NCBI GenBank assembly: GCA_944327295.1
Contig: CALVHF010000002.1
Location: 48,657 to 112,656, forward strand
Origin: an uncultured Desulfovibrio sp.
GTDB taxonomy: Bacteria > Desulfobacterota > Desulfovibrionia > Desulfovibrionales > Desulfovibrionaceae
Reading direction: 5' to 3'
DNA: 64,000 bases
Positions 1 through 64,000 of the stretch are shown piece by piece (the first letter of the stretch is position 1; the number at the start of each line of letters is the position of its first letter). The notes under the pieces are model-generated. The model was given only the letters and a program-made list of their open reading frames with translations. It was not told the origin of the DNA and did no database searches. The position numbers were made by a program, and so were the translations under genes.

Positions 1-75
1 CCTGCTGATGATGAGCCCCCAGGGCGTCGAGCCCAGAACATAGGCCAGAATGGACAAAACAAGGATCAAGAGCAT
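1..75 (-). CDS. plsY: Glycerol-3-phosphate acyltransferase PlsY, 5' part only (runs off the window start)
   Basis: The minus strand from ATG at 75 reads MLLILVLSILAYVLGSTPWGLIISR, matching the PlsY N-terminal YLLGSIPxGL motif. It overlaps the stop codon of the upstream RNB gene. Not in the ORF track. Confidence 0.8.
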   Translation of the reverse strand, partial: MLLILVLSILAYVLGSTPWGLIISR

Positions 76-2222
76 GAGCTTCCCTCCCCCGTAAGAGATT
101 CTGCGGCAAAGTCCCCTTCCGAAAACGCGTCATCGCACACGGCTTCCAGAATATGTATCTCGTTGTACAGGGGATTGACCTTGCCCAGACGCACCTGCAC
201 ACGACTACCGGCACAGGTGCGTTCGTCAAATTGCCGTCTGCGTCCGCGCACGAAGATATCATATTCCGGCAGAGCCACGCTAACCTGCGTCTCTGTCTCT
301 TCTGTGACAACGCCGGACCACCAGCGCTCCTCGCCCTCCTGTCTGAAGAAGAGAAGCTTCCAGTATCTGGGCCTGAAGCGCTGAATCTGTCCCGCAGCAT
401 CCAGGGCCATGCGCAGCGGCAGCAGCATCTGTTCCAGCTCGTCCCTGCCAAAACGGGGCTGGCCTGTCTGCACCACGGCAATGAGCTGAGCCTCGTTGAC
501 AAGGTCGGCGTAGCGGCGCAGGGGCGAGGTCATAGGAGCATAGCAGGACAGGCCCAGAGCTGTATGCTGGCGCGGCTGGGTCTCCAGGGTGGAAGGAATC
601 ATGGCCCGCATGATCTCGGTCATTCTGGCCGGATCCCGCCACACGCCGACATATTCCTTGGGCAGGGCCACATTCTGGGTACGGTACAGAAGAGGAACAC
701 CGGCATGTACAGCCCACTGAGCCACAGCGGCACTGGCCAGGATCATCATCTCGGCCACCATGTTCTGCGCCTCGTTGGCAGGCTTTCCCGCCACCATGTG
801 CACCCTGGTCTCCTCGCCCCCTCCGGAAAGCTCTATCTTTGGTTCATCCTTTTCCAGGATGACGGCACCGCAGGCTATGCGGTAGGCCAGACGTCTTGTT
901 GCAAATTCCCTGCCAAGCTCAAGGACAGGGGCATAGGCCCTGGCAGGACTGTCTTCTGCAGCCGTGCCATCCAGCACGGCCTGGCAGTCGCCATAGCGCA
1001 GGTTGGCCGCCAGGCGCACCCTGCATACCTCTATGTGGCAGGACTCGGGCAGGCTTCCGTCTTCGGCCACCTCCTGGGTCACGACAAGGGCCGGACGATC
1101 TTCGTCTGCTGCCAGCGAGAGGGCATTTGTGCCCAGAAATTCCGGCAGCATGTGGCTGTCACCTTCGGGCAGATAGACGCTTGTACCCCTGTGCAGGATC
1201 AGGGCATCGAACTTGCTCCCAAATGGCCAGTTTAGGGCAGGGCAGGCCAGGGCCAGGGTCAGCGTCATGGTGCCGTCCGCCCTTTTTTCCAGATGAAAGG
1301 CGTCGTCTATGTCCCTTGTACTGTCTCCGTCTATGCTCACAAAGGGAAGATCCTTGCGGGGCAGATCACAGGTCCTGGCCTGCTCAGCCAGAGTGCGGGC
1401 GGCTTTCTCTTCCTTGTGCCACCAGCTGTCGCCCCTGGCATAGCCTGCCCGATCGTACCAGAAATTGTAGTGTGCAGGGAGCTTGCCCCAGGCAAGCAGC
1501 AGCTGTACGGCTAGGAGATTGTCCTCGTTGAGCCCCTTGATGAGCATGTGCCACAAGGTTTCCTGGCTCTGTGTTTCTGGATCCTCCATGTGGGCCCGCA
1601 AAAGCTCTTCCAGCTTCTGCGCCATTTCCGGGGCTGGCCATTCCTCTTTGGGCGGCAGCACAGCCCTGTGGCAGGCAACATTCCACAGCAGACGCACAAA
1701 GGGCGCACCAACGGCCACAACCTGTTCGCGTTCCTGCTGCTTGCGCAGTTCCTCTTCCTTGCGGGCCACCTTTTCCGCGTCATAGATCTCGAAATTGGGA
1801 GGCACAAAGCGGAAATGGGTCCGGGCAGCAAGCAGGGCATGCCCGTAGGCGGCTATGGTATCCACATCGGGCTCGCTCTCCACAAGCTCGGCAAACCATT
1901 GTGCAGGAGCAACATCCACCTCGCCCTGGGCCAGCTCCCACAACTCCGTGACGTTCAGGGTATCGGCCTTTTCCTCGCGCCTTTTGCGCTTCTCTTCGAG
2001 CAGCCGGACCATGTCCTCCCGGCCCATGGAGGAAAAACCGGGCACCGGCGGACTGTTCCAAGGAAGCGCTCGCGAAGCGGGTAGTTTTGTCTCTCGCCTG
2101 TTTGGTAAAAGGACTCTCAGCTTGCCTGATACTTCCTCAAGTACAATACCAATCTGTGTTGTACTTGCATCAAAAAATTCTACCACACAGCCCACTGTCG
2201 GGTACTGTACACATGGCGGCAT
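66..2222 (-). CDS. Ribonuclease II/R (RNB domain) family exoribonuclease
   Basis: 718 aa with the catalytic SIDGDSTRDIDDAF motif, EMMILA, and the TSPLRRYADL motif of RNB proteins. Confidence 0.9.
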   Translation of the reverse strand: MPPCVQYPTVGCVVEFFDASTTQIGIVLEEVSGKLRVLLPNRRETKLPASRALPWNSPPVPGFSSMGREDMVRLLEEKRKRREEKADTLNVTELWELAQGEVDVAPAQWFAELVESEPDVDTIAAYGHALLAARTHFRFVPPNFEIYDAEKVARKEEELRKQQEREQVVAVGAPFVRLLWNVACHRAVLPPKEEWPAPEMAQKLEELLRAHMEDPETQSQETLWHMLIKGLNEDNLLAVQLLLAWGKLPAHYNFWYDRAGYARGDSWWHKEEKAARTLAEQARTCDLPRKDLPFVSIDGDSTRDIDDAFHLEKRADGTMTLTLALACPALNWPFGSKFDALILHRGTSVYLPEGDSHMLPEFLGTNALSLAADEDRPALVVTQEVAEDGSLPESCHIEVCRVRLAANLRYGDCQAVLDGTAAEDSPARAYAPVLELGREFATRRLAYRIACGAVILEKDEPKIELSGGGEETRVHMVAGKPANEAQNMVAEMMILASAAVAQWAVHAGVPLLYRTQNVALPKEYVGVWRDPARMTEIMRAMIPSTLETQPRQHTALGLSCYAPMTSPLRRYADLVNEAQLIAVVQTGQPRFGRDELEQMLLPLRMALDAAGQIQRFRPRYWKLLFFRQEGEERWWSGVVTEETETQVSVALPEYDIFVRGRRRQFDERTCAGSRVQVRLGKVNPLYNEIHILEAVCDDAFSEGDFAAESLTGEGSSCS

Positions 2223-2621
2223 AGACTTTCTCCTTCAAGGGTGAACACGCAGCAAGGCGCTTCCTACCCTGATTCCGGCCTTACTGGCAAGTGCGTCCCG
2301 GCCCCTGTCCCCTGCGCCAGACCGTTTCCAAAACAGTTTCGGCCTCTTGTTTCCCGATCTTTTTTCAGCTAAAAAAGGGATTTGGCAAAGTACTTTCTTC
2401 GTGCTGCACGGCAGTGTTCCTCCCTTGACAGGGGATGGCTCTCTTGTCTGGAGCCTGCTTCGTCGGGCTTGTTAAGGACATTGCGGACTGCATCAGTCCT
2501 GCTGTCCTCACAAGAAGGCAGACACAAAAGAAGGTACGTTGCGTTCGCCACGCTCTTTCTTCACAAAAAACATATACACGACTGTCACAATAAGGGATTT
2601 TCCCTTTATACGGGAGGAGAG

Positions 2622-4448
2622 ATGACCTTGTTACGCCCAAAAATCACCGATACGTTCCCCCTGCAGGATGTCAAACAGCCGCAATTGTACCGGGATCTCT
2701 ACCCCTACACACAGATCTGCCGGACCACCTTTGACGACGTCGTTCTGGCCCCCCGTCCGGCCAGGGAAATGCACATCACGGACACCACCTTCCGCGACGG
2801 TCAGCAGGCTCGTCCGCCCTACACAGTTGTCCAGATCAAGAAGATGTTCGAGTTCCTGTACAGGCTCGGCGGACGGACAGGCCTCATTTCCGCCTCGGAG
2901 TTCTTTCTCTACTCGGAAAAGGATCGCCGCAGCATAGAAGTGTGCCGATCCCTGGGCTACCAGTTCCCGAAGATCACCGCCTGGATCCGGGCCAACAAGC
3001 AGGATCTGGCCCTGGCCAGGGACATGGAGTTCAATGAGGTCGGCATGCTGACCAGCGTGTCCGACTACCACATCTTCCTCAAGCTGGGAAAAACCCGCCA
3101 GCAGGCCATGGACATGTATGTGGACATGGCCCGTCAGGCCCTTGAATGGGGCATTGTGCCCCGCTGCCACTTCGAGGACATCACCCGTGCGGATATCTAC
3201 GGCTTCTGCCTGCCCCTGGCCCAGAAGCTCATGGAACTCTCGAAACAGGCCAACATGCCCGTCAAGATCCGCCTATGCGACACCATGGGGTACGGCGTGC
3301 CCTATCCCGGTGCTGCACTGCCGCGCTCCGTGCAGCGCCTTGTGCATGCCTTTACGGACGAGGCCGGCGTGCCCGGTGAACAGCTGGAATGGCACGGCCA
3401 CAACGACTTCCACAAGGTGCTTGTCAATGGCGTCACTGCCTGGCTCTACGGCTGCGGATCCGTCAACGGCACCCTCTTCGGCTTTGGCGAACGCACGGGC
3501 AACACGCCCATCGAGGCGCTGGCCATCGAGTACATCTCCATCACAGGCGACGACGCCGCCGCGGACACCAGGGTCATCAGCGAAATCGCCGAATTCTTCG
3601 AGAGTGAACTCAAGTACAGCATTCCGCCGAACTATCCCTTTGCCGGCCGCGACTTCAATGCCACCAGCGCCGGCGTCCATGTGGACGGCATCCTCAAGAA
3701 CGAGGAAATCTACAATATCTTCGACACCACCCTGCTGCTTGGCAAGCCTGTGCCCATTGTCATCACCGACAAGTCCGGCCGTGCCGGCGTGGCCTACTGG
3801 ATCAACCACAACCTCCATCTGAACGGAACAGGCAAGGAAGTCACAAAGAAGCATCCTTCCGTGGGCAAGATTTACAACGATATCATGAAGGCCTACGAGA
3901 ACGGCCGCACCACGCATTTCTCCTATGAGGAAATGCAGAACCTCGTACACCGCTACATGCCCGAATTCCAGATCACGGAGTACGACCGCATGAAGCAGCT
4001 CGCAGGCGAGCTCTCCGCCTATGTGCTCATCCGCCTGTCCCACGAAAGGGATCTGCTGGACTTTGAAGCCAAGGCTACGGAACTGCTGGAAAACTTCGCC
4101 AAGCAGCACACCTTCATCCAGCTCATCTCCCTGACGGACAACAAGGGCCTGCTCAAGTGCATGGCTCTGACCTCGGACAGGACCTATCGTGCCCTCTACT
4201 CCTCCCTGCACGTGGGCTTCGACTTCTCGGACCGAGAATGGTTCCAGGTGCCCATGCAGACAGGCGATCTGCACATCATGGACGTCTATACCTCCCGCTT
4301 CACGGGCAAGCTCATCATTACCGTCTCCTGTGCTGTCACTGACGAAGAGGATCGGATTCTCGGTGTCCTGAGCTGCGACATGCAGGTCGAGCAGATCCTC
4401 AAGCATGCCCAGGAACTTGTGCACGAGGAAGACGGGGACGAGGCCTAG
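2622..4448 (+). CDS. DRE-TIM (HMGL-like) condensing enzyme, probably Re-citrate synthase, with a C-terminal Cache/PDC-like domain
   Basis: ITDTTFRDGQQA and WHGHNDF metal motifs. The start at 2622 follows a GGAGGAG RBS. The C-terminal FSDREWF...DVYTSRFTGKLIITVSCAV...GVLSCD resembles a Cache domain. Confidence 0.75.
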   Translation: MTLLRPKITDTFPLQDVKQPQLYRDLYPYTQICRTTFDDVVLAPRPAREMHITDTTFRDGQQARPPYTVVQIKKMFEFLYRLGGRTGLISASEFFLYSEKDRRSIEVCRSLGYQFPKITAWIRANKQDLALARDMEFNEVGMLTSVSDYHIFLKLGKTRQQAMDMYVDMARQALEWGIVPRCHFEDITRADIYGFCLPLAQKLMELSKQANMPVKIRLCDTMGYGVPYPGAALPRSVQRLVHAFTDEAGVPGEQLEWHGHNDFHKVLVNGVTAWLYGCGSVNGTLFGFGERTGNTPIEALAIEYISITGDDAAADTRVISEIAEFFESELKYSIPPNYPFAGRDFNATSAGVHVDGILKNEEIYNIFDTTLLLGKPVPIVITDKSGRAGVAYWINHNLHLNGTGKEVTKKHPSVGKIYNDIMKAYENGRTTHFSYEEMQNLVHRYMPEFQITEYDRMKQLAGELSAYVLIRLSHERDLLDFEAKATELLENFAKQHTFIQLISLTDNKGLLKCMALTSDRTYRALYSSLHVGFDFSDREWFQVPMQTGDLHIMDVYTSRFTGKLIITVSCAVTDEEDRILGVLSCDMQVEQILKHAQELVHEEDGDEA

Positions 4449-4520
4449 GCTCTTCAGCCCGGAGCTGCCCTGTGTTCTACAGGGACACGGGGGCGATCCT
4501 CCGCAGACGGACGGTTTGTC

Positions 4521-5168
4521 ATGCTGAGCATGCTTCTTCTCTTCCTGGTCACCTCCCTGCTCTTTGCCATGCTGCCAGGGCCCGATTTTGCACTCATTCT
4601 GCGCACGGCCCTCATCCATGGTAAAAGGCAGTCCCTGTACACGTCGCTTGGCATTGCCTGTGGCCTCTGCGTCCACACAGGCCTGAGCGTTCTCGGCCTG
4701 AGCGCTGTCATTGCCCACTCGCCCTTTCTCTTTGCCTGCATCACCTACGCCGGTGCAGCCTATCTGGCCTATATCGGGCTGCATGCCCTGTTCTCCAGGC
4801 CAGCCCGCAGTGACGCAGGCACGGCCGGCACAAGCGACAGAAAGCCGGAACGCGCCCTTCTTTCCAATGGCAAGGCCTTTCAGTTCGGCTTTCTGACTAA
4901 TGTGCTCAATCCCAAGGCCATACTGTTCTATCTGACCTTTCTTCCGCAGTTTCTCGTGCAGTCAGCCCCTGTACCGATCCAGGGTCAGCTCCTTCTGCTA
5001 GGACTCTGCTCGTGTCTCGTCACGGGCGGGTGGTTCCTCTTCCTGAGCTGCATGCTCAGCAAGGTCCGCCGCTACTTCGAGAACGAAACCTTCAGGCGCT
5101 GGCTTGAGCGCGTGACCGGCTGCATCTTTCTCGGCTTCAGCGTGAAGCTTCTGGCAACATCCTCCTAA
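4521..5168 (+). CDS. LysE/RhtB family translocator
   Basis: 215 aa hydrophobic protein with PGPDFAL, GAAYLAYIG and TNVLNPKAILF motifs. Confidence 0.9.
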   Translation: MLSMLLLFLVTSLLFAMLPGPDFALILRTALIHGKRQSLYTSLGIACGLCVHTGLSVLGLSAVIAHSPFLFACITYAGAAYLAYIGLHALFSRPARSDAGTAGTSDRKPERALLSNGKAFQFGFLTNVLNPKAILFYLTFLPQFLVQSAPVPIQGQLLLLGLCSCLVTGGWFLFLSCMLSKVRRYFENETFRRWLERVTGCIFLGFSVKLLATSS

Positions 5169-5194
5169 CTTCTAAACTCCAGAGCCCGTTCATC

Positions 5195-7501
5195 ATGATA
5201 ACCCTTCAGGATAGACCAACCATACTCGCCGACGGTGTGCTCCTGTCCCAGGAAGAAGCCCAGGCCCGCGGCATTGATGTGGATGCCGCACACAAGGAAA
5301 CACTTGCGGCACGCATCTTGTCCGCGCATTCCACCCCCTCCGACAGGGACGACCTGCTCCATGTCACCTTTGATGCCCTGGTCTCCCACGACATCACCTA
5401 CGTGGGCATCATCCAGACAGCCCGTGCCAGCGGCCTCACCAGATTTCCCCTTCCCTACGCCCTGACCAACTGCCACAACAGCCTCTGTGCCGTGGGCGGC
5501 ACCATCAACGAGGACGACCACCTCTTCGGCCTGACAGCCGCACAGAAATATGGCGGCACCTTCGTGCCCACCAACCTGGCTGTCATCCATCAGTATGCCA
5601 GGGAAATGCTAGCCGGCTGCGGACGCATGATCCTTGGCTCTGACAGCCATACCCGCTACGGCGCCCTAGGTTGCATGGGGGTTGGCGAAGGCGGTCCCGA
5701 ACTGGTCAAGCAGCTGCTCAGCAGGACCTATGACATTCCCAGGCCCCAGGTGGTGCTCATCTGGCTGGAAAACGCACCCAGGCCCGGCGTCGGACCGCAG
5801 GACGTGGCGCTGGCCATCATCGGCGCCGTCTTCAAGAACGGCTTTGTCAAGAACAAGGTCATGGAATTTGCAGGCCCCGGCGTTGCCAGCCTGTCCGTGG
5901 AATACCGCTGCGGCATTGACGTCATGACCACGGAAACCACCTGTCTTTCCTCCATCTGGGTCACGGACGACAAGGTGCAGCAGTATCTTGCCTGTCACGG
6001 CAGGAAGGACGACTTCCAAAGGCTTGAGCACACTGCTCCGGCCGCCTTTGCCTCCGTGGTGCGCGTGGACCTCGCAAAGGTGGAACCCATGATTGCCCTG
6101 CCCTTCCATCCGAGCAATGTCTATCCCATTGCCGAGGTGCAGAAGCATGCCCGGGATATCTTTGCCACTATTGACGAAAATGCCAGGAAGCAGTTCGGGG
6201 CAACGGCCGAGGCCTTCTCCCTGTGCAACAAGATTCATGGAAACGAGGTGCAGGTCGATCAGGGCATCATTGCCGGCTGTGCCGGCGGCTCCTTTGAAAA
6301 CCTCACCCTGGCTGCAGCCATTCTAGAAGGCAAGAGCACAGGCAATGCCGCCTTCTCCCTGTCGGTCTACCCTGCCTCCGAACCCCAGGCGCTGGCCCTG
6401 GTCCAGAACGGATCTTATGCAAGACTCATGGCAGCCGGTGCGCTTATCAAGAGCGCCTTCTGCGGCCCGTGTTTCGGTGCAGGCGACACGCCTGCCCACG
6501 GCGCCCTGTCCATCCGCCACTCCACCCGCAACTTCCCCAACCGGGAAGGCTCCAAGCCCGGCAACGGCCAACTCTCCGGCGTGGCTCTGATGGATGCCCG
6601 TTCCATTGCCGCCACGGCAGCCAATGGCGGTCGTCTGACCAAGGCCACGGATCTGGACTGGGACAAGCTTTCCTGCTCCCTGGACTACCACTTCGACGCC
6701 GGCATCTACCAGCGCCGCTGCTATCAGGGCTATGGCAACCCCAAGCCCGAAACACAGCTTGTCTGCGGTCCCAACATCACGGACTGGCCGACCATGAGCG
6801 CCCTGCCCGAGCACCTGCTGCTCAGAGTCTGCTGTGTCATTACCGATCCGGTCACAACCACGGACGAGCTCATTCCCTCCGGCGAGACCTCTTCCCTGCG
6901 TTCCAATCCCCGCAAGCTTTCCGAGTTCACGCTCTCGCGCAGGGATCCGCAGTATGTCTCCAGAGCCAAGGCCGTTCAGGCCCTGGAAACGACCCGTCTG
7001 GCCAATGCCGAAGACCCCGGGCTTGTGCAGACCATCCATGGCCTGTGTGCGCCGCTTGAACAGGCCGATGTCACCCTGTGGCAGCGTCTCTTTGGCCGCA
7101 AGACCCTGGCCGACATGGGCATAGGCTCGACCATCTTTGCCGTGAAGCCCGGCGACGGCAGCGCCAGGGAGCAGGCCGCCTCCTGCCAGAAGGTTCTGGG
7201 CGGCTGGGCCAACCTGGCCGAGGAATATGCCACCAAGCGCTACCGCTCCAACCTCATCAACTGGGGCATGCTGCCCTTCCTGCTGGCTCCTGGTCTGGGA
7301 CAGCAGCTGCAGGACGGAGATTGCGTCCTTGTGCCGGACGTGCGCAGGGCCATCGAGGACAAGGCGGACAGCCTGCAGGCCTGGATCCTCCACGAGCAGA
7401 CGGCACGTCCGGTCACCCTGTCCCTGGGCGCCCTGACCGAAGATGAACGCACCATCATCCTCAACGGCTGCCTCATCAACTTCTACAAAAACGGCAACTA
7501 G
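5195..7501 (+). CDS. Aconitase-family hydratase (YbhJ-like)
   Basis: SHDITYVGIIQTA, NCHNSLCAVGGTINEDDH and GSDSHTRYGA motifs, [4Fe-4S] ligands IAGCAGG and AFCGPCFG, and a C-terminal swivel domain with YRSNLINWG. Confidence 0.88.
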   Translation: MITLQDRPTILADGVLLSQEEAQARGIDVDAAHKETLAARILSAHSTPSDRDDLLHVTFDALVSHDITYVGIIQTARASGLTRFPLPYALTNCHNSLCAVGGTINEDDHLFGLTAAQKYGGTFVPTNLAVIHQYAREMLAGCGRMILGSDSHTRYGALGCMGVGEGGPELVKQLLSRTYDIPRPQVVLIWLENAPRPGVGPQDVALAIIGAVFKNGFVKNKVMEFAGPGVASLSVEYRCGIDVMTTETTCLSSIWVTDDKVQQYLACHGRKDDFQRLEHTAPAAFASVVRVDLAKVEPMIALPFHPSNVYPIAEVQKHARDIFATIDENARKQFGATAEAFSLCNKIHGNEVQVDQGIIAGCAGGSFENLTLAAAILEGKSTGNAAFSLSVYPASEPQALALVQNGSYARLMAAGALIKSAFCGPCFGAGDTPAHGALSIRHSTRNFPNREGSKPGNGQLSGVALMDARSIAATAANGGRLTKATDLDWDKLSCSLDYHFDAGIYQRRCYQGYGNPKPETQLVCGPNITDWPTMSALPEHLLLRVCCVITDPVTTTDELIPSGETSSLRSNPRKLSEFTLSRRDPQYVSRAKAVQALETTRLANAEDPGLVQTIHGLCAPLEQADVTLWQRLFGRKTLADMGIGSTIFAVKPGDGSAREQAASCQKVLGGWANLAEEYATKRYRSNLINWGMLPFLLAPGLGQQLQDGDCVLVPDVRRAIEDKADSLQAWILHEQTARPVTLSLGALTEDERTIILNGCLINFYKNGN

Positions 7502-7542
7502 CCCTCAGAGCCGGTTCACCGAGTCCTGACCGTACATACAGT

Positions 7543-7590
7543 GAAAGTCCCCCTGTTCCTCCACACAAGGCAGGACAGGGGGACTTTCTT
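7543..7590. terminator. Intrinsic terminator between the convergent hydratase and serS genes
   Basis: Perfect 14-bp inverted repeat GAAAGTCCCCCTGT (7543-7556) / ACAGGGGGACTTTC (7575-7588). Confidence 0.75.
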
Positions 7591-7658
7591 GTTGTCCCTT
7601 TTGGAGGCTGAGCCTCTTCAGGCCCGGCTCCCAGGCCCGAAGAGGCTGCGAATGCGGC

Positions 7659-8942
7659 TTAGCGCAGACGGGCATCCGGCTCTATGACCTCAAGGCCGCC
7701 CATGTAGGGGACAAGGGCCCTGGGCACGAGGACGCTGCCGTCCTTTTGCTGATAGTTTTCCAGAATGGCGGCAAGCGTCCGGCCGGTGGGCAGGCCAGAA
7801 CCGTTCAGGGTGTGCACAAAGGCCGACTTGCCGCCCTTGGGCTTGAAGCGGATATTGGCACGGCGGGCCTGGAAGTCCACGCAGTTGGAGCAGGAAGAAA
7901 TTTCCCTGTAGGTCTTTTGATAGGGGAACCAGACTTCCAGATCATAGGTCTTGGCCGAACCAAAGCCCATGTCGCCCGTGCACAGGACAATCTGACGGAA
8001 GGGCAACTCCAGGCGCTCCAGCAGCTTGCGGGCGTGTCCGGTCATGAGTTCCAGCTGATTGAAGCTGTCGTCGGGATGGGCAAAACGCACCATTTCAATC
8101 TTTGTGAACTGATGCATCCTGATGAGGCCTCTTGTGTCCTTACCCGCAGATCCTGCCTCGGAACGAAAGCAGGGGGTCGCTGCCGTATAGGCTCTGGGCA
8201 GGTCTTCCTCGGCCAGCACCTCGCCGGCATGCAGATTGGTCAGCGGCACTTCTGCCGTGGGAATCAGGTAGGTGCCCTCGCGCAGCTTGAAGAGATCTTC
8301 CTCGAACTTGGGGAGCTGCCCCGTGCCTGTCATGGTTTCCTTAGTGACAATGGCCGGAGGAATGACCTCGATGTAGTCCTCTTCCTTTGTGTGGACATCC
8401 AGGAAGAAGTTGACCAGTGCCCGATCCAGTCGGGCGGCCCATCCCTGGGAAACCACAAAGCGGCTGCCGGACAGTCTGGCTGCGCGCTCAAAGTCAAGGC
8501 CCTTCAGATTGGTACCGACATCCCAGTGGGCCAGCGGCTCGAAATCAAAGGTTCTGGGTGTGCCGTATCTGGCAATTTCCACGTTTTCGGTCTCGTCCCT
8601 GCCCACAGGAACGGAGGCATCCGGGATGTTGGGGACGCTGAGCATCCACTCTTCCAGACGTGCCCGAGCCTCGTCCGTCTTGACATCCAGAGCCTTGATG
8701 CGGGCAGCCATGTCCGCCAGTTCTGCCAGAAGTGCCGAGGCATCCTGGCCTTCCCGCTTCATGCGTGCCACTTCCTGGGAAGCGGCATTGCGGCGGCTCT
8801 TGAGTTCTTCCACTTCGGCAATATACTTGCGGCGGACACTGTCTATTTCCTGAAATTCGTCAATGGTCAGTGCAGAATGGCGGTCCTGCAGCGCCTTGGC
8901 CAATATTTCCGGCTGTTTTTGAATGCGTTTGAGATCGAGCAT
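7659..8942 (-). CDS. serS: Seryl-tRNA synthetase
   Basis: Starts MLDLKRIQK at 8942. Contains [17 protein letters not shown]...[17 protein letters not shown] and TLNGSGL. Confidence 0.97.
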
Positions 8943-9461
8943 AGTAGTTCCTGGATCAACGAAAAAATGATTCTCCCCTGGCATGGCCAAGACGGCGTCA
9001 AACCGTCTTCGCTGCAGCAAAAAGGCGTACTGCAAGGCTGTCCGGACCGTTGTACGGTCTCGCAGGGAACAACCCTTGCCTGCGGCGAGCCGGGGATTTT
9101 TGCCTTTCTGTTTCCTTTGTGCTATCAACACCTTGGCAGGATCTGCCTGCCTATACAAGCACAGGGCATGAGAGCACCGCTGCGGGATCTGCCGAGCGGA
9201 GCCCCGGACAGGAGATCCCCTGCAGACAGCATACCCGGAGAACACCGCAGTACCCGGGTACTGGCAGGGCTTGTCCCGTTTCGGCAAGCTTCTCTACCAC
9301 TCCGTCACCCCCATGGCAAGAAAGCCTGTCTTGCGCAGCTGTTCGCACCTGTACCATATTTTTTCCTGCTCCGACATTGAGACGCAAAGGTACGCATTCT
9401 GTCACGTCAATGTGATCGTTTCCCCTTTTTCTCCATTAACTTCTGTGCTTCGAGGCCTCCT

Positions 9462-10046
9462 ATGACGTTTACCCGCTGTCTTACCGTGCTGTGCACCCTG
9501 GCTGCACTCCTTCTTCTGAGTGCCTGCGGTCCCAGCAATACAGTGCATCTTGTTCCGCTCAAACCCGCAAGCAATGTACTGCCCACTCCGTCCTCTTCCA
9601 CCATTGCCGTCGTGCAGTTCGCCGACAAGCGCGTCGACACGTCTGCCCTGGGCATGCGCCGTGACAAGAGCTACTTCACGACCATGGATTCGCCCACGGA
9701 ATGGATAAGCAAGGCCATTGCCGATCACATTGGCGCCCAAGGCTATCAGGTTTCCTACGCCACCTCCGCTGCCGAGGCCATCAAGGGCAACCCCGACTAC
9801 ATCCTCACAGGTTCCCTGGAAAAGCTCGACATACAGGAAAACTCCGCGACATCCTTCGAGACCACCATCCGCGCCAAGTATGTGCTGAGCAACAGGGAGA
9901 AGAAGCTCGTGCTCGAGACACTGACGGCCAATCAGAGCAAGACCTCCCTGCCCAGCAGCAGTGCCGTGGAAAGCCTCCTCGGGGACACACTCAAGGACAT
10001 CATCAATCCCATGTTCCAGAAGGTGCAGTCCTTCATCAAGCACTAG
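9462..10046 (+). CDS. Lipoprotein of unknown function (YajG-like)
   Basis: Signal peptide with lipobox LLSA-C, preceded by a GAGG RBS. 194 aa. Confidence 0.7.
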   Translation: MTFTRCLTVLCTLAALLLLSACGPSNTVHLVPLKPASNVLPTPSSSTIAVVQFADKRVDTSALGMRRDKSYFTTMDSPTEWISKAIADHIGAQGYQVSYATSAAEAIKGNPDYILTGSLEKLDIQENSATSFETTIRAKYVLSNREKKLVLETLTANQSKTSLPSSSAVESLLGDTLKDIINPMFQKVQSFIKH

Positions 10047-10094
10047 CAGGCCACTGGCAGACCCGAGCGGTCTGAACCTGCAGATTTGCAGCAT

Positions 10095-10128
10095 GCGGCA
10101 CTTTCGCAAGGGAAAGTGTCGCTTTTTT
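10095..10128 (+). terminator. Intrinsic terminator after the lipoprotein gene
   Basis: GCGGCACTTTC-GCAAGG-GAAAGTGTCGC followed by TTTTTT. Confidence 0.75.
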
Positions 10129-10179
10129 CTCATCTGTCGCAGTGTCACACTTTCTACCTGGAAATGTCGGAACCACCTC

Positions 10180-10527
10180 ATGAGCCAGCCTGTTCTTATC
10201 AAGGTCTATGCACACTTTGCCCCGGTGACAGCCGAACTTGTCCGGGAACTTGAAGACAGCGTGTCCTCTGCCATTTGCGCAGAAGACTTTGCAGGCCCCA
10301 TTGTCTCCACGCTTGAAGACATGGTGCGCCTGAGTTTTGAAGGCATCTACTTTCCTGAGGACGATGTCGCAGATATTGTGCGCCATGCGGTCGAAGACGG
10401 AGCCTGCGGCAAGATGGACGTCCTCGACCTGGAAAACTGGCACATGACCCGCTACGAGGGTCGGGATCATGTCCTGCACAAGAGCGGAGCGCCTCTCAAC
10501 AATGTCCTGGATTTTTCCGGTTTCTAA
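10180..10527 (+). CDS. Hypothetical protein (115 aa, acidic)
   Basis: ATG at 10180 (MSQPVLIKVYAHF...). Host-like codon usage. It fills the gap before the convergent mutL. Confidence 0.65.
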   Translation: MSQPVLIKVYAHFAPVTAELVRELEDSVSSAICAEDFAGPIVSTLEDMVRLSFEGIYFPEDDVADIVRHAVEDGACGKMDVLDLENWHMTRYEGRDHVLHKSGAPLNNVLDFSGF

Positions 10528-10536
10528 ATCTGCACG

Positions 10537-12675
10537 CTAGGACTGACGGCGCTTGAACAGGCGCTCTAGATCCGCGCCATCCCATCTCAGCACCGCAGGC
10601 CTGCCATGGGGGCAGTATTCCTTGTCCGGCACCTGCAGCCACTGCTGAATCAGGGACAGGGCCTCGTCCTGGGTGAGCTCCTGGCCTGCCTTGATGGCAG
10701 ACTTGCAGGACATGGAGGCAAAGCGGGTATTGAAATCATCCCGGCTTCCGGCAAGCACCTCGCGCAGGAATTCCTGGGCAGACGGGCGTTCCAGCAGCAC
10801 GGGGATGGCAGAAATAACAAGCCGTGCGCCCTGCAGGCTGCCCGAAAAGCCCAGAGAGGCCAGCATGTCCCTAGTCTCCAGCCAGCGCTGCGCCTCGGTA
10901 GGATGCAGGACGAGTTCCAGGGGCACGGCCAGCCCCTGCCCCTGCAGACCCTTTGTGCTCATTCTGGCGTAGAGCACTCGCTCATGGGCTGCGTGCTGAT
11001 CCAGGAGCAGCAGAGCGCCTGCGGCATCCCGCAGGACCAGGTAGGTCCGGGCTACCTGACCAAGATAGGTCATACCCGCCAGACGCACCTGACTCTCCGC
11101 AGAGGAGGCCGTTTTCACGCCAGAAGCCTCTGGAAAAGAGGTCGGCGGACGCCTTGCCGGCTCTGTGGCCAAGGATCCTGCGGGTGCATAACTCTTGGCA
11201 TTGTCCGGAAAGAGTCCTCGCGCAGGCAGGCCCTGCTGCACGGCTTCCGTCTTCTCGATGCCTTCAGAAACCACACAGGCCGCTGTGTCTGCAGCACCCC
11301 CTGTTCGGGTCCCTTCGTATCCGGCAGGATTCCAGTCGGCGAACGCTTCTGCCGGAGCAGGCTCTTCCCTGGCAGGGGCCTGCTCCTTGGCCTCACTGAT
11401 GTGCCACTCTATGTCCCCGGACTCCGTCTCTCGACCCTTGCCAAGGGGCATGGACGGCATGAGCGGCGCATCGGCCCTGCCCCAGAAGCCCATGGGCTTT
11501 GCCGCCTGCCCGGTCGGCAGATCCTGTCCGTTTCTGCTGCCCTCTTCATAGAGACGGGCAAAGGCCTGGGCTGTTTGCGATCGTTCACTGACTGTTTTTG
11601 CACCCATTCCAGCCTGCGTTGCACCGGCAGACAGCCCGTCCGTCCCGTCCGTGACCGGCGCCCTGTTCTGCCCTGCGGCCTCAAGGGCCGACTGCAGGGT
11701 CACAAGGATGGCCCTGAAGACGGCACTCTCGTCGCGGAAACGCACTTCGCTCTTGGCAGGATGCACATTCACATCCACATCCGCGGGATCCATTTCCAGA
11801 AAGAGCACTACCTGCGGATGATCCCTGCTTGTGATCTTGCCCTTGTAGGCCTCGCGAATGGCGGCAAAAATCTTCTTGTCGCTCACGCTGCGGCCGTTGA
11901 CAAAGAGAAGGATCCTGTTGCCTCTGGGCTGGCTCACCTGCGGCTGCGAGGTGTAGCCGTGCACGCGCATGCCCATGAGGCTCCGGTCAAAGGGAACAAG
12001 GTTTTCGGTCACAAGCCTGGGCCAGATCTGTTCAAGCCGTTCAAAAACGGTCTCCCCATGCAGAAAGTTGAGCAGCTCCCGTCCCCCGCTCTCAAGCCTG
12101 AAGGCCACATCCGGCCTAGCCAGGGCCAGTCGTGCCAGCCATTCCTGACAGTGCTTCACCTCCGTGGGCATGCCGCGCAAAAACTTCAGGCGGGCAGGCG
12201 TATTGGCAAAGAGATCGCGGATCTCCACAATGGTGCCCCTGTGCAGGGAGGCCGGCTGCACGGCAACAGTCTTGCCGAATTCAACATGCATGGACCAGGC
12301 CTCGTCCTCTCCGGCGCCAATGGAGGTCAGGGTGCAGCGGGAGACCGAGGCAACGCTGGGCAGGGCTTCGCCGCGAAAACCGTAGGAGTGGATGTTCTCA
12401 AGATCGGTGACCGCACGAATCTTGCTCGTGGCATGCCTCGTGAGCGCCAGTTCCAGATCCTCCCTGAGCATGCCCACGCCGTTGTCCTGCACGCGAATGA
12501 GCCCCTGTCCGCCATTTTCAAGGCACACGTCTATACGGGTACTCAGGGCATCCAGACTGTTTTCCACCAGTTCCTTGACGACACTTGCAGGGCGCTCCAC
12601 CACTTCCCCTGCGGCAATCTGATTGCACAGTTCGGGTGCAAGAAGCACAATACGGGGCAGAGTACTGCTGCTCAT
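10537..12675 (-). CDS. mutL: DNA mismatch repair endonuclease MutL
   Basis: NQIAAGEVVERPASVVKELVENSLDA, GFRGEAL, DVNVHPAK, DQHAAHERV, SCKSAIKAG and CPHGRP motifs. Start at MSSS, 12675. Confidence 0.97.
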   Translation of the reverse strand: MSSSTLPRIVLLAPELCNQIAAGEVVERPASVVKELVENSLDALSTRIDVCLENGGQGLIRVQDNGVGMLREDLELALTRHATSKIRAVTDLENIHSYGFRGEALPSVASVSRCTLTSIGAGEDEAWSMHVEFGKTVAVQPASLHRGTIVEIRDLFANTPARLKFLRGMPTEVKHCQEWLARLALARPDVAFRLESGGRELLNFLHGETVFERLEQIWPRLVTENLVPFDRSLMGMRVHGYTSQPQVSQPRGNRILLFVNGRSVSDKKIFAAIREAYKGKITSRDHPQVVLFLEMDPADVDVNVHPAKSEVRFRDESAVFRAILVTLQSALEAAGQNRAPVTDGTDGLSAGATQAGMGAKTVSERSQTAQAFARLYEEGSRNGQDLPTGQAAKPMGFWGRADAPLMPSMPLGKGRETESGDIEWHISEAKEQAPAREEPAPAEAFADWNPAGYEGTRTGGAADTAACVVSEGIEKTEAVQQGLPARGLFPDNAKSYAPAGSLATEPARRPPTSFPEASGVKTASSAESQVRLAGMTYLGQVARTYLVLRDAAGALLLLDQHAAHERVLYARMSTKGLQGQGLAVPLELVLHPTEAQRWLETRDMLASLGFSGSLQGARLVISAIPVLLERPSAQEFLREVLAGSRDDFNTRFASMSCKSAIKAGQELTQDEALSLIQQWLQVPDKEYCPHGRPAVLRWDGADLERLFKRRQS

Positions 12676-13047
12676 GAATAACCTCGGCAAAGATCCCGCT
12701 TGTTGAAATAAAAAGTTGCAAAAGCTCTTTTTGCAGCCATTTTCATGCGCTGCGTGACCAATGTACGGAAAAGACACAAACAGGGCAAGACAGGAGGGGC
12801 AAGAGCCCTGACACAGAGAGCAGGGCCGTGCAGCCCTGCGTATCCTGTCCTCTTGACTAATCTGTAAGTGTTTTTATAGAAAAAATTCGAGGAGGGTATA
12901 CTTGTGTACTTTGCGGCACAACGTACCTTCTCGAGACTTTGTCTTGACGGAATTTTCGCCGGACAGGCGGCAAACTTACTTCCGAAAGAGTCCTGCCGTA
13001 CCCCTTTCTTGTTCCATCCTGCAATCCATACAAGAAAATACACTGCC

Positions 13048-13371
13048 ATGCCCGATATAAAGAACAACAGAACATCCGATTTCATCACTGTAAGTACCAG
13101 CCACATTCCCCATCCCCTGTGCAAGGGCTATGACCCGGAAATGGTCTACGTGGAATGCGGCCGCTGTGGCGCGCCCATCATGTGGGAGCGGGGGAAGACC
13201 TCGGCCCTGTGCAGGGCTGCAGGCATTGACCCCCTGGAACTGGACCCGACCTGCATCCTTATCAGCGACGGATGCCCCGTGTGCAGCAAGCGCGGATCCT
13301 ACAACCTGCAGATTTGCCGCATCCGTCAGGCCTCTTCCTGCCTGACCCCGGTCACGCAGGGACATGCCTGA
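13048..13371 (+). CDS. Small hypothetical protein with two CxxC motifs (zinc-ribbon-like)
   Basis: 107 aa from ATG 13048, containing VECGRCG and DGCPVCS. Followed by a terminator-like hairpin. Confidence 0.65.
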   Translation: MPDIKNNRTSDFITVSTSHIPHPLCKGYDPEMVYVECGRCGAPIMWERGKTSALCRAAGIDPLELDPTCILISDGCPVCSKRGSYNLQICRIRQASSCLTPVTQGHA

Positions 13372-13415
13372 TTCGGGGCCTTATCCCCTGACCGAGACAG
13401 GAACATGCAACAAGG

Positions 13416-13458
13416 GAGGACAGACGAGGCACAGACCTTCGTCTGTCCTCTTTTCTTT
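13416..13458. terminator. Hairpin between the convergent zinc-ribbon gene and the TauE pseudogene
   Basis: GAGGACAGACGA (13416-13427) / TCGTCTGTCCTC (13439-13450), then TTTTCTTT. Confidence 0.65.
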
Positions 13459-13510
13459 GCACCGGTTCATTTCTGGCACGCCAAAGGGCACATGCCCATA
13501 CTGTTTTGAC

Positions 13511-14241
13511 TCAGGCAAGTCCCTTGTACAGACACAGGCAGCCGGCAAAAACGATGATGATTTTGATAATGCACCGAAAGAAGGCCACATTGATGCGCCT
13601 GACCAGGGGCACGGAGAGGTAGAAGCCCAGCAGGGAAACAGGCAGGCACCACAGGGCATAGGTCAGGATCTGATCGGTATAGAGCCCGGCACTCCACTGT
13701 ACCGAACAGCTCACAATGGAACGCAGAAAGAAAAAGAGACTGGTGGTGCCAAGAAAGAGCTGCGGATTTCACCCTGCAAGAAGGCCGTATATGGCAACCA
13801 CAGGTCCGTCTATGGTCACGCAGGTGCCCGTAAAGCCGCCAGAAAGCCGGCAAGCAGGGAGCAGGCCGTCCGCTCCCGTATCTGCAGTCTGTTCTGGAAA
13901 AACTGCATGCCTGCCACACAGAAGATGATGAGCGCACCTATGCCCAGTTCCAGAACCTGTTCGGCAACGCTCTGCAGGACCTGCACTCCTATCAGGGCTC
14001 CGGGCACAGCCCCCAGGGCCATCCACAACACGGTGTGCCTCTGGCAGTATTTCATGTACTGCAAGGCCATGGCACAGGTCAGACCAAGGGCTGTCAGGCA
14101 GGAAATCATGGCAACTGTCTGGACAGGAAGAACCAGTATCATGAAGGACATGGCAATTATCGCTGCTCCAAGCCCGCATAACCCGCAGATAAAAGACCCC
14201 AAAAAACATGCCAGCATTGATATGAGAAGTTCTGTTTCCAT
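13511..14241 (-). pseudogene. Sulfite exporter TauE/SafE family, disrupted by a 1-nt frameshift and an in-frame stop
   Basis: The N-terminal frame METELLISMLACFLGSFICGLCGLGAAIIAM breaks near 13841. A second frame continues GGFTGTCVTIDGPVVAIYGLLAG to TGA (13769-13771), then reads in frame to YKGLA*. The restored length is about 243 codons. Confidence 0.8.
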
Positions 14242-14546
14242 GTTCCGGTCAGGATGCATTCCAATACTTTGTTTACATTACGGATAAGTTATTTTTACAA
14301 ATCATTTACACATTGAATTTTACGAATAGTAGCCCTTCTGTTCCATGTCTGGGAGCAGTTCGGACTCTGTTCACTGTATCAGCAGATTCAATAATTAACA
14401 ATGCAAAAAATGAAAATAGAAAACCATGTTACAATCAAAATTTTATAAGATTTTACGCACAGAGTACTATATAAAATGAACTGTTGTCTTTATAAAAATT
14501 TTTCTCTGCAGCCTCTTTGCATTGTCAATGACATTCAACTTTTTCC

Positions 14547-14575
14547 TTGACAATCCTTTACTTTTTCTGTAGAGG
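14547..14575 (+). promoter_or_regulatory. Candidate sigma70 promoter of rpsA
   Basis: TTGACA (14547-14552), a 17-nt spacer, then a weak -10 (TAGAGG), in an AT-rich intergenic region. Confidence 0.35.
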
Positions 14576-14629
14576 CCACAAATTGGTCTTTACACAAGGC
14601 CAGAATTTTTGTTTGGAGGCCGGCGTAGT

Positions 14630-16354
14630 ATGGCAATGCAGGAAGCAGGAAAAGATACCGAAACCACGGATTTCGGTTCTGTCCTCGAAGACTATCTAAC
14701 CCCTGACTTTGGCGATCTGGAAGAAGGTACCCTCGTCAAAGGCGAAGTCGTCCGGGTTGGCGACGACAACGTTCTGGTGGATGTCAACTTCAAGTCTGAA
14801 GGTCAGATTCCAACCAGCGAATTTCTTGACAGCAACGGCAATGTGACTGTCAAGGTAGGCGACAAGATTGATGTGTACGTTGTGCGCAAGAACGAAATGG
14901 AAGGCAGCATCACCCTTTCCTTCGAGAAGGCCAAGCGTATGCAGATCTTCGACCAGCTCGAAGACGTCCAGGAACACAACAAGACCATCAGTGGCCGCAT
15001 CACCCGCCGCATCAAGGGTGGCTACACGGTGGACATCGGTGGCGTGGAAGCCTTCCTGCCCGGTTCGCATGTGGATCTGCGTCCTGTCCCGGACATGGAT
15101 GCCCTTGTGAATCAGGACTTTGAATTCCGTGTTCTCAAGATCAACCGCCGTCGCAGCAATGTCATAGTTTCCCGCCGCATCCTTCTTGAAGAAGAGCGTG
15201 ACAGCAAGCGCAAGAAGCTGCTCGAAACCCTCGAAGAGGGCCAGATTGTCACCGGCAAGGCCAAGAACATCACCGAATACGGTGTCTTTGTCGACCTGGG
15301 TGGTCTGGATGGTCTTCTGCACATCACCGACATGAGCTGGAAGCGCATCCGCCATCCCAAGGAAATGGTCACCCTGGGCATGGACCTGACCCTGAAGGTT
15401 CTGTCCTTCGACCGCGAACACTGCAAGGTCTCCCTGGGTCTCAAGCAGCTTGTGCCCGATCCGTGGGAAAACATCGCTGCCCGCTTCCCCGTGGGCACCA
15501 AGGTACACGGCAAGGTCTCCAACCTTGTTGACTACGGTGCCTTTGTTGAGCTCGAACCCGGCGTCGAGGGTCTTGTGCACATCTCCGAGATTTCCTGGAC
15601 CCGCAAACTGCGCCATCCTTCCCAGCTCGTGCACACAGGCGACGAAGTGGAAGTTGTCATCCTCGGTGTGGATGCAGACAAGAAGCGCATCAGCCTGGGC
15701 ATGAAGCAGGTGCATCCCAATCCTTGGGAACTGGTTGCCGAAAAGTATCCTGAAGGCACCATCCTTGAAGGCTGCATCAAGAACATCACCGAATTCGGCA
15801 TGTTCATCGGCATTGAGGACGGCATCGACGGCCTCATTCATGTCTCCGACATTTCCTGGACCAAGAAGATCCGTCATCCCAACGAATTCTACAAGGTCGG
15901 CGACACCGTGCAGGCCAAGGTGCTCACCGTGGACCAGGAAAACGAAAAGTTCACCCTGGGCATCAAGCAGCTTGTGGAAGACCCCTGGGCTCATGTGCCG
16001 GATACCTACCCCGTGGGCTGTACTGTCAAGGGTATTGTCACCAATATCACCGACTTCGGACTGTTTGTGGAAGTGGAAGAGGGCGTTGAAGGCCTGATCC
16101 ACGTGTCCGAACTCGGTCTGGGCAAGAAGGGCAAGACTCCTGCCGAACTGTTCAAGGACGGCCAGGAAATCGAAGCCAAGGTCATCCATGTCAGCGCCGA
16201 GGAACGCCGCCTGGGCCTCTCCCTCAAGCAGATTCATCCCCGCGAAGAGGAAAAGAGCAAGGACTACCATGCTGGTCCTGCAGAAGCCGGTTCCCAGAAC
16301 CTGGGCGACCTTCTGAAGCAGAAGCTCTCCGAAGCCGAAGCCAAGGAAGACTAG
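14630..16354 (+). CDS. rpsA: 30S ribosomal protein S1
   Basis: Six S1 repeats (for example NITEYGVFVDLGGLDGLLHITDMSW). A GGAGG RBS lies upstream of ATG 14630. Confidence 0.97.
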   Translation: MAMQEAGKDTETTDFGSVLEDYLTPDFGDLEEGTLVKGEVVRVGDDNVLVDVNFKSEGQIPTSEFLDSNGNVTVKVGDKIDVYVVRKNEMEGSITLSFEKAKRMQIFDQLEDVQEHNKTISGRITRRIKGGYTVDIGGVEAFLPGSHVDLRPVPDMDALVNQDFEFRVLKINRRRSNVIVSRRILLEEERDSKRKKLLETLEEGQIVTGKAKNITEYGVFVDLGGLDGLLHITDMSWKRIRHPKEMVTLGMDLTLKVLSFDREHCKVSLGLKQLVPDPWENIAARFPVGTKVHGKVSNLVDYGAFVELEPGVEGLVHISEISWTRKLRHPSQLVHTGDEVEVVILGVDADKKRISLGMKQVHPNPWELVAEKYPEGTILEGCIKNITEFGMFIGIEDGIDGLIHVSDISWTKKIRHPNEFYKVGDTVQAKVLTVDQENEKFTLGIKQLVEDPWAHVPDTYPVGCTVKGIVTNITDFGLFVEVEEGVEGLIHVSELGLGKKGKTPAELFKDGQEIEAKVIHVSAEERRLGLSLKQIHPREEEKSKDYHAGPAEAGSQNLGDLLKQKLSEAEAKED

Positions 16355-16395
16355 TTCTGTCTCTGAGCCTTTGCATTGAGGCTTGAATATACGTT

Positions 16396-16440
16396 AAGAC
16401 AGGGAAGAGAGACTTTTCTCTCTTCCCTGTCTTCTTTTTT
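16396..16440. terminator. Intrinsic terminator between rpsA and the convergent sppA
   Basis: Perfect 17-bp stem AAGACAGGGAAGAGAGA / TCTCTCTTCCCTGTCTT with a 4-nt loop, then CTTTTTT. Confidence 0.85.
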
Positions 16441-16498
16441 GTCCGCACACTGTCCCCGCCGTCAGGCGTACTGGGCCTGTGCCCCTGTGCCGGTGTCC

Positions 16499-17521
16499 CT
16501 ACCACTGAAACAGAAAGGCCGGCTGCTGCTCTTCAGCGGCCGTGTGCCGCATCTCGGCAGCACCAGCCTCAAGCATGGCCGACAGCTGTCTCTGCAGCCA
16601 GGGACCGTCCTCGGGCCTGCGCACAAGGCGCTTTCCCCTGTCCACACCGGTCTGTGCACAGAGCCAGTCCAGGGCGGCATCCATGCCGCCTATCTCGTCC
16701 ACAAGGCCTCGTGCCACAGCATCCCTGCCCGTGAAGATGCGACCGTCTGCGAGCTTTGCAGCCTCTTCCTTTGGCATGTTGCGCCCCCTGGCCACAATCT
16801 CCACAAACTGGGTGTGCATATCCTGCAGGACTCCTTCAAAATAGGCACGCTCCGTAGCCGAGAGCGGACGCAGGGGAGACCCCGCATCCTTATAGGGCGC
16901 GGTCGTCAGCGTTTCCTTGCCAAGACCCAGGGTTTCCATGAGTTTCTGCACCTGGGGAATGTCCATGCGCACACCTATGGAGCCTGTCACAGTAGACGCA
17001 TTGGCAAAGACTCTCTGCCCTGCCATGCTCACCATAAGGCCGCCCGAGGCAGCGACACTGCCCATGGACACGGCCACAGGCTTTTCTTTGGCAAGAACGC
17101 ACAGGGCGTTGTAGAGTTCCTGCGAGGCTGCTGCACCGCCTCCGGGAGAATCAACGCGCACAAGCACACCCTTGATATTTTCTTCCCTGGCCAGCCGATC
17201 AACCCAGGCAAGCTCCTTGCTCACGTCCATGATGGCGCCCTTGACGCTTACAAGACCCAGGGCCGGTTCTCCGTCAAGAGCGTCCCCGTCTTTCAGGATG
17301 GTTCCCATGATCGAGCCTGCCAAGGCAAGGACCACAAGAATGCCTGCGATCCACAGGACAGGATGCCTTTTGCGGAAGGGCGGACGCAGGATATCCTTCC
17401 AGACAGAGGCCGGTATCTGGGCGAGCGGACAGCCAGGTTGTGCTGTCCGGCCCGGATCGTGTTCCTTTCGAAACGTGAAGTCCTTCCCGGCTTCCCCGTT
17501 CTTTTCGCTTGTTTCGTTCAT
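16499..17521 (-). CDS. sppA: Signal peptide peptidase SppA (S49)
   Basis: One TM helix, then RVDSPGGG, KPVAVSMGSVAASGG, TGSIGV and DGRIFTG. Start at MNETSEK, 17521, after an AGAGG RBS. Confidence 0.92.
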   Translation of the reverse strand: MNETSEKNGEAGKDFTFRKEHDPGRTAQPGCPLAQIPASVWKDILRPPFRKRHPVLWIAGILVVLALAGSIMGTILKDGDALDGEPALGLVSVKGAIMDVSKELAWVDRLAREENIKGVLVRVDSPGGGAAASQELYNALCVLAKEKPVAVSMGSVAASGGLMVSMAGQRVFANASTVTGSIGVRMDIPQVQKLMETLGLGKETLTTAPYKDAGSPLRPLSATERAYFEGVLQDMHTQFVEIVARGRNMPKEEAAKLADGRIFTGRDAVARGLVDEIGGMDAALDWLCAQTGVDRGKRLVRRPEDGPWLQRQLSAMLEAGAAEMRHTAAEEQQPAFLFQW

Positions 17522-17633
17522 ATTTTCCTCTCTTCTCTGCATGAAGCCTGTTCTGCCCGGAGCACTTGTCACAGGGACAGGACAAGGCCTCTTCTGCCGG
17601 AGCCGACCTGGTTCCGGGGCACAGGAGCCAGCC

Positions 17634-20078
17634 ATGACCACTACTCTCCAGACGTCTCCCCCCGCAAAGAAACAGCCCCTGCAGCGCCTCAGGCTCACGG
17701 CCCGAGGACAAGTGCAGGGGGTCGGTTTCAGACCCTTCATCTTCCGTCTGGCCAGGGATCTGCAGCTGACAGGATCCGTGGGCAATACGAGCGATGGCGT
17801 GCATATAGAGATCCAGGGAACGGAAGAGCATGTCCGACGCTTTCCGGAACTGCTGCGCAGCACCCTGCCCCCTCTGGCCCGGCTCACGGGGCTTGAGACG
17901 GAGCCCCTGCCGGTGCGGGACGAGGAGACGGAATTTCAAATCGTGCTGAGCCACGGCCAGCACGGGCACCATGTGCTCATCAGTCCGGATGTGGGCATTT
18001 GTGACGACTGTTTAGCCGATATGCACGATCCCCACAATAGGCGCTTTCAATACCCGTTCACCAATTGCACCAATTGTGGCCCGCGATACACCATTACCCG
18101 TTCCATTCCCTATGACCGTCCAGTGACCTCCATGGCCTGCTTTCCTCTGTGCCTAGACTGTGCGGAGGAATACGGCGATCCTCTCGACCGCCGCTTTCAT
18201 GCCCAGCCCATTGCCTGTCCCGTGTGCGGCCCGCATCTGTGGTTTGTGGATACTGGCGATCTGGCCCGCAAGACGACAGCGTGCACGGCACTGACACAAT
18301 CCTCTGCCCTGCAGAGGACCGTGCAGTCTCTTCTCGACGGCAGAATCGTTGCCCTGAGGGGGCTTGGCGGCTTTCAGCTGGCCTGCGATGCCCGCAACGA
18401 ACACAGTGTCGCGCTGCTGCGCACCCGCAAGCACCGCCCGCACAAGTCCTTTGCCCTCATGGCTCGGGACATGGCCACAGTCCGACTCTTCTGCCATGTC
18501 AGCGCCGAAGAGGAAGCGCTCATGACCGCACCGGCAAGGCCCGCCATGGTACTTTGCTGCAAAAAGAAACAGGAATTACCTCTTGTTGCGCCGGATATCA
18601 ACACGCTCGCCTTCATGCTGCCCACAACACCCCTGCATGTGGTGCTTCTTGATCTGCTTTATGAACACTGCCAGCGCCTGGGGCGTCCTGCGCCCGTTCT
18701 GGTCATGACCTCGGGCAACGACAGCGGCGATCCCATCTGCCTTGGCAACAGGGAAGCCCTGAGCCGTCTTGCCCGCTCGGCAGACTGCTTTCTCCTGCAT
18801 GACAGGGATATTCTCTGCCGTGTGGACGACAGTGTCGTGCTCTGCGACACAGCACAAGGGGAACCGGCTCCGCTTTTTCTGCGCAGGGCCAGAGGCTATG
18901 TGCCGTCCCCCATTGATCTCGGCCTTGAATCCGACTGCTGCGTGCTGGGCACAGGGGCTGACCTCAAGGCTACCTGCTGCCTGACCAGAGGCAGCAATGC
19001 CTTTGTCGGCCAGCACACGGGCGATCTGGAACATCCGGCCACTGCAGCCTTTTACGAGGAAATTGTCCGTCACCTCTCCTCTCTTCTCGAAGTGACGCCG
19101 CAACTTGTGGTGACCGATCTGCATCCGGACTTCTATTCCAGCCGGGCCGGTGACCGGATTGCCAAGGAACACCATCTGCCCCTGATTCGTCTGCAGCACC
19201 ATGCGGCCCATGCCGCTGCCGTGCTGGCCGAACACAGACATGAAGAGCCCGCCCTGGCCCTGATCCTGGACGGCTTTGGCCTTGGCTGCGACAAGACCGT
19301 CTGGGGAGGAGAACTCTTGCGCATGCACCTTGGGGCGGCCCGCTGGGAACGGACAGGCCATCTGGCTCCCTTCCCCCTGCCTGGCGGTGACGCAGCAACA
19401 AAGGCCCCCTGGCGCATTGCTCTGGGGCTTGCCTGTTCCAGTGCCGCTCACAGGCAGTTCTGGGAGCAGAGACAGGGAGCAGAGGCCGGCATTGCGGCCC
19501 AGATGATCGAGCGCAACCTCAACACTCCGCTGACCTCCAGCTGCGGCCGACTCTTTGATGCCGTTTCTGCCCAGCTGGGCCTGTGCCACACCATTTCCTA
19601 CGAAGGGCAGGCAGCCATCCGTCTGGAAGCCTGCGCCCTGCAGAGCGTGGGCAGAACTGCTTCCCTAAAGGAACAGGTACTGGCACTGACAGGAGATCTG
19701 CCTGCTCTGCCGGCCGAAAGCCTGTGCATGCAGACGAACGCTTCCTTGCTTGTCGGCAGCCAAGCACTCTTTGCCCGCGTTCTCAGGCTGCAGGGTCTGG
19801 GGCTTGATCAGAGCCTCATTGCCCTGGATTTCCACTGGCAACTGGCCCGGGGCCTCTCGGATCTTGCCGCACGGGCCAGACGGGAGGAAAACGTCGTGGC
19901 CCTGGGCGGAGGTGTCCTCAACAATACCCTGCTGCGCGGCCTGCTCTGCCCGCTGCTGCAGGAGCAGGGCTTTCGTGTTCTGCTGCCCCGCCTCCTCCCT
20001 CCGGGAGACGGCGGCCTGAGCCTTGGTCAGGCGGTCTGGGGCCTCATGGTGCACAGACTGGGACGTGTGCACTCCTGA
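17634..20078 (+). CDS. hypF: Hydrogenase maturation carbamoyltransferase HypF
   Basis: Acylphosphatase GQVQGVGFRPF, zinc fingers CTNCGPRY and CPVCGP, QHHAAH, TSSCGRLFDA and GDGGLSLGQA. Confidence 0.96.
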   Translation: MTTTLQTSPPAKKQPLQRLRLTARGQVQGVGFRPFIFRLARDLQLTGSVGNTSDGVHIEIQGTEEHVRRFPELLRSTLPPLARLTGLETEPLPVRDEETEFQIVLSHGQHGHHVLISPDVGICDDCLADMHDPHNRRFQYPFTNCTNCGPRYTITRSIPYDRPVTSMACFPLCLDCAEEYGDPLDRRFHAQPIACPVCGPHLWFVDTGDLARKTTACTALTQSSALQRTVQSLLDGRIVALRGLGGFQLACDARNEHSVALLRTRKHRPHKSFALMARDMATVRLFCHVSAEEEALMTAPARPAMVLCCKKKQELPLVAPDINTLAFMLPTTPLHVVLLDLLYEHCQRLGRPAPVLVMTSGNDSGDPICLGNREALSRLARSADCFLLHDRDILCRVDDSVVLCDTAQGEPAPLFLRRARGYVPSPIDLGLESDCCVLGTGADLKATCCLTRGSNAFVGQHTGDLEHPATAAFYEEIVRHLSSLLEVTPQLVVTDLHPDFYSSRAGDRIAKEHHLPLIRLQHHAAHAAAVLAEHRHEEPALALILDGFGLGCDKTVWGGELLRMHLGAARWERTGHLAPFPLPGGDAATKAPWRIALGLACSSAAHRQFWEQRQGAEAGIAAQMIERNLNTPLTSSCGRLFDAVSAQLGLCHTISYEGQAAIRLEACALQSVGRTASLKEQVLALTGDLPALPAESLCMQTNASLLVGSQALFARVLRLQGLGLDQSLIALDFHWQLARGLSDLAARARREENVVALGGGVLNNTLLRGLLCPLLQEQGFRVLLPRLLPPGDGGLSLGQAVWGLMVHRLGRVHS

Positions 20079-20097
20079 ACCGGAACGCTCCGTCTGC

Positions 20098-21378
20098 CTA
20101 CTTGCCGAAGCCGGCAATGACCCGTCCGTTGCGCAGGCTGACCCGTCCCAGGGGCAGATCCCGCCACCACAGGCCTGCCTCCTTGCCCTTGAGTTCCGTG
20201 CGCATGCTGACGCCACTCAAAAGGGATCGCACTTCCTGAGGTTCCTGCAGGACAATGCTCCGTGGCGAAGGCTGCATGCAGACCCTGAGCCGGGCGTCGG
20301 CCTGGAAGCCGCCGGATCCCAGGCGTCCCAGGGGGGCGCCCTGCCAGACAAAGCCGTCGGGCAGAAACGTTTCCGAGGCCCTGGGCAAAAAGCGCACCGT
20401 TCCCGAAAAGACCGCACAGCGTCCGTCGGGCAAGAGATCCGGCTGCACGGTTGCCGCGGCAAGCTGCGATCGTGCAACGTCGCAGCCCCCTGTGCCCTTC
20501 CGGACTTCTGCCGGCTCCTGTCCGCTGTGTGTGCCCGGCGCGGCCGGAGTCCGCTTGCGCAGCCGCGCTATATAGAAGCCCTGGGCCCTGGATCGGGTGC
20601 CGTCCACGCGCAGTGTGCCCTCGCTTCCGGCCCGCTCGTCCCAGACAAAGCCTGCAAACGGCTCAATGGGGTCCCGGACAAGCCCCAGTTCCTCTTCGGC
20701 ATAGCGTACCTGCAACTCGTTTTCCTCGCTGTTCGTTGTGCAGGTCGAATACACAAGCACTCCGTCGTCTGCCAGCAGGCTTGCAGCCTGGGCGAGCAGC
20801 CTGCGCTGCAGGGTTATGAGCGGCTGTATCTTGCCCTCGTGCCAGACATCCAGCACCCTGGGATTCTTTTCCACCGTCCCCCAGCCGGAACAGGGAGGAT
20901 CCAGAAGGATGGCCTGGCAGGAACCGGGCCTGAGGGGCAGGACATCGCCCGAATAGGAACAGGTTCCGACCTGTATGCAGTTGCAGGTCTTGAGGGTCAT
21001 GCGTAGGGTATTGAGCCTGGCATGGGAAATTTCATTGGCGAGCACAAAGCCTTCCTCGCCCACGAGCTGCGCAAGAAGGCCGGTCTTGCTGCCGGGACTT
21101 GCGCAGACATCGACCACGGTCGCACCCCGTGCCGGATTCAGGGCCAGAGGCGGCAACATGGAGGAGCGATCCTGAATGTAGATGTAGCCAAAGAAGGCAG
21201 CCAGGGAGCTGCCCAGGGGAAAGGGTTCTTCCAGCAGGCGAAAGCACAAGGAAGAAAAGGGCTCGGGCTCAAAGCGAAAGCCTTCTGCTTCAAGCAGATC
21301 CCGGACCAGGGGCACAAGTTCCTCCCTGGCCGAGAGACGGAAGGAACGCAGAAAGGAAGGAGAATGGCTCGTTGTCAT
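20098..21378 (-). CDS. RsmB/RsmF (NOL1/NOP2/Sun) rRNA m5C methyltransferase
   Basis: YIQDRSSM, DVCASPGSKT, LLDPPCSGWG and VYSTCT motifs. Confidence 0.92.
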   Translation of the reverse strand: MTTSHSPSFLRSFRLSAREELVPLVRDLLEAEGFRFEPEPFSSLCFRLLEEPFPLGSSLAAFFGYIYIQDRSSMLPPLALNPARGATVVDVCASPGSKTGLLAQLVGEEGFVLANEISHARLNTLRMTLKTCNCIQVGTCSYSGDVLPLRPGSCQAILLDPPCSGWGTVEKNPRVLDVWHEGKIQPLITLQRRLLAQAASLLADDGVLVYSTCTTNSEENELQVRYAEEELGLVRDPIEPFAGFVWDERAGSEGTLRVDGTRSRAQGFYIARLRKRTPAAPGTHSGQEPAEVRKGTGGCDVARSQLAAATVQPDLLPDGRCAVFSGTVRFLPRASETFLPDGFVWQGAPLGRLGSGGFQADARLRVCMQPSPRSIVLQEPQEVRSLLSGVSMRTELKGKEAGLWWRDLPLGRVSLRNGRVIAGFGK

Positions 21379-21885
21379 GGCCTCCTTGTACCTGCATGCG
21401 CACAGCTTGCCAAGCAGGCTGCCCTCTGCAGCCGCTTGCCAGTCAAAAAGTCATAAGGAGATGACAAGCACCCTGCGCCCGTTCCTCATGACTGCCCGGA
21501 AACAAGGATGGCAAATCCAGACACTTTTTGAAAAAAACAGGCTTTTGTCCATTGAAAAGTACATGCCGGTCTGGCAAGGAACAGTCACAGAGGGCGGTTC
21601 GGCAAGGGACATGCAGCAGGGATGCAATTCCTGTTCATGCACGCTCCCAGCATATAAATTTTTTCTGCATGACAGAATCTACAGCCATACAGCTATGAAA
21701 GGGAGCATTGCAGACACCGGCAAGTCAGCGTACTATATTTTTTCTTCTGTAGGAGCATATTCAGGGGGCAAAGCACACGTCTCCCTGCGCCATACCTCAT
21801 GGACAGTTCTGCTTGCAGCTCTCTGCCATTTTTGTCAGCATGACGCAGACACCTTTTCGCCAATACGCTTTTTAGGAGATTACCC

Positions 21886-23178
21886 ATGCCTGTATTCCGT
21901 CGCACCCTTGCCCTGTGCTGCCTGCTGATGGCCAGCATGTGCCTGCCTCAGGCCGGCTTTGCAGCCAATCAGGGCAGAGACAATGGCATTATCTTCAACG
22001 AAACCGGAGAAGGCAACAACAGCTCTTCCGGCACCTATCTCAATCCCCAGTTCCGTTACCAGGGATCCACTGCCACAGATGGCTCCCGTCTGCGTACCCA
22101 GCGCCTGAAACAGAACATGGCCGGCATGCTGGTTGCCGACTTCAACGGCGACGGCAAGAACGAGATTGCCATCCTGGGCAACCATGATGTCGCCATCTAC
22201 ACCTGGAGCGGCAAGAATTCCCGCATCCAGGAAATTGGCCGCCAGAGAATCTCTGCAACGAACGACACCTTCAGCTTCCGCTACATGGATATTGATCGTG
22301 ACCGTTCCCAGGACCTGGTCATCACTACCTACAACGAAGAAGACAACAGGCCCTACACCTACTTCTATTCCTTCAAGGGCAACAAGTTCCGCGAAATGTG
22401 CCGCAGGGCACCCTACTTCATCACCGTTGCCAAGATTCCGCCTTACTTCACCCCCACTCTGGTGGGACAAGGCTGGGATTCCGTGCGCCTCTTTGCGCCC
22501 GGTGTGCGCCTCGTGGAAAAGAGAGGCGATAGCTACGCCCTGGGCACACGGCTTGACCTGCCCAAGGGCACAACCTGCTACAATTTCGCTTGGATTCCTG
22601 CCGGCAAGCACTCCCGCGAACAGCTGGTCGTGCTGACGGAAGACGAGCGCATCAAGCTCTATCAGGGCAACAACAATAGCCTCATCCATACCACCATGGA
22701 ACGCTTCTCCGGTTCTGCCGTGGGCATGGATCACTACAAGGGCATGCCCGGTCTCGGCGTGGACAAGAACTATCAGATGCCGACCAAGTACTTTGCGCCC
22801 ATGAACCTCATCACCGCTGATATCGGCAACATGGGCGAACCGGTTCTGCTGGTCAACAAGCCCATTTCCACAGCCTCCCAGCTCTTCGAGCGTTACCGTT
22901 ACTTCCCGCAGGGCGAAATCCATGCCCTGTACTGGGATGGCGTCGGTTTGGCCCTGAAGTGGAAGACCCGCCGCATCCGCGGTTCCGTGGCTGCCGTGGA
23001 TCTGGCAGACGTGGACAACAATGGCATCCTGGACCTCGTGGTAGGCATCAACACCTCGCCCGATCTGGGTGTCGGCAGCAGACAGTGCATGATTACAGCC
23101 TATCCTCTGGATGTCAGTGCAATGAATCCCAACACGCCTGCGGATATGAGCGATTTTGAAGTCAATCCCAACTACTAG
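21886..23178 (+). CDS. Secreted FG-GAP/VCBS repeat protein
   Basis: Signal peptide, then DxD/NxDG-type loops ADFNGDGKNEI, MDIDRDRSQDL and ADVDNNGILDL. Confidence 0.8.
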   Translation: MPVFRRTLALCCLLMASMCLPQAGFAANQGRDNGIIFNETGEGNNSSSGTYLNPQFRYQGSTATDGSRLRTQRLKQNMAGMLVADFNGDGKNEIAILGNHDVAIYTWSGKNSRIQEIGRQRISATNDTFSFRYMDIDRDRSQDLVITTYNEEDNRPYTYFYSFKGNKFREMCRRAPYFITVAKIPPYFTPTLVGQGWDSVRLFAPGVRLVEKRGDSYALGTRLDLPKGTTCYNFAWIPAGKHSREQLVVLTEDERIKLYQGNNNSLIHTTMERFSGSAVGMDHYKGMPGLGVDKNYQMPTKYFAPMNLITADIGNMGEPVLLVNKPISTASQLFERYRYFPQGEIHALYWDGVGLALKWKTRRIRGSVAAVDLADVDNNGILDLVVGINTSPDLGVGSRQCMITAYPLDVSAMNPNTPADMSDFEVNPNY

Positions 23179-23252
23179 CAAGAACGTAAATGTCCCTTGC
23201 CTGTGAGAACGCAAGGGACATTTTCTTTTACAATACGCTTCAGGAGGTTCTC

Positions 23253-24551
23253 GTGCGCATTCTTGTCATTGGTTCAGGAGGAAGGGAGCATGCTCTGGTC
23301 TGGAAACTGGCACAGAGCCCGCTCGTGACAGAAATCTATGTTGCTCCTGGCAACGGAGGCATGGAGGGAGAGAAGATCACCAGCGTGCCGGTACAGGCAG
23401 ATGACATTGCAGGACTTGTCAAACTGGCCAGAGACAAAAGGGTGGACATCGTTGTTCCCGGACCCGAACTGGCCCTGACCATGGGCATTGCCGATGCACT
23501 CGAAATTGTCGGCATCCCCTGCTTTGGTCCGGATCGCTACTGTGCCCAGCTTGAGGGCAGCAAGTCCTTTGCCAAGAATATCATGGAAAAGAGCGGTGTG
23601 CCCACCGCAGCCTGTGCCGTCTTCAGAGACGCTGATGCAGCCAAGGACTTTGTGCGCTCCCAGGGTTCTCCCCTGGTCATCAAGGCCGACGGCCTTGCCG
23701 CCGGCAAGGGCGTCATTGTCGCCCAGACCGAACAGGAAGCCCTGGATGCCGTGGACAGCATCATGTGCCAGAAGAACTTCGGCGAAGCCGGCGCCTGCGT
23801 TGTCATCGAAGAATGCCTCAAGGGCGAAGAAGTGTCCCTGCTCTGCCTGTGTGACGGCACCCATGTCGTGCCCCTGCCTTCGGCACAGGACCACAAGGCT
23901 GCCTATGACAATGATACAGGCCCCAATACAGGCGGCATGGGCGCCTACAGCCCTGCTCCCATTCTGCCCGACAGCGAACTCGAACACATGAGCGATCTCG
24001 TCATCAGGCCCGTGCTGGAGCATCTTGCCCACGAAGGCCATCCCTTCACAGGCATTCTCTATGCCGGCCTCATGATAACGGAAAAGGGCCCTAAGGTTCT
24101 GGAATACAATGTTCGTTTCGGTGATCCGGAATGCCAGCCCCTGCTCTCGCGCCTGGACAGCGATCTTGCCAGCATCATCCTGGCTTGCGTGAGAGGCGAA
24201 CTGAGCAGGGAGCTTGTGCACTGCACCCAAAAGTCTGCCGTGGGCGTGGTGATCACGGCCTCGGGCTATCCCGGAAGCTACAACAAGGGGATGCCCATTG
24301 AAGGCATTGACGAGGCCGAAGCCCTGTCCGACGTCAAGGTTTTCCACAGTGGCACAAAACGCGACGGCGAAGCCGTTGTGGCCAATGGCGGCCGCATCCT
24401 CTGCGTCACGGCCCTGGGCGAAAGCTTGACCCAGGCCCGGGACAAGGCCTACGAGGCCGTATCCCGCATCAGGATGCCTGACAGCCGTTTCCGCACGGAT
24501 ATCGGCCTCAAGGGCATACGCAGACTGAACGAACAACTACAGGAGGGATAA
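23253..24551 (+). CDS. purD: Phosphoribosylamine-glycine ligase
   Basis: GTG start after a CAGGAGG RBS. RILVIGSGGREHAL, IKADGLAAGKGV, QDHKAAYDNDTGPNTGGMGAYSP and EYNVRFGDPECQ. Confidence 0.97.
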   Translation: MRILVIGSGGREHALVWKLAQSPLVTEIYVAPGNGGMEGEKITSVPVQADDIAGLVKLARDKRVDIVVPGPELALTMGIADALEIVGIPCFGPDRYCAQLEGSKSFAKNIMEKSGVPTAACAVFRDADAAKDFVRSQGSPLVIKADGLAAGKGVIVAQTEQEALDAVDSIMCQKNFGEAGACVVIEECLKGEEVSLLCLCDGTHVVPLPSAQDHKAAYDNDTGPNTGGMGAYSPAPILPDSELEHMSDLVIRPVLEHLAHEGHPFTGILYAGLMITEKGPKVLEYNVRFGDPECQPLLSRLDSDLASIILACVRGELSRELVHCTQKSAVGVVITASGYPGSYNKGMPIEGIDEAEALSDVKVFHSGTKRDGEAVVANGGRILCVTALGESLTQARDKAYEAVSRIRMPDSRFRTDIGLKGIRRLNEQLQEG

Positions 24552-25048
24552 TGGCACAGGTCGTCATTCTCATGGGTTCGGCCTCTGACGAGGAAAAGGT
24601 TGCTCCCTGCGTGTCTGTTCTCAAACAGCTGGGCATTTCCTATCTTATCACCGTCTCCTCGGCGCACCGCACACCGGAGCGTACTGCACAGATTGTGGAC
24701 GAACAGGAAGCTGCCGGTGCCCAAGTCTTCATCTGCGCTGCCGGCATGGCAGCCCATCTGGCCGGTGCCGTGGCAGCCCGTACAACCCGCCCTGTCATCG
24801 GCATTCCCATCTCCGGTTCGGCTTTTGGCGGCATGGACAGCCTGCTGTCCACCGTGCAGATGCCTCCGGGATTCCCCGTGGCCACAGTGGCCACGGACAA
24901 GGCAGGCGCCAGGAACAGCGCCTGGCTGGCAGCCCAGATCTTGGCTCTTGGCGATCTCGAACTGGCAGCCAGAATCAGGGAAGCCCGGGAACAGATGAAG
25001 AAGGATATTGAAAAGGTCGGCGCAGAAATCACTGCCCGCTACGCCTAA
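24551..25048 (+). CDS. purE: N5-CAIR mutase / AIR carboxylase PurE
   Basis: MGSASD, SAHRTP, AGMAAHLAG and SLLSTVQMPPG motifs. TAATG overlap with purD. Confidence 0.96.
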   Translation: MAQVVILMGSASDEEKVAPCVSVLKQLGISYLITVSSAHRTPERTAQIVDEQEAAGAQVFICAAGMAAHLAGAVAARTTRPVIGIPISGSAFGGMDSLLSTVQMPPGFPVATVATDKAGARNSAWLAAQILALGDLELAARIREAREQMKKDIEKVGAEITARYA

Positions 25049-25080
25049 GCCTGCAGGCAAAAGAGCGTTCCAAGAAAGAG

Positions 25081-25119
25081 ACGGCTCTGTGATGCAAGAC
25101 GCACACAGGGCCGTTTTTT
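25081..25119 (+). terminator. Intrinsic terminator after purE
   Basis: ACGGCTCTGTG ... CACAGGGCCGT followed by a T run. Confidence 0.7.
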
Positions 25120-25272
25120 GTGCACAAAAAAGAACTCGTTCCCGAGCCACACTGCTGGTTCAGGGACGAGTCGACAAAACTGCCCATGAGTCTGACAGCC
25201 ATACCCCTATTGATAAAACTTGAGGTGACGCCACTGTGGAGTGCCTGCCATTGTTTCACTGAAAAAACAATG

Positions 25273-25304
25273 AAAAAGGGCCCATGAGTTTTTCTCATGA
25301 GCCC
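25273..25304 (-). terminator. Terminator of tRNA-Ala copy 1 (identical copy at 25646-25677)
   Basis: The minus strand reads GGGCTCATGAG-AAAAA-CTCATGGGCCC-TTTTT. Confidence 0.75.
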
Positions 25305-25314
25305 GGGAAATTTC

Positions 25315-25390
<76 letters not shown>

Positions 25391-25687
25391 AACGACCAAA
25401 ATCTGATACGTGATCTTCGCCTGACTGTCAACAAAAAATTTCCGATTTTTTGAATTTTTTCGGTGACAGGAAAACAGGCCCTGTGTCCTGCCTCTCTGTC
25501 CCTGTTGGCACCCTGTTTCTGTTCAGGTCTGCTGGCTGGGCAGACAAAAGCCCAGCCCCTCTGTCTGGACTCATTGCTCAGGCACGCAGCGCAGAACACT
25601 ACGGGAATACGAAGTCCATGGCCGCAGACACTGGTGACAGGCATGAAAAAGGGCCCATGAGTTTTTCTCATGAGCCCGGGAAATTTT

Positions 25688-25763
<76 letters not shown>

Positions 25764-25913
25764 AGCGACCAAGACTTGATACGCGATCTTGTTCCGGCTG
25801 TCGATAGGAAAATGTCACTTTTTTGAAATTTTTTTGTGTGACCCTTTCCTGTCAGTCTCAACAACGGAACAAACCCCGCGTGCAACGTCTGAACTGTCCT
25901 GAAGGAAAGCTGC

Positions 25914-27107
25914 CTAGAGCGCGGCCTCGTCCGCCAGTTCAGCCAGGACTTCACCCACTCTGGACACCGCTTCCTGCAGGACTTCGTCGGAGACGGCGTA
26001 GGAGAAACGGACGCAGTTGTCATCACCAAAGGCACTGCCAGGTGTCAGGGCCACATGCAGCTTGTCCAGCAGATACCTGCACAGCTCAAGGGAGTTGGAA
26101 GCCTTGGGGCCATAGCACTTGTGCACATCCACAAAGAGGTAAAAGGCTCCGTCAGGCTTGGGACACACGGCAAAGGGCCATGTGCTGATGATTTTCATGG
26201 CCAGATCCCTTCTGCGATGGAAGGCCTTGCGCATTTCCGCGATGCAGTCCATGGGGCCCGTGAGGGCGGCCAGGGCGGCCTTCTGGGTAATGGACGAAAT
26301 GCTGGAGGTTGTCTGTCCCTGCATGACTGTGGCTTTTCTGATGATGTCGGGATGGGACACAAGGTAGCCCATGCGCCAGCCCGTCATGGCAAAGCTCTTG
26401 GAGACGCCACCCAGGATGCTCACCTGCTCGGGGTATTTGGCCACGTAGGGGCTGACACTGCACATTTCCGCAGGTTCAAAGACCAGCTGATCATACATTT
26501 CGTCGGCTATGACCATAATGCCTGCGTCAATGGCCACCTTGATGATGGCATCAAGCTCTTCGGCGGTATAGACGGCACCGGTGGGATTGTTGGGAGAGTT
26601 GAGGACGAGGAGCTTGGTTTTCGGCGTGATGGCTGCACGGACCTGTTCGGCATTGATCTTGAAATGGCTTTCGGATGTTGCGGAAATGAAGACCGGCACG
26701 GCATCCACCAGCCGGACCATGTCGGGATAGCTCACCCAGTACGGAGCCGGAATGATGACCTCGTCGCCGGGATTCAGGACCGTGATGAAATAGTTGTAGA
26801 GGGCATGTTTGCCGCCGGCAGACACAAGCACATTGGAGACATCCGCTTCCAGATCGTACTGATTGCGGAAGTAGTCGACCACGGCCCTGCGTAGTTCCAT
26901 GATGCCAGGCACTGCGGTGTAACGGCAGAAGTTTGCGTCAATGGCCGCCTTGGCCGCTTCACAGATATGCCTAGGGGTCGGGAAGTCCGGTTCGCCAATG
27001 GCCAGGCTTGTGACCATGACACCCTGCTCCTTCAGCTCAAGTGCCTTGGCGTTCATGGCGAGTGTCAGCGAGGGCTTGATTTGCGCCAGTCTGTTCGAAA
27101 TCTGCAT
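25914..27107 (-). CDS. PLP-dependent class I/II aminotransferase (aspartate aminotransferase family)
   Basis: MQISNRLAQIKPSLT start, IGEPDFPTP, PYWVSYP, NSPNNPTG, DEMY, and SKSFAMTGWRMG (PLP lysine). Confidence 0.93.
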   Translation of the reverse strand: MQISNRLAQIKPSLTLAMNAKALELKEQGVMVTSLAIGEPDFPTPRHICEAAKAAIDANFCRYTAVPGIMELRRAVVDYFRNQYDLEADVSNVLVSAGGKHALYNYFITVLNPGDEVIIPAPYWVSYPDMVRLVDAVPVFISATSESHFKINAEQVRAAITPKTKLLVLNSPNNPTGAVYTAEELDAIIKVAIDAGIMVIADEMYDQLVFEPAEMCSVSPYVAKYPEQVSILGGVSKSFAMTGWRMGYLVSHPDIIRKATVMQGQTTSSISSITQKAALAALTGPMDCIAEMRKAFHRRRDLAMKIISTWPFAVCPKPDGAFYLFVDVHKCYGPKASNSLELCRYLLDKLHVALTPGSAFGDDNCVRFSYAVSDEVLQEAVSRVGEVLAELADEAAL

Positions 27108-27473
27108 AAATCCGCTCCTTTTCAATATCTCAGAGTCTGTCCAGGCACAGCTTTTTCGACAGAGGGCCATGCACCCTGTGCTAAGGCCTCCGAACCGCAA
27201 GCCATCCATAGTACATCTATCCACCGTGCAGTGGGCTTGTTCTGCCTTGCTCCTCTCCCTTTTTTCGCAAACGAAAAAAGGGGGAACACAGGTAGTCTGA
27301 AATACCCTTTTTAGCCAGGAGAGACAACAGGCAGCTTTCCTTGTGTCCGGATTCGGGGCATACTTTTTTGGGCAGGAACTCCTGACGACAACTCAAGGGA
27401 CTCCCATTCCCTGCTGTTTGCGCACCGTTCCACTGCTCCAGCACTACACTCTGACCGGAAAGGACGAGACACC

Positions 27474-28253
27474 ATGATTGTCCGCAAAAACATTTTCCGT
27501 ACAAGCACGTCTTCAACAAGTACGCCTTCCGATGACAAGCCTCTAGTTCCCTTTGCCGGTCCCCTGCTTGAAGCCTCCCTTGTCCGACGGGAAAAGCGCT
27601 TTCTTGTCTGGGTCAACAGGGATGGGAAAGAACTGTGCATCCACTCCAACAATACCGGGGCCATGTTTGGACTCATGACCCCCGGCTCATCCGTGCTTGC
27701 CTCCCATTCCTCCAATCCCAAGAGAAAGCTTGCCTATACCCAGGAGGCCGTCTTCTGCTCTGCTGCTGGCTGCTGGGTCGGCGTGAACACGCAGATGCCC
27801 AACCGCCTACTTGCAGCAGCCTTTGCCTGCGACAGGCTCCCCTTTGCCGCAGGCTACACGACCCTGCGTACCGAAGTTGTGCGCGAGCAGAGCCGCTTTG
27901 ACGCCCTGGCCCAGGGAGACGGACTCAAAAACCTCTGGATAGAATGCAAGAATGTCACCATGGTCGAGGATGACATGGCCTGCTTTCCCGATGCCCGCAG
28001 CGACCGGGGCCGCAAGCATCTGCTGGAACTCATGGATGTGGTTGCATGTGGTGAACGTGCGGCCATGTTCTATCTGGTACAGCGCGGGGACGGACACTGC
28101 TTCGGTCCGGCAGACTGCATTGATCCGGACTACGCACGACTCTTCTGGCAGGCCATCGACAGGGGCGTGGAAATGTATCCGTACAGGGCCCTGGTCACAC
28201 GCAACGGCGTCTTCCTGCAAGAAGCCCTTTCCCTTGCCTGCCGCCCTCGCTGA
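27474..28253 (+). CDS. sfsA: DNA/RNA nuclease SfsA
   Basis: RREKRFL, HSNNTGAM, WIECKNVT and FPDARSDRGRKHLLEL motifs. Start codon uncertain. Confidence 0.9.
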   Translation: MIVRKNIFRTSTSSTSTPSDDKPLVPFAGPLLEASLVRREKRFLVWVNRDGKELCIHSNNTGAMFGLMTPGSSVLASHSSNPKRKLAYTQEAVFCSAAGCWVGVNTQMPNRLLAAAFACDRLPFAAGYTTLRTEVVREQSRFDALAQGDGLKNLWIECKNVTMVEDDMACFPDARSDRGRKHLLELMDVVACGERAAMFYLVQRGDGHCFGPADCIDPDYARLFWQAIDRGVEMYPYRALVTRNGVFLQEALSLACRPR

Positions 28254-28613
28254 AGACGAGCCGGCCCCTGCACACGCTCTTCCTTCTGTCAGTTCTTGCT
28301 ATTTCTTTACTGACAATTTATCAATAAGAGAGTGTTTTCCTGATGTTTTGTTCCCATAGATTTCTGTTCCTCTCAAAAAAACAAGTCTATTGAAAATAAA
28401 AAACACCTATTAAACAAGGCAAATAGAAGCAGTGCTATCTATATTTTCTAAAAAATGAAATAATTTTTATCCCTTTTTGCTTTTTTTCGGTCTGTGTGCT
28501 AGACAGGGCGAGTGTGCCTTGCACGCTTCCCCCATGCGGCTTCAGCGCACGTCAAAACCTCACACGCCCCGCAGAATATGCGCTCCCTGTCAGTGGAGCG
28601 CCCGGATATTCCC

Positions 28614-29900
28614 ATGGACAAGAAATTCCGATTCATTCCGACATATACCGACGAACAGTTGCAGGAACTGCGTACAGAAGGTTTCCTCTGGACTGTCCGG
28701 CATGCCCAGAACTCTCCCCAGTACAGAGAGCTTTTCCACAAGGCCGGCGTTCAGGTCGAAGATATCCGCAGCCTGGACGATTTGACTCTTCTGCCCACCA
28801 CGGATGCCAATGATCTGCGGGCAGGATATCCCTTCCCCCTGCTCTGCGTGCCCGAAAAGGACGTTGTGCGTGTCCACGCCTCCAGCGGAACCACGGGCAA
28901 GCGCAAAATCCTGGCCTATACGGCCGGAGACGTGCAGACTTTCAACACCCAGATGGCCCGCTGCTACGAGATGGCCGGGCTGACACCCGAAGACAGAATG
29001 CAGATTGCCGTGGGCTATGGCCTGTGGACAGCTGGCGCCGGCTTCCAGATGGGCAGCGAACTCTACGGGCTGATGACCATTCCCGTGGGACCTGGCAACC
29101 TGCAGATCCACCTGCAGCTGATGGAAGACCTGGGCACGACCTGTTTTGGCGCCACAGCTTCCATGGCCCTTCTCCTGGCCGAGGAAGTGGAGCGAGCCGG
29201 CATCAGAGACAGACTCAAGCTGCGCACCATCATCTGCGGCTCGGAAATGCGCAGCGAGAAGATGCGCATTGCCATGGAAAGCAAGCTCGGCCTGGAAGGA
29301 AGCTACGATATTGGCGGCATGACAGAAATGTACGGGCCTGGCACGGCCATTGAGTGCAGCCTGCACACGGGCCTGCATTACTGGGCCGACCTCTTCATCA
29401 TAGAAATTCTAGATCCGGTCACCCACACCCCCCTCCCCATGGGCGAAGTGGGTGAAATGGTGGTGACATCCCTGCGCAAGGAGGCTGCTCCGCTCATCCG
29501 CTACCGCACCCACGACCTTGCCAGGCTCATTCCCGGCAAGTGCGAATGCGGTCTCAACATGCCAAGGCACAGCGCCATTCTAGGCCGTTCGGACGACATG
29601 ATCATCTTCCGCGGCGTCAACATCTATCCCGGCCAGATCGCCGACGTGCTCGGCAAGTACAGGGAAGTGGGCAGCGAATATCAGATTCAGCTCACCAGGG
29701 ATGAATCTTCCGTGGATCACATGAAGATCACCATTGAACGCGCCGAAGGCACGAGCAGCGATTCGGATAAGGAGCTTGCCAGGAGAATTGCCCAGGACAT
29801 GCACACCTCGCTCTTTGTGCGTGTGGATGTGGTCATCACCGATCCCTCGACACTGCCGAGAACCTTCAGCAAGTCCAAGCGTATCGTGGATCTGCGCTGA
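28614..29900 (+). CDS. paaK: Phenylacetate-CoA ligase family (AMP-forming)
   Basis: HASSGTTGK P-loop, YGLWTAG, GMTEMYGPG, IRYRTHD, and GRSDDMIIFRGVNIYP. Substrate not determinable. Confidence 0.88.
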   Translation: MDKKFRFIPTYTDEQLQELRTEGFLWTVRHAQNSPQYRELFHKAGVQVEDIRSLDDLTLLPTTDANDLRAGYPFPLLCVPEKDVVRVHASSGTTGKRKILAYTAGDVQTFNTQMARCYEMAGLTPEDRMQIAVGYGLWTAGAGFQMGSELYGLMTIPVGPGNLQIHLQLMEDLGTTCFGATASMALLLAEEVERAGIRDRLKLRTIICGSEMRSEKMRIAMESKLGLEGSYDIGGMTEMYGPGTAIECSLHTGLHYWADLFIIEILDPVTHTPLPMGEVGEMVVTSLRKEAAPLIRYRTHDLARLIPGKCECGLNMPRHSAILGRSDDMIIFRGVNIYPGQIADVLGKYREVGSEYQIQLTRDESSVDHMKITIERAEGTSSDSDKELARRIAQDMHTSLFVRVDVVITDPSTLPRTFSKSKRIVDLR

Positions 29901-30020
29901 GAATGTCTCTTCCGGGATTCCGTTCTCCCGAGTTCGCCCTTTCCCTGATCACGCCAACTGTTCCACGCTCCTTTTCCCTGGAACGTTCCCTGCACGATCC
30001 AGTCTCATAAGGAATGCCTC

Positions 30021-31262
30021 TTGAACGATTCTTCAGCCTACAGCAAAGCGCGGCACCCAAAACGACGCGACACGCGGAATGATGCCTCTTCCCCTGAAAA
30101 AAAACATGCGGTTCCAAAAGGCGAATCCCATAGTGGTGGCAGGACAGGCAGAGGCTTTGGACGAGGCCGCCAGCACAGTGACAGCGTGCGCGACTTTGAA
30201 GCGCCCGGCCTTGTGCAGAAGAGTGCGGACAGACAGGGCAAGGGACACGGCCGCCGCGTCTGGGGACTTGGCGAGGACCCGGAACTTGAGGAAAAAATCC
30301 GCCTGTATGCTCCGGAACGTCTGAGCGCTGACAAGCTTCCCGAAGCGGGGAGCTTTTGCGTACATATCGCTGCGAGAGGCCTTCTCGGCCCCTTGCTGGA
30401 AGAGCTTGGAGAGCGTATCATCGCGGTACGCGGCAGGGCCGTACTTGCGACAGGTTCGCAACAGGCCTTCTGGGCGCAGACGACCTGGATCCATCCCCAG
30501 TGGATTCCCATCTCGTCCATTGCCGATGCGGCACGCAAGCTCGCCGGACAGCAGCGGAACTGGCTGGCACATCTTGACACTGCCAGCGGTCTCAACAGGC
30601 GGACAACGCTTATTCAGGAAGCGCTGCCCCACATCTCCACCAGACTTCTGACCTTTGGTGATGCGGCGCCCTCGGCGCCTCTGGGTGCCTTTCTCCTCTG
30701 GACGCCGGATCTGATGCTGGCCAGTGCAAACACCACCTCCTCCTTTGCGGACGGAGAAGTGCATTTCGCCGAGAACAGGGAAGATCCTCCAGGACGCGCC
30801 TATCTCAAGCTCTGGGAAGCCTTTACCATCTTTGGCTGCAGACCTGCTCCTGGGGAACTCTGCATTGAACTGGGCGCAGCTCCAGGCAGCTGGACTTGGG
30901 TTCTGGCCCAGTGCGGTGCCCGTGTCTTTTCCCTGGACAAGGCGCCCCTGGCAAAACACATTGCCAAACTCCAAAATGTGGAGCACTGTCTTGGCAGCGG
31001 CTTTGCACTCACACCAGACTGCGTTGGCCGCATTGACTGGCTCTTCTCGGACATGATCTGCTATCCGCAGCGTCTGCTGACCCTGCTCAGGCAGTGGATC
31101 GATGCCGGTGCCATGCGCCAGGCCCTGTGCACCATCAAGTTCCAGTCGCAAAAGGACCACAGTCTCATTGCGGAGTTTGCCGCCATTCCTGGCTCGCAAA
31201 TCCGGCACCTTTCATGCAACAAGCATGAACTGACCTGGTTTTATCAGGAATGCCGCACCTGA
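30021..31262 (+). CDS. SAM-dependent methyltransferase, RlmM/FtsJ-like
   Basis: PPGRAYLKLWEA, ELGAAPGSWTWVL and LFSDMICYP motifs. The N-terminal region is low-complexity and the start is uncertain. Confidence 0.75.
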   Translation: MNDSSAYSKARHPKRRDTRNDASSPEKKHAVPKGESHSGGRTGRGFGRGRQHSDSVRDFEAPGLVQKSADRQGKGHGRRVWGLGEDPELEEKIRLYAPERLSADKLPEAGSFCVHIAARGLLGPLLEELGERIIAVRGRAVLATGSQQAFWAQTTWIHPQWIPISSIADAARKLAGQQRNWLAHLDTASGLNRRTTLIQEALPHISTRLLTFGDAAPSAPLGAFLLWTPDLMLASANTTSSFADGEVHFAENREDPPGRAYLKLWEAFTIFGCRPAPGELCIELGAAPGSWTWVLAQCGARVFSLDKAPLAKHIAKLQNVEHCLGSGFALTPDCVGRIDWLFSDMICYPQRLLTLLRQWIDAGAMRQALCTIKFQSQKDHSLIAEFAAIPGSQIRHLSCNKHELTWFYQECRT

Positions 31263-31421
31263 CTTGTCTTGGCCGTTTTTTCTGAGCATTTTCGGGCATT
31301 TCAGGCCATGTACCTAAGGACACACCTTCTGCAGGAATCCCCAATTCGGCACCATGCCGACTTCTCCTGCCGATTGTGTGTCCTTGTTTTTTCCTTGTTC
31401 GTTCGACAGACCTTGCACAAC

Positions 31422-31462
31422 AAAAAAGGCCCCGGTGCTTGACTGCACACAGGAGCCTTTTT
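31422..31462. terminator. Bidirectional terminator-like hairpin between the methyltransferase and pdxT
   Basis: AAAAAAGGC ... GCCTTTTTT flanking a GTGC/GCAC inner stem. Coordinates approximate. Confidence 0.55.
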
Positions 31463-31563
31463 TCGTTCAGGAGAGCCTGTCCATCACTTCTCTGATTGTC
31501 TCGGGGCTCGTGCCCAGACCGCCGCTCTGCGGACAAGCCAGGCATGAAAGCGAAGGTCTTCCG

Positions 31564-32101
31564 TTAGTTCAGGGTGGAAGGAGAGGGCCAGCATGCTGCC
31601 ACCGAGGACGGCCACAGAATGCCCGTCCAAACAGGCCAGCACCTCGACCCCTGTGCCGGCACGCTCCACCAGGGGGGCCCTGATGAAGACGGCCTCCACG
31701 CGGTCAGCAGCACTGGCACAAAAGGTGCGCACCTGCAGAAAGGTTGTGAAGCTCTCCTGCTGGCGGCCGAAGGCATTGCGGCGCACCGAGATATCCAGGA
31801 CGCCCAGGCGGGGCTGGAGGGCAAAATCGGGCAGATCGGCGGCCAGAAGTATCATGCCGGCACAGGTTGCCAGCACGGGCATGCCGCCACGGCAAAGGTC
31901 ACGCAAGGGGATAAGGAGGCCATCCTCCTGCAAAAGCGTACCCATGACCGTGCTCTCGCCTCCGGGCAACACCAGGCCCTGGATTCCCATCAGATCCCTG
32001 CGAGCGCGGATTTCGCACACCTGTGCGCCACACTGCGCAAGAGCCCTCTCATGTTCGGCAAAAGCCCCCTGCAGGGCTAAAACGCCTATGCGGACAGCCA
32101 T
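31564..32101 (-). CDS. pdxT: PLP synthase glutaminase subunit PdxT
   Basis: IGVLALQGAF, LPGGEST, ATCAGMILL, RRNAFGRQ, FIRAP and SFHPEL motifs. TAATG overlap with pdxS. Confidence 0.95.
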
Positions 32102-32982
32102 TACCAGCCCCGCTCCTGCATGCGCTGTTCCTGAGGAATGGAGCTTATTTCCAGCCCTGGCATGGCTTCGCCAAGTCCGGTGGAAACGTTTGCGAGCAGT
32201 GCATAGTCTTTGTAATGGGAGACTGCTGCCACAATGGCCCGAGCCCTTGCGGCCGGATCGGCCGACTTGAAAATTCCCGATCCCACAAAGACACCATCCA
32301 GGCCAAGTTCCATCATCAGAGCTGCATCTGCAGGCGTGGCAATGCCGCCTGCGGCAAAATTGACGACTGGCAGCCTGCCCTGCCTGCGGGTCTCCAGTAC
32401 AAGTTCCAGGGGCGCGCCAATCTCCCTGGCAAAGTTCGGCACCTCTTCCTCGGGCAGGGCACACAGTGCCTTGACGGCATCAAGAACAAGGCGGCAGTGG
32501 CGCACGGCTTCCACCACATTGCCTGTGCCAGGCTCTCCCTTGGTACGAATCATGGCCGCTCCTTCGGCGATGCGGCGCAGAGCCTCCCCCAGATTCCGGG
32601 CACCGCAGACAAAGGGCACCGTAAACTTTGCCTTGTCGATATGAAAGCGATCGTCGGCCGGAGTCAGCACTTCACTTTCATCAATGTAGTCCACACCAAG
32701 GCTTTCAAGGATACGAGCCTCGATCACGTGACCTATACGGACCTTGGCCATGACCGGTATGCTCACGGCCTTCATAATGGCCCTGACTATGGCTGGATCC
32801 GCCATGCGGGCCACGCCGCCGGCAGCCCGGATATCCGCAGGAACGCGTTCCAGTGCCATGACGGCACAGGCGCCGGCTTCCTGGGCAATGACTGCCTGTT
32901 CTGGGGTTGTCACGTCCATGATGACACCACCCTTGAGCATGCGGGCAAGACCCGACTTCACCTGAAATGTTCCCTTTTCCAT
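32101..32982 (-). CDS. pdxS: PLP synthase lyase subunit PdxS
   Basis: [54 protein letters not shown] and C-terminal MQERGW. Confidence 0.97.
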
Positions 32983-33098
32983 GCTGTTCACCTCTCTTGA
33001 TTGATCGCACGACAGGCGTGCAGGGGCTCTTTGAAGATGTTTGAAAGGTGCTGCAGTCCTACCCTGTTTTGAGCTCTGCCCCCAAGCCTTTGTCCCGT

Positions 33099-33160
33099 TC
33101 AGGTGACAATCTTTTTGGTCAGGAATACAATTTGTCTTGTCAGGGTGACAATTTGTCTGC
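33099..33160. promoter_or_regulatory. Array of three direct repeats, a putative MocR/PdxR operator
   Basis: ACAAT cores at 33106, 33127 and 33148 (21-bp spacing), each preceded by TCAGG. Unit 3 is the perfect palindrome GACAA-T-TTGTC. Confidence 0.7.
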
Positions 33161-33213
33161 CATCCAGGACTCTGGCTACCGCCTCTCTTTTGGGGTGTCA
33201 TTGAGGAACAGAC

Positions 33214-34641
33214 ATGCAGTTTGAGAAACTTCGCAGACTCTATGAGGAATATCTGCACGATCATGGCCGCCCGCCCCATTGGGAAGCCCTGGCTTCGGCC
33301 CTGGCGGACATGATCCGGGCTGGCGCTCTTGCTCCGGGCGAACGCCTGCCTACCCACAGGGAACTAGCCCAGGCCTTGCAGGTCACCGTAGGCACGGTCT
33401 CTCATGCCTATGCCAAGACAGCCCAGCTCAATCTCAGTACCGGCATTGTCGGCAGAGGCACCTTTGTGACACGCCCGGTGCAGGAGGTGGATGTCTATGC
33501 CCAGCGGCCACTGCCCAGGGCCTACACGACTGGAAGTCCCCCTGGCACCGTACATGCCTTTTCCGAAAAGAACCCGCTGGACATGGGATTCATCACGCCT
33601 TTCGAGCATCTCAACCCCCCTGTGGAAGCGGGACTGAACGCTCTACTGCACAACGGAGGCCTCAATGCCCTGAGCGGCTATCAGGCACCGCATGGGCTTT
33701 TGCGTCACCGGGAGGCCGGCGCACTGTGGGCTGCTCGTTTCGGACTTCCCCTTGCTCCGGACAATGTTCTTGTCTGTGCTGGGGCACAGCATGCCCTGCT
33801 CACAGTCTTGGCCTCGCTCTTCAGTCCAGGAGACCGCATAGCTGTCGAGCAGCTGAGCTACCCTCTTCTCAGGCAGCTTGCCCAGAAGCTGCGTTTACAG
33901 CTCATCCCCGTTCGCATGGACAAGAATGGTCTCATCCCCTCTTCCCTGGAAGCAGCCTGCAAAACCAGGAACATCAGGGGACTGTACCTGATGCCGTCCT
34001 GCCACAATCCGACCCTTTCCATGATCCCCGAGTTCAGGCGGCATGAAATTGTGGATATTTGCCGCAAACATGATGTCTGCCTCATCGAGGACGATGTCTA
34101 TGCCCTCTCTCTGGAACAGCGCCTGCCACCTCTGTCCAGGCTGGCGCCCGAGCGCAGCTGCTTCATCGCATCCACAAGCGAAACCCTGGGAGCAGGACTG
34201 CGCATTGCCTATCTCTGTGCCCCTCTGCAGTATCAGGACGCCCTTGAGCGCACCATTTCCTACACCATTTCCATGGCGCCGCCCCTGATGGCGGAACTTG
34301 CGGCCCTGTGGATAGGCGACGGGACAGCAGACACTGTTGTTGCGACCAAGCGCAGGGCAGCCAGGGAGGCCAATGTCCTGGCCCGCAAAATACTGGACGG
34401 CTTTCCCCTGGAAACCCGCACCACGGGTTTCTTCTGCTGGCTCAAGCTGCCTGATCAGGACGCCTCCCTTGAGCTGACCAGGGCTGCCAGGCAACAAGGC
34501 ATCATTGTGGCAGACACTTCCTACTTTGCCACGGGTGGTGCCGCCTCCGAGGCCGGTGTGCGCATAGCCCTGGGACTTAAGGATCAGGAAGTGCTGACCG
34601 AAGCTCTGGAATGTCTGACAAGACTTCTGCAACAGGGCTGA
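33214..34641 (+). CDS. pdxR: MocR/GabR-type PLP-dependent GntR regulator, divergent from pdxST
   Basis: N-terminal wHTH ([11 protein letters not shown]...TVGTVSHAY...GRGTFV) plus an aminotransferase-like domain (GAQHAL, HNPT, IEDDVY, GLRIAY). The symbol is assigned from context. Confidence 0.85.
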
Positions 34642-34787
34642 TCCAGGCATTGTATCTCTTTTTTCCGTCACCTGCCTGAACAAGAGACCGCAAGAGGCCC
34701 GGCCCCTGTAACTGTGCAATCTGTAACAGTGCCGGTTCACGGCCAGCGCCAGTCATGGCCGATATTTCAGTTTGCCTGCGTACTCAT

Positions 34788-35927
34788 CTACCCGCCGAGC
34801 AGCTTTGATGCCCGTTGCCGCAGGGCCAATTCAATAAGCTTCAGACGCCTGGATTCAAGATTGTAGCGAGGATGCCTTTTCAGCCTGAAGTCCAGCAGAT
34901 GACGCAGTCCTTCACGATGCCGCTGCTTCACGCAGGGCTGTGCGACAGTAAAGAAGTCATCATAGCACACTGGAAACTGAAGGTCCGCATACTTGAGGAA
35001 GTCCTGTCTGCTTTCCAGCTCCTTGCGCGAGGCAAAGTTGAAGAGGGCGTTTCCGTGATCGAACAGAGGGGCAGGTCCTGCCAAGGTATTGCTCCTGGAG
35101 TGTACAAGGAAGCCAAAGTTGCCAAAATGCCTGTCAGTATTGGCTACCAGTGCATCGAAAACGAACATGTCTTCCAGTGTGTCCACATACTCCGTACCGA
35201 GAGTCCTGTAAAAATCGAGAACAGCCTGCATTCCGCCATGCTTTACAATATTCCCGACCGGAACAAAGCCCACTTCCTTGCTTGTGAACAATTCACATTT
35301 GGAACAGAGTGTCGATTTCCACCTGACAATGGTGTACGGAACCGCCTTGATGCCAAGAGTCTGGGCAACCTGCCAGGCATAAAATTCAGAATAGGGCTCA
35401 TTGCCGGTATTGGACGCGCCTTCTGTTCCCCCTTTGTACAGGTACACCCTGCCCGACTGGCGCCGCCAGCACTTGGGAAGCATGCCGTTCGTGGTGAACT
35501 CGGGGCTCGAGAGCACAGAAGCACGAACAGAACTTCCATAACCAGTAAAGGCTATGCCAGCCAGAATCTCGCTGAATCTGTTCTCGTAGAGATTGCACCG
35601 GGCAAAATCCTTGTCAAAACCTGCTCTCACGACCCAGTAGCTGTCGTTGAGAGAAAGCCCCTTGCTGACATCGATAATGCCCATGGTGGCATTGGGAGAG
35701 AGGCCGCATTGTGCCAGAAATGTGTGAATGTACGCCCTGTTCTTGGGGAGCTTCCTGTGCTTTAGCCAGCGGGCAAGACCTTTATCTGTCACTTCCATAC
35801 CCATCGGCATCAGGGGCAGGGCATCCTGCTCCACATGTGTTATGCAGACTTCGGGCGTCTCTCCATTGTCCCTGGCTGAAAAGTGAAGCAGGGCCTGGTC
35901 AAAAAGCTTCAGAATATAGTCAGCCAT
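34788..35927 (-). CDS. HipA-like (CtkA-type) Ser/Thr kinase
   Basis: TNGMLPKCW, LYKGG, EPYSEF, catalytic DALVANTDRHFGNFG and APLFDHG motifs. Confidence 0.8.
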   Translation of the reverse strand: MADYILKLFDQALLHFSARDNGETPEVCITHVEQDALPLMPMGMEVTDKGLARWLKHRKLPKNRAYIHTFLAQCGLSPNATMGIIDVSKGLSLNDSYWVVRAGFDKDFARCNLYENRFSEILAGIAFTGYGSSVRASVLSSPEFTTNGMLPKCWRRQSGRVYLYKGGTEGASNTGNEPYSEFYAWQVAQTLGIKAVPYTIVRWKSTLCSKCELFTSKEVGFVPVGNIVKHGGMQAVLDFYRTLGTEYVDTLEDMFVFDALVANTDRHFGNFGFLVHSRSNTLAGPAPLFDHGNALFNFASRKELESRQDFLKYADLQFPVCYDDFFTVAQPCVKQRHREGLRHLLDFRLKRHPRYNLESRRLKLIELALRQRASKLLGG

Positions 35928-36250
35928 GCACGCTCCCTGTTCCCTCTACGCCGGAACTTTTCTTTCTGTGTCTGACTGCAGGACGTGTTGAGACGGAAAC
36001 CATCCTCAACTGCATTGATTGTCCCTCTTTTTTCTGCATGCCTGACAGCAGGAACACTGTAGATCCAGAGGAGGAAATCATCAATTCTTTTCTAAAAACT
36101 GCCCATGTAGCCGCTTTCGGCTATACCACAAGCAATGAAACATCGGCTTACATGTTTTCCACAGATTAGCCAATTGTTTTATAGGAACAAAAAAACAGCC
36201 TTTTAGGACTCGCAGGAAGACAAAACGTATTTCACCTGCCTGATACATAC

Positions 36251-36284
36251 AAAAAAAGCCCCTGCGGCGATTCACCGTAAGGGC
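36251..36284 (-). terminator. Terminator of tRNA-fMet
   Basis: The minus strand reads GCCCTTACGG-TGAATCG-CCGCAGGGGC-TTTTTTT (one mismatch, one G-U). Confidence 0.7.
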
Positions 36285-36298
36285 TGTCTTGTCATTTC

Positions 36299-36375
<77 letters not shown>

Positions 36376-36386
36376 ATGCGGAAAAC

Positions 36387-36452
36387 TATATAGACTGCAA
36401 AAACCGATCCTGTCAAGCATATTTGACATAATTTTGTTAAAAAAAATAAAAG
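36387..36452. promoter_or_regulatory. Back-to-back sigma70-like promoters for tRNA-fMet (-) and the GNAT-TraB gene (+)
   Basis: TGTCAA (36411-36416) GCATAT TTGACA (36423-36428). Candidate -10 elements are TATATA (minus) and TAAAAG (plus), both at 18-nt spacing. Confidence 0.45.
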
Positions 36453-36602
36453 CACCAACATCCTCGGATCTTGGCTCGCCAGCAGCATGTGCCGGCAGCG
36501 CTTGCCACACTATCTGTTCTTTGCGATCATCCGGCGGGCGAAGCAGAGATGGCCCATGCACTTTCCTCTTTTTCGACTGTAGGGAGACTACGGAGACGCT
36601 TC

Positions 36603-38354
36603 ATGGATACTTTGGCCCAGCATCCCGATCCGGCTGCAGCGTGCGCAGAAATCTACACCCGGATTCAGGGTATTCCCGAGCACTCGGTTTCACTGATGAC
36701 ACGAGCCAGCCATGGCCGGGCGCTACGTATCGGCGCCTATCTTTTCTATGCAGCCGGAGACTGGCTCATAGGCATAGGCTACCCCCTGCAGGGAACGCCT
36801 TCTGTCGAAGACTTTGACAGGGCTCTCGACAAGGCCATCAGCCAGACAGGGGCGACAGACTGCCGCATTGTCGCCTGCGAGCTTCCTGCACGGCTGGCCG
36901 GTCATCTCGCCAAAAAGGATGCGTACTACATCCTTCCCCTGGAGAGAGCCCTGCCAAAACGCCTCGTCAATATTGTCAACAAGGCCTCGCAGTCCTTGCG
37001 CATTGAGACAGGCACGACCTTCACGCCCCAGCACCGCCGCCTGTGGGGCGAATTCATGGGTTTTGCCGGACTCCCCAGCAATGTTCAGGTCCTGTATGCC
37101 TCCGTGGAGGAACTACTCTCAGCCCCTGACTGCGAAATTTCCCTGCTCAATGCCTATGACGGGGACGGATTTCTCACGGCCTGCCTCGTGGTGGATACCG
37201 CACTGCCGGACTTTGACACCTATCTGCTTGGCGCCCATTCGCGCCAGCACCCTGTGCCCCATGCCTCGGATGTACTCTTTGCCCGCATGATTGCAGAGGC
37301 CCGTCAGCGCAACAAGGCCTTCCTGCACCTGGGCCTTGGCGTCAATCAGGGCATAGCCCGCTTCAAGCGCAAATGGGGCGGTTTTCCCGCCCTGCCCTAT
37401 CTGGAAGCCCAGTGGAAGGAACAGAAGCGTTCCGCCTCCGTCAACGTCATTCTGCACAGCATCGAGGCCAGTCTGGATACGAGCCTGAGCGAAATGGAAC
37501 ACAGAGAACACGATCTTGCCCAGCGTCCCTTCCGCATGCTCTGGCGACTGGACAAGGACGGACGCACCTCCTGGATTGGCGGGACTGCCCACTTTTTCTG
37601 CAAGTCCTTCGAGCGCTCCTTCAAGCAGCTCTACAAAAACATTGATACGGTCCTTTTTGAAGGCCACCTGGATGATGCAAGCCTGGAAACCATCAGTCTG
37701 GTCGGCAAGCAGCCACCCACCCCTTCGGCCTGCCTCTACGATCTCTTAAGCGAAGAGGAGCGACACAGGCTTGAACGTATGGTCCGAGGGCCTGAAGGGC
37801 CACTGTTCCGTTTTCTCAACGTGGAAGCAGAGAACAAGGCCGATGTGCGCTGGTACCTGCGCCGGACACAGCACTGGTATGCCTTCTTTGCCCTGTGGTG
37901 CGCCTTTCTTGAGCGCCGGGGCTGGCGCTATTCCGTGGATCTGGAAGCCTGGCGCCTAGCCCACAGCCTGGGCAAGCACGTGCTGGCCATGGAAGACATA
38001 GAGGAACAGCTGGAGGCCCTGCGCTCTGTTCCGGTGGAGCGGGCTGTCAATCACCTGCGCAACTGCGCCCTGTGGCCTGCCTACCTCAAGGCCAATGCCC
38101 GGGCCTACCTGGCAGGGGATCTCATGGGGCTCATGGGCACAAGCACGGAATTTCCTACCCGCACAGGACACATCATAGGCACACGGGATCAGCGTTTTCG
38201 GGAGCGCATGGTGCCCTACCTGGAAGAAGGCAGGGCCCTGGCCCTGGTCGGATCGGCCCACCTGCTCAACCTGCGCAGCATGCTGGAAGAAGACGGCTTC
38301 ACGGTCACGCCCGAGAACCGCAGCCTGTGGGGCAGGATACGCCATTACGGGTAG
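36603..38354 (+). CDS. Fusion protein: N-terminal Fem-like GNAT domain + C-terminal TraB/GumN (TIKI) protease-like domain
   Basis: The N-half ends in HLGLGVNQGIARFKRKWGG. The C-half has LWRL...SWIGGTAHF, LFEG, EDIEEQLEAL, RDQRF and ALVGSAHL. Start is 36603 (GGAG RBS) or 36549. Confidence 0.75.
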   Translation: MDTLAQHPDPAAACAEIYTRIQGIPEHSVSLMTRASHGRALRIGAYLFYAAGDWLIGIGYPLQGTPSVEDFDRALDKAISQTGATDCRIVACELPARLAGHLAKKDAYYILPLERALPKRLVNIVNKASQSLRIETGTTFTPQHRRLWGEFMGFAGLPSNVQVLYASVEELLSAPDCEISLLNAYDGDGFLTACLVVDTALPDFDTYLLGAHSRQHPVPHASDVLFARMIAEARQRNKAFLHLGLGVNQGIARFKRKWGGFPALPYLEAQWKEQKRSASVNVILHSIEASLDTSLSEMEHREHDLAQRPFRMLWRLDKDGRTSWIGGTAHFFCKSFERSFKQLYKNIDTVLFEGHLDDASLETISLVGKQPPTPSACLYDLLSEEERHRLERMVRGPEGPLFRFLNVEAENKADVRWYLRRTQHWYAFFALWCAFLERRGWRYSVDLEAWRLAHSLGKHVLAMEDIEEQLEALRSVPVERAVNHLRNCALWPAYLKANARAYLAGDLMGLMGTSTEFPTRTGHIIGTRDQRFRERMVPYLEEGRALALVGSAHLLNLRSMLEEDGFTVTPENRSLWGRIRHYG

Positions 38355-38358
38355 AAGT

Positions 38359-39258
38359 ATGCAGACATTCAGTGACTTTACCTGCCGGGCTCTGGTGCCC
38401 GAGCATCTGGAACACTACGTGCGCGCCGTCAGCGCCTGCACGCCTTTGCGCATAGGCTCCTTCCTTGCCTGGCGCAATGCTTCCTCCCTCATTCTCACGG
38501 GCTTTCCGTGTGACAGCGGCCTTGGAATCTTTGCGGAAGGGTCTCCTGTACAGGAGCCGGCCAAAACCCTCCTCCTGCACTCCCTGGACGAGGCCCTGCA
38601 GGAGGCAGGCTCCCTGCCCTGGGTGGAGACCATCACCCTTCTTGCCCCTGTCCGTCCGAAGGCTGTTCCTGAAAATGCCACCTGCCATGAGGACGCCTAT
38701 TTCGGCCTGGATCTACCTCTGGGCAGGCTTGGCGGCAAGCTGAACAACATGCTGCGCAGGGGCAGGACTCTGACGGAAATTACAGTCAACGACACATGGA
38801 ACAGGGAACACGAGGCCCTGGTGGCCCAGGCCGTGCGTGTCCTTGGCAGCCGTCCAGGAGAGCAGCGCCTGCTCCCGGAGCATGCAAGGCTCTTTGCCAG
38901 ACTCGGCCACTACGTGGCGGCCAACCAAGGCAAAGTCTGCTGCTACTCGGCCAGGCGCCGGGACGATGGCCGCCTGTGCGGACTTGTGCTGGGCGATCAC
39001 GCCTCCTACACAACCTCCTTCTATCTTTTTGCCTTCCGCAGCCCCGACGCGCCGCCCGGCACGGCCGACGCCCTTCTGCACAGCCTCTGCCAACACAGTG
39101 TGGAACTAGGCCAGGTGCGCTGCAACCTGGGGCTTGGCATTCACGGGGGCATACGCTTCTTCAAGGCCAAGTGGGGCGCCTCCCTGTGGATGCCCTGTCA
39201 TGAATGTTCCTGGTCCGTCAAAAAACGGGGCTTTTGGGCCCGGTTCCTTTCACGCTAG
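38359..39258 (+). CDS. Stand-alone Fem-like GNAT-fold protein, paralogous to the N-terminal domain of the upstream gene
   Basis: Begins 4 nt after the upstream stop. VPEH, EDAYF, ADALL and NLGLGIHGGIRFFKAKWG align with the upstream IPEH, KDAYY, SDVLF and HLGLGVNQGIARFKRKWG. Confidence 0.72.
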   Translation: MQTFSDFTCRALVPEHLEHYVRAVSACTPLRIGSFLAWRNASSLILTGFPCDSGLGIFAEGSPVQEPAKTLLLHSLDEALQEAGSLPWVETITLLAPVRPKAVPENATCHEDAYFGLDLPLGRLGGKLNNMLRRGRTLTEITVNDTWNREHEALVAQAVRVLGSRPGEQRLLPEHARLFARLGHYVAANQGKVCCYSARRRDDGRLCGLVLGDHASYTTSFYLFAFRSPDAPPGTADALLHSLCQHSVELGQVRCNLGLGIHGGIRFFKAKWGASLWMPCHECSWSVKKRGFWARFLSR

Positions 39259-39395
39259 ACCCGTTGTCTGCCCCAGAAACGTGCATCAAAAAAAGAAACA
39301 TCCTTACACCAATTTTTTATGCACCAAAAAAACATATTCTGCACCAATATTCTGTTCCCTGCCCTGTTCGTTCTGTCCCTTTTGAGGAGTCCGTC

Positions 39396-40475
39396 ATGTC
39401 TTCCAGCACGCAGCCCGATCCCCTTGCCGAAGCAGCACGCAGCCTGCCCCATGGCTGGCGACGCTGGCTTGGCAGGCTGGGCGGCAGCACCAAGCGCCCC
39501 CTGAAGCACATACAGGTCGAAGTGACATCGCATTGTCCCGGAGCCTGCGAATACTGCCCCAGAGGCATTCTGCACACGGCCTGGCAGGCCCGTCACATGC
39601 GTGATGCCTGCTTTGCCGCCCTGACCCCACTCATGCTGCAGGCCGAACGTGTGCATCTGCAGGGCTGGGGCGAGCCCTTTGCCCATCCGCGGCTGCTGGA
39701 TTATGTGGCTCTTGCCCGCAAGGCAGGCTGTGCTGCCTCGACCACTTCCTGCGGACTTGTCATGACGGAAGACCTGGCCCGTCGCGTTGTGGAGAGCGGC
39801 ATGGATATCGTGGCCTTTTCCCTAGTGGGCACGGACGAGGCCAGCAATGCCCCTCGCAGGAACGTGCCCTTTGCCAGAGTGGCCAGGGCCGTGCAGCTTC
39901 TTGAACGGACGAGGCGTGCCCTGCACAGCAGCACGCCCCGCATCCATCTCTCTTACCTGCTCCTGGCGGATCGTCTGCAGGCTGCGGCTAGGCTTCCAGA
40001 ACTCATGGAGGCCTGGAATGTGGACATGTGCATCATCTCCACCCTGGACATGCCTGTGCTGGCACAGCACTGGGCCTGGGCCTATCGGCCCGAAGAAACG
40101 GAAAAGATTGCCAAGGCCAGGACCTTTCTTGAACCCCTGGCCGCTCAGGCTGCTGCCGGCGGCCGGGCCATTCACTTCTGCCTGCCCGGCAGGGTCACGG
40201 GCAACTGTCGCGAGGACATTGCCCACAGCTGCTATGTGGATGCCGACGGGCTCCTCTCGCCCTGCATCTACCTCAATGTGCCCTTTCGAGAAAACATGTT
40301 CCGTGAAGAGACCCTGCTGCGCAACCACCGCGTCGTTTACGGCTCCATTGAACAGACCAGTCCTGTCACTCTCTGGAACAGGGACGACTACATGGACTTT
40401 CGTGCCGACTTGAGCCACGGGGTGACGCCCAAGACCTGCCTCTCCTGCCCCAAGCGCTTTGAACACTTCTTCTGA
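39396..40475 (+). CDS. Radical SAM enzyme with a SPASM/Twitch auxiliary-cluster domain
   Basis: CPGACEYC (CxxxCxxC), LQGWGEPFAHP, and C-terminal NC...SCYVDADGLLSPC...CLSC. A GAGGAG RBS lies before ATG 39396. Confidence 0.9.
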   Translation: MSSSTQPDPLAEAARSLPHGWRRWLGRLGGSTKRPLKHIQVEVTSHCPGACEYCPRGILHTAWQARHMRDACFAALTPLMLQAERVHLQGWGEPFAHPRLLDYVALARKAGCAASTTSCGLVMTEDLARRVVESGMDIVAFSLVGTDEASNAPRRNVPFARVARAVQLLERTRRALHSSTPRIHLSYLLLADRLQAAARLPELMEAWNVDMCIISTLDMPVLAQHWAWAYRPEETEKIAKARTFLEPLAAQAAAGGRAIHFCLPGRVTGNCREDIAHSCYVDADGLLSPCIYLNVPFRENMFREETLLRNHRVVYGSIEQTSPVTLWNRDDYMDFRADLSHGVTPKTCLSCPKRFEHFF

Positions 40476-40506
40476 TGCCAGGACCTTCCTGGCTGAAGGC
40501 CAAAAA

Positions 40507-40539
40507 AACGATCCGGAATGCCAATTATTCCGGATCGTT
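40507..40539. terminator. Hairpin between the convergent radical SAM and apbE genes
   Basis: Perfect 13-bp inverted repeat AACGATCCGGAAT / ATTCCGGATCGTT, with an A run on the left. Confidence 0.75.
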
Positions 40540-40591
40540 CCTTTCATGCTGAACAGGGCCAGTGTTCAGTCTGTCAGGGAGGAGGAAAATA

Positions 40592-41596
40592 TCAGGCAGG
40601 CCAGCCCGCGCTGCGCACCATGCTGCCATTGCCCAGCACAAGCATGCAGTCCACGCCCTTCAGGCCTGCACACAGATCGAGCACTGCACGCGGAGCCTGG
40701 ACGGAAAAGGCCGTTGCCAGGGCATCGGCGAGCATTCCATCCGGTGCCAGCACGCTGGCAGACACGATTTCCGGCCGGTTCAGGGTCCTTGGCACCACCA
40801 GATGGCTTCCGGACCCCTGACGCAGGCGCTGTTCATAGACGCCGGATGTGGCCAGGGCCCTGTTGCTCAGGGAAACAACCCCCTGCATCTGCGAGGCACT
40901 GTGCGGAGAACGTATGGCGACCCGCCAGGGATGACCGCCTTCGGCCTGTCCAGATGCCACAAGGTCGCCCCCGGCATTGACGAGGTGATTCGGACAGCCG
41001 AACTTCTTCAGGGAAAGACTCATCTGCTGGGCAATGTAGCCCTTGGCAATACCGTCCAAGGTCAGGGTCATGCCGTGTCCAAGACGGACAGCCCCCCCCA
41101 GCTGCACCCTGTCGTAATTGACCAGCCTGAGCAGGGCCGACAGTTCCCTGTGCGCAAGACGCTCGCCACGGGCATTACTCTCCTGCAGGGCCGAAAGCAG
41201 AGGCAGGATGCTCGGATCAAAGCTGCCCGCGGTGACCCTATGCACAAGGCGGCTTTTTTCAAGCAGCAGGGCAAGGTGTTCGGGCACATCCTGCAATGTT
41301 CCCTGGCTGTTCAGAATGCCCAGAGGGGAGGAGCTCTCAAAGCGGGTCAGTTCCGCCTCAAGCGTACGGGCCGCGGCAAAGGCCTCTGCTACGGCATCCT
41401 GGGCCTGAGCCTGTCCGCACCCCGTCACATCAATGCGCACAAAGGTGCCCATGAGCAAAGCCGTCTCCTGATAGCCCAGCCCAAGGCCTGAGGCCTGACA
41501 GGGACCGGCCGCAAGAACCGCAAGGCCCAGGGCGGCTCCTGCATTCAGGAAGTGACGTCTGGAACAGCGGGAGGCAACAAATTCTGATGCTGTCAT
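40592..41596 (-). CDS. apbE: FAD:protein FMN transferase ApbE (RnfF)
   Basis: Tat-like SRRHFL signal, LMGTFV, FDPSI, LDGIAKGY, NAGGD, ATSGVYE and ADALATA. Confidence 0.92.
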   Translation of the reverse strand: MTASEFVASRCSRRHFLNAGAALGLAVLAAGPCQASGLGLGYQETALLMGTFVRIDVTGCGQAQAQDAVAEAFAAARTLEAELTRFESSSPLGILNSQGTLQDVPEHLALLLEKSRLVHRVTAGSFDPSILPLLSALQESNARGERLAHRELSALLRLVNYDRVQLGGAVRLGHGMTLTLDGIAKGYIAQQMSLSLKKFGCPNHLVNAGGDLVASGQAEGGHPWRVAIRSPHSASQMQGVVSLSNRALATSGVYEQRLRQGSGSHLVVPRTLNRPEIVSASVLAPDGMLADALATAFSVQAPRAVLDLCAGLKGVDCMLVLGNGSMVRSAGWPA

Positions 41597-41608
41597 TCTT
41601 GTGCTCCT

Positions 41609-42478
41609 TTAGGCAACTGCCTGACTTTCCAGATCTGCAGCGGGCTTGCCGCACTGCTGCCCGCGCTGATGCAAAAGATCGATGGGACGCAAAATCTCGC
41701 GAGAGCATCCCTTCACACAGGCCATGTCGCATTCCTCGCCATAGGAAAGGCAGATCTTGTGCTCAATGTGAATCTTGCCGCCCTCCAGGCTGATGGCTTT
41801 GGCCGGACAACTGCGGACACACTTGGCACACTTGATACAGCCAATCTGGCAAATCTCCATCACGGCCTTGCCCTTGAGTCCTGTATTGCAAGGAATACAG
41901 ACACGGGCTCTCTTGGGAATGAGTTCCAGCACATTGCGCGGGCAGGCATGCACACAGCTGCCGCAGCCCGTGCAGCGCAGCACATCCACGCAGGCCAGAT
42001 TGCCGACAATGGTCATGGCTCCGAAGGGGCAGGCCTCCACACAGTCACCAAAGCCCAGGCAGGAATAGGCACAGGTATTGATGCCGCCGCGCAGGGGCGC
42101 TGCTGCCGCGCAAGAGGGAATGCCCTGATACTCGTAGCGCTGGGCCACCTGGCCGTGATAGACATCACAACGGCGCATGGCCACAAGGGGCTCTGCTTCT
42201 GCCACCTGCTTGCCGGTGAGCTCCGCCAGGGCAATGACACCTTCCTTGGAGGCCGCACAACACCTGTTGGGCGGCACGTCCGGATCCTTCACAACGGCCT
42301 TGGCATAGCCTTCGCAGCCGGCAAAGCCGCAGCCGCCGCAGTTTGCACCGGGCAGGATTTCCAGGGCTGCTTCAACCTTGGGATTTTCCTTGACAAAGAA
42401 GACCTTTGCCGCCACAGCCAGCAGGATGGAGGCCACAAGTCCCAGGCCAAACATGGCCAGTATTGATAAAACTACCAT
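41609..42478 (-). CDS. rnfB: Rnf complex subunit B
   Basis: N-terminal TM, LPGANCGGCGFAGC, and several ferredoxin motifs (CLGFGDCVEACP, CTGCGSCVHACP, CIKCAKCVRSCP). Confidence 0.95.
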   Translation of the reverse strand: MVVLSILAMFGLGLVASILLAVAAKVFFVKENPKVEAALEILPGANCGGCGFAGCEGYAKAVVKDPDVPPNRCCAASKEGVIALAELTGKQVAEAEPLVAMRRCDVYHGQVAQRYEYQGIPSCAAAAPLRGGINTCAYSCLGFGDCVEACPFGAMTIVGNLACVDVLRCTGCGSCVHACPRNVLELIPKRARVCIPCNTGLKGKAVMEICQIGCIKCAKCVRSCPAKAISLEGGKIHIEHKICLSYGEECDMACVKGCSREILRPIDLLHQRGQQCGKPAADLESQAVA

Positions 42479-42488
42479 GAGCCTCCTC

Positions 42489-43064
42489 CTATTGAGCCAT
42501 GCCCTTGAAGGCCATGAAGGCCAGGGACATGATGCCTGCCATGACCAGGGCTATGGGCGTTCCTGCCATGGACTTGGGCAGTCTGCAGGTATCTAGGCGT
42601 TCACGCACGCCGGCCATGAGCAGCAGGGCCAGGAAAAACCCCAGACTGTAGCCCAGGGCATTGAGCAGGCTTTCCACAAGTCCGTAGCCTTCGCGCTGCA
42701 CCAGAATGGTGACACCCATGACGGCACAGTTGGTGGTGATGAGCGGCAGATAGATGCCCAGGGCCGAATAGAGCGGCGGAACCATTTTCTTCAGAAACAT
42801 CTCCACAAACTGCACCAGGGCAGCAATGACCACGATGAAGACAATGGTTTGCAGATAGCCGAGATCAAAGGGATTGAGCACATAGTGCTGCATGAGCCAG
42901 GTAAAGAGCGTAGCCACCACTATGACAAAGACCACGGCGCCGCCCATACCTGCTGCCACACCTTTTTCTCGCGAACAGCCCAGATAGGGGCAGTTGCCCA
43001 GAAACTGCGCAAGCAGGATGTTGTTGACAAAGATAGTTGCGACAAAGATAGTCAGGATATCCAT
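42489..43064 (-). CDS. rnfA: Rnf complex subunit A
   Basis: NNILLAQFLGNCPYLG and IYLPLITTNCAVMG motifs. Confidence 0.95.
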   Translation of the reverse strand: MDILTIFVATIFVNNILLAQFLGNCPYLGCSREKGVAAGMGGAVVFVIVVATLFTWLMQHYVLNPFDLGYLQTIVFIVVIAALVQFVEMFLKKMVPPLYSALGIYLPLITTNCAVMGVTILVQREGYGLVESLLNALGYSLGFFLALLLMAGVRERLDTCRLPKSMAGTPIALVMAGIMSLAFMAFKGMAQ

Positions 43065-43067
43065 AGC

Positions 43068-43757
43068 TTAGCTCTCCTTGTCGTTCTTGCGGGCTGCTGC
43101 GCAGGCCGCACAGGCACCACCGCAGACCTGGCAGCCGATGCTCACAAATTCCGAACCCTTGCGGCGGTTCTGCCAGCGTGCCAGCCAGTTCATGCCTCCC
43201 AGGATGAGGCCAAGGCAGATAAAGGCGCCTGGAGCCTGCACCATGATCTTGAAGGGTTCAAAGCTGTCTCCGAAGAGCTGCATGCCGAACCAGGTGCCAT
43301 TGCCCAGGATCTCGCGCAGGGATCCCAAGAAGGTCAGGGCTATAGTATAGCCAAGCCCTATGCCTAGGGCATCTGCTATGGAATCGGGCACATTGTGCTT
43401 GGCCGCAAAGGCTTCGGCACGGCCCAGAATGATGCAGTTCACGACGATCAGGGGCACGAAGATGCCCAGCTGCTCGTAGAGGGAGTAGACATAGGCCTGC
43501 ATGAGCAGTTCCAGAGCCACGACAAGGGACGCGGCTATGACAATGAAGCAGGCGATACGCACTGTCTTGGGGATATATTTGCGCAGGGCCGAGACCAGCA
43601 TGTTGGAGAGCGTCAGCACGAAGATGACGGCAGCCCCCATGCCGAGTCCGTTTTCTGCAGAGGTAGTCACAGCCAGTGTCGGACAAAGACCAAGCAGCAG
43701 ACGGAACGGCGGCATTTCCTGCCACAGGCCCTTGGTGAATTCTTTAATGACAGCCAT
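43068..43757 (-). CDS. rnfE: Rnf complex subunit E
   Basis: LGLCPTLAVT, RIACFIVIAA and FVPLIVVNCIILGRAEAFA motifs. Confidence 0.95.
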   Translation of the reverse strand: MAVIKEFTKGLWQEMPPFRLLLGLCPTLAVTTSAENGLGMGAAVIFVLTLSNMLVSALRKYIPKTVRIACFIVIAASLVVALELLMQAYVYSLYEQLGIFVPLIVVNCIILGRAEAFAAKHNVPDSIADALGIGLGYTIALTFLGSLREILGNGTWFGMQLFGDSFEPFKIMVQAPGAFICLGLILGGMNWLARWQNRRKGSEFVSIGCQVCGGACAACAAARKNDKES

Positions 43758-43766
43758 AGAGCACTC

Positions 43767-44345
43767 CTACTGGTTCCATTGCTTGACGATCTGGGGCTTG
43801 AGTTCCTTGTAGACGCTGTTTGCCTTATTGACCGCCTCGATAACGCCGTCGCTGGAGATGGTCGCTCCGGACACGGCATCTATTTTTCCTCCCCGAGAGG
43901 ACAGGGCCACCGGAGGAGCGGCATCGCGGAACTGTTCGCTGAAGGCCGGTTCGCGCACCCTCATGCCAAGGCCTGGCGTTTCCTTGAGCGTTGTCATGCC
44001 GACCCCTGCCAGGCTGTCATTGCTGACATTGAACCCAATGATGACGCCCACGGCACCACCATAGCCCTTGCCAAAGTTTTCCATGGCCACACCCGTGAGC
44101 CTGTTTCCCACAAGACAGGGGAAGACGACCACCTTTTCGCCATTTTCCCTGGTAAAGACATGCCTGTCTGCCACGGGATTGTTTTCGGCCTTGTTGAACA
44201 CGGAGGCGATGGCAGGCCCCTGAACATTAATCAGCAGCTGTTCTTCAATGGTGGGTGCTGTCACATTTTTCAGATAGGACAGGACAAAGCCCGAAAAACT
44301 GCACAAAACGGTCAGCACCACGACTGTTCTTACCATGCTACCCAT
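43767..44345 (-). CDS. rnfG: Rnf complex subunit G
   Basis: N-terminal TM, GKGYGG, ETPGLG and the FMN-attachment DAVSGATISS motif. Confidence 0.94.
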   Translation of the reverse strand: MGSMVRTVVVLTVLCSFSGFVLSYLKNVTAPTIEEQLLINVQGPAIASVFNKAENNPVADRHVFTRENGEKVVVFPCLVGNRLTGVAMENFGKGYGGAVGVIIGFNVSNDSLAGVGMTTLKETPGLGMRVREPAFSEQFRDAAPPVALSSRGGKIDAVSGATISSDGVIEAVNKANSVYKELKPQIVKQWNQ

Positions 44346-44346
44346 A

Positions 44347-45300
44347 TTAGCGTACTCCGAACGGCTTGGGCCGCACTAAATCAAAGTACGGCGTAAGAAG
44401 AGATGCGACCAGGATGGCAAAGGGTGCACCGTCTGTATAACTGCCATAGGAGCGTATCAAAAACACAAGAATGCCGCAGGTCAGTCCATACAGAATCATG
44501 GCCAGGGAATGTGTCGGAGCGATATTGGATTCTGTGGCTATGAAGAAGGCGCACAGAACGACAGAGCCTGTAAAGAGATGGAAGGTGGGCGTGATGGTGG
44601 CTGTTTCAGCAAGGCTGTGCACAAAGGCAAAGGGAATGAGCACGCCGGCAAGCATGCCGAGGACAATCTGCCAGCGGATGACGCCACGAAAGAGCAGATA
44701 CACGCCACCGACCAGAAGACCGCCTATCTGGCCTGCGCCCAGAGCGGCTATCTGGCGGCCGAGCAGAAGGTCGACCAGGGAAATTTCCTGGGCTCTGGCA
44801 ACCCCGAGATATTTGAGGACTGCCAGGGGATCCTCGTAGTCCGAGGCAAGCTGCATCACATTGGGATCCATGAACAGCGGAAAGGAGACAAAGAGAATAG
44901 CCCAGCCAATGAGCGGAGTCGACACGGGATTGTCCCCAAGGCCGCCAAAGAGCATCTTGCCAAAGAGCATGGCACAGGCAGCCCCGATCACTACAAGCCA
45001 CCAGGGGGCCGCTGCGGGCAGCAGGAAGGCAAAGAGCACACCGGTCACCACTGCCGAAAAGTCATGAACGGTCTGACGACGGTGCATAATTGCACAGCAC
45101 ACCACCTCGACAAGGACACAGACCACCACGGAGAGGGCCACCACGCGCAGCGCCGGCAGTCCCCAGTTGATCAGTGCCATGACCATGGCAGGTGCCAGGG
45201 CCAGAAGCTGATCCATGCTCCTTTTGCAGACTGTTCTGCCGCAGTGCCAGTACGGCGGAGCACTCATGGCAAAAAGCAGAGAATTTGTATGTGCACTCAT
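44347..45300 (-). CDS. rnfD: Rnf complex subunit D
   Basis: SAPPYWH, DFSAVVTG, KMLFGGLGDNP, and multiple TM helices. Start MSAHT at 45300. Confidence 0.92.
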   Translation of the reverse strand: MSAHTNSLLFAMSAPPYWHCGRTVCKRSMDQLLALAPAMVMALINWGLPALRVVALSVVVCVLVEVVCCAIMHRRQTVHDFSAVVTGVLFAFLLPAAAPWWLVVIGAACAMLFGKMLFGGLGDNPVSTPLIGWAILFVSFPLFMDPNVMQLASDYEDPLAVLKYLGVARAQEISLVDLLLGRQIAALGAGQIGGLLVGGVYLLFRGVIRWQIVLGMLAGVLIPFAFVHSLAETATITPTFHLFTGSVVLCAFFIATESNIAPTHSLAMILYGLTCGILVFLIRSYGSYTDGAPFAILVASLLTPYFDLVRPKPFGVR

Positions 45301-46553
45301 GATCTGGCCTCTCCTGTAGTCGTCGCTTCTTCCTGGGCGTACAATCCTTCGGTTTTCAGCACGCTGATGCCAAGCTTGGCCTTGGCCAAGCGTATGTACT
45401 GCAACACCGGTCGTCTGGCGATGCAGACATAGCCGCACAAGCCGCACTCAAGACAGCTTGAGATGTATTGTTCCAGGCAGCGCTTGTGCAGACCAAATTC
45501 CGCATAGCGGCTCAGCATGTCCGGCCGCAGGCGTGCCGGGCATATGGCCACACAGGATCCACAGGAAACACAGGGGCTATGGCCGATCATGGGAGCAACG
45601 CTGCCCTTTTCCACCAGAAAGAGGCCTGTGGCACCCTTGGTGATGCTGCGATCCTGCTTGTCAACGCTTTCGCCGCGCAGTGGGCCACCGCGCACAATAG
45701 TATCGCCGGCACTGAGGGTCACCCTTGCAAACTTGAGGAGTTCGCCCACGGTACTGCCGTCGCGCACGATGTAGTTGCCGGTAAAGCTCAGGCTGCCGAT
45801 GGTGATCACCGTCTCTATGAGAGGTTTTCTGGTCATGGCCACATGGCCGAGACTCCAGACATTGTGCAGGCCCACTATGCCGATACCGTCCGGGCGCTCC
45901 CTGCCCGTCACGGCTTTGACCACCAGGGCGTTCACACTGGCCGGATAGCGGGACGGGACAGGAACAACCTCAAAATCGTGCACCTTGATTTTCAGTTCTT
46001 CGGGCACGGCCAGAATGATGCGCTGTGCCCTGGAAAGCCGTCGCAGCATGGTGAGGCCGGCAGCAAGCGTCCTTGTATGCGTCAGCAGCATGGGTTCTGC
46101 CCAGGTGACGCCGGGATCCGGGTTCTGGCAGTTGACGATAAGGGTCTCGCACTCCTGGCCGAGTGACTTTGTATTCAGGCCCATGGCCTTGAGCACAGGG
46201 ACAAGCGCTTCGCCCCGTTCCTCGCAGGCCAGGATGTCTGTCATGGGTTCTGCCTCGCAGGCAGCCTTCATCTCCTCGGTGGGCTCCATATGTCTGACAA
46301 AGACACTGCGTTCGGTAATGTCGGTGATTTCCCCGTACATGGGTGCAAAAAGGTCGCCCTTTCCTGCAAAGGGATGGGTGGCAAGATGCATGTAGGGATG
46401 CACCAGAGTCTTTTTCTTTATGCCCGCATCAATGCTAAAACCTTCTCTGTTCAGGCGAACATACGTGGGCTCCGGCCCCTGTCCAAAACGCTCGCGCACA
46501 TTGCTTACGAGATGGAAACGGGGATCTGTCAGCATGGTAAACAGTTCTTTCAT
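45297..46553 (-). CDS. rnfC: Rnf complex subunit C (divergent)
   Basis: Operon position, SLBB region with GGPLRG, and two [4Fe-4S] motifs (CVSCGSCVAICP, CLECGLCGYVC). Start 46553 or 46535. Confidence 0.85.
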   Translation of the reverse strand: MKELFTMLTDPRFHLVSNVRERFGQGPEPTYVRLNREGFSIDAGIKKKTLVHPYMHLATHPFAGKGDLFAPMYGEITDITERSVFVRHMEPTEEMKAACEAEPMTDILACEERGEALVPVLKAMGLNTKSLGQECETLIVNCQNPDPGVTWAEPMLLTHTRTLAAGLTMLRRLSRAQRIILAVPEELKIKVHDFEVVPVPSRYPASVNALVVKAVTGRERPDGIGIVGLHNVWSLGHVAMTRKPLIETVITIGSLSFTGNYIVRDGSTVGELLKFARVTLSAGDTIVRGGPLRGESVDKQDRSITKGATGLFLVEKGSVAPMIGHSPCVSCGSCVAICPARLRPDMLSRYAEFGLHKRCLEQYISSCLECGLCGYVCIARRPVLQYIRLAKAKLGISVLKTEGLYAQEEATTTGEARS

Positions 46554-46603
46554 ATGCTTTGCATGTCCGGCAGCTGCAGGACACACCCTCCTTCTCGAGC
46601 TTG

Positions 46604-47398
46604 TTACTTCATGTGGCACTGAGCGCAGTCCTGCTGCGTCCGGGGACCTGCATTTCTGACAGTATGGCATCCCATGCAGGAAGCGTGATGGGCCTGCATT
46701 CTGCTGGGGATCAGCTTGTCAATCTTCTGTGCATGGCAGGCCGAGCAGGTCTGGGTCTCCATGTTCTTGTGAAGGCGTTCTCCGGGCTCGACAGAAGCAG
46801 GAGCCTTGTCAAAGTGGCACTGCACGCAGCCGCGGGCCTTCCTGGCAAGCCATTCCTCGTGGCAGGAGCTGCACTTGCTGTGCACGGCATCCGCCAGACT
46901 CGGAGGTTCCCCTTCCGTAAAACTGGTCCTGGACGGAGCCCTGCCCGCCTCATGGCAGTCTGCACAATTGGACGGAGTCTCTTCTATGGACGTATCGGCA
47001 TGATGGCACGAGGTACAGTCCAGACCGAGGCTTTCACTGTGCATGGCGTGTCCCCAGTCCTGGCTGCCCGGTACATAGTGATGGCAGACAATACAGGATT
47101 CTTCGGAGAAGTTTGCAGCATGCTCGGCTACAAAGGTTTCATTCACAGTGATGCCGTGGCATTGATTGCAGGCCATGGGCTTTTCTGCACCGTACACAAG
47201 CTCATGATGACAGGTCTGGCAGGATTCGGCCCATTTCTCATGCTTGCCATGCTCGAAGACCACAGGGCCACCTGTGTTCATCATGGCAATTCTCCTGGGA
47301 ACAGCTTCATCAGTTTCGGGAAGCAAATAGCCGACAAGTGCCAGTATGGCTAAGAGAGCAGTCACGAGTACAATGGGGATAAAACGTTTACTGAGCAC
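46604..47398 (-). CDS. dhcA: Decaheme cytochrome c DhcA
   Basis: Ten CxxCH motifs counted (CQTCH, CNQCH, CIVCH, CTSCH, CADCH, CSSCH, CVQCH, CSACH, CMGCH, CAQCH) after an N-terminal hydrophobic anchor. GTG start inferred. Confidence 0.9.
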   Translation of the reverse strand: MLSKRFIPIVLVTALLAILALVGYLLPETDEAVPRRIAMMNTGGPVVFEHGKHEKWAESCQTCHHELVYGAEKPMACNQCHGITVNETFVAEHAANFSEESCIVCHHYVPGSQDWGHAMHSESLGLDCTSCHHADTSIEETPSNCADCHEAGRAPSRTSFTEGEPPSLADAVHSKCSSCHEEWLARKARGCVQCHFDKAPASVEPGERLHKNMETQTCSACHAQKIDKLIPSRMQAHHASCMGCHTVRNAGPRTQQDCAQCHMK

Positions 47399-47542
47399 CC
47401 TACAACACCCCCGCAAAGAAAGAATTTTTCACAGATCTCGACCTCTTTAGGAGGCTATTTATCATCCCCTAACACAGTTTTTAGTTATATGAAAGGGGAA
47501 AACAATCATTTTGTTAAAAAATTTCCATATTATTTTTTCTTA

Positions 47543-47560
47543 TTGTGAAAAAAATAACAG
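47543..47560. promoter_or_regulatory. Candidate Rex operator upstream of dhcA-rnf
   Basis: TTGTGAA-AAAA-ATAACAG matches 11 of 14 positions of TTGTGAA-N4-TTCACAA. Confidence 0.5.
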
Positions 47561-48120
47561 TTAAACAACAAAACAAAAAAACTGATTATTCAATCAATCA
47601 GTATTTTACAAAAAAATTGCTTCCTTTTTTATGTAAAGACAAATACTTTGTTCTCTGCTCATCATGTTCATTATATATGTAGTTTTCTGCTATTTTGTAA
47701 AAAACATATGAACTTTTACAGATATATACATTTTTTACAACACATTTTAAAAATGAACTCAGATACTCACTTTGCGTATCAGAAAAAAAATGAACAAGAT
47801 GAATTTTTTAAATTCAATATCTTAACATAACAAAAGAAAAAAATTGTCTCGGCACAACAGAAAACTGTCTTGTGACAAAAAAAACTGTTTCATGATAGTA
47901 ATACATGCTCCACGGCAGGAGCATTTTCAGAAAAAGTACCTTTGTACACGCAAGTACAGCGTTTTCGCTCCTGTACACCCTTCCCTTGAACCTGTTTTCT
48001 TGCTATTAGTGCTCATTACTACTTGCCTCTTTGCAAGGGAGCAGATACACTCGCTTTCCCCCAAAAATTTTTTTGCTCCTGTCCATCCACAGGGTATCCC
48101 TCTAGTCCATGAGGTAGCGC

Positions 48121-48540
48121 ATGGCTCGCACTACAAAGAAAAACTCCTGTATGTACGCCTTCATCGCCCTGCTGTTTCTCGGCGGTGTGGGCTATCTCAT
48201 TTTCTCCGGCCTGAGCGAGAACAGCACCTACTTCCTCGATGTCGCCGAAGCCAAGGTGCAGGAACAAAGCAAGCTTGGAAACATCCGCCTCTTTGGAACT
48301 GTTCAAAGCGGCACCATAGTGCCGCCCAGTGAGGGGCTTGGTGTCAGCTTCAACCTTGAGGATCAGCACGACAAGACCCAGACCATGCATGTGCGCTATA
48401 CCGGCATTGTTCCGGATACCTTCAAGGATGGCGCGGAAGTCATTGTGGAAGGGGGGGTCCAGCCCGATGGAACCTTCTCGGCAAAGGTGCTCATGACCAA
48501 GTGCCCCTCCAAGTACCAGAAGGAAAACCGCACCAGCTGA
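48121..48540 (+). CDS. ccmE: Cytochrome c maturation heme chaperone CcmE (CxxxY type)
   Basis: TM anchor, IRLFGTV, YTGIVPDTFKDGAEVIVEG and KVLMTKCPSKY. Confidence 0.93.
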   Translation: MARTTKKNSCMYAFIALLFLGGVGYLIFSGLSENSTYFLDVAEAKVQEQSKLGNIRLFGTVQSGTIVPPSEGLGVSFNLEDQHDKTQTMHVRYTGIVPDTFKDGAEVIVEGGVQPDGTFSAKVLMTKCPSKYQKENRTS

Positions 48541-48775
48541 CCAGAGGTGCAATGCAGAGAAACCTGTCAGGCACATGAAGGTTTCTCTGTCTCTTTTCTG
48601 TCTGTCTCGGGACTCATTCCGTCCGTCCAGCTCCTGCAGATCCGCAAAAAGAGGATCCGTGTCACAGATCTTTTCTCTGAAGATCCCTTAACATGGATTG
48701 CATTTCCTGCTTTTCCCTTTCGGGAATCAACAGGAATTTTGTTCGGATCTCTAAGGTTCACCAAGGTTTGCCTCC

Positions 48776-50671
48776 ATGTACACCCTTGCCTTTGCTCTTC
48801 TGCTCCTGGCTCAGATTGCCTCCATTGCCGCTGCCGGCCTTGCCCTGATTCAGACATGGAACCACAGGACCACCGGCGTGGTCCTAGTGGAAAAAGCCCA
48901 TCTTGTTGTGAGCACGGCCTTCGGCCTTGCCTCCGGCATCCTGCTCTATGGTCTGGTCCAGCGTGACTACAGTCTGGAATACGTTGCAAGCTATACAGAC
49001 AATGCCCTCGAAACCTTTTACCGCCTGGCCGCCTTCTGGGCGGGCCAGCCCGGATCACTGCTCTTCTGGGCTCTGGCCGTGGCCATCTCTGGCTCGCTTT
49101 TCGCCCTGACCCGTTCCTATGCAGAACTGCCCGCAAGGACCAAGCTGTGGTACTGGATTTTCTTCTTTGCCATCACGGGTTTCTTTGCCACCCTGCTTGC
49201 CCTGTGGAGTAATCCTTTCATGCAGATTCACCCGGCACCGCAGGATGGACGGGGCCTGAATCCCCTGCTCCAGAATCCCGGCATGATTTTTCATCCCCCC
49301 CTGCTCTTCCTTGGCTACGGCGGCTTTACCGTTCCCGCCTGCGTGGCCCTGGCCCAGGGCGTATGCGGCAGGGAGGGACGTCCCTGGTATCAGACCACAC
49401 GAGTCTTCTTCATCACGGCCTGGTGCTTTCTCACTGCCGGCATCCTGCTCGGGGCCTGGTGGGCCTACATGGAACTCGGCTGGGGTGGCTACTGGGGCTG
49501 GGATCCTGTGGAAAACGCCTCCCTTATCCCCTGGCTCATCGGCACGGCCACCCTGCACACACTCATCATTGAACAGGGACGGGGCAAGCTCACACGCATC
49601 AATATTCTGCTCATCAGCCTGACGACCATTTCCGGCTTCTTTGCCACCTTCCTGGTCCGCAGCGGCATCATCGACTCCGTGCATGCCTTCGGCCAAGGTC
49701 CTGTCGGCGTGCCCCTGCTGATCTTCATGGCCTTTGCCCTTCTGGCCACGCTGCTCATTGTCCTTTTCTCGGAAAGGGGCCAAGGCAGTCTGGAAAATCC
49801 CTTCTCCCGCGAAGGAGCCCTCTGCCTAACAGCCTGGATCTTCCTTATTCTCGGCTTCATCATCCTGTGCGCCACCATGTGGCCGGTCATCAGCCGCCTG
49901 TGGAGCTCTGCCCCCATGGGCCTGGATGCCGATTTCTACAACAGGGTCTGCCTGCCCCTGGCCACCCTGCTTCTTGTTGTCATGGCGCTGTGCCCCTGGC
50001 TTTCCTGGAAGCTGGGCTTCAAGGACAAGAATGGGCTTGTCCTTGCCCTGGCCGGCGGCCTTGTTCTGGCCGGATGCGCCTGGTATCTTTCCTATGAGAA
50101 GCTCCATCCCCTTGTCAGCCAGTTTGCCGCAGGAGCCATCCTGCTTGGCTCTCTTGTCCTGGCAGCCAGAAGGCTGGCGCACAAGACTAGCTTCCGCCTG
50201 GGTACCCTGGGTTGCCATCTGGGTGTCGCCCTGTGTGCCGTGGGCATTGCCTTCTCCGGACCCTACAAGCTAACCCGCGACCTTGTTCTGGAAGAAGGAG
50301 AGAGCGCACAGATCGATGCCTATGAAGTCCGCCTCAAGTCCGCGGGCACAGGACGGGGTGTCGATTACGAATACCTGCGGGCAACCCTGGAAATCAGGGA
50401 CAGCTCCGGAACCCTGGTCAGCACCGTCTCTCCGGAAAAGCGCGCCTATGACAAGTTTGCGGGCATGTACTTCTCTGAAGTCGACGTGGCCAGCAGCTTT
50501 GGCAAGGAGGTCTATGCCTCGGTTTCCGGTCTGGACAGCAGAGGCAAAATCGTCGTCCAGGTCAGCATAGAACCCCTGGTGAGCTGGATCTGGGTTGGCG
50601 GCATCTTCATGTCCCTCATTCCCCTGCTCAATCTCCGGTCCAGAGGCAGGACAGACCAGAAGTCCGTCTGA
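48776..50671 (+). CDS. ccmF: Cytochrome c biogenesis heme lyase CcmF
   Basis: WAGQPGSLLFW, HPPLLFLGY, WAYMELGWGGYWGWDPVENAS (WWD domain) and SVHAF. Confidence 0.95.
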   Translation: MYTLAFALLLLAQIASIAAAGLALIQTWNHRTTGVVLVEKAHLVVSTAFGLASGILLYGLVQRDYSLEYVASYTDNALETFYRLAAFWAGQPGSLLFWALAVAISGSLFALTRSYAELPARTKLWYWIFFFAITGFFATLLALWSNPFMQIHPAPQDGRGLNPLLQNPGMIFHPPLLFLGYGGFTVPACVALAQGVCGREGRPWYQTTRVFFITAWCFLTAGILLGAWWAYMELGWGGYWGWDPVENASLIPWLIGTATLHTLIIEQGRGKLTRINILLISLTTISGFFATFLVRSGIIDSVHAFGQGPVGVPLLIFMAFALLATLLIVLFSERGQGSLENPFSREGALCLTAWIFLILGFIILCATMWPVISRLWSSAPMGLDADFYNRVCLPLATLLLVVMALCPWLSWKLGFKDKNGLVLALAGGLVLAGCAWYLSYEKLHPLVSQFAAGAILLGSLVLAARRLAHKTSFRLGTLGCHLGVALCAVGIAFSGPYKLTRDLVLEEGESAQIDAYEVRLKSAGTGRGVDYEYLRATLEIRDSSGTLVSTVSPEKRAYDKFAGMYFSEVDVASSFGKEVYASVSGLDSRGKIVVQVSIEPLVSWIWVGGIFMSLIPLLNLRSRGRTDQKSV

Positions 50672-50738
50672 CAGGCCCCTGCCTTCACGACTCTTTACCC
50701 ATTCCTGTGCACATACCCCTCCTTTGCAGGGCTTAAGT

Positions 50739-51416
50739 ATGATTACACTCAAGCACGTGAGCAAAAGCTTTGCGTCCAGGCTGCTCTTCAGGGATGTCAC
50801 GGCCTCCTTTGCCAGCGGAGCCGTGCATCTCATCCTCGGCAGAAACGGTTCCGGCAAATCCACGCTGCTGCGCCTCATCGGCGGCCTGAGCAGGGTTACT
50901 TCCGGATCAATCGTCTTTGCTAGGGAAGACGCGCGCATAGGCTATCTCGGACACGCCACCTTCCTCTATCCCAATCTGACAGCCTACGAGAATCTGGCCT
51001 TCTGGCAGAAGGCCTATGGCCAGAGTGCACAGGAACAGGCCATTCTGAAGATGCTCGCACATGTGGGGCTTACCCCCTTTGCCCACTCAAGGGTCGGTGT
51101 CTTCTCCCGCGGCATGGCCCAGCGTCTGAGCTTGGCCAGAGTCCTGCTGCTCAGGCCGGACATCTACCTGCTGGATGAACCGGAGACAGGACTGGACAAG
51201 ACGTCAAGAGTCCTTCTGCAGGACGAGATCCTCAAGGCCAGGGCAGACAATGCCTGCATTCTCTGGGTCAGTCATCTGGCCGAAGGACAGAGCCTGGCAG
51301 ACAGTATCTGCACCGTGCAGAAAAAGACCCTGGTCTGTCGGCAGGCACAGCCACAAGTCCAGATTGAGACAGGGGGCAGAACAAAAGACGCACAGAAGGG
51401 GGACGAACAATGCTGA
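50739..51416 (+). CDS. ccmA: Heme ABC exporter ATP-binding protein CcmA
   Basis: Walker A GRNGSGKST, signature FSRGMAQR, and Walker B YLLDEP. Confidence 0.9.
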   Translation: MITLKHVSKSFASRLLFRDVTASFASGAVHLILGRNGSGKSTLLRLIGGLSRVTSGSIVFAREDARIGYLGHATFLYPNLTAYENLAFWQKAYGQSAQEQAILKMLAHVGLTPFAHSRVGVFSRGMAQRLSLARVLLLRPDIYLLDEPETGLDKTSRVLLQDEILKARADNACILWVSHLAEGQSLADSICTVQKKTLVCRQAQPQVQIETGGRTKDAQKGDEQC

Positions 51417-52084
51417 AACTCGCCCTTGCCTTGGCCCGCAAGGACCTTTCCCTGGCCCTGCGCGGAGCTGGCCTTGTGCAGTCCATTCTGCTGGGCCTTC
51501 TTCTGGTCTTCATGTTCAGCCTGTCCCAAAAAACCGGCAGCCTGGCCTCGGGACAGATGGCTGCAGCCATCTTCTGGCTCTCCTCCCTCTTCTGCCAGAC
51601 TCTGGTCTTCAACATGCTCTTTGCCTTTGAGGAAACCCAGGGGGCCCGCACCTGTCTGCTCCTCTCCCCGGCTCCGGTCACGGACATCTTTCTCGGCAAG
51701 GCACTGGCAGGCTTTGTGCTCATTTTCCTGGCCCAGATACTCTTCTTCCCTGCCATCATCGTCTTTCTAGGGCAAACCGTTTCCCAGTCCTGGCCCATGG
51801 GTCTTCTCATGCTCTTCCTGGCAGACACGGGCCTGGCCTGCCTTGGCGCCCTGCTGGGAGCCCTCTCCCAGGGACAGACAGCCAGAGAGTCACTGCTGAG
51901 CCTGCTGGTCTTTCCACTGCTTGCTCCCCTGCTTCTTGCTGCCATCAGTGTCTTTGCTGCGGTCTTCGGTGAACAGGCAGGCGAGGACCCGACGTCCTGG
52001 ATTGGATTTTCCGCAGCCTTTGATGCCATTTTTCTGGCTATTGCCCTGATGCTCTTCCGTTTTGTGTACACAGGAGAGGACTAA
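51410..52084 (+). CDS. ccmB: Heme exporter permease CcmB
   Basis: KDLSLALR, FAFEETQG, RESLLSLLVFPL, and six TM helices. Confidence 0.88.
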   Translation: MLKLALALARKDLSLALRGAGLVQSILLGLLLVFMFSLSQKTGSLASGQMAAAIFWLSSLFCQTLVFNMLFAFEETQGARTCLLLSPAPVTDIFLGKALAGFVLIFLAQILFFPAIIVFLGQTVSQSWPMGLLMLFLADTGLACLGALLGALSQGQTARESLLSLLVFPLLAPLLLAAISVFAAVFGEQAGEDPTSWIGFSAAFDAIFLAIALMLFRFVYTGED

Positions 52085-52788
52085 TGTCCCTGAAACAGAT
52101 CCTTCCCGCACTTCTTGCCCTGGCCGGAGGCCTTCTTCTGGCGGCAGGCTGGTGGCTCATCTTCATGTACGCACCAACCGAAGCAATCATGGGTGCCATT
52201 CAGAAGATTTTCTATATTCATCTGCCACTCTCGTGGTGGGCCCTGTTCAGCTTCTTCCTCGTGTTCCTCTGCTCTGTGGCCTATCTTGTCCGTCCGGGGG
52301 AACATCTGGACCGCATTGCCCGATCCTGCGCCGAAATCGGTGTCCTTCTGACCACACTGACCCTTGTGACCGGCATGCTCTGGGGCCGCAAGGCTTGGGG
52401 TGTCTGGTGGACATGGGATCCCCGCCTGACAACGGCCCTGATCATGTGGTTCATCTATACAGCCTATCTTCTGCTGGGCGGCCTCAATCTCTCCGAACAG
52501 CGCCGCCGGATGGTGCGGGCCGTGGTGGGTATCGTGGCCTTTGCCGATGTGCCCCTTGTCTTTCTCTCGGCCAGGCTGTGGCGATCCATTCATCCGGCTG
52601 TCTTTGCCAACGAAAGCGGCGGCCTGGAACCGGAAATGAAGCTTGTGGCCCTGTTCTCCGTCCTTGCCATGGGCTTTTTCTGGCTTGGCCTCGTGCTTGT
52701 GCGCTGCCAGCAGCTCAAAAGCCAGGACCGCATCGAGGACCTGCTCTCTACGGAACAGAACAGGGAAGAGCAGACCGAACAGCTGTAG
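52084..52788 (+). CDS. ccmC: Heme exporter CcmC
   Basis: QKIFYIHLP, WGRKAWGVWWTWDPRLT (WWD) and RSIHP. Confidence 0.94.
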   Translation: MSLKQILPALLALAGGLLLAAGWWLIFMYAPTEAIMGAIQKIFYIHLPLSWWALFSFFLVFLCSVAYLVRPGEHLDRIARSCAEIGVLLTTLTLVTGMLWGRKAWGVWWTWDPRLTTALIMWFIYTAYLLLGGLNLSEQRRRMVRAVVGIVAFADVPLVFLSARLWRSIHPAVFANESGGLEPEMKLVALFSVLAMGFFWLGLVLVRCQQLKSQDRIEDLLSTEQNREEQTEQL

Positions 52789-52895
52789 CCATCCAGCCTG
52801 AAGGCATGTCCTGCCCAAGGCACTGGCACCACCCCCGTGCTCTTGTCAGGACATTCCTTCGAGCATTCATTGTTGCATAAATAAGGAGCGTAGTC

Positions 52896-53042
52896 ATGAC
52901 GGAACCCTGGGTCCTGTATGCCGGCATTGCCGTATGGGCCGGCCTCGGCGGTTATCTTGTCTTTCTTGCCATCAATCAGCAGCGCCTTGCCAGAAAGATC
53001 TCGCAGCTTGAGCAGCTGAAACTGGAAGACAACGAAGACTGA
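52896..53042 (+). CDS. ccmD: Heme exporter CcmD (48 aa)
   Basis: After a TAAGGAG RBS it reads MTEPWVLYAGIAVWAGLGGYLVFLAINQQRLARKISQLEQLKLEDNED*. One TM helix plus a charged tail, directly after ccmC. Confidence 0.85.
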   Translation: MTEPWVLYAGIAVWAGLGGYLVFLAINQQRLARKISQLEQLKLEDNED

Positions 53043-53189
53043 CCCCAGATCAGACAGTGCAGCCCTGCGTGCAGCTGCCTGCCCTGCCGGTACTCCCTTC
53101 GCAGCTCCATTCAAGCCCCCCCTATTCAGGAGGCAGATACTTGTATCCATATATAAGCATATACAGATACAAGCCTGCAAAAAATATCG

Positions 53190-53753
53190 ATGACTCAAAG
53201 CATTCAAAAACTGCTCATTCTTGTCCTGGCTGCAGGATTTTGCGTCATGCTGGGCGTGACCGTCAAAGAACGCATTACCAATCCCTCCCTGGTGCAGGAG
53301 ATTCCCCCTGCTCAGCCACAGAGTTCCAGACAGACCGAAGAAAGCCCCCTGGCCAGGCTGATGCGGGAAATGGGAGAGCAGCCCAACAATCCCGAAATCC
53401 TCATGGAACTTTCTGTCCAGCTCATAGCCCAGGGTAATTTTGAACAGGCGCAGATCCTTCTCGAGCGCACCAGAGTCCTGGATGTGAACAATGCCGACGT
53501 GCCCTATTACCAGGGGTATATAGCCTACCAGCTGAAGGACTATCCAAAGGCCGCACAGCTCATGGAAGAGTCACTGCGCATGAAGGATCGTGCCGAGGTT
53601 CACTACAGTCTGGGCAGCATCTATCGATATTTTCTCAAGGACACACCCAAGGCCCTTCTTCACTGGCAGCAGGGACTGCAGTCCCAGGACCTGACCGCCC
53701 CCCAGAAGATTCAGCTGCAGAATGAAATCACCAAGGTACAGCAGGCAGACTAG
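53190..53753 (+). CDS. Membrane-anchored TPR protein (CcmI/CcmH-like)
   Basis: N-terminal TM, TPR-like repeats (QPNNPEIL, NNADVPYYQG, AEVHYSLG), and ccm operon context. Confidence 0.7.
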   Translation: MTQSIQKLLILVLAAGFCVMLGVTVKERITNPSLVQEIPPAQPQSSRQTEESPLARLMREMGEQPNNPEILMELSVQLIAQGNFEQAQILLERTRVLDVNNADVPYYQGYIAYQLKDYPKAAQLMEESLRMKDRAEVHYSLGSIYRYFLKDTPKALLHWQQGLQSQDLTAPQKIQLQNEITKVQQAD

Positions 53754-53872
53754 CCTGCTGTACACACAAGATGCAGGGCTCCTGGCGCGCCTTGCATCTT
53801 CTTTTTTCTCGCTGTACTAAGCGCTATTGTTTGCGGCACCTCTCAGGCACTTCTACCCCACAGGATTTCCCT

Positions 53873-54565
53873 ATGGCCCAAAAGACCATATCCCGCGCCC
53901 CTGCTGCGCCAAGCCATGCCCCTGAGCCACAGAAAACAAGTCGGGTCTGCACAATGACCTACCCTGTTCTCGGCCTTCTGCTTGCCCTGACCTTCATCTG
54001 CGGCCTGCTTACAGGTTCTCTTCTGACCCAGGAGGCACCGCAGACGGCTCAGCACCAGCCCCCCTCCAGGCCGAGCACAGGCCAGCAGGCACAGCAGGCC
54101 ACAGTCTCCCAGCCCAAGCCGGCCATTTCTCCCCAAATGGCCAGCCGCATCAGCGAGCTGGAAAGGGAAGTCCTGCAGAATCCCAAGAACCGTGCAGCCC
54201 TGGTGAGCCTGGGGCATCTCTACTTTGACACTCATCAGCATCAGTTTGCCATTCAGGCCTATGAAAATGCCCTGGCACTGGATGGAAAGGATGCCGATGT
54301 GCTCACGGATCTCGGTGTCATGTACAGAGCTGTGGGCAAATTCGACAAGGCTCTTGAATGTTTCACCAGGGCCCAGAGCATCGAACCTGGACACGTGGTT
54401 GCCATGTTCAACCAGGGTGTTGTCCTGAACTTCGATCTGCACAAGCATGAGGAAGCCATCAGTGTCTGGCAGGAACTTGTCCGGCTGCATCCTCAGGCCA
54501 CAGGTCCAGACGGTACCCCGGTCAGCCAACTTATCAAGGAAATTTCCCTCCAGACCTCCAAGTAA
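53873..54565 (+). CDS. Membrane-anchored TPR protein
   Basis: TM helix, then TPRs (NPKNRAALVSLGHLY, DADVLTDLGVMY, HVVAMFNQG). Confidence 0.8.
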   Translation: MAQKTISRAPAAPSHAPEPQKTSRVCTMTYPVLGLLLALTFICGLLTGSLLTQEAPQTAQHQPPSRPSTGQQAQQATVSQPKPAISPQMASRISELEREVLQNPKNRAALVSLGHLYFDTHQHQFAIQAYENALALDGKDADVLTDLGVMYRAVGKFDKALECFTRAQSIEPGHVVAMFNQGVVLNFDLHKHEEAISVWQELVRLHPQATGPDGTPVSQLIKEISLQTSK

Positions 54566-54637
54566 GAGTTCTGCGGCAGTCTCCTCTCCCCTTTTCCATG
54601 CAAGGCACGTCACAACAGAGAGTCCAAGAGGGTTGAC

Positions 54638-57013
54638 ATGCATTTTCTCCTGAAATGTCTTTTTTCAGTGCTTTTCGTATTCTGCCTCCTGTCTGTACAG
54701 CCGGCATTTTGTGCCCCCAAAGAGGCAGGGACAGACAGTCCCCTCCCTCAGGCACAGAGAGATATCTCCCAGATACAGAAAGAGCTGCTTCCTGACAATC
54801 AGACATTTGTGCCTGCTCTTGTCCTGCAGGACAATCTGCTCTTGACGCCCTATCTCGAATACTATGTCGATCCGACCTTCTCGGTCGACATCAGTGAGAT
54901 TGCCACAGCCCAGTATGCGGACAAGTTCCAGCTCTTCAGTCCCGACCGCCTCCCCTTGTTCCAGACCGGGGTCACCTGGCTGCGCTTTGTGCTGCAGCCA
55001 GCTCAGGGCACTTCCGCTCCTGTCCCCCTTACCTTGGACATTGGCACCTCCGTACCCGGCAAAGCCATTCTCTATACCCCGAATCTTGCCAGCGGTTCCC
55101 TGGAATGGCAGGAAGGACACCCCACAGGAACCCTGCTGCAGTTGCCTCAGGCCGTCTCTGCCCCTCTTGTCTGCTACCTGCGTCTTGACGGTCTGCCTGG
55201 CTGGTGGTTTGCCCCCACTGTGCGCACCCTGCAAAGTGCCGCAGTAGTCGATACAGACAGGTATCATCAGGCAGCGCTTGTGGCTCTGGCCGTGGTCTTC
55301 ATCCTCTGCCTGCTCAAGGGGCTCTCCGAACCCGGACAGTGGCGTCTCTGGGCCCTGCTCTATCTTGCTGCCGCCCTGCTACAGACCTGGAGCGGCTTTG
55401 CTCCGGTCAATGCAGGATACTCGGCTCAGAGCCTGGCGGCTCTGACCTCGGCTGGCATCGCGCTCATGCTTTGGCCCCATGTGGCCCGCCACATTCTATC
55501 CAGCCGTCAGATTTCCCGTTTTCTGGATGCGCAGTTCATCCTTCTGTGCCTGCCTGGCGCTGCAGCAGCCCTGCTGCCCCTGGTTCCCAATTTCCAGTGG
55601 ATTGCCAGGTACATCCCCCTCTGGCCAGCCGCCATGGCGATCTTTGTGCCCTCGGCACTGTGGGCCGTCCTGTGTGGCGCCCCTGCCTGCCTGCGCTTCC
55701 TCTTTGCCACCGCCCTGCCGCCCTTTGCCGCAGCTGCCAGCATCCTGGGACTGCGCTTTGGCTTTGATCCCGAACTTCTGGCTGCCCTGCCCGCCTTCGG
55801 CACGGCTCTTGGTGCCCTCATTCTCCTTTCCCTGTCCAGAAGGCAGGACGCCCTTGTCACAGCCGATGTCAGGCAGGATCAGCAGCCGAGCACTGCAGGT
55901 GCCGCACTGGCCCTGGATCTGGGTCCGCATGCCGACACGGACCCAGAGCCCGTCGTCCTTGACGAGCCTGTCGAAGACTCCAGAGAAACACCCGGAGACA
56001 GAGAAGAGGATGGGCTGTACGGATCCATTCTCGCTCTGCTGAAAAAGACCGATGGATCCATTCGTGCTTGGCTGACTGATTCAGGCTGCCCTGATTCCTG
56101 CAAAAAGCCTACAGATACTCTGCTGTCCTCCCTGCAGGCACTGACCGGCGAGCTGGCCCGGTTGCAGGAAGAAGACCGCCTAGCTCGGGAAAATGCGCGG
56201 AAGATGCCTGTCATCCTGGTTTCCAGCGACAAGGCCTTCTGTGCTGTGCTCACGCACGTGCTGCGCAACCAGGACTGCTTTATCAGAGTGGCAGCCAATC
56301 TTGAGGAGGCCTTAACGTTCAGCAGGGAACGTGCGGCCAGAATGTACATCTTTGCAGGAGAATATGCCTCAGCCTCTGTGCTGCCGAGCCTGGTCGCATT
56401 GCGCAAATGCTGCCGGACTGCCGGCATAACGCCATGCTTTCTGGCCTATACCAAGGACGACAGCGAATGGCAGGCTCTTGGCGAGGCCGGCTTTACTCAT
56501 GCCCTGACGCTGCCCATTGATGACACCTCGCTCATCAATACGCTGGAAGAACTGCGTCAGGAAATGCAAAACGAACCTGTAGCCGACACTGTGGCAGCTC
56601 CCGCAGCAGAGCGGGAGGAGCAGGTTGTTCCTGACATCTTCGGAATATCGCAGCCTGTGCACTCGCCCAGGCCCGTCTCACCCAAGGATCAGCCACGAAT
56701 TGAACAGCCCGTGCGGAGCACCGGTCTTCCGGAACCGGTTTCGCTGGTAACTCAGGTTCAGGGAAAGGGGCTCTCTGAAGCACTACGAGCCGAACTCCGG
56801 CAGTATATCAGCCAGGCCAAGGTCTGCCTTGTGCGCAACAATCTGGCCGAGCTCACCGAGCAGATGCAGATCATTGCCGACAAGACCCGGGACATTCCCG
56901 CCATTTCCCGCATTGCGGAGCTGGTGATCAAGGCAGCTTCCAATACTGACAAGATGGCTGTCCGGGATCTTTTGATGGAGCTGACAGCCTCCATTGACCG
57001 CAGGCTTGGCTAA
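54638..57013 (+). CDS. 7TM-DISM-type membrane sensor with degenerate receiver and Hpt-like domains
   Basis: Signal peptide, a periplasmic domain (LTPYLEYYVDP...VTWLRF), about 7 TM helices, a receiver-like fold near residues 520-640, and a C-terminal helical bundle. Confidence 0.6.
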   Translation: MHFLLKCLFSVLFVFCLLSVQPAFCAPKEAGTDSPLPQAQRDISQIQKELLPDNQTFVPALVLQDNLLLTPYLEYYVDPTFSVDISEIATAQYADKFQLFSPDRLPLFQTGVTWLRFVLQPAQGTSAPVPLTLDIGTSVPGKAILYTPNLASGSLEWQEGHPTGTLLQLPQAVSAPLVCYLRLDGLPGWWFAPTVRTLQSAAVVDTDRYHQAALVALAVVFILCLLKGLSEPGQWRLWALLYLAAALLQTWSGFAPVNAGYSAQSLAALTSAGIALMLWPHVARHILSSRQISRFLDAQFILLCLPGAAAALLPLVPNFQWIARYIPLWPAAMAIFVPSALWAVLCGAPACLRFLFATALPPFAAAASILGLRFGFDPELLAALPAFGTALGALILLSLSRRQDALVTADVRQDQQPSTAGAALALDLGPHADTDPEPVVLDEPVEDSRETPGDREEDGLYGSILALLKKTDGSIRAWLTDSGCPDSCKKPTDTLLSSLQALTGELARLQEEDRLARENARKMPVILVSSDKAFCAVLTHVLRNQDCFIRVAANLEEALTFSRERAARMYIFAGEYASASVLPSLVALRKCCRTAGITPCFLAYTKDDSEWQALGEAGFTHALTLPIDDTSLINTLEELRQEMQNEPVADTVAAPAAEREEQVVPDIFGISQPVHSPRPVSPKDQPRIEQPVRSTGLPEPVSLVTQVQGKGLSEALRAELRQYISQAKVCLVRNNLAELTEQMQIIADKTRDIPAISRIAELVIKAASNTDKMAVRDLLMELTASIDRRLG

Positions 57014-57054
57014 ACTCGAGGCTCACATCTGCAGTTCGCACACTTTTTCCACTC

Positions 57055-57081
57055 AAGCCCGTGTCACAACGGGCTTTTTTT
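57055..57081 (+). terminator. Intrinsic terminator after the sensor gene
   Basis: AAGCCCGT-GTCACA-ACGGGCTT followed by a T run. This makes the track start of cls (57061) unlikely. Confidence 0.7.
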
Positions 57082-57114
57082 ACATTTTCACCATTTTTCA
57101 GGTACGGTAGCCTT

Positions 57115-58536
57115 GTGGTTCTCATAACGATACTGCAGATCGGTCTCCTCTTCTTTCATCTCCTGGCCTGGTGTGCCGTTGTGCATATCCTGCTGACCAA
57201 GCGAGACCCGCGATCGGCCTTTGGGTGGACAGCAGTCCTCCTGCTTGTCCCGTTCCTCGGGCTCTTTCTCTATGTCCTCTTCGGTATCAGTCGCACCCAG
57301 AGCAGAGCCGCAGCCATCATGCGCAGGCACGCCGACCTGCTGCCCGCCTATGCCCATCCTCCGCTTGCAGACATTCCTCCGAGCCTGCCCGTCTTTCTCA
57401 CACACATGGAACATCTCGGCCGTTCCCTGACCAGACAGCACCTGTCGCCGGGGAACAGCATCGAGCCCCTTTTCAACGGCAATGAGGCCTATCCATGCAT
57501 GCTGGAAGCCATTGAGCAGGCTCGGGAACATGTGCTCCTTGTGACCTATATCTTCAATGACGGACGCATTGCCGGACGCTTTTGCAATGCACTCATTGCA
57601 GCAGCCCGAAGAGGAGTTGATGTCAGGGTGCTTGTGGATGGTGTGGGCCGCTTCTACACACTGAACTCGCCCCTGAGCAGACTGGCTGGCCACGGCGTCC
57701 GCGTGGCCACCTTTCTGCCTCCGAGCCTTGTTCCGCCCAACCTGATGATCAACCTCCGCAACCACAGAAAGATCCTTGTCTGCGACGATGTGGGCTTTAC
57801 CGGAGGTATGAACATTGCCGATTACCACGTGGTGAAGGCTGGGGAAAAAAATGCCGCACAGGACATACAGTTCCGCTGTACCGGTCCTGTTGTTCTCCAA
57901 CTCTACAGGGCCTTTCTGCTCGACTGGGGCGTTGCCACACAGCAGTACGACAAGATGCTGCCCGTCCTCAAGCCACGCCAGCAGGGCAGCTGCTTCTGCC
58001 GTATCGTGCTGGACGGCCCCGGCACAGGCTCTGATCCCCTAAACGATCTCATTGCCGGCAGCATCAGCAATGCCCTCTCCACCGTGACCATCATGACACC
58101 CTATTTTCTGCCGACCCGGGAAATCATGGCCGTTCTGCGCATTGCCGCCGAAAAAGGCGTTCAGGTCCGCATCATCCTGCCCGCCAAAAACAACCTGATC
58201 TATGTCCACTGGGCATCGCTGCGGGTCATGCCGGATCTGTTGCAGGCAGGGGTGCGCATCTTCTTTCAGCCTCCGCCCTTTGCTCATACAAAGCTCCTCT
58301 GCATTGACAACTACTACTGCCAGATAGGCTCTGCAAATTACGATTCCCGCAGTCTCCGTCTCAACTTCGAGCTCAACACCGAAGTCTTTGACAAGGACTT
58401 CAATGCAAAGATGACGGCTTTTTGTGAAAGTGTCCTTGAAAAAAGCAGAGAACTGCAATTGTCCGATCTGGAAAACATGTCCCTGCCTGCCAAGATCCGC
58501 AGTTCTATCTTCTGGCTTTTTTCTCCCTATCTCTAG
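57115..58536 (+). CDS. cls: Cardiolipin synthase (PLD family)
   Basis: Two N-terminal TMs with RSAFGW, and two HKD motifs (NHRKILVCD, HTKLLCID...GSANYD). GTG start at 57115 is inferred. Confidence 0.92.
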   Translation: MVLITILQIGLLFFHLLAWCAVVHILLTKRDPRSAFGWTAVLLLVPFLGLFLYVLFGISRTQSRAAAIMRRHADLLPAYAHPPLADIPPSLPVFLTHMEHLGRSLTRQHLSPGNSIEPLFNGNEAYPCMLEAIEQAREHVLLVTYIFNDGRIAGRFCNALIAAARRGVDVRVLVDGVGRFYTLNSPLSRLAGHGVRVATFLPPSLVPPNLMINLRNHRKILVCDDVGFTGGMNIADYHVVKAGEKNAAQDIQFRCTGPVVLQLYRAFLLDWGVATQQYDKMLPVLKPRQQGSCFCRIVLDGPGTGSDPLNDLIAGSISNALSTVTIMTPYFLPTREIMAVLRIAAEKGVQVRIILPAKNNLIYVHWASLRVMPDLLQAGVRIFFQPPPFAHTKLLCIDNYYCQIGSANYDSRSLRLNFELNTEVFDKDFNAKMTAFCESVLEKSRELQLSDLENMSLPAKIRSSIFWLFSPYL

Positions 58537-58744
58537 AAGACATGTACAAAAGAAAAACACAGAATCACATTATAAAGCACACAGATTTCAACACATTTCG
58601 AGAGTGGAACTCAAATCTAGGTTACACTCTCCACATTTCTACATAGAACAAACATTCATGTCACAGCACGGACATGCTGAAAGGCGGAAGGAACGATCCT
58701 TTCGGACCGCCCCTTCTGCCTTCTTTATACCTTTGGGAACAGGG

Positions 58745-60571
58745 CTATTCGACAGTCACGCTCTTGGCCAGATTACGCGGCTGATCCACGTCCTTGCCGA
58801 GGTAATCGGCCATTTCATAGCTGAACAGCTGCAGAACAGGCAGCACGACAAAGCCGGACATGAAGGAGGGCACGGCAGGCACAATCCACAAATCATCCGC
58901 CGGCAGATCCACACCCGGCGTTGTGACGGCTATGACCTTGCCCTGGCGTGCCTGCACTTCGACCATATTAGACTTGACCTTGGGGAGAAGTTCATCGGCA
59001 AGGCAGATGGCAAAGGTCGGAAAGGCACTATCTATGAGAGCAATGGGACCATGCTTCATTTCACCTGCGGCATAGCCCTCGGCATGAATATAGGAGAGCT
59101 CCTTCAGCTTCAGGGCGCCTTCCAGGGCAAGTGCGTAGCAATGTCCGCGTCCCAGATAGAAGAAGTTCCTGGCCTGGGCGTACTTTCTGGCCAGCAGCTT
59201 AGCCTGGGCATGCATGGACGGAAGCTCTTTCTCCAGTATCTGCGGCAGGGACAGGAGGCTCTTTATGCAGGCAGCCCGTATGTCCTCTGAAACAATCTTC
59301 TTGCGCTGGCCCCAGTAGAGGGCCATGAGTGTCAGCACGAGCATCTGGCTGCACATGGCCTTGGTGGATGCCACGCTGATTTCCGGACCTGCCTGCGTAT
59401 AGAGCACGCAGTCCGCCTCGCGCGCAATGGAGGAACCCACCACATTGCACAGGCCAAGCACCCTGGCGCCACATTCCCTAGCCCTGCGCAGAGCTGCCAA
59501 GGTATCGGCCGTCTCGCCGCTCTGGCTGATGACCAGCACCATCTCGTCTGGCTGGAAAAGCAGCTTTTCCTTGTAGCGGTATTCAGAGGCTATTTCGACC
59601 TGAATGGGAATTTCCGCCAGGGCTTCAATGACATGTCTGCCCCACATTCCGGCATGAGCACTGGTGCCACAGGCCACTATGGACAGACGGCTGGGCACTG
59701 GCAGACTGTCCAGTTCAGGCAGACGTACCTCCTTTGTGTTTTCAAGCAGACGTCCTGCCATGCCGTCGCTCAGGACCTTGGGCTGCTCGAAGATTTCCTT
59801 GAGCATAAAATGTCTGTATCCGCCCTTCTGGGCCGCCTGGACATCCCATTCTATGGTCTGGACGCTGAAGTCCACAGGGCCCAGATCCTGAACCCGGCTG
59901 ATCGCAAAGGAGGAGCTGGTGACATGAACCATTTCTCCGTCTTCAAGGAAAACCACCTTGCGCGTATAGGGAAGAAAGGCCGGGATATCGGAAGCGACAA
60001 AATTTTCACCGATGCCGACTCCGAGAATGAGAGGGGCAGACATGCGGGCTGCGTAGAAGGCATCGGGCTCATCCTTGCTCATGAGGCAGACAGCATAGGC
60101 GCCATGAGCCATGGAAAGCGCCCTGGCAAAGGCCTTGCGCAAGTCCGGTTCAGTCCTGTGGCATTCCTGTATGAGGTTGACCAGGACCTCGGTATCTGTT
60201 TCCGAATGGAAGACATAGCCCTTGGCAGCAAGGTCTTTCTTGATTTCAAGATAGTTTTCTATGATGCCGTTGTGCACCAGAGCCAGAGAGGCATCATTGC
60301 TCAGATGGGGATGGGCATTGCGCACCGCAGGGGCGCCATGAGTGGCCCAGCGAGTATGTCCCATGCCTGTTGTGGCTGTTGAGGGAGCCTGCTCGCTCAG
60401 AAGCTGCTCAAGGGCGCTCAGCTTGCCCTGGGCACGGACCACACGGAATGCGCCCTGCTGTACACAGGCCACACCCGCAGAGTCGTAGCCACGGTATTCC
60501 AGTCTGTGAAGCTCTTCCACCACGACAGGTATGGCAGGACGATGTCCGGCATAACCGACAATTCCGCACAT
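58745..60571 (-). CDS. glmS: Glutamine-fructose-6-phosphate transaminase
   Basis: MCGIVG, EYRGYDSAG, GHTRWATHG, SQSGETADT, GEMKHGPIAL and C-terminal RNLAKSVTVE. Confidence 0.98.
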   Translation of the reverse strand: MCGIVGYAGHRPAIPVVVEELHRLEYRGYDSAGVACVQQGAFRVVRAQGKLSALEQLLSEQAPSTATTGMGHTRWATHGAPAVRNAHPHLSNDASLALVHNGIIENYLEIKKDLAAKGYVFHSETDTEVLVNLIQECHRTEPDLRKAFARALSMAHGAYAVCLMSKDEPDAFYAARMSAPLILGVGIGENFVASDIPAFLPYTRKVVFLEDGEMVHVTSSSFAISRVQDLGPVDFSVQTIEWDVQAAQKGGYRHFMLKEIFEQPKVLSDGMAGRLLENTKEVRLPELDSLPVPSRLSIVACGTSAHAGMWGRHVIEALAEIPIQVEIASEYRYKEKLLFQPDEMVLVISQSGETADTLAALRRARECGARVLGLCNVVGSSIAREADCVLYTQAGPEISVASTKAMCSQMLVLTLMALYWGQRKKIVSEDIRAACIKSLLSLPQILEKELPSMHAQAKLLARKYAQARNFFYLGRGHCYALALEGALKLKELSYIHAEGYAAGEMKHGPIALIDSAFPTFAICLADELLPKVKSNMVEVQARQGKVIAVTTPGVDLPADDLWIVPAVPSFMSGFVVLPVLQLFSYEMADYLGKDVDQPRNLAKSVTVE

Positions 60572-60661
60572 TGTTCAGTTTCTCCTTGAGAAAAGCGCTT
60601 CTCATAACTCACGGCTTTGCACGTCCTGCTTGAGAACAGGCAAAGTTCGCAAACTCATATG

Positions 60662-60720
60662 AAAAAACACTACACCAGCTCGTACTGGCTTATTGCCGTA
60701 CATCTGGTGCAGTGTTTTTT
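60662..60720. terminator. Long hairpin between ppiD and glmS
   Basis: AAAAAACACTACACCAG ... CTGGTGCAGTGTTTTTT (17 bp, 1 imperfect pair) with an inner GTAC-GGC/GCC-GTAC stem. Confidence 0.75.
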
Positions 60721-60779
60721 CTTGTCTCTGACAGAAGGCAGGTACAGGCAAAAGACAAACTTTTCTGTCTGCCGGGCAC

Positions 60780-62693
60780 TTACATATTTTTGCGATCAAT
60801 GATGTCCTGATTGCGGACAAGAATCTCGCTCTTGTTCACAAGATTTTCCAGAAAGGCCTGGAAAAGCCCATTTGCCCGTTCGCGCTGGGTCAGATTGACC
60901 ATGATGCCCTCAAACTGCTGCCATTCCTGGTCCGCAGGATCCTGAATCTGCACAACCCGGCAAATCAGGGCACCACGGCCTTCGGCCGTGGCCACAGTGA
61001 AGACTGTAGGAAGCCACTTTTGGGCTTCTGCCTTGAAGATGGCCTCTTCCAGCTCGGCCTGCGGCATAAAGGGCTTTACACTGGCGCCCCGGTCCACAGG
61101 TTCGGAAAGCTTCAGCTGCTTTTTCCAGACTTCGGCAAGCTTTGTGTCAGCATTCTTCAGCACGCCTTCAAGCTCAGTCTTGGCAGCTTCCAGTCCTGCT
61201 GCAGAGCGCAGCCTGGCGATTACGTCGCTGCGGACTTCATCCAGAGACCTGAAGCTTGCAGGGCTGTTCTCGACAACACGGGCAATAATGTATTGATCCC
61301 CGGCTTCCAGGGGCACGTCCAGGGGCTGGTTCACACCAGTGGACAGGATGGTCTGTGCAGCCTCGGGCGTGACTTTCAGGGTGGAAACCAGCTCTTCACG
61401 GCTCAGCAGGCCGGAGTCTCTTGCTTCCAGTCCACGGGCCTTTGCGGCCTCGGCCAGAGGCTTGCCGAGGATGTTGTCCTCGGTTAGGGCATCCAGAATA
61501 TCACTCAGCTTGTCTCTGCTCTCCTCGGCTGCCACGGCTTCGCGCACACGGGCTTCAGCCTCGACAAAGGACTGAATAGAAGCAGGTTTCTTGCCAGTCA
61601 CAAGAATGAGGTGAAAGCCGAATTCACTGCGAACAGGTTTGGTCACAACACCCTGCTCGGCTGCAAAGGCAGCCTCTTCAAAGGGAGGCACGGTCATGCC
61701 GCGGGAAATCCAGCCAACCCGTCCGCCCTTGTCGGCAGCGTTGGGGGGATTGTGCGCATCGGCCACGGCAGCAAAACCCTTGCCCGAAGCAAGTTCCTTC
61801 TCTATGGCGGCAACCTTTTCCTGAGCCTTGGCAACTTCGGCTTCTGTTGCATTCTTGTCGACAGGAACAAGGATGTGGGAGACTTCAATGCTCTCAGGCA
61901 TATTGAAACGATCCTTGTTCTTTTCGTACCAGGCTCGGGCAGCTTCCTCGGTCACGCTCTCCGGCTTCACGAGGCTCAGGGGATTGACCTCTATGTACTG
62001 CACACTGGCCTTCTGGGGAATAGCGTATTCGAGCTTGTGCTCTTCATAGTACTTGCTGATGTCTGCATCCCCAGGGGTATAAGAAGCACTCTTTTCGCTG
62101 TCGGCCGGCACATAGATGTATTCGAGCACGCGCTTCTGACGCAAAAAATTGAAACGTGCCCTGGCTTCGGTGGCATCGCTCCAGCTGCCGGCCGAAACAA
62201 AGGCCACCATCTTTTCCTGCAGAAGACGTCTGGTCAAATCCTCTTCAAACTGGGCCGGAGACTGGCGGTTGGAGGCAAGAATGTTCTTATAGCGCTCGGG
62301 GTCAAACCGGCCCTGCTCGTCCTGGAAGATTTTCAGCCCCCCCACATAGAGACGCAGCTCATAGGGCGAAACATCCAGATTGTTCCTTCTTGCTTCCTGG
62401 TTGATGAGCGTTTCCGTCACCAGTGTCTGGAAGACCTGAGCTCCAAGCTGCTGCTTTTCCTCGGCAGTCCACGTCTTTCTCGGTGACTGCTGATTGATGG
62501 ATTCCTCGGCATTGCGATAAGCCGTTTCAAACTGCTGGAAGGTAATGGGCTCATCATTGACCGTACCGACCACATTGACATTTCCGGTTTCGGTAAAGCT
62601 ACCTATGCCCCAAAAGACAAACACAAGAATAATGACGCCAAAGGCCACTTTAACGCCGAAGGACTGTGCGTTGGAGCGGATTATATCAAGCAT
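60780..62693 (-). CDS. ppiD: Periplasmic chaperone/PPIase PpiD (SurA N-terminal + rotamase domain)
   Basis: MLDIIR...IILVFVFWG anchor, VSHILV, GGRVGW, PPFEEAAF and VRSEFGFHLI. Confidence 0.9.
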   Translation of the reverse strand: MLDIIRSNAQSFGVKVAFGVIILVFVFWGIGSFTETGNVNVVGTVNDEPITFQQFETAYRNAEESINQQSPRKTWTAEEKQQLGAQVFQTLVTETLINQEARRNNLDVSPYELRLYVGGLKIFQDEQGRFDPERYKNILASNRQSPAQFEEDLTRRLLQEKMVAFVSAGSWSDATEARARFNFLRQKRVLEYIYVPADSEKSASYTPGDADISKYYEEHKLEYAIPQKASVQYIEVNPLSLVKPESVTEEAARAWYEKNKDRFNMPESIEVSHILVPVDKNATEAEVAKAQEKVAAIEKELASGKGFAAVADAHNPPNAADKGGRVGWISRGMTVPPFEEAAFAAEQGVVTKPVRSEFGFHLILVTGKKPASIQSFVEAEARVREAVAAEESRDKLSDILDALTEDNILGKPLAEAAKARGLEARDSGLLSREELVSTLKVTPEAAQTILSTGVNQPLDVPLEAGDQYIIARVVENSPASFRSLDEVRSDVIARLRSAAGLEAAKTELEGVLKNADTKLAEVWKKQLKLSEPVDRGASVKPFMPQAELEEAIFKAEAQKWLPTVFTVATAEGRGALICRVVQIQDPADQEWQQFEGIMVNLTQRERANGLFQAFLENLVNKSEILVRNQDIIDRKNM

Positions 62694-64000
62694 TGGATCA
62701 CCCGAGATTCAGATAGGGATGGGAAGAAAAGGCTGAAGAACAGGAAGGTCTGCGCCTATGACGACGTCTCCGGGGAGAACAGTTCCCCTGAAGACCAGGA
62801 GACATGCCAGGCCTGTTTCGCAAAAGCCCTTGGGAAAAGCTGCTCCCAGAGAGCTGCTGCTCAAAAGGGCATGCACATATTACGCAGGACAGCAAACAAG
62901 TGATGTGCAGCACGCTAAATACTCAAAAAAACGTGCCCCCGCAACAGGACTCTTGGCAGCCCTCCCCGTTATCCTTGGAATCATAACAACTTAACTTCAC
63001 AGCGGCGTGCGGGACATCCTGTCAGAATCTGTCTCTTTTGTTCCATCATGAGAACGGGAAAACAGACAGTCCCGAGTTCTGCAGCAAAATTAAGGATAAG
63101 AGAGTAATTGGTGTATTAAAAAAAATATTCCATTAAACAAATATATTACAACAAGTTATTATACAAACATCCATTTACGCGTTCGCAACGAGCCATCTTC
63201 ACCAAACAACAAGTCACCATTTTGCATCAAATAAAAAAACACCAAAAAAGAAATATTTATATTTGGTGTAATACCAAAACAAAATAGTACACCAAAAAGG
63301 GGAGCGAAACATGCCGAGTCTCTGCGGGGACAATGACCATTGTTATTAGAAAAAAGAAGGAAAAGGACAACAAAATAAATCTCAGCTTCTTCGCAGAGAG
63401 GTTCGTTCACCAACTTGGAGTAATACAGGTCAGAAAACTGTCTATACACAGGCAAAAATGCGTTTGCTCCGTGTATGTCTCGGCACGCTAATTATTGTAT
63501 GAATTTTTGTTATTTTTATGATAATATATATTTTTATTTCAATTATCTTGTCCAGATATTCTGCTGTGCCCCATTCCGAGGACCTGAACGCCTAGCAGAC
63601 ATATTCTCTAAATTATATAAGTAATTACAGTAAATTATCCATAATAAGAACATGTTATAAACATTATATTTTCTATTTATTAAAATGATTCTAAAAAGAT
63701 ATCTAATTTATCGACATTTTCTTCAAAATAGAGTGTGCATAAAAACAGGTACCTGCCGTCACTCAAGTTGAAGTGCCAGAGAATATTTCCTGCCATCCCG
63801 AGCAAGCGACTCTCATAAAAGAATATATATTCCAAATAAATAGATACTTTATAAACATTTTCATCCATTCTTCACCATTGTTCCGTCTTCAAACCATCCG
63901 TCCACAGGGCACCAGCCCCATGTGAAAAAGACAGATCATATCTCTTGTATCATATTGGAATTAAATAAGTTTTATGCAAATGCCTATCGTATGTCCTGGC

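Follow-up and report, generated by a model that had tools for sequence, protein, structure and literature searches.

A conserved three-gene unit of sulfate reducers encoding paralogous tandem GNATs, a TraB/TIKI hydrolase domain and a Twitch-like radical SAM enzyme

Introduction

DUF2156 transferases carry a tRNA-binding alpha(+) helix, and the transferases MprF and ErdS each have a dedicated partner hydrolase (PMC7334510). The catalytic Phe-Lys pair is Phe304-Lys305 in FemX and Phe328-Lys329 in DhpH-C (PMC12945691). The TIKI superfamily has a 2His/2Glu+Arg motif; it includes esterases (the erythromycin esterases) and the metal-independent peptidase RRSP, and its members cut esters and peptides (PMC6254334). 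In pearlin biosynthesis, an amino acid is added in a tRNA-dependent reaction, modified on a scaffold and then released by proteolysis (PMC9016710). Here, we describe a locus that combines enzyme types resembling those of several of these systems. The locus is conserved in hundreds of species of sulfate reducers, and a literature search found no published pathway or description for its set of three genes, as a preliminary description of the locus had supposed.

Results

Analysis of open reading frames in the window (the whole stretch of 64,000 nt from a gut Desulfovibrio) revealed three genes, all on the plus strand: g1 (36603-38354; 583 aa counted from the ATG, with a possible alternative upstream start, TTG, at 36471), g2 (38359-39258; 299 aa) and g3 (39396-40475; 359 aa). 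The co-directional arrangement, the coordinates and the gaps of 4 nt (g1/g2) and 137 nt (g2/g3) agreed with the preliminary description. The motifs GGAG and GAGGAG were found upstream of g1 and g3. The 5' boundary, outside the unit, is a tRNA-Met(CAU) gene on the minus strand (36299-36375; ARAGORN; Rfam, 64 bits). This tRNA is of the initiator type because C1 is mismatched with A72 and the anticodon stem (GGG/CCC) has three G-C pairs beside the CAU loop. Being on the opposite strand, the tRNA gene diverges from g1, and an initiator tRNA next to the cluster was not conserved among the other loci compared. A HipA-like gene also adjoins the cluster within the window.

The spacer between g2 and g3 (39259-39395, plus strand) is AT-rich, with a GC content of 43% versus 61% in the genes, and may contain an internal promoter; a promoter scan of these 137 nt called none. 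This spacer is peculiar to the present lineage: the g2/g3 gap in other loci is roughly 0 to 30 nt, or the genes are fused, and the distance from the g2 stop to the g3 stop is 1217 nt here versus mostly 1040 to 1110 nt elsewhere. The convergent genes g3 and apbE are separated by a hairpin (40507-40539) with a 13-bp stem (arms 40507-40519 and 40527-40539) and a 7-nt loop. Its fold energy is -34.7 kcal/mol (z -6.6) on the plus strand and -28.9 kcal/mol (z -4.5) on the minus strand. The hairpin is followed by U7 on the minus strand and merely by CCUUUC on the plus strand, which makes it no less the terminator of the convergent apbE-rnf operon; possibly it acts in both directions. Both boundaries given previously, the tRNA and the inverted repeat, were found.

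To describe conservation, 80 related loci, each from a different species, were compared. Relatives of g1 are encoded by at least 408 species. The g2 gene adjoins g1 in 69 of the 72 loci whose length allowed it to be seen, and a same-strand g3 comes next in 54 of 62; the order g1-g2-g3 is found in most of the 80 loci. Gene order and strand are shared by Desulfovibrionaceae, Bilophila, Mailhella, Syntrophobacteraceae, Desulfobulbus, Desulfatibacillum and others. Natural fusions were also present: five of g1 with g2 and at least four of g2 with g3 (L035, L067, P0364 and P0372). The grouping is more than chance, and the co-occurrence and the fusions bear out the proposal of a functional unit made up of the three genes. 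Several loci (L045, L054, L055, L074 and L081) carry g1-g2 without a nearby g3, and g1 stands alone in one Bacillota lineage; therefore, linkage of the radical step is not universal, and the step may be dispensable. Among the 80 loci, there was no other conserved neighbor of at least 90 aa and no conserved short ORF within 2.5 kb, in line with the earlier remark that no precursor peptide is evident nearby, and no candidate acceptor emerged from the gene neighborhoods.

The g1 tree broadly tracks taxonomy, which indicates an ancient module passed on mainly by vertical descent, and g1 identity of approximately 50% is kept across orders. The flanks of the cluster vary among loci, and VapBC and HicB adjoin it in some other loci. 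A conflict or defense module (toxin modifying or antiphage), placed in a variable region beside tRNA and toxin-antitoxin genes, would fit these variable flanks, the HipA-like gene and tRNA in the window, the VapBC and HicB genes elsewhere and the patchy distribution within Desulfovibrio (PMC3608642). This explanation is very improbable in view of the taxonomy-tracking tree and the identity retained across orders. Moreover, the sole PADLOC match was a generic radical SAM similarity to pVip, the GC content of the cluster is not below that of the window, and the module composition is invariant, unlike that of typical defense islands.

The g1 protein, for which more than 200 full-length homologues with an identity of approximately 50% were found, consists of a tandem-GNAT (DUF2156/FemX-like) domain fused to a TraB/TIKI hydrolase domain (AF2 model, pLDDT 87). 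The N-terminal domain (36603-37427, plus strand; residues ~1 to 275) contains the invariant motif LGLGVNxGIxRFKxKWG, with F254 and K255. Its best Foldseek matches were L-PGS (4v36, 1.9e-10), DUF2156 (5vrv), A-PGS, FemX and Sba18, and PF13480 is precomputed on some g1 homologues. The C-terminal domain (37536-38312, plus strand; residues 312 to 570) matched the whole PF01963 TraB_PrgY_gumN profile of the TIKI superfamily with an E value of 2.8e-34 and 119.6 bits (cut-off, 26.8). Residues H330, E353, E464, H553, R520 and R528 are invariant in 48 sequences, and in the AF2 model the predicted strands carry the His and Glu residues at their C-terminal ends. Judged by these residues, the domain retains the complete 2His/2Glu+Arg catalytic set of the TIKI superfamily. 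No solved TraB structure was among the top 50 Foldseek matches of g1 because the GNAT half dominates the search. The statement that TraB/TIKI domains are metalloproteases was too narrow: the superfamily also holds esterases and the metal-independent peptidase RRSP (PMC6254334), so that cleavage need not mean proteolysis.

The g2 protein is a stand-alone, DUF2156-like tandem GNAT (AF2 model, pLDDT 93.9). Its best Foldseek matches were A-PGS (4v35, 1e-10), 2hqy, MprF, L-PGS, FemX and Sbb17. Alone, g2 gave sub-threshold matches to Acetyltransf_6 and LPG_synthase_C (E ~0.05), and its score against PF09924 was 13.3 bits, under the Pfam cut-off of 27.5; its assignment as a GNAT therefore needed family and fold evidence, as did that of the g1 N-terminal domain. 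In the g2 family, 24 of 37 members matched PF09924 and 18 of 37 matched PF13480. Comparison of sequence profiles (hhalign probability 100%, E value 2.8e-38, 265 columns) confirmed that g2 and the g1 N-terminal domain are paralogues, as had been claimed. Neither a signal peptide nor a TM helix was detected in g1 to g3, again as described before (highest 19-residue Kyte-Doolittle mean, 1.21).

The best PDB matches of the g1 and g2 models were exclusively aminoacyl-tRNA-dependent tandem GNATs (Foldseek E values 1e-10 to 1e-8); acyl-CoA-dependent tandem GNATs ranked later (1e-7 to 1e-5). TM-scores to aaPGS and FemX were 0.5 to 0.6 at 10 to 18% identity. The DUF2156 structure 5vrv gave a weak HMM alignment that spans the common motif D-A-P-x-G-x-x-D-x-L...N-L-G. 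A basic helix between the GNAT lobes (K127, R133, R134 and R136 in g2) resembles the tRNA-binding alpha(+) helix of DUF2156. Both paralogues have an invariant Phe-Lys pair approximately 30 residues from the C terminus (F268-K269 in g2), which appears to match the catalytic pair of FemX and DhpH-C in relative position. The earlier assignment to the Fem/aminoacyl-tRNA-transferase type thus stood by fold, and the modeled folds place both GNATs nearer to DUF2156/MprF-C than to FemABX. From modeled fold and motifs, we infer that aminoacyl-tRNA may be the donor. Alternatively, the GNATs could be acyl-CoA-dependent N-acyltransferases that modify a metabolite on which the hydrolase and the radical SAM enzyme also act, with no tRNA involved. 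The source annotations ("GNAT family N-acetyltransferase"), the uncharacterized members within PF13480 and significant Foldseek matches to the clavulanate tandem GNAT 2wpw, VipF and Eis are in favor of this, but every aminoacyl-tRNA-dependent enzyme outranks these matches, with E values two to five orders of magnitude better, there were zero matches to the acetyl-CoA-type Pfam families Acetyltransf_1, _7 and _10, and the inter-lobe helix and the F-K motif suit the tRNA-dependent class. We regard an acyl-CoA donor as quite unlikely.

The g3 protein is a radical SAM enzyme with CX3CX2C at C47/C51/C54. It scored 38.1 bits against Radical_SAM (cut-off, 29.5) and 26.7 against SPASM (cut-off, 21.5). 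In 67 sequences, C112 and C119 are conserved, as are C271-x13-G-x4-C290 and C348-x2-C351 at the C terminus. By this cysteine pattern, the C-terminal domain is a predicted incomplete SPASM domain of the Twitch-like kind, likely with one auxiliary cluster only. The auxiliary-cluster C terminus described previously is therefore present, but, with conservation limited to CX13GX4C and CX2C, it falls short of a complete SPASM domain. Searching the PDB with the g3 family profile revealed BtrN as the best solved relative (6.6e-14), followed by PqqE (7e-5).

TIGR04317 and TIGR04311 were the best NCBIfam families in all 36 family members tested. TIGR04317 is named "tungsten cofactor oxidoreductase radical SAM maturase," and maturation of a W/Mo oxidoreductase had been offered as an alternative; in one Bacillota locus, an AOR gene lies 5 kb from g1. 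However, g3 reached 110 bits against TIGR04317, far under the equivalog cut-off of 380, neither an AOR nor a MoaD-like gene is a conserved neighbor in the 80 loci, and the AOR-bearing Bacillota locus lacks g2 and g3. The probability of this alternative is very low.

Maturation of a protein or peptide had been considered as well. Here, the TIKI domain would cut a protein or peptide whose gene lies elsewhere, the GNATs would (amino)acylate the new terminus or a side chain, and g3 would cross-link or oxidize a residue, comparable to an N-degron-type or a RiPP/cofactor-type pathway. Tiki, RRSP and PrgY/TraB target proteins or peptides (PMC6254334). The closest named relatives of g3 are labeled "metalloenzyme maturases," hinting at protein substrates, PqqE is its second-best solved relative, and peptides are frequent SPASM/Twitch substrates. 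GNAT-like folds also occur in aminoacyl-tRNA protein transferases, which counts for this explanation. Nevertheless, a protein or peptide substrate found no positive support: there is no conserved short ORF or partner gene around the 80 loci, and by fold the GNATs best match transferases acting on lipids, small molecules and peptidoglycan precursors rather than those acting on proteins. In addition, only 46 residues precede the CX3CX2C motif, which is too short for an RRE/PqqD-like peptide-binding domain. We consider this explanation unlikely, though less so than an acyl-CoA donor.

Discussion

The observation of the three-gene cluster was confirmed, and its earlier overall interpretation was partly supported. 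We tentatively propose, as a possibility somewhat short of even, that a cytoplasmic complex aminoacylates a nonribosomal acceptor from charged tRNA, followed by radical modification and hydrolytic removal or release. The linkage and fusions, the folds, the catalytic motifs and the lack of any TM segment, precursor peptide or RRE domain were observed here; from these, we infer the order of steps, complex formation and the nature of the acceptor. The proteins g1, g2 and g3 would form a single multienzyme complex. In the first step, the g1 N-terminal domain and g2, working in the manner of DUF2156/FemX enzymes, would engage an aminoacyl-tRNA at its acceptor end. The aminoacyl group would then pass to a hydroxyl or amine on an acceptor molecule that the locus itself does not encode, which might be a lipid, a metabolite or a cofactor precursor. 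The two GNAT modules are probably a heteromer serving two donors or two successive transfers. In the second step, g3 would take a hydrogen atom, either from the acceptor or from the residue transferred to it, and oxidation or C-C/C-X bond formation would follow, with electrons travelling through the one auxiliary Fe-S cluster. In the third step, the TIKI/TraB domain of g1 would cleave the conjugate hydrolytically at an ester or amide bond, so that the finished product is released or the aminoacyl group is removed for turnover or proofreading.

The pearlin (PEARL) pathway, e.g., to 3-thiaglutamate, has the logic proposed here, namely, aminoacyl-tRNA ligation, oxidative modification and hydrolytic release (PMC9016710). 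Its enzymes (a LanB-like PEARL, a non-heme-iron enzyme and a different protease) are unrelated to g1 to g3 and a scaffold peptide gene is present, which the g1-g3 locus lacks; the likeness is in logic only. BtrN, PqqE, anSME and the TIGR04317/TIGR04311 "maturases" share with g3 the CX3CX2C motif and a C-terminal Cys-rich auxiliary-cluster domain. In contrast to these enzymes, g3 is under every family cut-off, has four conserved C-terminal cysteines only (no CX5CX3C) and two extra conserved barrel cysteines (C112 and C119), lacks an RRE domain and is fused to a tandem GNAT in some species. The full-length PF01963 match and the two His, two Glu and Arg are common to the g1 C-terminal domain and Tiki, RRSP and EreB/Bcr135, but in g1 the domain is fused to a tandem GNAT and resides in a cytoplasmic protein that has neither a signal peptide nor a TM segment.

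FemX, VlmA, DhpH-C, PacB and Orf11/Sbb17/Sba18 have the double-GNAT architecture of g1 and g2 (Foldseek E values 1e-9 to 1e-7 for the FemABX and natural-product transferases), and the conserved Phe-Lys near the C terminus of the g1 N-terminal domain and g2 suggests a counterpart of the catalytic Lys305 of FemX and Lys329 of DhpH-C (PMC12945691). Unlike FemABX, g1 and g2 do not match Pfam FemAB (PF02388), and the cluster lies outside peptidoglycan and antibiotic clusters. It is conserved across hundreds of species, whereas the natural-product enzymes occur in sporadic biosynthetic clusters.

MprF/aaPGS with the aa-PG hydrolases and fungal ErdS with ErdH have the same tandem-GNAT fold, include the best Foldseek matches and share PF09924 with the g2 family. 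The DUF2156 systems also have a basic helix between the lobes, ErdS is likewise soluble and free of TM segments (PMC7334510), and their transferase is genomically coupled to a hydrolase, which in their case removes the aminoacyl group. The sequence similarity is marginal, with g2 of the window under the Pfam cut-off, and the present locus has no flippase, membrane domain or fused aaRS. It differs further in having two paralogous transferase modules instead of one, a TIKI/TraB hydrolase fused in cis in place of an alpha/beta-hydrolase, and a radical SAM enzyme as an integral third component.

Organization of the gene cluster and its boundaries

The gene for the GNAT-TraB fusion protein (g1) occupies positions 36603 to 38354 of the plus strand and encodes 583 aa. 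It is followed after 4 nt by the gene for a stand-alone tandem GNAT protein (g2; 38359 to 39258, plus strand, 299 aa) and then by a radical SAM gene (g3; 39396 to 40475, plus strand, 359 aa). The nearest relative of the window is Candidatus Desulfovibrio intestinipullorum, a chicken-gut MAG, with 95% identity in g1. Between g2 and g3 lies an AT-rich spacer of 137 nt (39259 to 39395, 43% GC), which is peculiar to the lineage of the window; in most other species the two genes are almost gapless or fused, and the distance between the g2 and g3 stop codons is mostly 1040 to 1110 nt (gaps of roughly 0 to 30 nt). The spacer may harbor an internal g3 promoter; a consensus scan of it called none. Public RNA runs consulted for transcription of the operon contained only scraps of related strains, from chicken-gut metatranscriptomes.

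Upstream of g1, in divergent orientation, a tRNA-Met(CAU) gene is located on the minus strand (36299 to 36375). It carries the hallmarks of an initiator tRNA, with C1 opposite A72 and an anticodon stem closed by three G-C pairs. The Rfam search returned tRNA alone and thus no riboswitch or leader upstream of g1. Two hairpins are positioned 3' of the g3 stop codon (40476 to 40550). The larger one has a 13-bp stem (40507 to 40519 and 40527 to 40539), lies between g3 and apbE, and forms a very stable fold on either strand. The U7 tract is on the apbE (minus-strand) side, and apbE and rnfB/A/E/G are convergent to g3. The hairpin is probably the terminator of this apbE-rnf operon and may be active in both directions. 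The promoter and terminator scan yielded nothing exceeding shuffled expectation and missed this hairpin. The preliminary description had thus placed the three genes accurately, but the tRNA gene that it named as a boundary is on the opposite strand, and the terminator that it assigned to the cluster belongs at least equally to rnf-apbE.

Further upstream, a gene for a HipA_C-like kinase (34788 to 35927), scoring slightly under the Pfam cut-off and without an obvious hipB partner, is situated between the tRNA-fMet gene and the gene for a MocR/PdxR-type regulator (GntR HTH plus aminotransferase domain; 32101 to 34641). The latter is divergent from the adjacent pdxS, which is the usual PdxR-pdxS arrangement. 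Two minus-strand tRNA-Ala(GGC) genes with equal Rfam scores are found 300 nt apart (25315 to 25390 and 25688 to 25763).

Conservation of the cluster across species

With one genome scanned per species, at least 408 species-level genomes proved to encode a g1 relative. For the 80 best loci, the six-frame open reading frames were searched with the N-terminal tandem-GNAT half of g1 (g1N), its C-terminal TraB half (g1C), g2, and g3. Directly after g1, g2 was found in 69 of the 72 loci with enough sequence, and in 54 of 62 loci g3 came directly after g2 in the same orientation. The loci belong to Desulfovibrio, Bilophila, Mailhella, and other Desulfovibrionaceae, Syntrophobacteraceae, Desulfobulbus, Desulfatibacillum, Desulfobacterales, and other Thermodesulfobacteriota. 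The parts of the module are also tied together by natural fusions: GNAT-TraB-GNAT proteins occur in five loci and as P0040, P0361, and P0368, and GNAT-radical SAM/SPASM proteins occur in loci L035 and L067 and as P0207, P0364, and P0372. No other gene of at least 90 aa was conserved beside the cluster in more than 9 of the 80 loci, and no mur or fem genes were conserved near it.

There are exceptions. Five loci contain g1 and g2 without g3 within 10 kb. In one locus, a g3-like gene is situated on the opposite strand, 5 kb upstream, and in Desulfonatronum a radical SAM/SPASM gene is 8 kb away. No consistent substitute for g3 was found in the loci lacking it. One Bacillota lineage carries g1 alone. 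In an uncultured Desulfovibrio (L007, 3746 to 5158), a ~1.3-kb insertion with a long transposase-like open reading frame parts g2 from g3. In a Desulfovibrionaceae MAG (L083, 2992 to 6852), g1 and g3 are each broken into two open reading frames; this copy of the cluster is either decaying or misassembled.

In a neighbor-joining tree of g1, the branching broadly agrees with taxonomy, and the Bacillota sequence falls within those of Desulfobacterota; therefore, the module looks old and mostly vertically inherited. The tree also speaks against a defense or conflict module, an explanation to which the variable flanks, rich in toxin-antitoxin genes, would lend themselves. In PADLOC-DB 2.0, g1 and g2 had no match and g3 showed a generic radical SAM likeness to pVip (33 bits). 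A defense function is accordingly considered very improbable.

The C-terminal domain of g1 is a probable TIKI-type hydrolase

Residues 312 to 570 of g1 match the TraB/PrgY/GumN profile PF01963 over its full length (profile positions 1 to 263 of 263) with 119.6 bits (cut-off, 26.8; E = 2.8e-34). Active hydrolases of the TIKI superfamily are defined by two His and two Glu residues plus a basic residue, and among its members are erythromycin esterases, the Wnt protease Tiki, and RRSP, a Ras protease that is independent of metal (PMC6254334). Comparison of 48 homologous sequences revealed that H330, E353, E464, H553, R520, and R528 of g1 are invariant. In the AlphaFold model of g1 (pLDDT, 87), the four His/Glu residues are located at the C-terminal ends of predicted beta-strands. 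Because this set of residues is kept, the domain is very probably an active hydrolase.

The tandem GNAT modules resemble aminoacyl-tRNA-dependent transferases

The N-terminal half of g1 and g2 are whole-length paralogues (hhalign probability, 100%; E = 2.8e-38; 265 columns). They have in common an N-terminal VPEH/Q motif, a D-x-L motif, and an invariant LGLGxNxGIxxFKxKWG motif. Their family is small, with 496 representative clusters (E ≤ 0.001) among 1.84 billion. Sequence profiles place both proteins weakly. The g2 protein of the window matches PF09924 (LPG_synthase_C, i.e., DUF2156) and PF13480 with E values of about 0.05, and its PF09924 score is 13.3 bits (cut-off, 27.5). Among 37 members of the g2 family, 24 match PF09924 (E ≤ 0.01; best, 4.4e-8) and 18 match PF13480; the relative P0392 reaches 38.8 bits against PF09924. 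Searching the PDB by sequence gave no match for the g1 profile and only nonsignificant matches for the g2 profile.

Both the g1 and g2 models are globular, and that of g2 is of high confidence (pLDDT, 93.9). When the PDB was searched with Foldseek, both models had as their best matches exclusively aminoacyl-tRNA-dependent tandem GNATs (E = 1e-10 to 1e-8), with 4v35, 4v36, 5vrv, 6lv0, and 2hqy at the top (1e-10 to 1e-9); for g1, the GNAT half dominated the result. This set comprises alanyl- and lysyl-phosphatidylglycerol synthases (MprF C-domains), the DUF2156 proteins 2hqy and 5vrv, FemX, and the streptothricin-type peptide synthases Sbb17 and Sba18. Acyl-CoA-dependent tandem GNATs rank later (1e-7 to 1e-5). 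The helix between the two lobes of g2 (residues 126 to 138) is strongly basic (K127, R133, R134, and R136; family consensus, QKLRNMLRRAxR) and resembles the tRNA-binding alpha(+) helix of DUF2156 proteins and FemX (PMC7334510, PMC12945691). In addition, an invariant Phe-Lys pair is positioned about 30 residues before the C terminus of both g1N and g2. This corresponds to the relative position of the catalytic residues Phe304-Lys305 of FemX (PMC12945691), and we infer that the pairs are equivalent. The basic helix and the Phe-Lys pair fit the tRNA-dependent class. The fold would also be compatible with plain acyl-CoA acyltransferases, but the Foldseek ranking and these tRNA-class features disfavor them, which makes such an activity quite unlikely.

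Within the presumed tRNA-dependent class, the window proteins differ from MprF and the FemABX enzymes. The N-terminal integral-membrane flippase domain of full-length MprF is absent, and the g1, g2, and g3 proteins contain no hydrophobic segment (maximum KD19, 1.21). Neither the window proteins nor the tested members of the g2 family match FemAB (PF02388), and the likeness of g1N and g2 to FemABX is one of fold alone (E = 1e-9). No fusion to an aminoacyl-tRNA synthetase that would name the amino acid was found among the 150 best representatives of the g2/g1N family.

The g3 protein is a radical SAM enzyme, probably Twitch-like, of a distinct family

The g3 protein matches the radical SAM profile PF04055 with 38.1 bits (cut-off, 29.5). 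Its CX3CX2C motif consists of C47, C51, and C54 and is kept in 66 to 67 of 67 sequences; C112 and C119 are additional conserved cysteines of the barrel. The conserved C-terminal cysteines form the patterns C271-x13-G285-x4-C290 and C348-x2-C351, and the chain ends 8 residues past C351. Although the match to the SPASM profile PF13186 exceeds the cut-off (26.7 versus 21.5 bits), the full seven-cysteine SPASM motif (CX9-15GX4C...CX2CX5CX3C...C) is not present, since its CX5CX3C part is missing. The C terminus is better described as Twitch-like, or as a truncated SPASM domain, with a single auxiliary cluster the likeliest arrangement. The best solved relative of the family profile is the Twitch enzyme BtrN (6.6e-14), followed by PqqE. 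In all 36 g3 family members tested, TIGR04311 and TIGR04317 were the best matches, with about 100 to 110 bits against cut-offs of 380 to 400. By these scores, the g3 family is a distinct, unnamed relative of the TIGR04311/TIGR04317 "maturases."

These results bear on two substrates suggested in the preliminary description. Maturation of a W/Mo oxidoreductase is disfavored by the score of the window g3 against TIGR04317 (109.8 bits; cut-off, 380) and by the neighborhoods of the 80 loci, in which no AOR-family or other oxidoreductase gene is conserved; we regard it as highly unlikely. The principal suggestion, maturation of a protein or peptide, would be compatible with the proteases of the TIKI superfamily and with the "maturase" label of g3 relatives. 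A RiPP-type radical SAM system would, however, be expected to show an adjacent precursor gene and a recognition domain, and no partner gene, precursor, or RRE domain was found. No short open reading frame beside the cluster was common beyond 7 closely related loci of the 80. The first cluster motif of g3 starts at residue 47, so that the 46 preceding residues leave no room for an RRE/PqqD-like domain (~90 aa). Protein or peptide maturation is consequently judged unlikely, if less so than a W/Mo enzyme.

Neighboring genes in other loci

Several loci of Desulfobacterales and Syntrophobacterales have, beside the cluster, a gene for a ~600-aa protein with a distant YeiH/PF03601 transporter-like domain, followed by a gene for a protein of the NF038143 ("HYxxLL") family with one transmembrane helix (L038, 7173 to 9955; L051, 7163 to 9955; L044, 6099 to 9044; L063, 1489 to 4192 and 5332 to 7612; L056, 13991 to 16993; L001, 10696 to 11295). 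In Desulfonatronum, the NF038143 gene comes directly after g2, in the usual place of g3. Neither gene was found in the window. The pair may serve the cluster as an accessory in the membrane or in export, and it gives a weak hint of membrane involvement.

Several other neighbors are restricted to single lineages. In L001 (6896 to 9728), and in no other locus, a tgt gene (PF01702) shares 17 nt with the start of g1; a link to tRNA-guanine transglycosylase was rejected because the overlap is confined to Desulfonatronum. The rarer recurrent neighbors (Maf, MetY-like, and AIR-synthase-like) were likewise dismissed as synteny of single lineages. The MetY-like gene, which encodes a PLP enzyme of Cys/Met metabolism, is confined to one Desulfovibrio clade (L020, L021, L025, L030, L046, L058, and L079), where it immediately precedes g1 in the same orientation (about 1.3 kb upstream of g1), probably as lineage synteny. 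In L086 (identical to L074; 11183 to 13428), g3 is not adjacent, and g2 is followed by genes for an Acetyltransf_1 GNAT, a PF09924/DUF2156 protein, which is a second and clearer member of that family, and a metallo-beta-lactamase-fold protein. These genes may form an alternative tRNA-transferase/hydrolase set.

Proposed function and comparison with known systems

We tentatively propose that the products of g1, g2, and g3 assemble in the cytoplasm into one complex, whose four catalytic modules act in three steps. The two DUF2156/FemX-like modules would draw aminoacyl groups from charged tRNA and place them on an acceptor that the locus does not encode. The Twitch-type enzyme g3 would then modify the conjugate, for which a BtrN-like two-electron oxidation or a cross-link are precedents. 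Finally, the TIKI domain would hydrolyze an ester or amide of the conjugate, resulting in product release or aminoacyl removal. The aminoacyl-tRNA donor, the order of the steps, and the formation of a complex are all putative. A more specific version is more doubtful: the cluster could encode an unrecognized tRNA-dependent machine for nonribosomal biosynthesis, in which the DUF2156-like pair uses a lipid or small molecule as the scaffold for a conjugate, aminoacyl or dipeptidyl, the radical SAM enzyme, fused or associated, converts it, and the TIKI domain releases it as a new amino-acid-derived lipid, cofactor, or signaling molecule characteristic of Desulfobacterota.

Among the carriers are the main producers of sulfide in the human and animal gut (Desulfovibrio, Bilophila, and Mailhella) as well as environmental sulfate reducers. 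A comparison of Desulfovibrio genomes from 2013 listed COG3735/PF01963 as specific to host-associated versus environmental genomes (PMC3608642), which would be consistent with a possible absence of the genes from model strains. If the tandem GNATs use aminoacyl-tRNA, they would constitute a new branch of tRNA use outside translation. The proposed pathway would also be the first in which such a transferase is coupled covalently to a hydrolase of the TIKI type and to a radical SAM enzyme, and it would point to a new lipid, metabolite, or cofactor that carries an aminoacyl group in these organisms. The natural GNAT-TraB-GNAT and GNAT-radical SAM fusions are ready constructs for biochemistry, and the question is therefore directly testable.

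The genes carry source annotations that are either generic or incorrect ("TraB/GumN family," "GNAT family N-acetyltransferase," "translation initiation factor IF-2," and "radical SAM/SPASM domain-containing protein"). The literature searched contained no published description of the gene set, in agreement with the initial statement that no characterized pathway with this set is known. "TraB" mentions in Desulfovibrio papers proved to be the author name Trably, and genes of this kind are mentioned neither in the D. vulgaris fitness paper nor in its supplements. For a transferase that has a TIKI hydrolase in cis and is accompanied by a second, paralogous transferase and by a radical SAM enzyme, no characterized counterpart was found in this literature. 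All parts come from known superfamilies. A functional analogue is also known, the nearest being a DUF2156 transferase that has a partner hydrolase. Precedent for coupling of transferase and hydrolase is strong in the DUF2156 enzyme class: bacterial MprF genes adjoin genes for aminoacyl-lipid hydrolases, and the fungal soluble DUF2156 enzyme ErdS has the partner ErdH (PMC7334510).
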